Shown here piece by piece: positions 1-64,000 of a stretch of 64,000 bases of DNA. Numbering within the stretch: the first letter of the stretch is position 1; every line of letters begins with the position of its first letter. The DNA comes from Eledone cirrhosa. Taxonomy: Eukaryota. Where the stretch lies: the NCBI GenBank assembly GCA_964016885.1, contig OZ024747.1, positions 69,936,001 through 70,000,000 on the forward strand. The letters run 5' to 3'. The notes beneath the pieces are model-generated. The model was not told where the DNA came from and searched no databases. It saw only the letters and a program-made list of their open reading frames with translations. The translations under genes were made by a program, and so were the position numbers.

Positions 1-600
1 ATTTGCTTCACAGAATTCTAGGATTCTGGAGCCTTCCTCATTTCTAGTACCGAACCCATAGCCTCCATGGATTTCGTCGTAGCCGTCACAATGTTGTCCA
101 ACGTGACCATTTAGGTCGCCTGCAATAATTATATAGTCACTGTCGGTTATTTGGGAGGTAGTGAGCATCGGTGTCTCATAGAATCTGTCTTTTATAGTGC
201 CGGGCAGTCCGGATTGGGGTGCGTACGCGGATATTACTGTCACCGTAGTTCTATTGAGGACAAGTCTTATTTTAATTATTCTGTCGTTCACTCTATTTAC
301 GTCTATTATCTTATCTGCCCACTTTTCTGCTACCATGATTCCTACTCCACCCAGCCCATTGTCATTTCCCACCCAGAAAAGCTTATAGCATCGTTTTTTA
401 CCCACAATGAATCTAGCAGACCCACCCCTCCACCTGGTCTCTTGAATACAATAAACATCGACCTATTTACGTTCAAGCATTTCTACAACCTCGTTAGAGC
501 GACCCTTTAAGGTGCCTACATTCATGGTACCAACTCTGAAGTTTTGGATTGCGTTTGGTGGGTGGGCGCGGGGGAGCACGGGGGGAGAAGGGGTTATGTT
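1..600 (-). mobile_element. RTE-clade LINE fragment, APE endonuclease region, degraded
   Basis: Minus-strand translation gives VGTMNVGTLKGRSNEVVEMLERK*VDVYCIQETRWRG, SAYAPQSG, IIAGDLNGHVG and GGYGFGTRNEEGSRILEFC, which are APE motifs typical of RTE LINEs; one stop and a frameshift. Confidence 0.85.
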
Positions 601-725
601 AGCCATCCGCGGCCGAAACAAAGAGGAGTACTCGCATTCTCGTCCACGAGATATATACATACATGAACAGATAAATACATACAAACGCACATATATAAAT
701 ACATGGATATATATATATATGTATA

Positions 726-832
726 TCAGATAGGGTGTGGTAAAAGACCAGGTGGACCATAACCCACCAGAGTACTTGATACTTAGTCAAAATGGCTGGA
801 GCTCAGCCGCCAGGGTCCTGAATCTTTTCCTA
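726..832. mobile_element. Fragment of the HHR-bearing family best preserved at 27131-28035
   Basis: Shares GGCTGGAGCTCAGCCG-like stem III hairpin and GTTATGGTCCACCTGGT tail; other fragments at about 6705-6752, 14060-14180, 31505-31605 and 57070-57125. Confidence 0.6.
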
Positions 833-1902
833 TATATGTGTATATATAGATATACACACATAAATAGACATAATCATACACACATACACATACATATATA
901 TATATATATATAGGTGCGTGTGTGTGTGTATTTATATATATGTGTGTGTATGTATAAATATATATATACATATTATATGTGTGGTGGGTTGTATGTATGT
1001 AAGTGTGTCTATATGAGAAGTGTGTATAAACTAAACAAAATTACTGAATTTAGTTGTGAGAGTGTGTTATTTCTACATTGATAAATATGTTTTCCTATCA
1101 TCATATGAAAATGTTGTGAGTTTTGACTTGTCGCAACTATTATGGAAAGAAAACAAAGGGAAATGGTAAAAGGAATGGCGGCAGATGATGAAGAAACAGC
1201 ATAGGTAAACCATGTGTATAAATGAGCCGTTTAGTAAGGACATGGTGACATGTAGTAGTGTATGCAAATGGTTTATACTTCAGATAAAATATTCACATCT
1301 GCTACAACATTTGCATCTAGAGGCATGATAATGCCTAAGGCAGTGAGTGAGAGGGAAAGAAAGAGTAAGGTGGAAAGTGGAGGGAGAGGGAGGTGAGGTG
1401 GAAGGTGGAGGGAGAGGGGCTGGGAGGAGATAAGAGAAAATTTCTCACAATCATTCCTACTAAATATAATTCTTCCTCAGAGGTCTCTCTTCTATGCTGA
1501 CAATGTCGCCTTTGGAAAAATTATTATCTCCATGCTATCGTCAATATTTTAATATATTCTAAATTCAATGTTTTCAGTTACAGCAAAAGCTTAGATTTTT
1601 TTTTTTAATCAATGTTGTATAAAATTCTGTCTTAATAATATGTTGATATTTACCTCTTCACAGATTTATTTTTATTTTTTCATTAGGTAACATTTTTAAC
1701 TAGTAATAATATATGTGTAATATGAGAAAAGTTTGTCACTATTAATTAAATAAAAATATAATAATAAACACCTCTTTATATGTAATTATTTTGCTACTCA
1801 TATAGACAGTCAAACAAATGAATAAAAGAATTTGTACGTATATACGTATATATATATGTCTTTGTATTTTTGCATTGTTGTGTTTGTTTTGTTTCCTGCA
1901 TC

Positions 1903-1955
<53 letters not shown>

Positions 1956-2527
1956 CATACACACATATATATACATACACACACACATATATAAATACAT
2001 CTATATCTATATATCTATCTATATAGACACACATATATATATTTATTTATTTATTCAATTTAAACGTCCGTATAGAGGTAGTAAGCCATGACACACTAGG
2101 GGAAGTATCGAGTACTCCTTACAGTTGGTAATCAAGATGAGCTAGTGAGACAAGTAATAAAAAAGGAAAGAAGAAAGAAAAAAGAAAAAAGAAAAAAGAA
2201 AAAAGAAAAAAGAAAAAAGAAAAAAAGAAAAAAGAAAAAAATAGAGAAAAGGGGGAAAAAATAAAATAACAAAAATAAAATTTCAAATATTTAAAGCCAA
2301 TGTTATGCCTAAGAAAACGAAAAAGAAAAGAGAAAGATATACTTGGATACACACACACACGTATATCTATATATATATATGTCGATATATATATATATAT
2401 ATAAATGTAATCCGAGCTTTTCAAATATTAATAATAATATTCGATTCGTTTGCAATTATGCAAACAGCCTCTTTTTTTTAAATTTATTTTTTATATATAC
2501 ATATATAAAAATATATATATATATATA

Positions 2528-2634
2528 TAAACGGAAAAATTGAAATGAAATTTCAATTCCCACTCTTAGTACGGCTGTTACTTAAATATAAGTATGTACA
2601 CGTACATACATATATGTATACAGACGTACAGTAG

Positions 2635-2670
<36 letters not shown>

Positions 2671-2799
2671 CATGCACACATATATATATGTACGTATGGA
2701 AAAATTGAAATGAAATTTCAATTCCCACTCTTAGTACGGCTGTTACTTAAATATAAGTATGTACACGTACATACATATATGTATACAGACGTACAGTAG

Positions 2800-2835
<36 letters not shown>

Positions 2836-4093
2836 CATGCACACATATATATATGTACGTATGGATATATATATATAGAAGCCCAATTTGCATATCGAGT
2901 GGGTTAATCGGCCGGGTGCACCGAAAACGATAAACGGAAAAATTTTCGGTGCACCCAGCCGATTAACCCACTCGATATGCAAATTGGGCTTCTCAGCTGT
3001 TAATATGCATAAGGTAAGTATATACGTTCAACAATCTGGCAGGAAGGTATACGTTGCTGACGATAGCTAATAAGCTTGAAACTAGTACAGCGTTCCTTTG
3101 TCAGTGTTGAACAAACGAGCAACGATGGTTGCTGGACACTACGGCTTAATACGGGATGTTTGTTTACAAACACACCGAGCATTATAATAAATGTTCGGTG
3201 AATCCATACGTACATATATATATGTGTGCATGTATGTATATATATATATATATATATATATACATACTACTGTACGTCTGTATACATATATGTATGTACG
3301 TGTACATACTTATATTTAAGTAACAGCCGTACTAAGAGTGGGAATTGAAATTTCATTTCAATTTTTCCGTTTATCGTTTTCGGTGCACCCGGCCGATTAA
3401 CCCACTCGATATGCAAATTGGGCTTCTCAGCTGTTAATATGCATAAGGCAAGTATATACGTTCAGCAATCTGGCAGGAAGGTATACGTTGCTGACGATAG
3501 CTAATAAGCTTGAAACTAGTACAGCGTTCCTTTGTCAGTGTTGAACAAACGAGCAACGATGGTTGCTGGACACTACGGCTTAATGCGGGATGTTTGTTTA
3601 CAAACACACCGAGCATTATAATAAATGTTCGGTGAATCCATACGTACATATATATATGTGTGCATGTATGTATATATATATATATATATATACATACTAC
3701 TGTACGTCTGTATACATATATGTATGTACGTGTACATACTTATATTTAAGTAACAGCCGTACTAAGCGTGGGAATTGAAATTTCATTTCAATTTTTCCGT
3801 TTATCGTTTTCGGTGCACCCGGCCGATTAACCCACTCGATATGCAAATTGGGCTTCTCAGCTGTTAATATGCATAAGGTAAGTATATACGTTCAACAATC
3901 TGGCAGGAAGGTATACGTTGCTGACGATAGCTAATAAGCTTGAAACTATTACAGCGTTCCTTCGTCAGTGTTGAACAAATGAGCAACGATGGTTGCTGGA
4001 CACTACGGCTTAATACGGGATGTTTGTTTACAAACACACCGAGCATTATAATAAATGTTCGGTGAATCCATACGTACATATATATATGTGTGC

Positions 4094-4138
<45 letters not shown>

Positions 4139-4187
4139 CTACTGTACGTCTGTATACATATATGTATGTACGTGTACATACTTATAT
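2528..4187 (+). mobile_element. Retrozyme-like tandem array, ~430-434-nt unit, 3 HHR copies, with inverted partial copies on the left
   Basis: Direct repeats over 2944-4187 (periods 434 and 430), inverted fragments over 2528-2943, (TA)n on both sides, one HHR per unit. Confidence 0.85.
3051..3093 (+). ncRNA. Minimal type I hammerhead ribozyme (also 3485-3527; 3915-3957 has a stem III mutation)
   Basis: ACGTTG CTGACGA TAGCT-AATA-AGCTT GAAA CTAG TA CAGCGT: stem I ACGTTG/CAGCGT, intact core, palindromic stem III, GUA site (cut after 3087). Confidence 0.88.
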
Positions 4188-4199
4188 ATATATATATAG

Positions 4200-4580
4200 T
4201 TTATGGTAAAATGTTTAAACATAATTGCATAGTATGATATAAACTAATGTACATAATAATTATTCTGAAGTGTTGCTTTTCTTTATATAATAGAATTTTA
4301 ATGCATCACACATGTGTTTAGTAAACATATATGAGTACACGCACTAAACATATATGAGTACACGTACTAAACACATGTGTGATGCATTAAAATTCTATTA
4401 TATAAAGAAAAGCAACACTTCAGAATAATTATTATGTACATTAGTTTATATCATACTATGCAATTATGTTTAAACATTTTACCATAAAGCTACCTAGAAA
4501 TTAATCAATTAGTCTATCTACATATCAACTGATTTTTAACAAACTAGCTCTCTAGGTATCTGTCATCTATCTGGGTATGA
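4200..4580. repeat. Inverted-repeat element (arms ~4200-4323 and 4364-4488) with tail, in (TA)n
   Basis: Near-perfect ~124-bp inverted arms; no complete HHR seen. Confidence 0.75.
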
Positions 4581-4605
4581 TATATATATATATATATATA
4601 TATAT

Positions 4606-5060
4606 GTAAATAAACATGAATAATCACATGAGATAATTTTTACAAGTGTGTAACCACACACAGCTAGGTAGGTAACTAAATAAAGTTGACTTCCTTGTTG
4701 AAAATCCAAGTCTCCACTTCCGTGGTTTACTATCTGATTAATTAGTGAAATATATTTCTTTAATGGAATATATACAGGGAAGATTAATCATATTATAAGG
4801 TATCTATTTTTGAAGTTCTGGTCAACTTTATTTAGTTACCTACCTAGCTGTGCGTGGTTAAACACTTGTAAAAATTATCTCCTGTGATTATTCATGTTTA
4901 TTTATATGTTAATCAATTTCTAGTTATTATAAAATGCTCGGACCTACTCGTTAGAATCTTAGAGCTTATTTTACGGGTGATATGGCGCATGTCTTTCTGG
5001 CATGACACCCATAATTTTGATTTAGATTAAATTCATTTGATTTATCTTAATTTTGGATAT
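4606..5060. repeat. Inverted-repeat element (arms ~4606-4690 and 4821-4906) with tail, in (TA)n
   Basis: ~85-bp inverted arms with a few mismatches. Confidence 0.7.
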
Positions 5061-5081
5061 AGATATATATATATATATGTA

Positions 5082-5145
<64 letters not shown>

Positions 5146-5825
5146 TAATAAATATAAATTTAGCGATAATATATATAAATATATAATATATATAAATATA
5201 TAAATATAAATTTAGCGAGAATTGCATTTCGGCGGGTAGAAATTGGCGAAACGTTACTTCTGTATTGTGCAGACAAGCGCTCCATGGATATAAAGAAGAT
5301 ACCAGAGCTATAAACATAAGTTAAATGGTCATACAAACTGAGACGATGATTAAGAAGCCATTAACCACCTCAGCCAAAAAAGCGAACAAGCTAAACGGGT
5401 CAAACAAAATAAGATATGATTGAAATAGTTACCCGGACCCTCGGGGAAGATGGAATACTCCGATATTGGGTTTCTGCAATACCTAAATCAATAAGCTTAT
5501 AAAAAATAAACTTTTGGTATAATGATCGAACAAGGCATCGCTTTCTCAACAGGCATTTTGCTTTTCGTGCACCAGAATCTCACAGGTTATGAAAGCACAT
5601 GTGAGGTTCTAAGGGGAGGAAACCCCTATTTTGGCCAGTGAATTCAGCATGTGTAGTTATTGCAAAAATTTGCAAAAACAGCACAAAACAAATTTAGCTC
5701 TCGACCGAGTTGTTTTTAAAATAAACTTAAGTGATTAATCAGTCAATAGAGTTAACTAAAAAGCCAAAGAAAATTAACTGGTTAATCGCTTGACTTGGGA
5801 GATTAATACAAATATAAATATATAA

Positions 5826-5890
<65 letters not shown>

Positions 5891-5920
5891 CATATATATA
5901 TATGTATGAATGTATGCATA

Positions 5921-6381
5921 TCATCATCATCATCGTTTAACATCTATCTTCCACGCAGGGTTTGACAGGAGTTGTCCCACTTGCGGCAAGATTAGTCGGG
6001 TGACCGTGTCTTGCTCATATACGACTATCTGGCAGCTTTTCTACGGCTGCATACCCTTCCTAACAACATTTACAGTGTGGACTGGATGTTGTGGTACCAA
6101 CATAACTTTACATAGAAAGGGTGGTGTTGGTTGGAGTGGGAGGATGGAGTAGGGGTAGTGGGTTGGGTGTATATTTGGTTAAGAGGTGCCTATTGACTGT
6201 AGATTTCGCTTTGTACATAGGCAAGGCAGGTCTTCTGTATTACTGCGTGGCACCAAAGATCTTGGTCCAGTAACATTGCCTTAGAGAGGTGCAAGTGTGT
6301 AAGGTCGGAATTTATCAAATCATCCCATGTTTTTCTGGGTCTAACTACTCCGTAACTTCCATCAATTTTGATTGCCCTGCA

Positions 6382-6385
<4 letters not shown>
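5921..6385 (-). mobile_element. RTE LINE 3' end with 3' UTR and (ATG)n tail
   Basis: Translates as [32 protein letters not shown]; followed by GGAAGGGTATGCAGCCGTAGAAA motif and ATG repeats. Confidence 0.75.
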
Positions 6386-6463
<78 letters not shown>

Positions 6464-6754
6464 TAGATATGTATGTATATATATATATATATATGTGTAT
6501 ATAGATATGTATGCATATATATATGTATATATATGTATATAGATATATATGTGTATAGATATGTATGTATATATATATATTTATATATATGTATATATAT
6601 ATATATATGTGTATATATCTATATATATATATGCATGTGTGTGTATATCTGTATATATATATATATATATATATATGGGGGGGGAGTGTGTATGTATATG
6701 TATTAAAAAGAGTCAGGGCCTGACAGCTGAGCTCTTGCTGTTTCAACAGCTAAT

Positions 6755-7370
6755 ATCATCGTCATCAACATTTAACGTCCTTTTTTACCATGCTAATATG
6801 GGATAGACGAGTCTTGCTGTCATGAGACAAGCTATATCGGATGACCATGATCATACAGAACTGTTTCTTGCTTGGTTTCTATAAATGGAAACACCCCTTA
6901 ACTGTGGTCTAGGTGCTTTTTGTTGTGACACTGAAACGACCATTTTACAGTGTGGACTGACTGCTTTTTGTTGTGACACCAAACCACTACTTTACAATGT
7001 GTACTGAGCATAATTTTTTTGTTGTGGTGCCAGAATGACCATTTTACAGTGTGGACTGGGCATAGTGGGGGAGGTATGGGGGAATCAGAGAGGTAGATCT
7101 AGGGTGGGGCACTTATTTGGTGACGAGTGGGGAAGATAGTACATATAAGCCGTATGTTTCCACCTGTGCACATGGGTCTTCTGTATTACTGCATAACCGA
7201 GAGCTTGATTTTGTGCCATCGCCTTCAAGAGGTGCAAAGTCAGCTTTTATCATGTCACCTTGCATCTTTCTAGACCATTCTACTCCTTATCTTACATCAA
7301 CTTTGAGTGCCTTGAGTGCCCTGCACTTTTCTATATGGTTGTCATCCTTCATATACACCACAATTAAAAT
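6755..7370 (-). mobile_element. RTE LINE 3' end, degraded, with internal tandem TTACAGTGTGGACTG repeats
   Basis: Homologous to 5921-6385 and 31838-32460. Confidence 0.65.
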
Positions 7371-7405
7371 AAGAGGGAGTAGTTCTTAAATCATTTAATC
7401 TTTAA

Positions 7406-7458
<53 letters not shown>

Positions 7459-9185
7459 AACATGGAAAGTGGACATTAAACAATGATGATGATGATATAT
7501 AGATATATATAAGTATTATACATATATATATGTTAAGGCTAAGTGATGTGTCTTTACTCATGAGTCTTACTTGTGTACACACAGGTAAAATACCAAAGTA
7601 AAAAGACATCACGGAGAATATTTAATCTCTACTTCACTCTACACATTCTTGTGTCTGTCAACATTACATGGATGTATGTCTTGCACATACACACACACAT
7701 ATATTTATACATATATGTATAATATGTAAATATCACTAAGTTATTGAAGTTATCTTGATAGCAAATCTATTTTTATTTCTTGTGAAACTTCTGAGCATTA
7801 GAAGGAGTTTATTTCATAAGGAACTTTAATGTTGACTACTCCTGTACATCTGATAGAGACAAAGTCTACTTTCTCTGTCTGACTACCCTGAATTCATTCC
7901 GATCTCGAACCAACAGCTAATGAAGTGAAAACCTCACAGCGAAAGCTGTATGTAAATCATATTGGTTCTAGATATAAAACATAACAAAACAAGATATAAT
8001 GGAACTTTTCTCTCCAGCTTCTATTCATGTAATAATTACATTTTTGGTAAAATTTTTTATCCAAATGTATACACACTAAAACAAATGGTTCAAGACTGAT
8101 TGGTAACATGTTTCAGATAATGTTATTGAAATATATAATGTTTAAACCACTCATAATTTTTCTTTGCTAAGACATGGTGCAATAAAGTTTCTAGCCAAAA
8201 ATAAATTTCTCCTAAAAAGACTTATTTAGACCCACCATATATAGAGAAACATGTGTCTATGTAACATTTATGCCTTTTTATTGGTATTAGCAAGCAGCAT
8301 AGGGGAAGTCAATTTGCTTCTACCAGGAATTAAATATGGAGTCAGATTTCCAAACGATAACACCAAATTTACACAACCCACTGGTAGTATAGTGTATTAT
8401 TCTCGGAATGATTTCATTTATTCAACTGTAGCTATGAATTTAATAGTTAATCATATTGAGTACAATACTTATTTGAGGCTGGTATTTATTTTAGCAATTT
8501 CTATATATTGAACCACTAAGTCATAAAATAAGCTCAAGATTGGTTTTAACAGATGTAAGCATAGACATAAACATGGATATGGAAACACTCACTCACCACA
8601 CACAAACACACATACTCATGCACACATATATATATCTGTATGTGGTTGATGGCTGAGAGAAAAGATTGCTCAATATCGAAGTAGAGTTTTAAAATCAATT
8701 TATTAAGGCTAAATAGTGAGTCTTGTTATTCTGGAGTTTTACCTGTTTATCACAGGGTCATCAGATAAACAGGTGTGATTTCAGAGTAACAAGACTCACT
8801 ATTTAACCTTAAAAGATTGAATATATATATAATTATATATATAAAGGATAACAAAATATCGTTATAGGTAATCTAGTTAGAGGTTGTGAATACTTCTTAT
8901 TATGGATAGTTTTAGCGTACAGCGTTGTTTGAACTAGTGTTCAGCAATTTTTAGACATCTTTATCAGTGAAACAATTGTTAGACTGTAAATAAATTCTCT
9001 TTTTTGTACTGTTGACCTTGTTATTCTCCACTTTTTCAATTCTATTTATATATATATACACACACACACATATATATAATTAGTAACTGATTATACTAGT
9101 TATACTTAACACTTCCTATGGGCTAAATGCTCTTACCCCTAGTTATTTCTACCAAACTTATAGAGCATATATTATATAAATATAA

Positions 9186-9230
<45 letters not shown>

Positions 9231-9233
9231 GAA

Positions 9234-9650
9234 AATAAAGAAGAAATTAAAAGATGGTTAAAAGAGTTCGATATATTTTATTATGCGCATTTCGAATACA
9301 AAATCATCCTGGGACAAAAATTGTGTTCTCATCAGATAAAATGAGGTAATATGATATGAGGCATAATAGCACTTGTTTACATGAAAGTGCTAAGTCTACA
9401 TATGCTAACAAGTGCTGTAAAGAAGTGCTATTATGCCTCATATCATATTACCTTATTTTATCTGATGAGAACACAATTTTTGTCCCAGGATGATTTTGTA
9501 TTCAAAATGCGCATAATAAAATATATGGAACTGTTTTAACCATCTTTTAATTTCTTCTTTATTATATATACTCCAGTTCTACCAACTGTTGAGTGCTACT
9601 TATCTGATATATACATAGTTTATTGTTCTACAATATTACTCACCTTCTAC
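9234..9650. mobile_element. Inverted pair of HHR-bearing PLE-like termini (arms 9234-9374 and 9423-9563)
   Basis: Minus HHR 9275-9342: ATTTTAT CTGATGA GAACACAA..TTGTATTC GAAA TGCGCA TA ATAAAAT. The plus copy at 9455-9522 has GAAA>AAAA. Confidence 0.82.
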
Positions 9651-9688
<38 letters not shown>

Positions 9689-11574
9689 TAAAGTAATAAA
9701 AATAACAAAACAAATGACACAGTACATTGAAGAAATATATTAGTTTAACACTTGAAATAACAGGAAGAGAGTCTTAATGTTTTGGATACTAGTCCTTCAT
9801 CAGAAGATAGAGTTAGAAATAGAAGATAAATAAGATAAAGAGTGATGAGTGGAAGGAACGGGGAAAATGAGACAAAAATTGGGGAGAAAAAAAACACATA
9901 TATGACAAGCTTTTACATAGTTTCTGTCTTTTAACTTCCATTCAAAATATATTTTTCAAACTAAAGCTACAGTAGAAGATATTTGCCCAAAGTACCATGT
10001 GAGATTTAATGCAGAACCACATATCTGTGAAGTGAACTTCATAATTGCATGATAATATTTCAATAGCTGCTCGTTATAAATCGTGATAAATATATAACTG
10101 GAAACATTTCTATTTAGTATGATGTTGGGTGATAAAAGGACCTCACACTTCTGTTATATGATTAATTTTAAAATTAAACATCTTTAATAATATTCATATG
10201 TGATTTTTAAAGACACGTTATTTGTTTACAATAATTTCATAAAATTTTAAAATGCTATCATTCATGTTATTTTGTTATTCAAAATTGTTATGCTACACTA
10301 CCAGAAAGCATGCCTGATTCTATGATACAATGCTGTTTATTCTAAAATGCTTATAGTTATCTAAAAACATTCCATCATAGTTTTATGTGAAAATATTTAA
10401 GTTATGTTTCCAACACCAGCTTGATATTGATAAAGTTATATTAGTAAATCCCTCCAAATTCTTGATTATTTTTTAAATGATTTGAAACTTATATGCAATA
10501 TCTTTCATTAGAAATATAGCAAAGAAATGGTTAAGAAATATATCAGACCACTAAGTAGGAGTTTGAAGACTTCCTACAGATACAACAACAGTAGCATCTG
10601 AATCAGCAGACTAAAAATAAGACAAGCAAGTATTATGGAGTGGGTGGCCCATGGTAATTGATCCTGCGATGTGCATGCATTTCAGTTATTATAGCTACAC
10701 CATCATCATCATCATCATCCTCAAAATCGTTTAACATCCACGTATTTTATATATTTCAGGCATGTATAAGAAACTAATTTTTTCTATCATGTAAATCAAG
10801 TGAATCATCTGGGAAATTCATGGATTTGTAGACCCTTCCAACAAACTATTCCCTGCTCCTTTTATGTATTTATTATGTGCTCAGACCTGCGTTTATACCA
10901 ACTTCTTTCCTACCATATGGCCAAGGGTAGTTCTCTGATTGTGCTGGGACAATGTATTCTACATTACAATCTAGTAATTGCGTTTTTTTCAATTTGATTC
11001 TATATAATGATTCTAGGTTTGGAACATTTTCTGCAACACTGAAATATTCTACTGTAACAAATAAGTCCCCGTAATATGAAAGATTTCAATAACAACTGTG
11101 ATTGAAATCTTTTGTTATGGCCAAGAAGCACTCGTATGCTAAATTACTTACTGAAGTCATTGCCAAAACACCTTTGTACCTGGCTTGTGCCATCTTTACA
11201 AGTCATTCATCAGCACCAGAGTACTGAGTGCATACATAGGACTCTCTGAAATGTATTACCCATGAATGCAAGTAATGGTCTCAAAAAAGTTATCTTACAG
11301 TTGTCACTCTAAAAATCTGGTGTGTGGTTCTACATAGTTGTACTGTTGCATTATCCATACTAATTGAAACTCATGGGGCCTGCAATGGTCATGGACCCAG
11401 ATTCTAGATTAAACCATTAAAAATGATCTAACTTTGTTAAATCTATTTAACTTATTTTCAAAAACTGAATCATAGGTTTAAAACCTTTTCACCTTTTAGT
11501 TACCAAACTGGCCAAAACTAACTCTGGTTCTATGAAATCAAACCACCCAGTTTAAAACTTCTTGTTGGTGGACT

Positions 11575-11730
11575 TCTTCTTGTTCTTCTTTGCCCACTTA
11601 CGCCTGAGAGGGTAGTGGGGACAGAGTCCTCAAACACTCCTTCCAGTGGCCCTGTCAGAAGCAACCTTCTCTAACTGATCTGGCTGGATCCCCAAGAGAG
11701 ACCAGCCAAGCTCATTAATGTTATCCAAAC
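11575..11730 (-). mobile_element. RTE/Expander-like LINE 3' end
   Basis: Translates as DNINELGWSLLGIQPDQLEKVASDRATGRSV, ending in an (AAG)n-like tail. Confidence 0.5.
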
Positions 11731-12474
11731 TATCTTTAAAGGTTTCCATTTAAATTAAAATCTTTAAACATAATTTCATATAAGAACCTTACACTAAATT
11801 ACTATCTTAGTAATGAAATAATTAGTAATTTTAGTAAATCCTTCAAAATTATTCATTGATTAATTAAAATAGAGTGTATTTCATTAGAAATGCAGCCATG
11901 AAAGGGTTATCTTGCTTATATCTAGTGCATCTTTTTTATACATTTGACAGCTGATGATTATACACATTTTCACGTGTGCAGCACCTGTGTATTAATGTTT
12001 GGTTTATATTTTAGTATTATTAAAGCCTGCACAGACACACATGACTTAGTAGTTTCTAATATAGGCCAACAATTTTGCAGAGTAAGGATAAAGTCGATTA
12101 TACTAATGCCCAGTACTTTACTGGTACTTTATTCTATCAATTCTGGTAGGATGACAGGCTAAGTTAACCTCGAAGGGATTTGAACAAAGTGTGTAAAAGA
12201 CCATAGATACATTCTGTAATCATTAATAGGCCTTAATAATAACACAATACAAGTTAAGAATCAACATGCAGATATAATTACCAAGAATTAAAATTTCAAA
12301 TTTGATATTGAAAATGTTTACTATTATACTAATTTCTGTTGCAACGTTCTGTAATGTACACAAATGACATGCGATAACTACCATCATTTTAGTGTGAGGA
12401 GGAGGCTGAGGAGGTGGTCAAAAGTTAATAAACTAATAGATTTGAGAATAGGAATCATCCAACCTGAACAATAA

Positions 12475-12685
12475 TTTCTAATTTAGGCACAAGGACATCA
12501 ATTTGTTGGGAGGGGAAAGTTGATTAAATCGATTAACAGTGAGGTAGAGGTATTTATTTTATTGAGCCGGGAAGGATGAAAGGCAAAGCTAACCTTAGTG
12601 GGATTTGAACTCAGAATGTAAAGGAATGTATGCTGCAAAGCACATTGACTGGTGCTCTACTGATTGTGCTGATCCACCACCCTAC
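12475..12685 (-). mobile_element. tRNA-derived SINE, family C
   Basis: Conserved block TTTGCCTTTCATCCT..GGGGTCGATAAAATAAAGTACCAG and tail TGCTGGCCTTGTGCCTAAA. Minus copies also at about 12055-12200, 29395-29510, 32680-32860, 49040-49350, 49715-49900 and 61775-61895. Confidence 0.75.
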
Positions 12686-13112
12686 AATCCCCATAATGCT
12701 AACCTGACAACTTGTAACAGTAGTATTCAAAGCAGAAACCTACTGAGTTTGGCTGCTTCTGCTTGGAGGCACACGCAGTCATCTCAGTGAAATTTCCATT
12801 AGTAGCATGTTGAAATCTCCATTGCACAGTATGTGCAGTATGTGCAGTATGTGCAGTATGTGCATGTGGTGTTTCGATGAGATGATATTTCATTTTTTTT
12901 TTGTGTGTGTTAATTTTTGCCTATATTTTGTCAACAATGCATCTTCATGTTTGCTTTTCTCACCTTTTGTTTAATCTGCCTTGAGCTCTGACATTTTAAC
13001 TCCTTCTTCCTCCCCTCCCACATTTTTATTGTCACCTTCACCTTTATATATATATATATATATATATTACTTCAAAATATTAATAAATATAGACATCCAT
13101 GTGATCAAATAT

Positions 13113-13176
13113 ATTTTATTATATATATTTCAGAGGTACTGAGCTGTTTCATCAGTACGTCCTCATCAGATAAAAT
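13113..13176 (-). ncRNA. Type I hammerhead ribozyme
   Basis: ATTTTAT CTGATGA GGACGTACTG..CAGTACCTCT GAAA TATATA TA ATAAAAT; same family as 57238-57302 and 63619-63671. Confidence 0.8.
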
Positions 13177-13544
13177 AAATTGATGTCTGACATACCTCAA
13201 CTGTGCTGATGGTTCAATTCCAGTTTTTGCAATATATATATATATATATATAAGTAGTTTCAAACCATTAATACACCATTTCCAAGTATATTATTCTCGG
13301 AAATGGTGTATTAACTGTTGTGGAACTACTTCTACCAAACTCGTCCCATGGACTGAGTGCTCTACTACTGTGGATATAACCACCACTGTTCTACCACTGG
13401 GTGTGTGTATTTGAGTCCTGGGTTTAATAGAGCGTAACAACAGTTAATAATGTACTCAATACATTAGTAGAGTTTAGACATCATATTTAATATAGAAATG
13501 GCTTTTGCAGGATTAGAACTGTTTCATTCAAAAGAAATCATCAG

Positions 13545-13900
13545 TGAATCTATCTCTCCTACATGCTACATCTAAGTTTCCTTATACTCAATGTTTCTCT
13601 CAGTGCATTTGTGTTTCATCATTCGTACACACTAACATCACACATCCACCAGAGCATGCTCTGCAATCACTGTTCATGTCTCACTTTTATGCAACATCAC
13701 ACTTCTCACACAACCATTAAACAGGCTGTTATTCACTCAGGCAGAGAATCCATTTGTTATTAACAGATGTGGTAGTTCCCTAAACTTTTCTCAGTCTGTT
13801 CTTATTCCAACTGATATGATTTCAGAGAAAACTGCTTCACTGCTAATAGGTCACCTAAATTAACAAAAGCTATCAACTAATGATGTAGAATCTTCCTTGG
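13545..13900 (-). mobile_element. Degraded RTE RT C-terminal fragment
   Basis: Remnant translation KFREL..CVRSVMLHKSET..SMLWWMCDVS..LRETL. Confidence 0.45.
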
Positions 13901-15010
13901 TTTGGTAAAAGTTTATTTCACTTGTGCTATTGGGTTTTTCCAAAGTTCACTCTGGGCCTTTTCGTATCTAGATTTGCTTCCATAATTTGAATTTCTTTCA
14001 CCAATTCTGCTCTTACCCTCTCTTTCTTTCGCTTTGTACACACACACACACACATATATATAACAAAGAAGGTGTGGTAAGATACCAGGTGGACCATAAC
14101 GCACCAGAGTACTCAATACTTAAGGCAGTAGAGTGGGTAATATGAAAAGAGTTAGGACCCCAACGGCTGAGCTCCAGCCTACATATATATTCAGATTACA
14201 AAGCTACTTGGAGAGAATTTGTACATCCCTAGGCATTATGTACAAATATCAATGATATTTGTACATAAGGAATACATACTTATAACTCAGCAGTTCATGC
14301 GCAATGGTGATTGTTACATATCAAATAAATCCAAACTACTGATAGTTTCTGTACAACAATGACTTCATAACTGCAACTGTTATTCACTGTAATTATGTAA
14401 ATTCTGAAGATATTACACAATTGGATACTTTAGCATACATGTCTTCAGCAGGTGATTGCCCACTCAGACAGAAAAGTTTATCTAAACAACCCATCGAAGT
14501 CAAGTCTCTGCCATTAACTAAGTGTAACAGTTTCAGGCTTTTAGTGACAAATGGCCTCCCAAAGAAGATGTTGGTCAAAACTGATTGTTTTGATCAACAT
14601 CTTCTTTGGGAAATGTGAGGAAATGTGATGGCAGAAAACTCAAAAATGTTCAATCCAGGTTGATACAGTAAATAACAAGGACAATGTTGCAATATATATA
14701 TAAAAGTAAGAAATATGTTCAATTTACATTCCAATGCAAATCTGCCAGCTGGGAGAGAAAATATATATATGATGATGATGATGATGTCTCTTTTTCGTTT
14801 CTGAGCATATTTTTCCTTCTTTTCAATTTTCTCATGCAAGACAATGCCTCTGAGGGTCGCCAAGGCTTATTGCTGCAAATAAACATTGTCAACACAGATC
14901 ACAGCACAGCTGATGGTTAGTGGAGGTCTTGGTTGGAGTTAGTGAATTATATATATTAGTATATAGTGACGAAACATAAGTCAATTGCATGAACTCATAA
15001 TCCTTTATTT

Positions 15011-15066
15011 ACTGCTATATATATTTCGATGATAGCCATTGAATGGCTATGACCTCATCAGGCAGT
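15011..15066 (-). ncRNA. Type I hammerhead ribozyme in a ~170-bp element (14963-15133); second copy 31678-31736
   Basis: ACTGC CTGATGA GGTCATAGCCA-TTCAA-TGGCTATCATC GAAA TATATA TA GCAGT; near-identical element at 31631-31800. Confidence 0.85.
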
Positions 15067-15135
15067 TAGTCAGTTCTTAGATATGCCAGCTCTGTGTGTA
15101 TAGTGTTGATGGTATCAGAGCCTTGGGACATATTA

Positions 15136-15200
<65 letters not shown>

Positions 15201-16093
15201 AGGTGCCATATAAGCCTTCAATAATACATAACAGCAACATCCAGGCACATATGGATACACCTGATGCTGATAATGTGTTTGTCATAATCTATGGTGCCAC
15301 CAAGTCATCTATTTGTTGCCACATTCATATTAAACTGGTGTCGCTGCATTACCATATGATCTGAAGCAACCAATAATATTTCACAAAAATTGTATTCTCC
15401 ATCTTGTTTTCTTTACTTATCTCAAAGCATTGGAGAGAGAAAGAGGGGTAATAGAGAGGGGTGGGGGAGATAGATAGAGGAAAGAGAGAAAGAGAGAGAG
15501 TGAGAGGGAGAGAGAGAGATGGCATACACACACTCACATGCATAATTATAGCAGATCATAACTGATTTTCTTAGTTATAATGTTTTATATCTTATCTACT
15601 TATCTATTTTACCAAACCAGCATAGGTCAGATAATAGCTGAACAGTTCATCTCTGTCTCACTAAATTTATTTCTCTTAAGCATCATGAACAGCTAGAAAT
15701 GGAAATCAAAGAAATATTAAATTTAATTCAAATGGTTAAGTGAAATACTAGTACAATGTTATAAAGGAATTGAGGAAATTGTTTTATAATGCTACACAGG
15801 AAGATATCCAAGGTACTTACAGTAGTGGTTCTAGGATTTTTGGGGTGTACACTATGGCTATAACACTCATTCTACTTGTTTATCTTTACAAACTTATTTC
15901 TCTTAGATTTCTGAATATTGAGAGCTCTTATGTAATCTTTCAGGCATGCAATAAATGATTCATTAGTTCTTCTTCCAATCCAAAGATACACTATTTTATC
16001 TCGTTTTGCTTATTTCACCTGGCAACATCTAGAATAACCAGTTTTATCTTCCTCACCATGTTTTTATTGCTTTTTACTTTTATTATTTTTTAA

Positions 16094-16312
16094 TGGGTGG
16101 TGGATTGGCAGTATTGGTAGAGTGTCAGACACCATGCTTTGCAGCATAGAGTTACGGCCCTTTACGGTCTAAGTTCAAAACTCGGCGAGGTTAGCTTTGC
16201 CTTTCATCCTTACAGGGCCAATACAATATAGTACCAGTAATGCACTGGGGTCGATTTAATCAACTTTCCCCTTCTCCTCAAATTGCTGGCCTTGTGCCTA
16301 AAGTAGAAACAC
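16094..16312 (+). mobile_element. tRNA-derived SINE, family C, near full length
   Basis: A-box-like TGGCAGTATTGG, B-box-like AGTTCAAAAC, conserved central block; plus-strand fragments also at 42765-42835, 42940-43012 and 58018-58110. Confidence 0.7.
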
Positions 16313-16411
16313 TTATTTTGTAAAGTTTCAGAGGACATCAATGTAGTTGTTTGACCTGAAAAAATAGCAGATATATCTTCCCAATTTATGCTCCATTGTT
16401 TTAAACATGTG

Positions 16412-16506
16412 CAGACAATATGTAAATTTATGTGATAAACCTATCAGACAATATGTAAATTTATGTGATAAACCTATCAGACAATATGTAAATTTATGTG
16501 ATAAAT
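16412..16506. repeat. 33-bp tandem repeat, ~2.9 copies
   Basis: CAGACAATATGTAAATTTATGTGATAAACCTAT repeated. Confidence 0.85.
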
Positions 16507-17852
16507 ACACTCTGTCCATTCTGTAAAAATATTAGTTTTAGAAAGGGCATCTACCTGTAGAAACTTGACAAATAAAGACATGGGATAACTCTTCAACTGT
16601 GTCAAAGACACAAAAAAACCAGCACCCCTAAAGTGGGGGATTTACGTAATAGTACACACTGTAAAGTGGCTGGTAATAAAAGGTGTATCCAGCTATAGAA
16701 AACCTGCCAAACAAAGAGTCAAGAGGACTCTTCAGTTGTGTCAAAGACATGACAATTTCCATAGTGGTGGTGTCAGGATAAAATGCACCTGATAGAGTGC
16801 GGGAACATTTTTGTAAACATGATGTGGGCACTGGGCCTCCTTGAACACCCAGTACATTGTGGGAACATGAGTAAGTGAGGTGCCGGCCCAGTCTATCTCA
16901 GAGGTCAGTACCTCTGTTTGAGTACTGACTAGGTCTGTGGTAACTCATCTAACCCTTGCTACGAAGGAAAAGGGATGTTAAATGATGATGATGATAATAA
17001 ACATGACATCCACTACTTGGAAACAACTGGAGGGTTCCAACTGGACTGATTTGGGACCATAGGATCATTCACTCAGAGCTGACATGTGGCTAAGCAACAA
17101 TAAATTCATTACTAATATATATATATAATTTAAAGATAAACATCACATGAGAATCATCAGGAAGATTTTGATATGTTTTTGTCCTGAAACTTCAAGTAAG
17201 ACAGAGTTGAGTCAAATTGTTAAGATTTCAATTTCCACATTATGTGTAGAATGCACATTTACTGTAACTATATACATGTTTACACACACACACACACACA
17301 CCACATACACAGACATGCACACATACACACACATACAGATATATTGCTAGCTAGATAAATGTGTGTGTATATATATATATATATAATATATATAATCATC
17401 ATCATCATCACCATTTAACATCCATCTTTCCACACCAGCATGGGTTAGACGAGTTGTCCTGTTTGAGACAAGGTCAGGAGACTGTGTCTTACTCACACAG
17501 AACTTGTTCTGGCTTGGTTTCTATGGCTGGATGCCTTTCCTAATGTAACATTTACAGTGTGGACTAGATGCTTTTTATTGTGGCACTGACACAACCACTT
17601 TGCACTGTGGGCTGGGAGGTTTTTTTTGTGTTACCAACACATCCACTTTACAGTTTGGACTGGGTTTTTTTGTTGTGTCACCAACATGACCACTGTACAG
17701 AGTTGACTGGGCACATTTTTTGTGCCACCAAAATGACCCCTTTACAGTGTTGACTGGGAGCTGCGGTAGGGGGAGGGTAAGAGGATGTAGGTGAAGAGTG
17801 GAATGTAGGATGTATGTATATAGATATATATATAATATATATAATGTATATA

Positions 17853-18115
17853 ATCATCATCATCATCATTTTACGTCCGCTTTTCCCTGTTTGCAAGGGT
17901 GGGACGGGTCCTATTCAGCACAGCATCTCTCCACTTGTCACGGTCCTTCGTCGTTTCCACCATGAGCTTCAGCAATCTGTGGTCTGCTCTCACCCCCTCC
18001 ACCCATGTTTTTCATGGTCTTCCTCTACTGCGTCTTCCTTCTACTGGCATTTCGTGGCACTTGTTTACCCAGCGGTCATCCTCCTTACGCATCACATGTC
18101 CATACCATCGCAGTC
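17853..18115 (-). mobile_element. RTE LINE 3' end, probable partner of SINE family B
   Basis: GHVMRKEDDRWVNKC..GRRSRGRP*KTWVEGV..DRDKWRDAV, ending CCCGTCCCACCCTTGCAAACAGGGAAAAAGCGGACGTAAAA(TGA)n. Confidence 0.8.
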
Positions 18116-18119
18116 TATA

Positions 18120-18329
18120 ATATATAGACTATAATGTATATAATATATATAATATATAGATTATATATATATATATATACTGTATATATAATATATATAA
18201 TATATATATATACATAATATATATATATTATATATATATATTATATATAAGATATAACAGATATAATATATATATACATAATATATATATATATAATATA
18301 TATATAATATATAAGATATAACATATATT

Positions 18330-18361
<32 letters not shown>

Positions 18362-19040
18362 ATATATATAAGATATAACATATATAACATATATATATAT
18401 AATATATACAGTATATAATGTGTATATATATATAATATATACAGTATATAATGTGTATATATATATAATATATATAATATATATATATATATATATTATA
18501 TATAATATATACAGTATATAATGTGTATATATATATAATATATACAGTATATAATGTGTATATATATATAATATATATAATATATATATATATATATATT
18601 ATATATAATATATACAGTATATAATGTGTATATATATATAATATATATAATATATATATATATATATATTATATATAATATATAAATAATATATAATATA
18701 TATAATATATAATATATATAATATATAAATAATATATAATATATATAATATATAATATATAATATATATATATAATATATATATATATATTATATAATAT
18801 ATATATAATATATAAATAATATATATATATAATATATATATAATATATATAATATATATATATAATATATATAATATATATATAATATATATACAATATA
18901 TATAATATATATATATATAAAATATATATATAATATATATATATATAAACAATATATATATATAATATATATATAGTATATATATATACAATATATATAT
19001 ATATATATAAAATATATATATAATATATATATATATATAA
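18120..19040. repeat. Complex (TA)n/(TATAA)n microsatellite, one of dozens in the window
   Basis: Seen directly; source of spurious YIYI ORFs. Confidence 0.95.
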
Positions 19041-19797
19041 ATAAATGATATAGATATCCCAGTAGGTACTAGGTACCCACGGAAATATATATGGTGTCTA
19101 TAATAGTGGTTGTTCTATGGGCAGAGGGTGATATATCTACATCTATACGGACTTATGTCTAGTAGATTTGGAAAAGCTATCTGAAGAGCTATATCTTTCC
19201 ATTGGAAATTCTCTGAATTTCCAATCTTTTGATAAGCGAAACCGTCGGTCATGGCACTAGAAGAGGTAAATATTTAAATCGTATTTTAATTTATTTAAAA
19301 GATTGTTTAATGTTTACTTGTCCCTCTCATATTTACAGTTCTGGTATCTCAAATCAGTACCATAGAACAACCACTATTATAGACACCATATATATTTCCG
19401 TGGGTACCTAGTACCTACTGGGATATCTGTATCATTTATCTAATTCTCCTTAATGTAGAGAAAAAAATATGCTGCATCATGCTGCTATTTCTAGCAGCAT
19501 GAAATATCAGCGAGTCTATAATTCCCGCTTTTTCTAACGGTCCAATAAGTGTGTGGGTCATTTTAACGGCTTGATTCATTCACTGGCCAGAGGGTGATAT
19601 AGCTAAATCTATACGGACTTATGTCTAGTAGATTTGGAAAAGCTATCTGAAGAGCTATATCTTTCCATTGAAAATTCTCTGAATTTCCAATCTTTTGATA
19701 AGCGAAACCGTCGGTCATGGCACTAGAAGAGGTAAATATTTAAATGGTATTTTAATTTATTTAAATGATTGTTTAATGTTTACTTGTTCCGCTCATA
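19041..19797 (+). mobile_element. Retrozyme-like element, 466-nt period, 2 HHRs (19176-19255, 19642-19721), inverted 5' piece
   Basis: GCTAT CTGAAGA GCTATATC..GATAAGC GAAA CCGTCGG TC ATGGC; 19041-19119 is an inverted copy of about 19360-19439. Confidence 0.82.
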
Positions 19798-19829
<32 letters not shown>

Positions 19830-19832
19830 ATA

Positions 19833-20905
19833 TATTTAGAAACACACAGATACATGCGGACACACACATATACATGAATGCATCCGCACCCAACCGTGAG
19901 TTACGGGTGCCAACTTCACCGATGTTGCTCAATGAATGACTGGGACAGACCAATCCGGTTGAACTAGACTGAACCAGTATCAGAGTTAAAAATACATTAT
20001 GAAGAGAGAAGAAACATTTAGATATAATTAGTAATAAAATGTATCACACCTAAACTGCTCCTAGATTCCTCGACTACGTAGTTTCGTGGCATAAACAAAA
20101 ACAATACATCATAAAGATATAGAGTCCTTGCGAGGTCTGCCGACTTATCAAGAGGATACCTCATTTTACTAGTCTCAAGAACGCGTCTACACGACGTGAG
20201 AAAGAATCCCAAAAGGCGGAGGGGGAGATAGTCACGCGATATAACGGTCGAGAAACAGAGCTAAGCCTCTTATAACCCCGAAGAAAATACCACGGAGGCG
20301 GAGGGGGTATTTATATCGAAGCCGTAGAAGAGGTGGTGAAGGAGCAACCGGATTGGTCTGTCCCAGTCATTCATTGAGCAACATCGGGGAAGTTGGCACC
20401 CTTAACTCACGGTTGGGTGCGGATGCATTCATGTATATGTGTGTGTCCGCATGTATCTGTGTGTTTCTAAATATATTGTTAATAACTCCCTCTGGTCGAG
20501 CAATCTTTGAAGTGTGGGGACTGCTGGAAAGCTTCCATTACTCATACTTCTTGCCCCCTTCACCACCTCTTCTACGGCTTCGATATAAATACCCCCTCCG
20601 CCTCCGTGGTATTTTCTTCGGGGTTATAAGAGGCTTAGCTCTGTTTCTCGACCGTTATATCGCGTGACTATCTCCCCCCCCCCCCCCCGCCTTTTGGGAT
20701 TCTTTCTCACGTCGTGTAGACGCGTTCTTGAGACTAGTAAAATGAGATATCCTGTTGATAAGTCGGCAGACCTCGCAAGGACTCTATATCTTTATGATGT
20801 ATTGTTTTTGTTTATGCCACGAAACTACGTAGTCGTGGAATCTAGGAGCAGTTTAGGTATGATACATTTTATTACTAATTATATCTAAATGTTTCTTCTC
20901 TCTTC

Positions 20906-20910
<5 letters not shown>
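19833..20910. mobile_element. Diverged dispersed copy of the 591-nt retrozyme-like family, head-to-head inversion near 20345
   Basis: Strong similarity to the 35364-42210 unit; minus HHR 20067-20156 intact, plus HHR about 20750-20839 with stem I mutations. Confidence 0.85.
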
Positions 20911-20958
<48 letters not shown>

Positions 20959-21419
20959 AATTAGCATATCTACCAACATATATATATATATATATACAGA
21001 TGCATACCTATGCGAGCAAATATATAGGTTTGTCTTAGTAACTGCTACTCAAAACTGCTACTATAGTTCATAGTAATAGCTCGGCCACTGTCTTTTTAAC
21101 ACCCCACTCCTCACTGATCAACCTCGATGTCACGTGATTGATTCTTTTGAATTTGCCACCGACCAAGTAGGCAGTGATTTTTTCAATGTCTTGGAATTTA
21201 GTCGACGCTTGCTTTTTTCCATCCACTGAATTATTTTTGTATAAGTTCCCTGTGTCCACGCATCGCCTGGTAACTTAGCTGAGAATGAACTTCCTGATGA
21301 CGAAAGGTTTTCTCCGTGCTTTCCATTCGGAAACCATGTTTATTCCCTTTCAGAAACTAATTAGTTGGAGTGAAATTTTAGTAAGTAAGTTAATTTTTAT
21401 AATTTTCTTATTTTACGTC

Positions 21420-21508
<89 letters not shown>

Positions 21509-21761
21509 ATATATATATAAATGTATATATGTATATATTAGAAAGTGAGGGTTTTTTACAAAATGAAAAATAACCGAGGTGTCCTACACGAGTGACAGTA
21601 TAAGGAAAAAAGATGAAATCGAAAATGCAACTGGAGTCTTATTTTAGAAAAAATATATATACACAGACCCTCCATCTCAACTTTACTTTTGAAAAGCAGA
21701 ACTACGAAACCGGTAGAGGAACCAAATAAATATATTTTCGATTTCATCTTTTTTCCTTATG

Positions 21762-21811
<50 letters not shown>

Positions 21812-22004
21812 TATATATATATAATATATATATATATATTTTATATATTTTATATATATATATATAAAATATATAAGTAAACTTCTTGTTGAGTCACATA
21901 GCACCGTACGCTTAAACTGTCCATGATAAGTAGTTTTCACAGACACTTATCGGATTACCTTTAACGATTTATTGTTATCCTACACACACACACACACACA
22001 CACA

Positions 22005-22211
<207 letters not shown>

Positions 22212-22871
22212 ATATTTGGGGAGGGTCATATTTGCGTAATATTGCCAGAATTAATAACAGAACACACTCACTGTTTGGTTGGTTTTCGCTTCTCGCTGTC
22301 TTTTATATATATATATCTGCGATCTAACTTACTCGGTCCTCAATGTTGCCATTGACTGACCGGCGGTCAAAAATAATACAGATACAATATAGACAAACAC
22401 ATATATATATAGTTTACATAAATCTTTCGTTGCACATCTGCAACATCGTCAGTGGTGTTATATTCATTGCTCCTCCTGTTGTGTTGTATGTCTACGCCAT
22501 TTTTTTTTGTTCAGTCTGTCTATATATTTATTTATTTATTTGCTTGTTTGTTTATCTTATTTTATTTTGTCTTCTTTGCGCATGCGTTTGCGTGTGTGTA
22601 TAGTGTTATGTGTGATGTGTGACTAGTGTGTATAGTGTTGTGTCTGCTGGGTGACTAGTGTGTGTTTATGTGCTTGTGTATGTATTTATTTATCTTATTT
22701 TATTTTAATTTAATTTACTTATTTATTTATACTTCTCTTAGGTCAGTGTTGTTTGTTTGGGTGTTGTTGTTGTTCCACTCATTCTTTCTGTTTAGCTTTG
22801 GTCTTCTAATTTCTATTTCACTGGCCTCTCTGATTTGCCTATCTGCTGGGTCATTCCTATGTTTAGATAAT

Positions 22872-24701
22872 ATAGCTAGCAACTACAGGATCTCCTACTT
22901 CCTCTCAATGGTTATGCGCCCCATAATCAAGATGTCCCCAGATGTATGTGAAAGTACAGAGGACCTCCTCAGCAGAATCAGTGAGTGCAACAAAAACAGG
23001 AGCCTATCCAACTGCATAATAGGCAGCATGGATGTGGTGTCACTGTACCCATCCATTAACATTGATTTTGCTGTGAAAAGATGTGTGGAGATGATCATTG
23101 AGAGTGAGGTGGAGTTCTGCGACGTCGACACAGACGAACTGGGCCTCCTACTTAGACTTACCTACGACACTGACTACCTAGACAGCCATGACCTTAGATG
23201 TTTCTGCCCTAGTAGACCTATAAGAGGTAGACCCCCCACCATAACCTCAATGGCTAAAAAGACTCCCATAGGAAGGTGGATTGGGTGGACCAAAGCTATA
23301 CGGACCCCCCAAAACACTGATCAGGTAAGAAAAATGGTCGCACATGCAATAGGGGCTAGTATCAAAACTACCCTAAAGGGCCACATATTTAAGTTCAATG
23401 AGAAAATCTACACCCAAAATGAGGGAGCAGCCATCGGCGTCAGCATAGCTGGCGATGTTGCCAACCTTTTCATGGTATGGTGGGAAAGGAGACTTAAAGA
23501 TCTCCTTAATGAAAGCTCCATAGACCTCATCATGTACTCTCGTTATGTAGACGATATCAATATAGTTATAAGAACACCCCCACTAGAGAGCACTAACAAG
23601 TTTGATTTAGAACGTAGCACGATGGAAAGCATCCAGCAGATAGCTAATTCCATACACCAGAGTATAACTGTAACTATAGACTTCCCTTCCAAACACCCTA
23701 ACAATAGACTACCTGTATTAGACACAGAACTCTGGATTAACACTATAGACGAGAGAGCCCAAATTCTCCACTCACACTATGCTAAACCCATGGCCTCCAA
23801 ATACCTGATACTCAAAAACTCAGCAATGTCCAGTAGTGCTAAGTTTAATATTCTGATCGCAGATTTGGTACGAGTGATGAAGAATGTGTCCAGCATGTGC
23901 GACCCAACAGAAATGGAAGGACACATCCAACACTTCATCAACCGCATGCAGTTCTCTGGCTACAACCAAAGAGACAGAGTCAGAGTATACGAAGGAGCCA
24001 TGGAAAAGTATAAGACCCTCATAGAACTGGACATGAAAGGAATTTGCCCACTATACAGGAGCAAATCATGGAATAGCTTAGATAGGGCTAGACATAAGAT
24101 AGGGAAGGCCACATCATGGTACGACAACCAGAGATATCAGAGTGTCATGTTTGTGGACGCCACCCCTGGAGGGAAATTAGCTAACCAGTGTAGAAAGGCC
24201 CTGAGAAAGACCCACTTAAAAATAAAGGTGGTAGAAAAGCCAGGAACCACCATAAAATCCCTGATCAGCAAAACCTACCCTTTTAAGAAAACCCACTGTA
24301 CCAATAGGAAATGTATCATATGTAAGGTGAACCCCCGGATAAACTGTAAAACTAGAAACGTAGTCTATAGCATAAGATGTACAGAGGGTACTTGCAGAAA
24401 CACGACAACAACATACATAGGTGAGACAGCTCGTAGCATAGGTGAAAGGATAGACCAACACTGGGGGGAACTAAAAGGACGAAAAAACGGGTCAGTACTA
24501 TACGAACATGCTAGACAACATCATGACGGTAACATAGACAACATAGAAATTAGAATAATATCTAAACATAGGAATGACCCAGCAGATAGGCAAATCAGAG
24601 AGGCCAGTGAAATAGAAATTAGAAGACCAAAGCTAAACAGAAAGAATGAGTGGAACAACAACAACACCCAAACAAACAACACTGACCTAAGAGAAGTATA
24701 A
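22872..24701 (+). CDS. PLE reverse transcriptase plus C-terminal GIY-YIG endonuclease (N-terminally truncated, uninterrupted frame)
   Basis: RT motifs GSMDVVSLYPSI, QNEGAAIG, YSRYVDD, LPVLD, HYAKP; Cys linker CTNRKCIIC; GIY-YIG NVVYSIRC..YIGETARSIGERIDQH..HARQHH..REASEI..LN. Confidence 0.92.
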   Translation: MASNYRISYFLSMVMRPIIKMSPDVCESTEDLLSRISECNKNRSLSNCIIGSMDVVSLYPSINIDFAVKRCVEMIIESEVEFCDVDTDELGLLLRLTYDTDYLDSHDLRCFCPSRPIRGRPPTITSMAKKTPIGRWIGWTKAIRTPQNTDQVRKMVAHAIGASIKTTLKGHIFKFNEKIYTQNEGAAIGVSIAGDVANLFMVWWERRLKDLLNESSIDLIMYSRYVDDINIVIRTPPLESTNKFDLERSTMESIQQIANSIHQSITVTIDFPSKHPNNRLPVLDTELWINTIDERAQILHSHYAKPMASKYLILKNSAMSSSAKFNILIADLVRVMKNVSSMCDPTEMEGHIQHFINRMQFSGYNQRDRVRVYEGAMEKYKTLIELDMKGICPLYRSKSWNSLDRARHKIGKATSWYDNQRYQSVMFVDATPGGKLANQCRKALRKTHLKIKVVEKPGTTIKSLISKTYPFKKTHCTNRKCIICKVNPRINCKTRNVVYSIRCTEGTCRNTTTTYIGETARSIGERIDQHWGELKGRKNGSVLYEHARQHHDGNIDNIEIRIISKHRNDPADRQIREASEIEIRRPKLNRKNEWNNNNTQTNNTDLREV

Positions 24702-24968
24702 ATAAATAAGTAAATTAAATTAAAATAAAATAAGATAAATAAATACATACACAAGCACATAAACACACACTAGTCACCCAGCAGACACAACACTATACAC
24801 ACTAGTCACACATCACACATAACACTATACACACACGCAAACGCATGCGCAAAGAAGACAAAATAAAATAAGATAAACAAACAAGCAAATAAATAAATAA
24901 ATATATAGACAGACTGAACAAAAAAAAATGGCGTAGACATACAACACAACAGGAGGAGCAATGAATAT

Positions 24969-25012
24969 AACACCACTGACGATGTTGCAGATGTGCAACG
25001 AAAGATTTATGT
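24969..25012 (+). ncRNA. Minimal HHR-like motif in the PLE 3' UTR/pseudo-LTR
   Basis: CTGACGA T GTTGCA-GATG-TGCAAC GAAA GATT TA TG; weak stems I/III. Relatives at 45353-45380 (+) and 26020-26062 (-) show compensatory stem II GTCACA/TGTGAC. Confidence 0.6.
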
Positions 25013-25264
25013 AAACTATATATATATGTGTTTGTCTATATTGTATCTGTATTATTTTTGACCGCCGGTCAGTCAATGGCAACATTGAGGACCGAGTAAG
25101 TTAGATCGCAGATATATATATATAAAAGACAGCGAGAAGCGAAAACCAACCAAACAGTGAGTGTGTTCTGTTATTAATTCTGGCAATATTACGCAAATAT
25201 GACCCTCCCCAAATATAACAATATCTGTTTCGACACACGATTTCATATAAAAAACCTCGCAAAA

Positions 25265-25302
<38 letters not shown>

Positions 25303-25350
25303 ATATATATATAATATATATATAATATATAAATATATATAATATATATA

Positions 25351-25412
<62 letters not shown>

Positions 25413-25495
25413 ATATATATATATATATAATATATATAATATATATATAATATATATATATATTATATATATATATAATATATATATATATAATA

Positions 25496-25532
<37 letters not shown>

Positions 25533-25538
<6 letters not shown>

Positions 25539-25727
25539 AACGAGCTTCTACAGGACTAGTACTGTTTCATTCAGATGAAATCTTCAGGAGCTTCCTGAAG
25601 ATTTCATCTGAATGAAACAATACTAGTCCTGTAGAAGCTCCTTCTATAAAATAAAAAAATTTTACTCTGCCATGTATTGAGTACCTTACTTACTGTGGTT
25701 ATCCCCGACTCAACCCGGGATCTACGT
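25533..25727. mobile_element. Palindromic pair of HHRs (plus HHR 25588-25640); family relative at 53502-53658
   Basis: GAGCTTC CTGAAGA TTTC-ATCT-GAAT GAAA CAA-TACTAGTC-CTG TA GAAGCTC; the mirrored copy has an intact CAG/CTG stem III. Confidence 0.78.
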
Positions 25728-25743
25728 ATATATATATATATTT

Positions 25744-25793
<50 letters not shown>

Positions 25794-25863
25794 GATATAT
25801 ATATATATATAATATATGGTATATATATATATATATATATAATATATAATATATATATATATA

Positions 25864-26405
25864 TATTGTTATACTTTGGGAGGGTCATGTTGCCAACAAG
25901 AAACACATGCACCAGTTGCTTTCACTCCAATTTATTATAAATTAAATTTATAACTTTAAGAAATTTGTAAATTTTCGGCTGGTTGGTTGGTTCCACAACC
26001 GGACGGTTGTTCATATATTGTCAAAGTTCTTTCGTCACACATTCTGTGACCTCTTCACTGACTGGGGATTCTTTTCTTTGTTCTGTCCTATGCCATCTTG
26101 TTTTTGTGTATGTTGTGTGCTAAGTTTGTGCATGTGTTACATCCGGGTGTCTGTGTGTGTTTTTATTTGTTTATATATTTGTTTATTTAAATGTTACTAG
26201 TTGGTTGTTTGTTCTATGTGTGTGTGTTTTCATTTTGTCCTTAATTGTAAGTTGTGATTTTGCTATTCCATTCATGTTTTCCATTTAATTTAGAATAAAT
26301 TGGAGTGAAAGGAACTGGTGCGTATGTTTCTTATTGGCAACATGACCCTGCCAAAGTATAACAATATCGGTTTCAACACACGTTTTCAGATAAAGAATCT
26401 TGCTA
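25864..26405. mobile_element. Non-coding relative of the PLE 3' end with inversion
   Basis: Shares ATGACCCTCCC..TATAACAATATC..TTTCRACACACG terminus with 25198-25262; inverted arms about 25864-25940 and 26290-26365. Other relatives at 44040-44166 and 45300-45627. Confidence 0.7.
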
Positions 26406-26479
26406 AAGAAATTCAGAAACGATATATATATACATAATATAAGGAAATGTTTCTTTGTTTTTATCCATTATTTTTATTA

Positions 26480-26622
<143 letters not shown>

Positions 26623-26763
26623 TAATAAAAATAATGGATAAAAACAAAGAAACATTTCCTTATATTAAAAAATTCATCATTTTACGATCGTTTCTAGGAT
26701 ATATATGTATGTGTTGGTATGTATATCATATAGATCTAATGATATTTTTTCAATAAACAAATA

Positions 26764-26903
26764 TCATTATTTCTGAAGACAGCATATATATGTGTAGGTA
26801 TGTATATTCCCTCTGATAGTTTGTAAACATTTTACATAGATCTATATGATATACATACCAACACACACATATATATATCCTAGAAACGATCGTAAAATGA
26901 TGA
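26764..26903 (+). ncRNA. Type I HHR with ~100-nt extended stem II, inside an inverted-repeat element (about 26620-27083)
   Basis: TCATTATTT CTGAAGA [long hairpin] GAAA CGATCG TA AAATGATGA. Confidence 0.7.
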
Positions 26904-27080
26904 ATTATTTAATTTAAGGAACTGTTTCTTTGTTTTTTTTCATTATTTTTATTAATTCATCTTGACTCTGTTTTCCTGTGTTTTTCATCGAAAAGATTTT
27001 GAATACATCTTCTCTTTTCATGATATTTGGATTACATCGAGTTCTTCATACAGATTGGACACTACCGTACATTTTGGTAG

Positions 27081-27130
<50 letters not shown>

Positions 27131-27135
<5 letters not shown>

Positions 27136-28035
27136 AACGAGTAGGACCCCGACGGCTGAGCTCAAGCCGTTTCGACGGCTAATTCTGGACTAAATGAACA
27201 TTTTTATCCTGGTATTTGAATAGCCGAGCTTCTCAAGGGGTAATTCCATATATGGTCAAAGTGATTGTCAAGGCAAGCAACCACCCAGTGCAAAAAAGTA
27301 AACTAATACGAAATGCTTGCCTTGTGCCTGGGGTAGAAACCGTTAGTTATTATTTCGTGGTAGTTTCTTTAGTATTTTGGCCCCTCACTTGTTGACCCGT
27401 CACCGTAAGATATACTCGGTTTATTACTTATACCTCTTAAAAGGGTCTCATTATAATCCCGTCACACCTAGTATATTTTTTTAGCCCAGCAGTACCAGTG
27501 AGAGACTTAAGTCGTAGAAACCAGAAATTGTTTTTTTTTTTGTTTTTTTTTACATTTAATTGCCTTTTAACACTCTCAGTATTTTTCTATATATTTACCC
27601 CTTATTGTTCTACTTATTGTTTCGACTTCCTCCCCCTCCCTAGTATCTTCTTTGACCTCATGCCCAGCTGTAGTCGGCACTATCAACGCATGAATGGGTC
27701 TCCTCCACCCCCTCTCACTCTTTCTCCTACTGGCAGGTTTAGCTACCCCTTCCCTCCACAAATTGCCATCATAGAATTATTATGTCTCAACAACAAACTT
27801 TTGACCAATCCTTGTGACAATCACTTTGACCATATATGGAATTACCCCTTGACAAGCTCGGTTATTCAAATAGCAGGATAAAAAATGTTCATTTAGTCCA
27901 GAATTAGCCGTCAAAACGGCTTGAGCTCAGCCGTCGGGGTCCTAGTCGTTCCTATTACCCACTCTACTACCCAAAGTATTGAGTACTTTGGTGTGTTATG
28001 GTCCACCTGGTTCCTTACCACATTTCCTCCGTTAT
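27131..28035. mobile_element. Inverted-repeat element with U3-A8 variant HHRs (minus 27146-27241; plus 27844-27940)
   Basis: ACCCC TTGAGAA GCTCGGCTA..TAGCCGTC GAAA CGGCT-TGAGCTC-AGCCG TC GGGGT; arms about 27131-27272 and 27810-27955; plus copy has GAAA>AAAA. Confidence 0.78.
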
Positions 28036-28064
28036 ATATATATATATATATATATATATGGAAT

Positions 28065-28405
28065 ATGGAGGCACATGGCTTAGTTGTTAGAGCATTGGCC
28101 TTGCAATCGAAAGGTTGTGAGTTCAACTCATCACATATATATAGATGTGTTGTTTCCTTGAGCAAGACACTTTATTTCACATTGCTCCAGTTTACTCAGC
28201 TGTAGAAATGAGATGTTAGGGACCCAGTCCACTGCAAAGTGGTCGTGGAGGTGCTACGGCAAAAAAAGCACGCAGCAGTCACTGTAAATGAGGTTGGTGT
28301 TAGGAAGGGTATCCAGCTGTAGAAATCAAGCCAGAAACGGCTCCCGTCCCACCCTTGCAAGCAAGGAAAAGCAGACGTAAAGTGAAATGAAAATGAATGA
28401 AATGA
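28065..28405 (+). mobile_element. SINE family B (tRNA head, CORE-like domain, RTE tail)
   Basis: Homologous to 42245-42598. Confidence 0.8.
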
Positions 28406-29290
28406 TATATATAATATATATATAATATATATATATATATAATGTATATAATATATATATAATATATATATATATAATATATATATATATATAATATATA
28501 TATATTATATATATATATACGCACACACACACACATATATATATTTATTTATTTATCTATTTATTTATATACATGTATGTATAACTGCTTGCATCAATTA
28601 ATTCAAAGTTGATTTTACTCATGGGAGTGCTTATGTGTTCCACTAGCCCAATACACCTTTCTCTATCTTCATCTCTCTTTTACAGGGATGAATCAATGAG
28701 TGTATGAGTGGGTGAATGTGTGACTGTGTGAATATGTGTATGTGTGTGAGTGAGTGAATGTGTGAGTGAGTGCGAGTGTGTGAATGTGTGGGTGTGTGCA
28801 TGAGTGAATGTGTGAGTGTGTGCGAGTGTGTGAATATGTGAGTGTGTGAATGTGTGAGTGTGTGAGTGAGTGAATGTGTGAACGTGTGAGTGAGTGCGAG
28901 AATGTGAGTGAATGTGTGAGTGAGTGCGAGAATGTGTGTGAAGCTAGTGTTGCAGTCTTCTCACCTCACAGCAGTATGACATAAGTAGGAAAAGCAATGT
29001 CTATTATCACATTGCTATCTACAACAATACTTCTGATCAGTAATCAGCAATTTTGTTGTGGCTGTTGTTGTGTCTTTATACCAGAGACCTTGCTTTGAAT
29101 AATTCTTTTTATGAGGGAGCAGGGGGGGGGGGTATTATATTCTTCTTCTTCTTCCATGTCCTCATCTGCCCTTACTGCTGCTATAGTTCCTCTTCCCCCT
29201 CCTCCTGCTCCTCCTCATCCTCATTGCCGCCACAACCACTCCCGCCACCATATTCATCTTCATCATCATCATAATCACCATCACCATCAT

Positions 29291-29328
<38 letters not shown>

Positions 29329-29852
29329 TTTGCTTTCCAGCTATTTTCCCATGGAAAGAATATACTCAATTCAAAATAATAACAATAATAATTATTTCTA
29401 CTTTTGACACAAGGCCAACAATTACCTCAGTACATTACTGGTACTTTATTTTATCGACCCCGTAAGGATGAAAGGCAAAGTTAACCTCGACGGGATTTGA
29501 ACTCAGAATAATAACAATAATAATATCACAATAAATGCTATAGTACTACGATGTGTTTCACCTTGTTACATTTGGCAATGGATATACATGACAAACTGGT
29601 ATGTGTCTTTGTATATATATATATGTGTGTGTGGGGGGGGGGTATGTGTGTATGTGCATATATATATGGTTATACACACACACACACACACACATATATT
29701 ATATATATATAATGTGAAGTTGCATGGCATTTTGGTTAAGTTGTTGAACTTATGATCATCATATCATAGGTTTAATTTTATATCTAGATGGTGCGTTTTG
29801 AGCTTGGGCAAAAGGTTTCATTTCATGTGGCTTTACTCCCCTCAGCTGAAAA

Positions 29853-31110
29853 TGAATACCATCAGTATGAAGATGTTAGAGAAGAGAGCAGTAGATGTGT
29901 GTTGTGTGCAAGAAGTGAAGTGGAGTGGGGTTCAACCAGATTCCTTACAGGCAGAGAACTCCAGGACAATTCTTCTCTGTGGGTAGCAGAAATAGGTTGG
30001 GTGGAGAGGGTCGATCCCCTCTAAGGGATGGGTAAACCAGGTAATTAAGGTAGTCAGAGTGAATGATAGAATGATTAAACTTGACCTAGCCTTGGTCCAT
30101 ACTATAGCCACTCTACTATCAGCATACCCACCACAGGCTGGAGATATAAACAAACAAATAGACCATTACTATGACCCTTCATACAGACTGCCTCAATGAG
30201 AGGTGACTGTGATCTTATGATCGCAGCTGGTGACTTCAATGGGTGTGTTGGGGAATAGTATGACAGACTCTGACATACATGGAGGCTATGGGTATGGCAC
30301 AAGACACAATGAAGGGACTAGCCTTCTGGAGTTCTGTGATGCTTTGGACTTAATGATCTCTATCACAAACCACAAGAAACCAGCCAGCCAGCCACCTGAT
30401 TACCTACCAAACAGAGGAACATACAAGCCAAATAGACTTCATCCTCCCCAGGAAACAGGTCAAACAAATGGTTGTAAATACCAAGTCCTTCCCTAGAGAG
30501 GAATGTACTTTCAAACATAGATTAGTTGTCAGTGAGATTAGAGTAAGGACTAGGTGGACTGAGAGACAAAAGCCAGTCTGGAGAAAGATGACATGGAAGC
30601 TGAGAGAACCTTCTGTGGATACAAATTTAGAGAAATCCTTCTTGATGTCTATTGCAGTAAAGAAGAGGAGCTAGAGACATATAACATAAAGAAAAATTGG
30701 AATGTTCTACGGGACAACCTGCTAAAAGCCCTGAGCCAGATCTGCAGCTGGAGCAAGGTTTTACCAAGTTGGAGAATGGTAGAATGTCAAGGTAGAAAGA
30801 GCCATTAAAATGGAGGAACAGAAGAGAGAGAAAGCAATACCAGATAGCTAAAAAAGAGGTGAGGCACCAAGTATATCTAGTGAGAGGAGAGCCAGAAAAG
30901 ATGATGTTTGATCATGTTCTGTCTCATGAAGATCATAGACGTGAAGTGCTCAGGATTGCAAGACAGTAAGCTAGAGAAAATCATGATATGGTTGGAGGAA
31001 AGTGTGCGTCGAAAATGATAGTGGAGCACTTGACCTATCAGATGCCGAAAAGAAGGAGGCATGGAAGACATATTATGAGAGGCTGCTGAATGAGGAAAAT
31101 GAATGGGGGC
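29853..31110 (+). mobile_element. RTE LINE endonuclease and linker region, frameshifted
   Basis: MLEKRAVDVCCVQEVKW, AAGDFNG, HGGYGYGTRHNEGTSLLEFCD, QIDFIL, KHRLVV and WKTYYERLLNEENEW spread across frames. Confidence 0.85.
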
Positions 31111-31799
31111 TGTGAGGGCCTATCTCATGTCAATCAGCCTTCAATCCACACCTGTTTATCATTGTGCTTCAGGCCATCCACTGAGAGAGTAGTGTCTACA
31201 CCAAACTAATCATCCAGTAAAAAAAGGAGAAGCAATTTTATAAAAACCTCGTGGTTTAGCTTCAAATATATTCATTCCAATGCTAAAAGCTATAAACAAG
31301 GAAGCTAGAAATAGTTCACAAGATCATCAAAAATGAGTGACTAAACCAAAATTAATTTAACTAGTTAACTAAAAGGGAATAGCAACATTATAAAAATATA
31401 TTAAAATAAAATTATTTCAATTGTATTATACACATACATTGTATTATACACACAACACACTTATGTATATATATATATAGATATTTATATCTATATATAT
31501 ATATAGGAAAATATCAGACCTCGACGGCAGAGCTCAAGCCGTTTCGACGGCTATTTCTGGACGTTATGGTCCATCTGGTTCCTTACCACACCTCCTTTGT
31601 TATATATATATATATATATACATATATATATAGTGACGAAACATAAGTCAATTGCATGAACTCATAATCCTTTATTTACTGCTATATATATTTCGATGAT
31701 AGCCATTGAATGGCTATGACCTCATCAGGCGGCAGTTAGTCAGTTCTTAGATATGCCAGCTCTGTGTTTATAGTGTTGATGGTATCAGAGCCTTGGGAC

Positions 31800-31834
<35 letters not shown>

Positions 31835-31837
31835 ATT

Positions 31838-32460
31838 CCGACCTCACACACTTACACCTCTCCAAGACAATGTCACTGGACCGAGATCTTTGGCGCTACA
31901 CAGTAATACAGAAGACCCGCCTTACCTAAGTACAAAGTGAAACCTACAGTCAGTAGGCACCTCTAACAAAAATACACCCCGTCACACTACCCCCACCCCA
32001 TCCACACCACCCCTTTCAATGTAAAGTTATTTTGGTACCACAACATCCAGTCCGAAACAAATGAGTTTGTGTAGGTGTCACGACAAAAAAAAAACACACA
32101 GTCCACGCTGTCATGTGGCCATGTAGGTAACACGGTAAAAACCTTCCAGTCCAAACTGTAAACGTGGTTGGTGTTGGGAAGGGCACCCAGCCGTAGAAAA
32201 CCCGCCAGACGTGTAGGTGTCACGATAAAAAAACACACAGTCCACGCTGTAATGTGGCCGTGTAGGTAACACGGTAAAAACCTCCCAGTCCACACTGTAA
32301 ACGTGGTTGGTGTTAGGAAGGGCATCCAGCCGTAGAATACCCGCCAGATAGTGTTATGCGAGCAAGACAGCCACTCTTGCCTCAAGTGGGAAAACTCCCG
32401 TCCAAACCCATGCAAGTGTGGAAGATGGACGTTAAATGATGATGATGATGATGATGATGA
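31838..32460 (+). mobile_element. RTE LINE 3' end with tandemly duplicated UTR modules and (ATG)n tail
   Basis: DLTHLHLSKTMSLDRDLWRYTVIQKT then a duplicated ~120-bp module containing GGAAGGGCATCCAGCCGTAGAA; related UTR pieces at 17395-17760 and 47230-47445. Confidence 0.75.
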
Positions 32461-33534
32461 TATATATATATAGTAAAGTTGCACTGGATAAAAAATGAAG
32501 GACTTCAGAGGAATGAAAAAAAAAACATCTATCTTCTTTGGTGCCCACCCACTGGGTAATGGAATTTCATACATTAGGGGAGAATTACATAATACTGAGC
32601 CCAGGTTACATGATAGCTTCAACAAACTGCCAAAGAGATGCATATGAGACACATCAACATAAAGACAGAGTAAATAATTGTTTCTATTTTAGGCACAAGG
32701 CCAGCAATTACCCAGTTCATTACTGGTACTTTATTTTATCGACCCCGTAAGGATGAAAGGCAAAGTCAACCTCGGCTGGATTTTGAACTCAGATCGTAAA
32801 GGGACGTAACTATGCTGGAAAACATGGCGTCCGACCCTCCACCGATACTGCCAATCCACAGAGTAAATAATGAAATGTCCTCTGACTTGGACAGTAAAGC
32901 AAGTATATAAACACATAGGTCTTAAGATCTGGGGGCTGGAAATAGGACAGGATATGATGTACGCAGGTCATGTAAGTATTAAGGAAGGAAATATAAAAAG
33001 ATTTTCATCAAAGACTTCGAAGCCCAGGTACTGAAAGAAAGAAGAACCAGAAATTGGGGACCAGAAGCTAAGTAAGTTGAGTGGAGAGAAGGGAGAGAGA
33101 GAGAGAGAAAGAAGTGAAACAGGGCCACAGCAAGAGGGAGAGAGAGAGAGAGAGGTGAGCAAGGTGGAGAACGAGGGGGAGGGAGAGAGAGAAAGAGACA
33201 TACTGAACTGATAAGTAAACAGGTAGTTAATGAAAGGTGTGTGTAGCACTACAGTCGTAATAAATAGGAAAATTTCACACAATAAAGAATGAAATACAGG
33301 GATTAGAGGACAACAGCATCCCAGGTCAACATAATTTCATGTATAAGGGTGTTATTGTATAATAGTAAGCCCAGATGGCTGATGAAAACATGTGTATGTG
33401 TGTGTATTTTAGTCTTCACATTTATTATCACTATATATATATATATAGTGATAATAAATGTGATATATATATATATATATATAGTAATAATAAATGTAAA
33501 GACTAAAATACGAAGAGGGCTCGATAAGGATGAA

Positions 33535-33565
<31 letters not shown>

Positions 33566-33654
33566 AAGGTTATATTTAATTGTTATCCAGCGAACTTCCA
33601 ACCATCAAGGTTGTTCTTCAGTGGGTATGTCAACATTTATAAAACAAATTTTGT

Positions 33655-33718
33655 ATTTTATCTGATGAAAGCGCACCAAAATTTGCCTTAGTTGCCCTTG
33701 AAATATATATAATAAAAT
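33655..33718 (+). ncRNA. Type I HHR with partly decayed stem II
   Basis: ATTTTAT CTGATGA AAGCGCA..TGCCCTT GAAA TATATA TA ATAAAAT. Confidence 0.65.
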
Positions 33719-33759
33719 AATTATGGTTTTATAAAATATAGTTTCCATTTATTAATATA

Positions 33760-33802
<43 letters not shown>

Positions 33803-34423
33803 AGTGTGTATTTTTCTGTATATGTATGTGTTTGGATTTATATACATTCAGCTATATATATATATATATATATGTACATATCATTTGTATGTTTTTAATC
33901 CTGCAGGTCTCTTTTCAAATTGATATATATATATATAGTACATATATGTATATTACATGTGTGTTTATATAAGAGGAAATGAGAGATATGTAAATATAGT
34001 AATATGTTTATATACTTAGATGGGCAGGTTAATTGATAATTATATAATAGATAGATGCAAAATATGCAGATATGTGTATATATGAATATATATTTCTCTA
34101 TTGCTATTTATGAAATTAATTTTTAATAATCATAAAAATATAGCAAATATATGCATGTATGAATAGATGATGATGATGATGATGATGATGATAATGACGA
34201 CGATCATGACGATATGTATATATGTGAGTATGTTTGTGTGTGCGCTATAATCAAATAGTATATGAACTACTACCTATACATACACACAGACACACTATGT
34301 AAGAATACATGAATATTTATAATCACATATTTGAGTATATACTTGTGACATTATGGATTTTCATTGTGATGAAGTACGTTTATGCTGCCTTGTGTCAGTT
34401 TGGCTCTAATATATGTGTGTGAA

Positions 34424-34458
<35 letters not shown>

Positions 34459-34841
34459 TTCTATATATAATAAAACTATAAGCGTGTGGGTGTGTATATA
34501 TGCCTGTGTTTCTCTGTATGTATGTGTGTGTTTCTGTGTATGTATATGTGTTTATGTACATATATATATATAGATCAGGATTATACTAGTTTTAAACTAG
34601 TAAGACCATTATTGAGCACAGTACTCAATAGTTGGGATAGTAGAGTGTAAATATATATATTTACTATATACATATTCACATTCTGAGGCAATTTTGGCTT
34701 GTAAATATTTTTGTATTATAACCCAACATTACAACAGGTAGTAAGGGCACTAAACTCATGATATACAGAATGATGTGGTAGCTAAGAACAATCAAACTTT
34801 ATACTCAATATATATATATGTATATGTTTGTATATATATAT

Positions 34842-35177
34842 GTGGTTAGAGCATTGGCCTTGCAATCGAAAGGTTGTGAGTTCAATTCTCAGACCGGGTG
34901 ATGTGTTGTTTCCTTGAGCAAGACACTTTATTTCACATTGCTCCAGTTTACTCAGCTGTAGAAATGAGATGATAGGACTGGGGTCCCTCTCATTCCACTG
35001 CAAAGTGGTCGTGGAGGTGCCACGGCAAAAAAGCCCCCAGCACTCACTGTAAATGAGGTTGGTGTTAGGAAGGGCATCCAGCTGTAGAAATCAAGCCAGA
35101 ATCAGTTCCGGTCCCACCCTTGCAAGCAGGGAAAAAGTGGGCGTAAAATGAAATGATGAAATGATGATGATGATGAT
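34842..35177 (+). mobile_element. SINE family B
   Basis: Near-identical to 42245-42598, slightly 5'-truncated. Confidence 0.85.
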
Positions 35178-35363
35178 ATATATAAAAATATATATATATA
35201 TAAATATATATAGATATAGATATATATATGTATGTATATATGTATATAAATATGTATTATATGTTTGTATATATGTATATATATATATATATGTATGTAT
35301 ATATGTATATAAATATGTATATATATATGTTTGTATATATGTATATATATATATATATATATA

Positions 35364-38300
35364 TACATTTAGAAACACACAGATACATGCGGACACACAC
35401 ATATATACATGAATGCATCCGCACCCAACTGTGAGTTAAGGGTGCCAACTTCACCGATGTTGCTCAATGAATGACTGGGACAGACCAATTCAGTTTGAAC
35501 CAGACTGAACCAGTATCAGAGTTAAAAATACATTATGAAGAGAGAAGAAACATTTAGATATAATTAGTAATAAAATGTATCATACCCAAACTGTTCCTAA
35601 ATTCCTCGACTACGTAGTTTCGTGGCATAAACAAAAACAATATATCAAAGATATAGAGTCCTTGCGAGGTCTGCCGACTTATCAAGAGGATACCTCATTT
35701 TACTAGTCTCAAGAACGCGTCTACACGACGTGAGAAAGAATCCCAAAAGGCGGAGGGGGAGATAGTCACGCGATATAACGGTCGAGAAACAGAGCTAAGC
35801 CTCTTATAACCACGAAAAAAATACCACGGAGGCGGAGGGGGTATTCATATCGAGGCCGTAGAAGAGGTAGTGAAGAAGGCGAGAAGTATGAGTAATGGAA
35901 GCTTTCCAGTTGTCCCCACACTTCAAAGATTGCTCGACCAGAGGGAGTTATTAATACATTTAGAAACACACAGATACATGCGGACACACACATATATACA
36001 TGAATGCATCCGCACCCAACTGTGAGTTAAGGGTGCCAACTTCACCGATGTTGCTCAATGAATGACTGGGACAGACCAATTCAGTTTGAACCAGACTGAA
36101 CCAGTATCAGAGTTAAAAATACATTATGAAGAGAGAAGAAACATTTAGATATAATTAGTAATAAAATGTATCATACCCAAACTGTTCCTAAATTCCTCGA
36201 CTACGTAGTTTCGTGGCATAAACAAAAACAATATATCAAAGATATAGAGTCCTTGCGAGGTCTGCCGACTTATCAAGAGGATACCTCATTTTACTAGTCT
36301 CAAGAACGCGTCTACACGACGTGAGAAAGAATCCCAAAAGGCGGAGGGGGAGATAGTCACGCGATATAACGGTCGAGAAACAGAGCTAAGCCTCTTATAA
36401 CCACGGAAAAAATACCACGGAGGCGGAGGGGGTATTCATATCGAGGCCGTAGAAGAGGTAGTGAAGAAGGCGAGAAGTATGAGTAATGGAAGCTTTCCAG
36501 TTGTCCCCACACTTCAAAGATTGCTCGACCAGAGGGAGTTATTAATACATTTAGAAACACACAGATACATGCGGACACACACATATATACATGAATGCAT
36601 CCGCACCCAACTGTGAGTTAAGGGTGCCAACTTCACCGATGTTGCTCAATGAATGACTGGGACAGACCAATTCAGTTTGAACCAGACTGAACCAGTATCA
36701 GAGTTAAAAATACATTATGAAGAGAGAAGAAACATTTAGATATAATTAGTAATAAAATGTATCATACCCAAACTGTTCCTAAATTCCTCGACTACGTAGT
36801 TTCGTGGCATAAACAAAAACAATATATCAAAGATATAGAGTCCTTGCGAGGTCTGCCGACTTATCAAGAGGATACCTCATTTTACTAGTCTCAAGAACGC
36901 GTCTACACGACGTGAGAAAGAATCCCAAAAGGCGGAGGGGGAGATAGTCACGCGATATAACGGTCGAGAAACAGAGCTAAGCCTCTTATAACCACGAAAA
37001 AAATACCACGGAGGCGGAGGGGGTATTCATATCGAGGCCGTAGAAGAGGTAGTGAAGAAGGCGAGAAGTATGAGTAATGGAAGCTTTCCAGTTGTCCCCA
37101 CACTTCAAAGATTGCTCGACCAGAGGGAGTTATTAATACATTTAGAAACACACAGATACATGCGGACACACACATATATACATGAATGCATCCGCACCCA
37201 ACTGTGAGTTAAGGGTGCCAACTTCACCGATGTTGCTCAATGAATGACTGGGACAGACCAATTCAGTTTGAACCAGACTGAACCAGTATCAGAGTTAAAA
37301 ATACATTATGAAGAGAGAAGAAACATTTAGATATAATTAGTAATAAAATGTATCATACCCAAACTGTTCCTAAATTCCTCGACTACGTAGTTTCGTGGCA
37401 TAAACAAAAACAATATATCAAAGATATAGAGTCCTTGCGAGGTCTGCCGACTTATCAAGAGGATACCTCATTTTACTAGTCTCAAGAACGCGTCTACACG
37501 ACGTGAGAAAGAATCCCAAAAGGCGGAGGGGGAGATAGTCACGCGATATAACGGTCGAGAAACAGAGCTAAGCCTCTTATAACCACGAAAAAAATACCAC
37601 GGAGGCGGAGGGGGTATTCATATCGAGGCCGTAGAAGAGGTAGTGAAGAAGGCGAGAAGTATGAGTAATGGAAGCTTTCCAGTTGTCCCCACACTTCAAA
37701 GATTGCTCGACCAGAGGGAGTTATTAATACATTTAGAAACACACAGATACATGCGGACACACACATATATACATGAATGCATCCGCACCCAACTGTGAGT
37801 TAAGGGTGCCAACTTCACCGATGTTGCTCAATGAATGACTGGGACAGACCAATTCAGTTTGAACCAGACTGAACCAGTATCAGAGTTAAAAATACATTAT
37901 GAAGAGAGAAGAAACATTTAGATATAATTAGTAATAAAATGTATCATACCCAAACTGTTCCTAAATTCCTCGACTACGTAGTTTCGTGGCATAAACAAAA
38001 ACAATATATCAAAGATATAGAGTCCTTGCGAGGTCTGCCGACTTATCAAGAGGATACCTCATTTTACTAGTCTCAAGAACGCGTCTACACGACGTGAGAA
38101 AGAATCCCAAAAGGCGGAGGGGGAGATAGTCACGCGATATAACGGTCGAGAAACAGAGCTAAGCCTCTTATAACCACGAAAAAAATACCACGGAGGCGGA
38201 GGGGGTATTCATATCGAGGCCGTAGAAGAGGTAGTGAAGAAGGCGAGAAGTATGAGTAATGGAAGCTTTCCAGTTGTCCCCACACTTCAAAGATTGCTCG

Positions 38301-41300
38301 ACCAGAGGGAGTTATTAATACATTTAGAAACACACAGATACATGCGGACACACACATATATACATGAATGCATCCGCACCCAACTGTGAGTTAAGGGTGC
38401 CAACTTCACCGATGTTGCTCAATGAATGACTGGGACAGACCAATTCAGTTTGAACCAGACTGAACCAGTATCAGAGTTAAAAATACATTATGAAGAGAGA
38501 AGAAACATTTAGATATAATTAGTAATAAAATGTATCATACCCAAACTGTTCCTAAATTCCTCGACTACGTAGTTTCGTGGCATAAACAAAAACAATATAT
38601 CAAAGATATAGAGTCCTTGCGAGGTCTGCCGACTTATCAAGAGGATACCTCATTTTACTAGTCTCAAGAACGCGTCTACACGACGTGAGAAAGAATCCCA
38701 AAAGGCGGAGGGGGAGATAGTCACGCGATATAACGGTCGAGAAACAGAGCTAAGCCTCTTATAACCACGAAAAAAATACCACGGAGGCGGAGGGGGTATT
38801 CATATCGAGGCCGTAGAAGAGGTAGTGAAGAAGGCGAGAAGTATGAGTAATGGAAGCTTTCCAGTTGTCCCCACACTTCAAAGATTGCTCGACCAGAGGG
38901 AGTTATTAATACATTTAGAAACACACAGATACATGCGGACACACACATATATACATGAATGCATCCGCACCCAACTGTGAGTTAAGGGTGCCAACTTCAC
39001 CGATGTTGCTCAATGAATGACTGGGACAGACCAATTCAGTTTGAACCAGACTGAACCAGTATCAGAGTTAAAAATACATTATGAAGAGAGAAGAAACATT
39101 TAGATATAATTAGTAATAAAATGTATCATACCCAAACTGTTCCTAAATTCCTCGACTACGTAGTTTCGTGGCATAAACAAAAACAATATATCAAAGATAT
39201 AGAGTCCTTGCGAGGTCTGCCGACTTATCAAGAGGATACCTCATTTTACTAGTCTCAAGAACGCGTCTACACGACGTGAGAAAGAATCCCAAAAGGCGGA
39301 GGGGGAGATAGTCACGCGATATAACGGTCGAGAAACAGAGCTAAGCCTCTTATAACCACGAAAAAAATACCACGGAGGCGGAGGGGGTATTCATATCGAG
39401 GCCGTAGAAGAGGTAGTGAAGAAGGCGAGAAGTATGAGTAATGGAAGCTTTCCAGTTGTCCCCACACTTCAAAGATTGCTCGACCAGAGGGAGTTATTAA
39501 TACATTTAGAAACACACAGATACATGCGGACACACACATATATACATGAATGCATCCGCACCCAACTGTGAGTTAAGGGTGCCAACTTCACCGATGTTGC
39601 TCAATGAATGACTGGGACAGACCAATTCAGTTTGAACCAGACTGAACCAGTATCAGAGTTAAAAATACATTATGAAGAGAGAAGAAACATTTAGATATAA
39701 TTAGTAATAAAATGTATCATACCCAAACTGTTCCTAAATTCCTCGACTACGTAGTTTCGTGGCATAAACAAAAACAATATATCAAAGATATAGAGTCCTT
39801 GCGAGGTCTGCCGACTTATCAAGAGGATACCTCATTTTACTAGTCTCAAGAACGCGTCTACACGACGTGAGAAAGAATCCCAAAAGGCGGAGGGGGAGAT
39901 AGTCACGCGATATAACGGTCGAGAAACAGAGCTAAGCCTCTTATAACCACGAAAAAAATACCACGGAGGCGGAGGGGGTATTCATATCGAGGCCGTAGAA
40001 GAGGTAGTGAAGAAGGCGAGAAGTATGAGTAATGGAAGCTTTCCAGTTGTCCCCACACTTCAAAGATTGCTCGACCAGAGGGAGTTATTAATACATTTAG
40101 AAACACACAGATACATGCGGACACACACATATATACATGAATGCATCCGCACCCAACTGTGAGTTAAGGGTGCCAACTTCACCGATGTTGCTCAATGAAT
40201 GACTGGGACAGACCAATTCAGTTTGAACCAGACTGAACCAGTATCAGAGTTAAAAATACATTATGAAGAGAGAAGAAACATTTAGATATAATTAGTAATA
40301 AAATGTATCATACCCAAACTGTTCCTAAATTCCTCGACTACGTAGTTTCGTGGCATAAACAAAAACAATATATCAAAGATATAGAGTCCTTGCGAGGTCT
40401 GCCGACTTATCAAGAGGATACCTCATTTTACTAGTCTCAAGAACGCGTCTACACGACGTGAGAAAGAATCCCAAAAGGCGGAGGGGGAGATAGTCACGCG
40501 ATATAACGGTCGAGAAACAGAGCTAAGCCTCTTATAACCACGAAAAAAATACCACGGAGGCGGAGGGGGTGTCCGCATGTATCTGTGTGTTTCTAAATGT
40601 ATTAATAACTCCCTCTGGTCGAGCAATCTTTGAAGTGTGGGGACAACTGGAAAGCTTCCATTACTCATACTTCTCGCCTTCTTCACTACCTCTTCTACGG
40701 CCTCGATATGAATACCCCCTCCGCCTCCGTGGTATTTTTTTCGTGGTTATAAGAGGCTTAGCTCTGTTTCTCGACCGTTATATCGCGTGACTATCTCCCC
40801 CTCCGCCTTTTGGGATTCTTTCTCACGTCGTGTAGACGCGTTCTTGAGACTAGTAAAATGAGGTATCCTCTTGATAAGTCGGCAGACCTCGCAAGGACTC
40901 TATATCTTTGATATATTGTTTTTGTTTATGCCACGAAACTACGTAGTCGAGGAATTTAGGAACAGTTTGGGTATGATACATTTTATTACTAATTATATCT
41001 AAATGTTTCTTCTCTCTTCATAATGTATTTTTAACTCTGATACTGGTTCAGTCTGGTTCAAACTGAATTGGTCTGTCCCAGTCATTCATTGAGCAACATC
41101 GGTGAAGTTGGCACCCTTAACTCACAGTTGGGTGCGGATGCATTCATGTATATATGTGTGTGTCCGCATGTATCTGTGTGTTTCTAAATGTATTAATAAC
41201 TCCCTCTGGTCGAGCAATCTTTGAAGTGTGGGGACAACTGGAAAGCTTCCATTACTCATACTTCTCGCCTTCTTCACTACCTCTTCTACGGCCTCGATAT

Positions 41301-42204
41301 GAATACCCCCTCCGCCTCCGTGGTATTTTTTTCGTGGTTATAAGAGGCTTAGCTCTGTTTCTCGACCGTTATATCGCGTGACTATCTCCCCCTCCGCCAT
41401 TTGGGATTCTTTCTCACGCCGTGTAGACGCGTTCTTGAGACTAGTAAAATGAGGTATCCTCTTGATAAGTCGGCAGACCTCGCAAGGACTCTATATCTTT
41501 GATATATTGTTTTTGTTTATGCCACGAAACTACATAGTCGAGGAATTTAGGAACAGTTTGGGTATGATACATTTTATTACTAATTATATCTAAATGTTTC
41601 TTCTCTCTTCATAATGTATTTTTAACTCTGATACTGGTTCAGTCTGGTTCAAACTGAATTGGTCTGTCCCAGTCATTCATTGAGCAACATCGGTGAAGTT
41701 GGCACCCTTAACTCACAGTTGGGTGCGGATGCATTCATGTATATATGTGTGTGTCCGCATGTATCTGTGTGTTTCTAAATGTATTAATAACTCCCTCTGG
41801 TCGAGCAATCTTTGAAGTGTGGGGACAACTGGAAAGCTTCCATTACTCATACTTCTCGCCTTCTTCACTACCTCTTCTACGGCCTCGATATGAATACCCC
41901 CTCCGCCTCCGTGGTATTTTTTTCGTGGTTATAAGAGGCTTAGCTCTGTTTCTCGACCGTTATATCGCGTGACTATCTCCCCCTCCGCCTTTTGGGATTC
42001 TTTCTCACGTCGTGTAGACGCGTTCTTGAGACTAGTAAAATGAGGTATCCTCTTGATAAGTCGGCAGACCTCGCAAGGACTCTATATCTTTGATATATTG
42101 TTTTTGTTTATGCCACGAAACTACGTAGTCGAGGAATTTAGGAACAGTTTGGGTATGATACATTTTATTACTAATTATATCTAAATGTTTCTTCTCTCTT
42201 CATA

Positions 42205-42210
<6 letters not shown>
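35364..42210. mobile_element. Retrozyme-like tandem array, 591-nt unit: ~8.8 copies on minus and ~2.8 on plus, inversion at 40570
   Basis: Exact 591 period (also visible in the ORF track), near-identical units, one HHR per unit (12 total), (TA)n at both ends. Confidence 0.9.
40866..40953 (+). ncRNA. Type I HHR, U3-A8 core variant (also 41457-41544, 42048-42135; minus copies 35603-35690 then every 591 nt to 40331-40418)
   Basis: TCCTC TTGATAA GTCGGCA..TGCCAC GAAA CTACGTAG TC GAGGA: stem I TCCTC/GAGGA, palindromic stem III, GUC site (cut after 40948). Confidence 0.85.
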
Positions 42211-42244
<34 letters not shown>

Positions 42245-42245
<1 letters not shown>

Positions 42246-42596
42246 TGGAGGCACATGGCTTAGTGGTTAGAGCATTGGCCTTGCAATCGAAAGGTTGTGA
42301 GTTCAATTCTCAGACCGGGTCATGTGTTGTTTCCTTGAGCAAGATACTTTATTTCACATTGCTCCAGTTTACTCAGCTGTAGAAATGAGATGATAGGGAC
42401 AGGGGTCCATATCATTCCACTGCAAAGTGGTCGTGGAGGTGCCACGGCAAAAAAGCACCCAGTACTCACTGTAAATGAGGTTGGTGTTAGGAAGGGCATC
42501 CAGCTGTAGAAATCAAGCCAGAATCAGTTCCCGTCCCACCCTTGCAAGCAGGGAAAAGCGGACGTAAAAGGAAATGATGATGATGAAATGATGATG

Positions 42597-42598
<2 letters not shown>
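42245..42598 (+). mobile_element. SINE family B, full length
   Basis: A box TGGCTTAGTGG, B box GAGTTCAATTC, CORE-like CCTTGAGCAAGA..CAGTTTACTCAGCTGTAGAAATG, RTE-type tail and (ATG)n. Confidence 0.85.
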
Positions 42599-42629
<31 letters not shown>

Positions 42630-43463
42630 TACATACATACATATATATATATATACATATATACATACATACATATACATATATACAAACATATATATAT
42701 ATATATATATATTGAGTATAAAGTTTGATTGTTCTTAGCTACCACATCATTATGTATATCACTTACAGGGTCGATAAAATAAAGTACCAGTAATGCATTG
42801 GGATAATTGCTGGCCTTGTGCCAAAAGAAGAAACAATTATACTTTTGTTAATACATGCATCCATACTGGTCAGTGTATACTTTTATATGAGCCAAAATCC
42901 ATAAACATTACTATATATGTTCTCATTATTATTATTATTATGTACTGGGGTCGATTTAATCAATTTCCCCCTCCCCTTCAAATTGCTGGCCTTGTGCCTA
43001 AAGTAGAAACAATTATTAGTTTTTCTATATTTCTATATTTCTATATTTCTATATTTCTGTATTTCTATGTTTAATAATTTTACTTCAGCTAATATCATTT
43101 TCCATATATGTTAACTGGTAATTATTTGGCTATTCTAAAAAGAATAGTAGTTTCCTAATAGTTAGTTTTATCCTAGCAAGAATACGATTTTTCCCATAGC
43201 AAAGATTTGTTATTCCTACTCCACATAATGACATAATTCTTGTTGCATACATTTTGCTCATCTGAAGAGAATGTCCTCACTTCCTACCATATGTCTTCTT
43301 GTTTTCTAAAGGCAATATTTGATCATAATGCTTTTTAAATATTTACTTCTCTATCTACAGATTGATTTTTCTGAGTTTCAGATGATCTCGTTTAGGATGA
43401 AAGCAGAAATTCATTGTTTAAACGTTTAATTTGTACTAATAATAAATGTTTGCTCTATGGGTT

Positions 43464-43494
<31 letters not shown>

Positions 43495-43495
43495 T

Positions 43496-43528
<33 letters not shown>

Positions 43529-43532
<4 letters not shown>

Positions 43533-43872
43533 TCATCATCATCATTTCATTTTACGTCCGCTTTTTCCCTGCTTGCAAGGGTGGGACGGGAACTGATTCT
43601 GGCTTGATTTCTACAGCTGGATGCCCTTCCTAACACCAACCTCATTTACAGTGAATGCTGGTGGCTTTTTTGTCGTGGCACCTCCACGACCACTTTGCAG
43701 TGGAATGATAAGGACCCCAGTCTCTATCATCTCATTTCTACAGCTGAGTAAACTGGAGCAATGTGAAATAAAGTGTCTTGCTCAAGGAAACAACACATCA
43801 CCCGGTCTGAGAATTGAACTCACAACCTTTCGATTGCAAGGCCAATGCTCTAACCACTAAGCCATGTGCCTC
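43529..43872 (-). mobile_element. SINE family B
   Basis: Reverse complement of 42245-42598. Confidence 0.85.
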
Positions 43873-44224
43873 AAAATATATATAGTAATAATAATATGTG
43901 AAGACTAAAATCCGAAGAGGGCTCGATAAGGATAATATATATATATATAAAACCGTAGAGCAAATATTTATTAAAATAACAGATTAAAGTTTAAGCAAAG
44001 AATCGCTGCTTTCACCCTTAACGGGATCTTCTGAAATATATAAACAACCTTCTGGTTATCGAACCAACCAACCAACCAATCAGAAATTTATAATAAATTG
44101 AAGTAAAAACCAACAGGTGCATGTGTTTTTTTATTGGCAACATGACCCTCCGAAAGTACAACAATATATATAATATATATATATATATATATGAGGTTTG
44201 ACAGAAGGTTCTCAAGTCAAAGTA

Positions 44225-45125
44225 ATCAACATCATTTGTGATTACCCTCTGCCATCATTTAGAAAGGCACATGATTACATCCCTGTTAACTTCTTCTGGC
44301 TTCAATGCATAATTTCTTTGAGCCACTAATTTGACTGGTCTTCACTGGCAAAGGTCTTTGACTCTATTGCATTGGACATTGAAAGAAAAAGGTGATAGCT
44401 TAAAGGTGCAATGTTCAGCTATTGCAGTGGATGGAGCAAAACCTCTCAATCTAGCTCCAGCTGCTTCTCACAGGTTACCCTCGATGTATACGGCTCAGCG
44501 TTGTCTTTAAGGATTCGAACTGAATCATGGTGTGGCTGCACTTGTGTGATTTTTGCTGCTAATCTGTCAAGTTGTTGCCAATAAACATCTGAGGTTATGT
44601 GGGTGTTTGGTGGGAGCAGCTCATAGTGAATGACAACTTTCTTGTCATACAAGACACACAATATGACTTTGTGGGGGTGGAGGCTAGACATTGCTTGCCA
44701 TTGAGATGCACTCTCTTTATCAACCCATAATTGCTTGCACTTGACATTAATGTAGAAACACCACTTTTCATGACCAGTGACAATGGAATGTAACTAGCTG
44801 GTTGTGTGATGGAAAGAGAGCAGAGAAGTTGCAGCTGCCGCCTGACATTCACGATTATGGTCAGTCAGATTTTGGGGTACACATTGATGCAGCTTGGGCA
44901 CCTTCCTTATTGAATGTAAGTGATAGAGGATGATTGCTTTCAATGCCCCAAGCACTTTGGAGAGTAGACATAATGTCTGGCTTGCATCATATTCCACCAG
45001 CTCATGCAGTTGCTCATCACTGAAGTTGGGTGGATGTCGTGTGTGAGGTCAATCTTGAAGGCTTTATCCACTAGAAAGCAATGAAAGCATGATTGGTTAC
45101 CCAAATGCATTGTTAATTCATCGAA
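44225..45125 (-). pseudogene. Mariner transposase remnant
   Basis: IVTGHEKW (canonical TGDEKW), HPHKVILCV, VIHYELLPPN, LKDNAEPYT (HDNARPH) and APLSYHLF (APSDYHLF), with stops and frameshifts. Confidence 0.85.
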
Positions 45126-45928
45126 GATGCTGCTGCGTGTAGGTGAGATTTGAAGTCATAAACTATATAGCCTTGAATAAATGATTTGGATAGATTTGCT
45201 TCTTCTTGATGGCATAACAGAAAATGAGAAATGCACAAAATGCATACCAGCATCACATCTTTTATATGTGCACATGAACATGAACAACTTCAACATTTCT
45301 AGAAAAATGGCATAGCCATTACAATGCAATGAGAGGAAACATAATGGTACAACTGATGATGTCACAGATGTGTGACGAAAGAACTTTTATAGACTATATA
45401 TATATATATATATTTATATCTGTATTTTTAACCGTTGGTCAATCACTGATAAACATTGATTGCCAAATAAATTAACTAGGGAGATATAAAAGATACAGAA
45501 GCAAAAACCAACCAAAACCAAACAGTGAGTGTGTTCTGTTATCAATATTATAACAATATGACCCTCCCCAAGAATAACAATATTTTTTTCGACACTCGCT
45601 TTAATATAAAAAACCTTGCAAAACAAATATATATATATATGTGTGTGTGTGTGTGTAAAAAGTAAACAGAAATAGCAATACAATCGGTACAGTATATATG
45701 GAAGGAATGTATTAGGTTAACACTTCAAATAGCAGGAAGAGGATCTTAACGTTTTGGATGCTAGTCCTTCATCAGAAGAAAGAATGAGAAATTAGAAAGA
45801 TTGAAGGGACGGGTAGGGTGGAACTGGAAAAAATGTTTTTAGAGAAAAATTACAGGTCCATTCATGTTGCCATCTCTTGGAAAATTATTGATGCTGAACA
45901 AAGTTGATGATGATGTTGATGATGTATG

Positions 45929-45990
<62 letters not shown>

Positions 45991-47950
45991 CATACATCAT
46001 CAACATCATCATCAACTTTGTTCAATGTATAATTTTCCATGCTTGCATGGGTTAGATGGGTCATCCATTAGAAGTCTGTCCTGTTGGCTGCACTATACAT
46101 TGCTCAAATGGAATTGCATTTTAGCTGGCATTTCTACAGCTGCATGCTCTTCCTAACATCAACCACGTTTTCAGTATGGAACTAGATGGCCCCATTATGA
46201 GAGAATCCTGACCAACTGACAGCACTGTACACTGCTCATAGTGGAACCATGTTTTGAGAGCTGGGTGTTTCTGTTATGATGCAGGTCTGTCCAGTACCTT
46301 GCTGCACTGTATCTTGCACATATTGGGAATGTTTGTTGGCTGGGGTTTAATGGCTGGTGTATGCCCTTCCTAACACCAACTACATTTACAGTGTAGAACT
46401 ATGTGGCATCATTATAAGAGAAGTCTTACCAGTTGGCTGCACCATGCATTACTCAAAGCGGAGCCATGTCTAGGCTGGGTTATTATAGCTGTTGGATGCT
46501 CTTCCAACTGCCAACTTAATTTACAGTTACAGGAAGTCTGACAAGATGGCTGCACTGTATCTTGCACATATCAGGACCATGTTTTTACAAAAAATATGTA
46601 TACTCTCTAGACCTGTATTGAGTTTCCTATTTTTCTATGCAGTTGAAATTCTCAAGTTTCTGATTCTACCCAGAAGCTCTTCAAACAGGAGAGACAAACA
46701 CTATTATGTTTCCATGCAAGGAAATGCAAAGAATATCACAATTGTGTTCACAATTTTGTAAATAAATGCCTGAAAATGAAGCAACAACAACCATGAAACT
46801 CTATCTTGTCAGACCATGAAACCTAAGGTTGTAGAATAATTTTCATGTGTATGAATAATGATATATTTGCTCTGTTTATATAGAAAACACATTTTCTTCT
46901 TGTTGACACTCTTTCCACACACAGACACACATGCACACACATACACATATATATATATATTTTATACATATACATTTTCATATATATATAGCGATGTTAG
47001 GGATTTTCCACTATCTTTAGGACAGACTGCTGATGAAACCCACGAGTTTTAACATTTTTCATTATTGATATCTAGTAATTTTAATTAGCAAGTTTTTTCA
47101 TGAGTTGAAACTGTATAGGCCTGGTGATTTGATAAGTGGTTTGACATGAATATATTGATAAAAATTAATACTGGATTCAATATGATCAACATAGCCACAA
47201 TAGACCCAGTTAAAATATTAAAAGAATGTAAATACAACAAAAAGCAACCAGTCCACACTGTATAATGATGGTGTAGGTGTCCCAACAAAAAGCAATCAGT
47301 CCATACTGTAAAGTGGCCATGTAGGAGTCAGGATAAAAAGCACCCAACCCTCACTGTAAAGTGGTCATGTAGATGTCAAGACAAAAAGCACCCTATACAT
47401 AGTGTAAATGTGATTGGTGTTAGGAAGGACATCCAGCCATAAAAATTATTATTATTACTATATATATATAGTAATAATTATTACTATATATATATAGTAA
47501 TAATAATAAATGTGAAGACTAAAATGCAAAGAGGGCTCAATAAGAATAAATATATATCTCATATATAAGGACCCTAGAGCAAATATTTTGTGTGTTTGCA
47601 TGTGTGTATGTGTATATATATATATATATATATGTCCAAACCCATGCAAGCGTGGAACACGGACGTTAAACGTTGATGATGATGATGATGATGATGATAT
47701 ATATATATATATATATACGTGTGTGTATATATAAAAAAGAAAATTTTGCTCTACATGGCTGAATACAATAAATGTGATCTGAGTTTTTCAAATATTAATA
47801 ATAACATTCAATTCGTTTGCAATTTTTCAAACAAGCCTCAATTTTAAAGCCATGTCAGTAGAATGAACACTTTATTCTTGCTCTTGTGTTGGCATGTGAA
47901 CAGATGACTATAAAATAGAGGCTTGTTTGCAAAAAACTCAGAGTACATTT

Positions 47951-48000
<50 letters not shown>

Positions 48001-48393
48001 CACTTATATGTATACACATGCAAACACACACACATAAAAACATGTGCATATAACCATATATGTGTATAAATGGCTGAGAGAACACCCACTTTTTTTGTCC
48101 CCTAATTTTATCTTTTGATGAACGAATAGTATTTTAAACATTGAGACACTTTTCCTACTATATCAAGTGTTAAACAAATATATTTCTTTAATCTAATGTA
48201 TTGTTTGCTTTGTTGTTTACTTTTCACATACATATATAGACAGTCCTATGCGAGCAAGACAATCACTCTTGCCTCAAGTGGGACTACCCCCGTCCAAACC
48301 CATGCAAGCGTGGAACACGGACGTTAAACGTTGATGATGATGATGATGATGATGATGATATATATAAATATATATATAAATATATATTTAAAT

Positions 48394-48444
<51 letters not shown>

Positions 48445-48599
48445 TATAGGTGTGTGTATGTATGCATATATATATATATTCTATATTTACTCACTTTTGT
48501 ATATAAAAATAAACATACCTTTATGTATGTGTGTTTAGTCAGACAGAGGGAGGGAAAATAAAGTGATAGAGTAAGATTGAGATAGTGATTGAGAGAGAT

Positions 48600-48632
<33 letters not shown>

Positions 48633-48633
48633 G

Positions 48634-48691
<58 letters not shown>

Positions 48692-49602
48692 AAAACTATG
48701 CTCACTCATGCACTAAAGTTATCTATACAGATATTACTTCCTAAAAAAAACATTGCAAATTTAATGATAAGGATATTGTCCACTTATTTTTAAATATATA
48801 TTTTGTATGAAATCTAAATGTGTTATTTGCTTTTATTTATTAATCAGTTAAAAGCATTTCCTGGAGAAGGTTTGGTATTGGCACCTTTTTCAAAATCTTA
48901 CTCAACTAAGTAGACATTAACTGCTGCTTTCTATTAATATATTCTATAAGATGTAAGTATTTGTATTGTAACAATTCTATAGTAACACATTTTGGATAAT
49001 ATAGAATTATTCACCTGTAACATTTTGTGTGATAAAATGGTTTCTGATTTAAGCACAAGGCCAGCAAGTTTAGGGTAGGGGAAAATCGATTAAATCAACT
49101 CTAGTATGTGACTGGTACTATATTTTATCAACCCCCTAGGGATGAAAGGCAAAGCTGACCTTGGCTGAATTTGAACTCAGAACGTAAAGCATGTCCAATG
49201 CTCTACCCATACTGCGAACCCATACCAATCGATCGTCCTAGCAAATAATAAATGTTTCTGATTTAGGCACAAGGCCAGCAATTTTGGGGCTGGGGAAAGT
49301 CGATTAAATCAACCCCAGTGTGTGACTGGTACTTTATTTTATCAACCCCGTAAGAGTGTAAAGAGCCATAATTTTATATAATATATTATTATTTTAGCTG
49401 TAGCAGTAAGATCATGATTTAGTATATTTATTACATAATATTTTTAAAAAGTTTTGTTTGAACTGAAATGAAAGAATGTTTAGTATAAACTGTTTATAAA
49501 AATTGTTCAAATATCAAATATTCTTTGTTTAAAATGATGACCATTATTACGATTTCACCAATAATTTCATTATCATTATTGTTGTTGTTGTTATTATTAT
49601 TA

Positions 49603-49656
<54 letters not shown>

Positions 49657-49897
49657 ATAATAATAATAATAATGATTTCTTTATTAAATAATAATAATAA
49701 TAATAATAATAATTGTTTCTATCTTTGGCACAAGGCCAGCAATTAACCAGTACATTACTGGTACTTTATTTTATCGACCCCGTAAGGATGAAAGGCAAAG
49801 TTAACCTCGGCCAGATTTGAACTCAGGTCGTAAAGGGACGTAACTCTGCTGGAAAGCATATCCGACCCTCTACCGATGCTGCCAATTCATCGCCCTT

Positions 49898-49945
<48 letters not shown>

Positions 49946-49948
<3 letters not shown>

Positions 49949-50063
49949 CTGGGAGCAGCAAGAACCCTCCGATACGTCCTGAATATCTGAGGCTGCAGGT
50001 AGCGGCTTGATATTTCAGCAAACTTTCCAGTTAACTAACATCAATGACTGAGACTTAAAGAAC
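49946..50063 (+). mobile_element. R4/Dong-like non-LTR retrotransposon 3' end in (TAA)n
   Basis: MLGAARTLRYVLNI* resembles the R4/Dong C-terminus (LGTARILRKVL); (AAT)n on both sides. Confidence 0.6.
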
Positions 50064-50104
50064 AATAATAATAATAATGCGGATAATAATATCAATGATA
50101 GTAA

Positions 50105-50105
50105 C

Positions 50106-50154
<49 letters not shown>

Positions 50155-50161
50155 GGTGGTG

Positions 50162-50222
<61 letters not shown>

Positions 50223-50231
50223 CAGTAGCAT

Positions 50232-50282
<51 letters not shown>

Positions 50283-50291
50283 TAGTAGTAG
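50105..50291. repeat. (TAG)n/(TGG)n trinucleotide microsatellite
   Basis: Seen directly. Confidence 0.95.
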
Positions 50292-50707
50292 TTTGTATCA
50301 CTGATGAATACAGTACCAGCCTTTGTTTAGTCCAGTTCTGTAAACTGCAGAAAACATCATAGTTTCTTTTTGCTTCTTTGCCACCATTGTCTGACTAAAT
50401 ACTGACTACCACTAGCAGCAATATTTACAACTGACCACTACTACAGTGTAAAAGAAGGGAATGCATGCTGCAATACAACTATATACCAAGATAATATTTC
50501 TGACAATATTTTTATTTTGAACTTTTTATTATATCACACATTAATACATTTATATAATACATAAATAAGCACACAGGTTTATACAGACATACATCCAAAC
50601 AAACATACATGCATACGTATATACATGCATCCATGTATATATATATATACATTCATGTATGCATGAATACATACATTTATAGATATATACACGTGTGTGT
50701 GTACATG

Positions 50708-50783
<76 letters not shown>

Positions 50784-51393
50784 TAATCATCATCATCATA
50801 AACAACATTTACCGTCTGTTTTCTCTGTATTTAGGCATGTGTATATATATATATATACAGAATTAGTGAGCGAGAGCGAGAGAGAGTGGGGGGGGGGCAT
50901 CTGCATATGAAGGAATGAAAGAAATTGATGGGAACGATTGAGAGATACAACTATATTAATATAATTATATAAGACTTTACTCATTGAATATATGTGTGTA
51001 TATATATAAAAAGAGAGAGAGTGAGATTTATAGTTAGATAAATAGATAGATACCAATATACATGATAGGCTTTTTCAGGTTCCATCAATCAGATTCCACT
51101 TACCTGGTATTGGTCAAAGACAGTTGCCCAAGGTGCCATGCAGTGGGACTGAACCCAGAATTATGTGATTACAAAACAAACTACTTAATCAAACATGCAT
51201 ACCTGTGCATATGTATATATATATATGTATATATATATATGTATATATTTATATGTATATATATATATATATGTATATATATCTGTGTATATATATGTGT
51301 GTGCATGTGTGCGTGTGTTTATGTATGTATGCATCTAGGTATGTATAGACATACATATATACATACACGCACCCACACACACCCACACACACA

Positions 51394-51441
<48 letters not shown>

Positions 51442-51462
51442 TCTCTCTCTCTCTCTCTATAC

Positions 51463-51514
<52 letters not shown>

Positions 51515-51932
51515 TCTCTCTCTCTCTATACATATATATATATATATATATATATATGTATAGAGAGAGAGACAGACAGAGAGTTATATATACATTTATA
51601 TTCAATATACATATACAAAGTAGTGGTATTTTGAATTAATTTTTAATTCTTAAAACCCACAAGCTCGATTACTAAATATGAATTATAAAAATGAACTACT
51701 TTATTATGGATTGCATTATCCATGGAGGACTAATAACAGCTTCTACAGACTCTGATTTTTGATAATGTCATTTGCATCAAACTGGTTACTGTGTGTAGCC
51801 AGTTTTCTAAGACTATTACATTATTTTATGAAGTATTTCTCCAAAAAGGCACTAAAATTATGAAGATGATTCAATGATTTTTTTTCAATGTTAGACACAC
51901 ACACACACACACACAGACACATATATATATAC

Positions 51933-51963
<31 letters not shown>

Positions 51964-51967
51964 CATA

Positions 51968-52062
51968 TAGGGGTGTCCCAAAAACTGTATACACACTACC
52001 TGTACAGGCAATATTTATTAGAATGCATAGCCTGTGTGTATGAATTTTTTGGGGACATCCTG
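51968..52062. mobile_element. Short Tc1/mariner-type MITE
   Basis: Imperfect TIRs AGGGGTGTCCCAAAAA..TATACACAC and TGTGTGTATG..TTTTTGGGGACATCCTG, flanked by TA. Confidence 0.65.
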
Positions 52063-53465
52063 TATATATATATTGTATACTGTAACAGTATTATGAATAG
52101 CTAATATAAATATGAATATATATATATATTTCTTTTCCTTGAAGAGAAATTGCGTAAGAATCTAAATATTGCTCAATCTGTTCATTTTAGTCTAGTAGTA
52201 ACGTAATAATTTTATATTAATTTTCTCTACAGTATGTGTGTATTCAACTTGCACACACACACGCATCATATATATATATATTATTAGTACATATTATTAT
52301 TATTATATATATATAGTAATTGATATTACTATATATATATCTATATATATATATGAGATAATCTTATACATCTTACAGAATATAATATATATTTATATAT
52401 ATATATGAGCTACTACAAATACTTCTGAAAAATATTATATAAATAATTAAAGAATCTTATGGTAATTTGTAGAAAACATAGAAGGATGTAACTTAATTCT
52501 TTTGTTATGAATAAATATTTCAATGATAGTTTGTTCTGATAATAAACAATAATGACAATTATAATGTTTGTGAGGTAATTAAATCTTTGATTGATATTTA
52601 TATATAAAAATTAATATATTTTATTTATAATTGAACTATGTATATATTATTGCTAATAAAATCTTGCAAGATAACTTGAACAAAAATCAACAAAAATAAA
52701 TGTAACTATAGCAAGCTTTTTTTTTTTTGCATGCATATAATACTTGTGTTTTTCTTTCTAAATCTTGAGAGATTCTAGATTTTCTATCGGGGATTATTAT
52801 TAAGCTGATAAAATTTCATTATTTTTTCCATCCAAATTATAATGTATATTATGTATTAAATAATATATTCTTGCATCATTATATAACATTAATTTAATTA
52901 TGTCAGTATTAACATTTTTCAAACTCTAAATAATAAAAGGATTTGGGCTTTTCAATTACGTTGATTGGTGTTTACTAAAACCAACGAAATATTTCCTTAA
53001 TATTTGAATAATTATATAACATCCACAGTTTTAATTCTGCTGCAACTAAATTATGAATAGATGAAGTCATTCTCTTATTAAGTAATGTACTGTAAGTTAC
53101 TGGTAGTAGATATATGAGCAATTATATGTGTATATATATGTAATTGATCAAAACTTGTGCCAGTAACTTACAGTGCATTACTTAATAAGAGATGAAACAT
53201 TTATATTAAATTTGGTATGTATAATATATATGTATGTGTGTATGTGTGTATGTGTGTGTGAGAGAGAGAGGGCATTTGTATATAAACACTTATATAAATA
53301 CATGTGTATGCATACAAAAACACACACACATATATATATATACATATATATATATACACACACACCACATACACACGCACAAAATTATGCTTATAAAATA
53401 GTAATTTTAAAAATATATACATATATGTATGCATGTATATGTATATATATATAAATATATATATG

Positions 53466-53502
<37 letters not shown>

Positions 53503-53527
53503 CATTCGTGAGAAATCATCAGGAAGC

Positions 53528-53576
53528 GCTTCCTGATGATTTGTCATGAATGAAACAGATCTAGTCCTGTAGAAGC
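53528..53576 (+). ncRNA. Type I HHR with inverted partial copy (53502-53527)
   Basis: GCTTC CTGATGA TTTGTCATGAAT GAAA CAG-ATCTAGTC-CTG TA GAAGC. Confidence 0.72.
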
Positions 53577-54103
53577 TCTTCTATATTAAAACTTTTATAC
53601 TCTGCTATGTATTGAGTACCTTACTGTGGTTACCTCCGATTCAACCCGGAATAACTTATATATATATATATATATATATGATGATGATGATGATGATATA
53701 TATATATATATATATCATAAAACATGTCTATAGAATCACAAGATAAAATATATACCATTTCCTCTCCCAATTAGCATAATTAACTATATAAAAAATCAAA
53801 TAGACCAGGCTATAAGAATGAGGCTTCTAATATATATATATATAGTAATAGTAATAAATTTGAAGACTAAAATCCAAAGAGGGCTCGATAAGGATAAATA
53901 TATATCAAATGTATAAGAACTGTAGGTTTTCAGAAGATCCCATTAAGGGTGGAAGCAGCGATTCTTAAACTTAATCTGTTATTTTTAAACTTTAACCTGT
54001 TATTTTAATAAATATATATATATATATAGAGAGAGAGATATGTATATATATATACACACACATATATATATAAATACATACACACATATATATATATTTA
54101 TAC

Positions 54104-54134
<31 letters not shown>

Positions 54135-54696
54135 CATACATATTTACACATATATATATATATACATACATATATGTATATGTATGTATATATACACACA
54201 TATATATATAAATATATATATTTTCTCAAACAATTTTACAAATTTGATCCAGAAATATTTATATATATAGAACAAATTTCCTAGGAAAGATATTTTTTAT
54301 TAGCAATGTGAAACAAAAGATTCGCCCATTTTATTATTAACTGAATTTCATGTGTAAAAATAAAATCCCACAACCAATTTACACCTGGATTAGCAACTGG
54401 TGGGCTGCAGCCCATAATGTTTGCATTGAGGTGGCCACTGTTGCACTTGAACCTTTGCAAATATTTGTATGTAATATGTACTGCAATACACATGTGAACT
54501 ATCAGCAAATTAAGGCAATTCCAAAAGAACTCACCCACTGAACCGAGATCTAGATAATAAATCTTTATCAATTCCTACAAAATAATAGTTACAAATATCA
54601 CGGAGTTATTATGCCATGGTAAATGACAGACAAATTCAATGAAAAGTTGCATAAATGAATAAATATTTATACACACACACATATATATATATATGG

Positions 54697-54830
<134 letters not shown>

Positions 54831-54934
54831 TATATATAGATATACATACATATATATATGGACATATATATATATATATACATACATATATATACATATA
54901 TACATATATATATTACACATATATATGTGGACAC

Positions 54935-55041
<107 letters not shown>

Positions 55042-55185
55042 CATATATATAGTTAGAGAAGCAAAAAATTGCTTATTGTGATCCAGTTCTTGGTTAAGAA
55101 AGCCAGTTTCATGGATGGTTTCAACGTATGGTTAGGGGTAACTCCACAAGTTTGTAAGAATTCCGTTCAATTTTGGAGTATAAAG

Positions 55186-55277
55186 TATAAAAGAGAAATC
55201 ACAGGTAAGCATTAAGAGAAGGATTTTATCCAGATAAAATCCTTCTCTTAATGCTTACCTGTGATTTCTCTTTTATA
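55186..55277. repeat. Perfect ~45-bp-arm palindrome
   Basis: TATAAAAGAGAAATCACAGGTAAGCATTAAGAGAAGGATTTTATC and its reverse complement, separated by 2 nt. Confidence 0.85.
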
Positions 55278-55379
55278 CTATACATATATATATATATATG
55301 GACACACACACACATATATATGCACACATATATATATATATATATAAATACATATATATATATACATATATATATATAC

Positions 55380-55412
<33 letters not shown>

Positions 55413-55751
55413 CATATATGTCCATTTATATATATATATAGTATGTATATATATATATATGTGTATATATATATATGTCCATTTATATATATATATTTAT
55501 ATATATATATATACATACATATGTCCATTTATATATATAAAAATATACATACATACATATATTTCCATATATATATATATGTATATATATATGTGTCCGT
55601 TCAAACCCATGCAAGCGTGGAAGATGGACGTTAAACGATGATGATGATGATGATGATGATATATATACATATAAATATATAAATATTTATATATATATAT
55701 ATACATATATATATGTATATATATATTTATATATATGCCCATATATATATG

Positions 55752-55784
<33 letters not shown>

Positions 55785-55805
55785 GTATATATATGTATAT
55801 ATATG

Positions 55806-55852
<47 letters not shown>

Positions 55853-55913
55853 GTATATATATATATGTATATATATATATATGTATGTATATATATGTAT
55901 ATATGTATGTATA

Positions 55914-55956
<43 letters not shown>

Positions 55957-56738
55957 CCATATATATATAACCATATATATATATATATCCATATATATAT
56001 ATATCCATATATATATATATATATATCCATATATATATATATCCATGTATATATATATATCCATATATATATGTATGTATATATATACCTGTCTGTGTGT
56101 GTGTGTGTGTGTAAATAGCCTTTATTTAAATTTAGTCCTTTTAATATAAAGAATTTTTCCTGACAACGTGGCATGTTAGATAATATTAATATGTTATATC
56201 ATGTTTAAAACAGGGAATATCTCATTGCATTTAAAATCTCCTAGACAAAGTGTAAAAAGTAGTATGATTCCTATATTTTGAAATAGCAAAATTGTTTAAA
56301 ATTAGATTTAATGTTATTTTGTGTTGAGTATGAACCCTAAAGTATAAATGGAATTAAAGCTACACAATAACCAAGATACTCAATAAATATAAAAGAATAT
56401 GCATAGACCTTTTTATTGAAACATGTAACATAATTTTAGAAATAAAGTATTTTAAACCTAAAGTCTGGTAAATCTATAAATGTTAGAATTTGTAAACGGA
56501 TATATATATATATATATGTATGTATCTCTCTCTCTCTCTATATATATATTGTTATCGAGTATGGCCATTGCACAATAAAATAGAATAAAATAAAATAACG
56601 AAAAAATAAAAAACTTTTAGAACTTTTAAATTTTAAACCTTTAAATATATATACATACATATATACATACGTACATACACACACACACACATATATATAT
56701 ACATATGCATATATATATATGCATACATATGTATATAT

Positions 56739-56801
<63 letters not shown>

Positions 56802-57237
56802 AACACACACAGATATATATATTCATATATAGATGTGGATATGTGTAAAAATGAATATGTATATATTTTGCATATCAAAATATTCTCTACAGAACTACAG
56901 GTTCATTCTTTTTAAACCATCAATGACTGAAATAATTCTAGTTTTGTAGTAATTATGTCTGAAAGAATTAAATATATATCATCACTGGCATTGAGTACAT
57001 TATATAACTGTGGTTCTCTTTCTTTTCACTTTTGAAAATGATTCTTTAATACATATGCATATATATATAGAGGAAAAGACCCTGATGGCTGAGCTTCGGC
57101 TGTTTCGACAGCTAGATCTGAACTAAAAACTATATATATATATATATATTTAAAGGTTAAACAAGGTTCAATGAATAAATCAAACCATGACTGAATCTTA
57201 ACCATCTACTATGTCAGGGTATGTCATGCATCATCTT

Positions 57238-57302
57238 ATTTTATCTGATGAGGACGTACTGTTGAAGATAGCTCAGTACCTCTGAAATATGTATAATAAA
57301 AT
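57238..57302 (+). ncRNA. Type I HHR
   Basis: ATTTTAT CTGATGA GGACGTACTG..CAGTACCTCT GAAA TATGTA TA ATAAAAT. Confidence 0.8.
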
Positions 57303-57347
57303 ATATTTGATCACACAATTGTCTATTTTTGTTAATATTTTGAATTA

Positions 57348-57378
<31 letters not shown>

Positions 57379-57566
57379 TAACAGATTAAAGTTTAAGCAA
57401 AGAATCACTGCTTTCATCCTTAACAGGATCTTCTGAAACTAAAAAAAATCAATCTCTACGGTTCTTATATATCTGATATTTATTTATCCTTATCGAGCCC
57501 TCTTTGGATTTTAGTCTTCAAATTTATTATTATTACTATATATATATATATATATAATATATATAC

Positions 57567-57600
<34 letters not shown>

Positions 57601-57604
57601 ACAC

Positions 57605-57643
<39 letters not shown>

Positions 57644-58711
57644 TGTGTGTGAATGAATGACTTGTATACAAATTGTAATATTTTCATTCAAAACTAATTT
57701 CTTTTAAATTAACGTTCTCTTTCTGTAGAAAACTTTGTGCTGTAAGCCACGAGAAAAAGAAACTATAGTTAGTCTCAACATGATTTGTATTCAACGTAGA
57801 GTAAAAACTTAAATGTACACTGGAGTTGTCTGAGACAACTCTATAAACTTTTATTAAATTCAATTCTAAAGAGATTTAAAGAAATACTGTTATCTTGAAT
57901 AAATGAAATGTTTTTCTTATTTAATCATCTAATTATTATTTGGTAAACATAAACTTATCTAACATTATCACTAGGAATGGGATATTATTATTTTTAATAA
58001 TTATTTTTGGTAGTGAAAAGTTAACTTTGCCTTTCATCCTTATGGAGTCGATAAAATAAATTACCAGTAATGCACTGAGTAATTGCTGGCCTTGTGCCAA
58101 CAGTAGAAACAATTATTTTTAATATTTCTATATCATTCGCTAAAACATGAATACTAGTGGACTGTATGAGACATTTGGTGACTCTAATGTAAAACACTTT
58201 TTAAGAGAAATTTATCAACATACCATATAAATATATTACATTAGAAAATACCAAGATAAAACTAAAATTGTTAAGTTGTGGAGGATAATATTGATAATAA
58301 ATTGATTGCAGGAAAACCCTTTTTGCTATTATCAAAAATCTATCACAGATGAATTGCATAAGAACACAATGATAAAATTATCCTCCTTTAATTATACTAA
58401 TGGAAGACAATTTTTAGTACAATCAAGAGACAAATAATAGCTTTCTGTGACTGATTTCTATGGAAATCAAACTAAATTCAATAATAAATAAACAAATTAT
58501 AATTTCAGTTATGCAACATAAATAGAGCAGATGTAGAAAGTAGTATGCATAGTTACTATTAGTATTATAGTCATTTTAGATTTATATAAATATGGATTCT
58601 TATTTAACAGAGTTTGAAAAGCTAATTTGAAAAACAAAATGCATGATCATTTTTAATATATGTAACTATGTATCGACAAATAATGTGTATGTATATGTGT
58701 GTGAGTGCATT

Positions 58712-58746
<35 letters not shown>

Positions 58747-58751
<5 letters not shown>

Positions 58752-59012
58752 TGTAATAAACAACATGAGATAATTATTTCATTTACCAAAGGTTTCACGA
58801 AGACGTTTGACTTCGGTCGTCAGGTAGAAAATTTATTTAAATAAATTTTCATTCTGACGACTGAAGGCAGACTTCTGTGTCAGGCTTGTCTGTCTTTGTG
58901 AAACCTTTGGTAAATGAAATAATTATCTTATGTTGTTTATTACATAACTAAAAAGCTCTGTAGCCTACATAGAGCACTCTCTTTTCCTTTACCTTTCCTA
59001 TGGAAACACTTT
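58747..59012. mobile_element. Palindromic pair of HHRs (plus 58847-58919; minus about 58777-58830)
   Basis: TTTCATT CTGACGA CTGAAGGCAGAC..GTCTGTCTTTGT GAAA CCTTTGG TA AATGAAA; the mirrored copy has a shorter stem II. Confidence 0.78.
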
Positions 59013-59033
59013 ATATATATATATTAATATATA

Positions 59034-59112
<79 letters not shown>

Positions 59113-59194
59113 TATATATATTTATATATATATATTAATATATATTATTATATATATATATTAATATATTAATATATATATATATATTAATATA

Positions 59195-59244
<50 letters not shown>

Positions 59245-59246
<2 letters not shown>

Positions 59247-60235
59247 TTTCTTTTATTTGCCACTAGGGCATCAAAAGTGGGACAAGTACAAAGGGGGGAG
59301 TTTACACAAAAAGGCGTCCTCAATAAGGAGGAGGCAATAACAAAATATAAAAATAAAATAAGATATAACAAAAAATAAAATTTTTAACAAAATCCTCAAT
59401 AGAGAGGAGGCGCCTTGGGGGGTCGCACACACCCCCGAAAAAAGTGTGCAACCCTTCTCCTCAGGAGCACAGAGAAGGGGTGCTCCCTTGGTCTTTCATC
59501 TTCCTCACCTATAGTCTGATGTAGAGTGAAGGCCCATTCACACGGGCCATTCTCGCCACTTTCACCCATCTTTCATAGAAACGGCTGGGGTGCAGCACCT
59601 CTCTCTCCATCCTGATCCTTCTTCCGAAATGATATCGGAAGAAACGGACCAGTTGTTGGCCAGAGAGAAAGGTGCCCGACCTCAGTCCTTTCAGACGCGT
59701 CCACCATACAACCTCTTTCGCCATGGCTATTACGCACAGAAACACCGCCTCTGCTTCATCTTTGAAGGGGGGAGGCGGCTTGATCATTACAATAGACTCG
59801 GTGGTCAACCGGATCGGTCCCACCCTTGACAGCAGTTGTTCGACATAGCCCCACAGATCGGCTACGCCCGAGCAGTGTACTAATGCGTGTGCAACGGTTT
59901 CCTCGTCGCACACGCATCTGGGACAGATCTTTTTGGCGGGGTCCCTACCCGGGCGCCCGTGTCTGTAGAGCCTTTCTCGAACGGGTAAAGCCCCTCGGTA
60001 GCACTGCCAGGCCAGGGACTTCTGGAAGTTGTCCATAGGTCCCGGGCTGAATGTCCTACCGAACAGGCTGGCCAGTTCGTCCTCCTCCATGTCTAGGGCT
60101 TCTCCGAGGGCGTCGTCGCACCTGCTGCGTACCAGCCCTCTATAGAATGTTGCGGTGGAGTCTCCACTGATAACCGGATCCGCCTGCCAGAGGGCGGTGA
60201 GCGCCTGGGCACACTCAGTGTGCCAGGCGCCCACC
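59245..60235 (-). mobile_element. L1/Tx1-like LINE 3' end (zf-RVT region 59509-60235 plus 3' UTR)
   Basis: SLAWQCYRGALPVRERL..CPRCVCDEETVAHALVHC..LW zinc-binding motif; GC-rich open frame; AATAAA near the end; bounded by (TA)n and (GATA)n. Confidence 0.85.
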
Positions 60236-60277
<42 letters not shown>

Positions 60278-60408
60278 CAGATAGATAGAGAGGTATGTAT
60301 GCAAATAAACTCTCTCTCTCTCTTGTATATATATATATAGAAGAGCGTGAAACTAATAAACCTTTGTTTGTACTGCCTCTCTGTTTTTGTTCCCGTTCCA
60401 ATTTTCAC

Positions 60409-60463
<55 letters not shown>

Positions 60464-61108
60464 TATATGCATGCGTGTCTACATGTATATATGTATATAT
60501 GTAAATATATGCATGTATGTGAGTGTGACTGTGCACTGTGTAAGTTTGTAAATCATCTTTTGCACAGAAAAGAGTGGAGAGACTATGAATACTATACAGA
60601 ATATATTGGAGTAAATGAAGAACAATATCCACTTTGCATTACACAAAATGACATTTATCTTCTATATTAAAGTAGGTGTACCTGTGGCATAAAACATTTG
60701 TCATTCTATACAAAGTTGGTGGTAAGAATGTGAGAACGATAAAGAGAGTGTGTATGTGTGTGTGAGAAAGAGTGAGATAGAGAAAGAAAGAGACAGAGAG
60801 AAAGAAACTGAGAAAATGAGAGCAAAGGCAGTGGTGATGCTGTTTATCCTCAAATTATATGAGTAAAATATTTCATTTTGGTACTTTCAGTCATTTATTA
60901 ATGTTATGCAATTTCTACTGTTTATATATATATGTAACTGAAAAATACAAAAGTTAAAATGTCATATTAATATTTTACACTTGGTGTAATGGTAATTAAA
61001 CCCAGGTATGCCCATGGGGTAAGTTAGCCAACAATAATAAAACAAGAATAGAGATAGTGACATAAATTACTTTTTAAGAAAATATTATTTTATATATGTG
61101 TTTATATA

Positions 61109-61266
<158 letters not shown>

Positions 61267-61276
61267 CACACACAAA

Positions 61277-61309
<33 letters not shown>

Positions 61310-61324
61310 GTACACACACAAATA

Positions 61325-61355
<31 letters not shown>

Positions 61356-61369
61356 GTACACACACACAC

Positions 61370-61401
<32 letters not shown>

Positions 61402-62845
61402 GTACACATACACACACACACACATATATATATACATATACAGTGCAAAAAGTATATATATATACTTTTTACACTTTACATATACATACATGTAAACATG
61501 GGAAAAGCGATGTAAAGCAGTGGTGATGATGGTGATGGTGTATGTACACATATATGTATACATATATAAACTTTTTCTTCACATACCCTTACTCAACCAC
61601 AAAATATAAACCTAAACTAGCCAAAGAAAGTACTCAAAACAATGCAATTGACCAGTTAAATAAATGGCAGGAGAAACACCTAGTATGCACATAAAATTCT
61701 AATTCAAAATATATGTTACTTTGTAACTATATGTAAAATGGGAGTAGAAATTGGCTTCCATTGCATATAATTATTTCTAATTTTGGTACAAGGCCAGCAA
61801 TTAAACAGTACATTACTGGTACTTTATTTTATCGACCCCTGTAAGGATGAAAGGCAAAGGTGTCTGACCCTCTACCGATACCGCCAATTCCCTAATGAAT
61901 GAATATATACTGAATGTATTCACACACACACACATATATATATGTGTGTGTGGTGTATATATATATACACATATATATATACACATATATATATGTGTGT
62001 ATGTATATATAAATGTGTGTGTGTGTGTATATATATGTGTGTGTGTGGTTGTGTGTATGTGTATATATATATATACATATATATATATGATAGTAGAACA
62101 CTGGAGGGTTATATCCACAGTAGTAGAGCACTCAGTCCATGGGACAAGTTTGGTAGAAGTAGTTCCACAACAATTAATACACCATTTCCGAGAAGAATTT
62201 ATTTTACCTCAAACGGATCATATATACATACAAATATATATATAGATATATAAATATATATATAAAATATATGCAATTATTATATTATCTGTATATTACA
62301 GTACATTATCAAATCAATTTATACATTAATAATAATATAACATAATAAATATTTTAGATCCAAAATTTTTATTAATTTTACATTCTATCTAATTTAATAT
62401 TGAATAGTGAGATAATATAATTTCCTTAAAATGTTTCATAAAATCTGCATTTAATGATATGAAAATATAGGTACAAAGGTTCAGAAATCACATTTAATCT
62501 CAGAAAGTAATCCAAACTTAAATAGCATCTGATTGGGTTGAATTTTTCAATTCCTTTAAATCCAAATCACCTAAAATTTGCACTCACTCTATGATAGAAA
62601 ACTGTGTATTTAGAAGTGTTAATAGTTAATTAAAAACCTTTCCTAACAATTTTATAACAGCATTTATTGAGCTAATTTACAAACACTAGCTTAATAATGA
62701 GAAATTTATATTACTAAATTAATTCAAAATTTAGGTTATTTTCAAATGTAATTGAAAATAATAAGCAGTGAGTTTTATTAGAAAAATGGTAATAAAAGTG
62801 TGTTTGCACAAAAATGTAAATATCAGGGCATATTATATATATATA

Positions 62846-62954
<109 letters not shown>

Positions 62955-63148
62955 TTATATATATATACTTATATATATATACTTATATATATTATTAGAA
63001 ATGTAAGCTATCGCCGTATTTTGACTAAAGAAATTAAAGAAATTATTTAGCCTGATAGTGGGGTTAAGAACCCTCAGAGAAATGGAAAAAGATGAGTATT
63101 GACGTACATATATATATATAAATATATATATATATACTTATATATATA

Positions 63149-63183
<35 letters not shown>

Positions 63184-63202
63184 TTATATATACATATATA
63201 CT

Positions 63203-63245
<43 letters not shown>

Positions 63246-63456
63246 TTATATATATCATCATCATATACTTATATATATATATATACTTATATATATATAT
63301 ATATACTTATATATATATATATACTTATATATATATATAAATATATATACTCATATATATATATATATATATACATTTTAATATATATACTTATATATAT
63401 ATATATATAAATATACATTTATATATATATATATATACATTTATATATATATATAC

Positions 63457-63533
<77 letters not shown>

Positions 63534-63618
63534 CTTATATATATATATTAAAGAGTTATTCACTACCCCGATTAAATCTTAACCATTTAACATCTCAGGG
63601 TATGTCATGTATCATTAT

Positions 63619-63671
63619 ATTTTGTCTGATGAGGATGTACTCTTGTACATCCAAAATATGTATAATAAAAT
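63619..63671 (+). ncRNA. Decayed type I HHR (GAAA>AAAA)
   Basis: ATTTTGT CTGATGA GGATGTAC-TCTT-GTACATCC AAAA TATGTA TA ATAAAAT. Confidence 0.65.
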
Positions 63672-63757
63672 GTAATTGATCAAAATGACATCTATTTTAT
63701 TAATATTTGTATTTTAATACTTATATATATATATATATATACTTATATATATATATA

Positions 63758-63798
<41 letters not shown>

Positions 63799-63815
63799 TT
63801 ATATATATATATACT

Positions 63816-63860
<45 letters not shown>

Positions 63861-64000
63861 TTATATATATATATATATACTTATATATATATACTTACAT
63901 ATATATGTATATACTTATATATATATTAATTATATATATATATATATATATACTTATATATATAATTATATATATCATCATCATCATCATCATCATCATC

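What the first reader, a model, noticed from the sequence alone, without database searches (positions are those of the whole stretch)
40866..40953. Rare U3-A8 catalytic core used by several unrelated HHR families
Seen: TTGATAA replaces CTGATGA in all 591-nt units; TTGAGAA/TTGACAA occurs in the 27.1-27.9 kb family; a possible TTGAAAA lies at 21689. Known: C3-G8 is a Watson-Crick pair in the active fold, and compensatory U3-A8 retains activity but is uncommon in nature. Inference: paired changes at both positions argue for function, and standard CUGANGA searches would miss these families.
Basis: partly seen in the sequence, partly recalled or inferred. Interest (0 to 1): 0.72.

Follow-up and report, generated by a model that had tools for sequence, protein, structure and literature searches.

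The report
Swapped-pair hammerheads in Penelope-driven repeats
A protein-free 591-base repeat with thousands of copies, and two distantly related Penelope-like jumping genes in the same genome, carry a predicted self-cutting RNA motif whose core C-G pair is swapped to U-A, a swap already in print; one of the jumping genes also spread to over a thousand copies with that pair mismatched and likely restored it later, so cutting is likely dispensable for that gene but probably needed by the repeat.

Summary
Observation confirmed. 40866-40953 is a type I hammerhead motif with a U3-A8 core in a non-coding 591-nt unit (family A; 5,610 of 5,633 genome matches U3-A8). It works like a non-LTR retrozyme: arrays of up to 8.8 units, two fixed 3' ends in (TA)n, inverted arms, core conserved in a 70%-identical sister subfamily. 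The 27-kb motif belongs to a Hydra-type Penelope-like element (PLE); 21689 is a decayed copy from a Neptune/Nematis-type PLE (6,535 matches). The families are unrelated, but U3-A8 is not rare here (11 of 32 hammerheads in 800 kb of evenly spaced sample) and is published (Perreault 2011; Cervera 2014, Schistosoma PLEs). An ORF tree places them as a ladder between older and younger U3-A8 subfamilies (AU p=1e-4), with the ORF under purifying selection. The pair was likely lost, tolerated and restored. Cleavage is untested. This scan noted family A-type repeats, U3-A8 cores and the mismatch before on other DNA; its notes as shown did not mention the restoration.

The parts
40866..40953 (+). Family A type I hammerhead motif: stem I 40866-70/40949-53; U3-A8 core 40871-77; helix II arm 40878-40934; GAAA 40935-38; palindromic helix III 40938-47; predicted cut after C17 at 40948
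   Evidence: hammerhead fold within 1.1 kcal/mol of the local MFE
40569..42210 (+). Plus arm of the family A insertion, 2.78 units of 591 nt (cores at 40871, 41462, 42053); 3' end about 80 nt past the cut site, running into (TA)n
35363..40570 (-). Inverted arm of the same insertion, 8.81 units (9 cores, 35685-40413); 3' end about 245 nt past the cut site, running into (TA)n
19828..20914 (.). Second, older family A insertion, same inverted build with the same two ends; core at 20151(-) intact, core at 20755(+) with broken stem I
27134..28033 (.). Family B: inverted 3' stub of a Hydra-type PLE; hammerhead cores at 27236-27230 (-, TTGAGAA) and 27849-27855 (+, TTGACAA, G12 changed to A)
21540..21757 (+). 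Family C: decayed 3' stub of a Neptune/Nematis-type PLE; core TTGAAAA at 21689-21695 with damaged stems I and II

Best explanation
The 591-base unit is a protein-free repeat carrying a hammerhead motif with a U3-A8 core; it likely cuts itself out of multimeric transcripts, likely closes into an RNA circle, and is likely copied into (TA)n sites by a Penelope-like reverse transcriptase. Steps. (1) Shown: tandem units, one motif each, no ORF. (2) Inferred: two neighbouring motifs pair their palindromic helix III to form a double hammerhead and cut after C17. (3) Inferred: the monomer ligates to a highly paired circle. (4) Inferred: a PLE protein cuts both DNA strands in (TA)n and starts reverse transcription at two fixed sites of the RNA (about +80 and +245 from the cut), one on each DNA end, rolling round the circle; this gives the inverted, more-than-unit arrays. 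U3-A8 is a working alternative to C3-G8 found in at least three unrelated lineages of this genome, likely by independent origin. In the autonomous Hydra-type family B the pair is likely not required for spreading: the master lineage carried C3·A8 through several successive subfamilies and then returned to U3-A8, which suggests weak selection for the pair rather than strict need.
For: Conservation: versus the A' subfamily, 41 of 42 stem and core columns are identical against 68% elsewhere (P=2e-6), and the two longest identical runs are the two hammerhead halves. Circular monomer folds at z=-7.4 against 60 shuffles; the double hammerhead is 5.2 kcal/mol better than two single ones. 3' ends: 35 at +74..80, 23 at +241..253 and 1 elsewhere, of 59; 19 of 22 inverted pairs use one end each; 5' ends scatter over positions 2-576, only 2 of 61 within 10 nt after the cut site. 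Units within an insertion share one locus-specific haplotype across both arms (6 two-arm loci among 8 examined). Two internal start sites, double-strand cutting at AT-rich DNA and the 'tail' are shown for a lizard PLE (PMC11167929). Family B: ORF tree of 42 copies needs 2 changes at position 3; the younger U3-A8 clade has support 98/90 and is nested in the C3·A8 grade; C3·A8 monophyly is rejected (AU p=1.1e-4; p=0.004 on 33 rows). Shared ORF changes among C3·A8 copies are 22 synonymous to 8 non-synonymous, private ones 66 to 119 (p=2e-4). Hammerhead mutants did not block insertion in vitro by the lizard PLE.
Against: No cleavage, ligation or circle was observed. Covariation inside family A is not above shuffles: the core stems never vary, and only 1 pair changes on both sides. 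The double-hammerhead fold lies 8.9 kcal/mol above the MFE of the two-unit region. No PLE sharing family A's ends or hammerhead was found in the loci held, so the partner is unidentified. Homogeneous arrays also fit an uncut transcript of a homogeneous source array, or later unequal crossover. In one type III hammerhead scan only G3-C8 rescued. The U-to-C-to-U changes lie next to a run of C, so mutation bias could give the return without selection; it is a single event.
Confidence: 0.68

Rival explanations
1. The U3-A8 motifs are weak or inactive relics; the RNA is copied uncut, and the motif is conserved as a structural or protein-binding element near the reverse-transcription start sites rather than as a catalyst.
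For: Family B spread with C3·A8. A very abundant Hydra-type relative has a fixed U4A core (15 of 16 sampled copies). 5' ends do not pile at the cut site. Lizard PLE insertion in vitro does not need cleavage. Naiad PLEs lack canonical hammerheads (PMC8557442).
Against: At score >=22, 30 of 32 sampled cores keep a Watson-Crick 3-8 pair, in two different forms. C3-G8 and U3-A8 alternate between homologous ~310-nt repeats. The pair is a tertiary contact of the catalytic fold (PMC3088659). A non-coding unit with up to 8.8 identical copies is easiest to make from a circle.
Confidence: 0.2
2. Family A is an orphaned pseudo-LTR of a PLE or a satellite whose arrays grew by DNA recombination; no RNA circle is involved.
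For: Fixed ends and inverted arms are PLE marks. Retrozymes and pLTRs are related in Xenopus (10.64898/2026.07.22.740005 passages). Units in an array are nearly identical, as concerted evolution would also give.
Against: No ORF was found joined to a family A unit in the loci held. Arrays are dispersed over many chromosomes, each with its own haplotype shared by both inverted arms and with the same two 3' ends. The monomer is strongly self-paired.
Confidence: 0.08
3. The family B mismatch is only apparent: CUGAGA works in a shifted register (no N7, extra A before helix II) or as a tolerated C·A pair, so all subfamilies cleave and nothing was lost.
For: C3 copies nearly all have G7, which spells CUGAGA. 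An extra base before helix II is usual in PLE hammerheads. Natural deviant cores with residual activity exist.
Against: The G7 link is also explained by descent. Single changes in the CUGA region were low-activity in the scan read. The TTGATAA subfamily fits only the normal register.
Confidence: 0.12

Closest known systems
Metazoan non-LTR retrozymes (Cervera and de la Pena 2020, PMC7229834: passages and section 14 read; Li, Clavereau and Pollet 2026, 10.64898/2026.07.22.740005: part 1 of 5 and passages read)
   Same: Non-coding tandem units, one type I hammerhead each, palindromic helix III, GC under 45%, predicted highly paired circle, thousands of dispersed copies, PLEs in the same genome.
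   Different: 591-595 nt against about 170-400 nt; U3-A8 core; 57-nt helix II arm; inverted arms with two fixed 3' ends; RNA and circle not shown here.
U3-A8 minimal hammerheads of Cercyon PLEs, Schistosoma mansoni (Cervera and de la Pena 2014, PMC4209133; parts 1-2 of 4 read, supplements not read)
   Same: Same core swap, in PLE-linked type I motifs, about 1,300 hits, missed by the standard descriptor.
   Different: Here the swap is in a retrozyme-like unit and in two distant PLE clades of one genome, with over 13,000 matches summed over; motifs A and B have long helices II and III.
Natural U3-A8 hammerheads (Perreault et al. 2011, PMC3088659; passages and section 8 read)
   Same: C3-G8 covaries to U3-A8 in nature; the paper cites earlier in vitro activity for such swaps.
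   Different: Rare examples there; a third of sampled motifs here. No amplified C3·A8 lineage appears in the parts read.
Hydra clade PLEs (Craig et al. 2021, PMC8557442; section 11, passages, supplement part 2 of 59 read)
   Same: Family B has the DKT, RWK-like, CxCX5C, CxxC and CxH marks, a C-terminal GIY-YIG region, (TA)n targets and a 3' hammerhead.
   Different: Every Hydra hammerhead listed in File S2 has C3-G8; family B has U3-A8 or C3·A8, a long palindromic helix III, and is longer than 3 kb.
PAc Poseidon PLE of Anolis (Frangieh et al. 2024, PMC11167929; parts 1-2 of 4 read)
   Same: Two internal reverse-transcription start sites, both-strand cutting at AT-rich DNA; hammerhead not needed for insertion in vitro.
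   Different: Canonical C3-G8 core; autonomous; start sites 30-40 nt apart, against about 165 nt in family A.

Membership tests
Type I hammerhead ribozyme (family A motif) | Three helices around the core, helix I open | tested here: met
   (95.9% of cells paired; slid controls 31-58%)
Type I hammerhead ribozyme (family A motif) | U4 G5 A6 A9, G12 A13 A14, A15.1-U16.1, H17, G10.1-C11.1 | tested here: met
Type I hammerhead ribozyme (family A motif) | Watson-Crick pair between positions 3 and 8 | tested here: met
   U3-A8 in 5,610 of 5,633 matches; not the consensus C3-G8
Type I hammerhead ribozyme (family B, C3·A8 subfamilies) | Watson-Crick pair between positions 3 and 8 | tested here: not met
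   only 3 C3-G8 among 63 non-A8 matches
Type I hammerhead ribozyme (family A motif) | Match to an Rfam hammerhead model | tested here: not met
   no hammerhead family at E<=10
Type I hammerhead ribozyme (family A motif) | Loop 1-loop 2 tertiary contact | not tested
   not examined
Type I hammerhead ribozyme (family A motif) | Site-specific self-cleavage | not testable with these tools
   needs an assay
Non-LTR retrozyme (family A) | Tandem units with a type I hammerhead in each | tested here: met
   12 of 12 cores in the main array
Non-LTR retrozyme (family A) | No protein encoded; GC under 45% | tested here: met
   no frame of 150 aa or more in the arrays; GC about 42%
Non-LTR retrozyme (family A) | Monomer of about 170-400 nt | tested here: not met
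   591-595 nt; the range is descriptive
Non-LTR retrozyme (family A) | Highly self-paired monomer | tested here: met
   predicted only: z=-7.4, 62% paired
Non-LTR retrozyme (family A) | Accumulates as circular RNA | not testable with these tools
   needs RNA from the organism
Non-LTR retrozyme (family A) | Related to the pLTR of an autonomous PLE | tested here: inconclusive
   PLE-type ends, but no partner in the loci held; no whole-genome test possible
Hydra clade PLE (family B) | DKT for DKG, RWK motif, CxCX5C linker, CxxC and CxH near the C-terminus, (TA)n target | tested here: met
   read by eye from the 710-aa frame in L072 against section 11; RWK reads RWR
Hydra clade PLE (family B) | Canonical hammerhead; generally under 3 kb | tested here: not met
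   variant cores; at least 2.1 kb ORF plus about 1.15 kb 3' UTR
Hydra clade PLE (family B) | Placement with reference Hydra proteins in an RT tree | not tested
   reference proteins not available as tool sequences; no Pfam hit
Neptune/Nematis-type PLE (family C) | RT plus C-terminal GIY-YIG, GxKF, DKG, CX2-5CxxC linker | tested here: met
   770-aa frame in L202; Pfam RVT_1 and GIY-YIG above cut-off
Neptune/Nematis-type PLE (family C) | Clade placement in an RT tree | not tested
   no reference set held

The most novel reading that the evidence does not exclude
This genome holds a dated fossil series of a ribozyme crossing a fitness valley: an autonomous Hydra-type PLE went from U3-A8 to a catalytically broken C3·A8 core, made over a thousand copies through successive subfamilies with its ORF under selection, then restored the pair, while a relative fixed a U4A core and the protein-free retrozymes kept paired cores. 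Hammerhead cleavage would then be optional for autonomous PLEs but essential for their circular-RNA parasites, and PLE relaxation would be the route by which new core pairs such as U3-A8 arise and are passed on.
Probability: 0.35. Interest if true: 0.7.

Novelty: new member of a known kind. Interest (0 to 1): 0.46.

Why it matters
The U3-A8 swap itself is known, so the headline claim is not new. Two things are useful. First, descriptor and Rfam searches would miss about a third of the hammerheads in this genome, so animal counts based on CUGANGA are too low. Second, whether PLE hammerheads must cut is stated as unclear in the PLE literature (PMC8557442). Family B supplies natural alleles (U3-A8, C3·A8, U3-A8 again) in a nearly constant background with a known order and copy numbers, and family A supplies a non-coding contrast. 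A handful of cleavage assays would test the question directly and show whether a two-step core swap can pass through a mismatched stage in nature.

Tried and rejected
DNA search of the own genome with the motif gave nothing because common words are skipped; patterns were used instead. Whole-window Rfam scan: the 150 rows shown were microsatellite-driven miRNA-type hits. The look-up of sequencing runs: no RNA holder listed. Contigs of four runs of unknown kind were laid: three join back by 591 nt, which fits a tandem array or a circle alike, and none lists a change in the core; not used as evidence on expression. Search for family A's autonomous partner through flanking ORFs, end motifs and widely spaced inverted pairs found only neighbouring, separate insertions. 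A U3·G8 wobble subfamily as stepping stone in family B was considered: 22 TTGAAGA copies exist, but their sister group is mostly U3-A8 (91 of the first 100 of 302), so it is a minor side branch. A first tree on 3' UTR sequence dropped 25 of 101 copies and had a long outgroup branch; ORF trees replaced it (42 of 164 copies had enough ORF, and 13 of the 42 rows fill under half of the columns). Pair counts in family A gave no covariation above shuffles. The Fisher test on the census is not used, because copies of one family are not independent. Przybilski and Hammann 2007 was not held and is known only through Perreault's citation. Literature searches showed no paper on octopod U3-A8 hammerheads or on an amplified C3·A8 lineage. 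The library lacks most subscription papers, bioRxiv supplements are closed, and the supplements of PMC4209133 and PMC7229834 were not read; any of these could list such cases.

Full report
Setting. The window is G000:C7:69,936,001-70,000,000 of a 3.0-Gb genome, AT-rich and full of (TA)n. That it is an octopus-like animal is my recall of such repeat make-up and the wording of earlier scan notes; I did not test it.

The observation. 40866-40953 has every consensus position of a type I hammerhead except that C3-G8 reads U3-A8: stem I of 5 bp, core TTGATAA, helix II closed by G-C and extended by a 57-nt arm, GAAA, a 10-nt palindromic helix III and C17 at 40948. The hammerhead fold is 1.1 kcal/mol from the local minimum. 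All 14 window copies have the same core. With positions 3 and 8 free, a descriptor found 32 motifs in 80 evenly spaced 10-kb pieces: 19 C3-G8, 11 U3-A8, 2 C3·A8 and no other pair; six controls gave 0-2 hits each. By family, that is about seven C3-G8 families and three U3-A8 families at that score, four with family C just below it. Rfam finds no hammerhead at the family A or B sites.

Family A, the element of the finding. A pattern with positions 3, 7 and 8 free matches 5,633 places. Ten are not U3, all of them A8; 13 are not A8, all of them U3; none is C3-G8. These are the single changes expected in dead copies and say nothing on function. A sister subfamily A' (135 matches to a 3' anchor, some of them family A variants) is 70% identical over the unit yet keeps 41 of 42 stem and core columns (P=2e-6 against 68% elsewhere). 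Formal covariation is not above shuffles because the core stems never vary. The unit has no ORF and folds as a circle at z=-7.4; two neighbouring motifs are predicted to prefer the double-hammerhead over two single ones by 5.2 kcal/mol, though this fold is 8.9 above the minimum.

How it was inserted. The window's array is one insertion: 8.81 units on the minus strand and 2.78 on the plus strand, joined at their 5' ends, both running out into (TA)n. Across loci the 3' ends are fixed: 35 at +74..80 and 23 at +241..253 after the cut site, 1 elsewhere. In 19 of 22 inverted pairs one arm uses each end, and 5' ends scatter over the whole unit. Units of one insertion share a private haplotype across both arms (14 shared differences in L087). 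A lizard PLE cuts both strands of AT-rich DNA and starts reverse transcription at two internal sites of its RNA (PMC11167929), and inverted 5'-truncated copies are a PLE mark (PMC8557442). The simplest reading is two priming events on a circular monomer copied round and round. A linear monomer cut at both ends could not give segments that pass the cut site up to nine times. An uncut transcript of a homogeneous array is not excluded. I did not find the partner PLE.

The other families. The 27-kb motif (B) lies about 1.15 kb behind an ORF with Hydra-clade marks. The 21689 site (C) is a decayed copy of a family with 6,535 matches, the first 100 all U3-A8, whose long copies hold a 770-aa RT and GIY-YIG frame with the Neptune/Nematis linker. 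The B and C proteins are about 19% identical, and published Hydra hammerheads are all C3-G8, so independent origin is likely; transfer of a motif between elements is not excluded but the stems share nothing.

In family B, 951 of 1,995 matches are not U3, and 97 of the first 100 listed are C3·A8. An older subfamily adds 366 matches, 91 of the first 100 C3·A8. That makes roughly 1,250 mismatched copies, an extrapolation from the listed rows. Only 3 of 63 non-A8 matches are C3-G8. A still older sister, B2 (82-84% identical in the ORF), is mostly U3-A8 (91 of the first 100 of 302). In an ORF tree of the 42 copies (of 164 held) that reach the ORF, rooted on B2, the 19 C3·A8 copies form a ladder with several strongly supported nested branches, and the 14 younger U3 copies form a clade inside it (98/90); holding C3·A8 together is rejected (AU p=1.1e-4). 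B2 copies have the longest end branches, which fits that order. If the root lay within the ladder, U3-A8 would have arisen twice from C3·A8; either way a mismatch was followed by a restored pair. Shared ORF changes among C3·A8 copies are mostly synonymous (22:8) while private ones are not (66:119; p=2e-4), so the mismatched lineage made working protein while it spread. A very common Hydra-type relative has a fixed U4A core (15 of 16 sampled copies). In a full double-mutant scan of one hammerhead, all single and double changes in this region were low-activity except G3-C8 (PMC9901934 passage), and core mutants did not stop the lizard PLE from inserting in vitro. Cleavage is therefore likely optional for autonomous Hydra-type elements. 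The return to U3 is one event next to a C run and could be mutation bias.

Comparison with what is known. U3-A8 in nature was reported in 2011 (PMC3088659) and in about 1,300 Schistosoma PLE motifs in 2014, found exactly because the standard descriptor missed them (PMC4209133). Non-LTR retrozymes, their circles and their likely PLE origin are described. Family A works like such a retrozyme and meets the sequence-level tests except size; cleavage and circle are untested. Seven searches showed no paper on these octopod-type families or on an amplified mismatched core, within a library that lacks most subscription papers and with several supplements unseen. Earlier notes of this scan describe a 595-nt U3-A8 family with fixed ends, the ~316-nt U3-A8 repeats and the Hydra mismatch in this genome, and U3-A8 cores in other genomes. 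I had found the mismatch before reading them; the restoration does not appear in the lines shown.

Verdict. Real motifs, unrelated carriers, known swap, not rare here. New member of a known kind; interest 0.46. The part worth an experiment is the family B series, which makes the need for cleavage in PLEs directly testable.

Noticed in passing
window 43379 (+), 53931 (+), 44033 (-), 57435 (-); many loci, e.g. L169, L218, L251: An abundant Hydra-type family (ORF about 51% identical to family B) has a complete hammerhead frame with a fixed U4A core (CAGAAGA) and a U-U base to helix II; 15 of 16 copies in the 800-kb sample.
   Followed up: partly
window 22204-25224: A young PLE with a 680-aa RT and GIY-YIG frame (22659-24701) and 670-nt perfect inverted arms; no hammerhead passed my descriptor in its 3' region.
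   Followed up: partly
L099:1251-1800, L098, L187, L142, L147: A clan of ~310-nt retrozyme-like repeats: U3-A8 in L099 and L098, C3-G8 in homologues L187, L142 and L147, the last two in arrays of 4-10 units.
   Followed up: partly
window 9335 (-), 13169 (-), 15061 (-), 19181 and 19647 (+), 33662 (+), 57245 (+): Seven canonical C3-G8 type I hammerhead motifs of several other repeat families, with short palindromic helix III.
   Followed up: no
L252-L266 (e.g. G000:C1:5772333): 22 copies of the older B2 group have a U3·G8 wobble core (TTGAAGA), more than other single changes; possibly a small subfamily.
   Followed up: partly
window 19828-20914, 21540-21757, 22204-25224, 26400-26960, 27134-28033; L178-L179, L206: Different PLE-type insertions pile up next to or inside each other in the same (TA)n tracts, each with its own inverted arms.
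   Followed up: no
window 2943-4187: A 430-nt tandem repeat of 2.9 copies at 96% identity with an inverted neighbour; no hammerhead flagged by my descriptor.
   Followed up: no
window 59509-60462 (-): A 317-aa frame whose C-terminal part has a CxxC...HxxxxC zinc-knuckle-like stretch, resembling the end of a LINE ORF2 (recalled resemblance).
   Followed up: no
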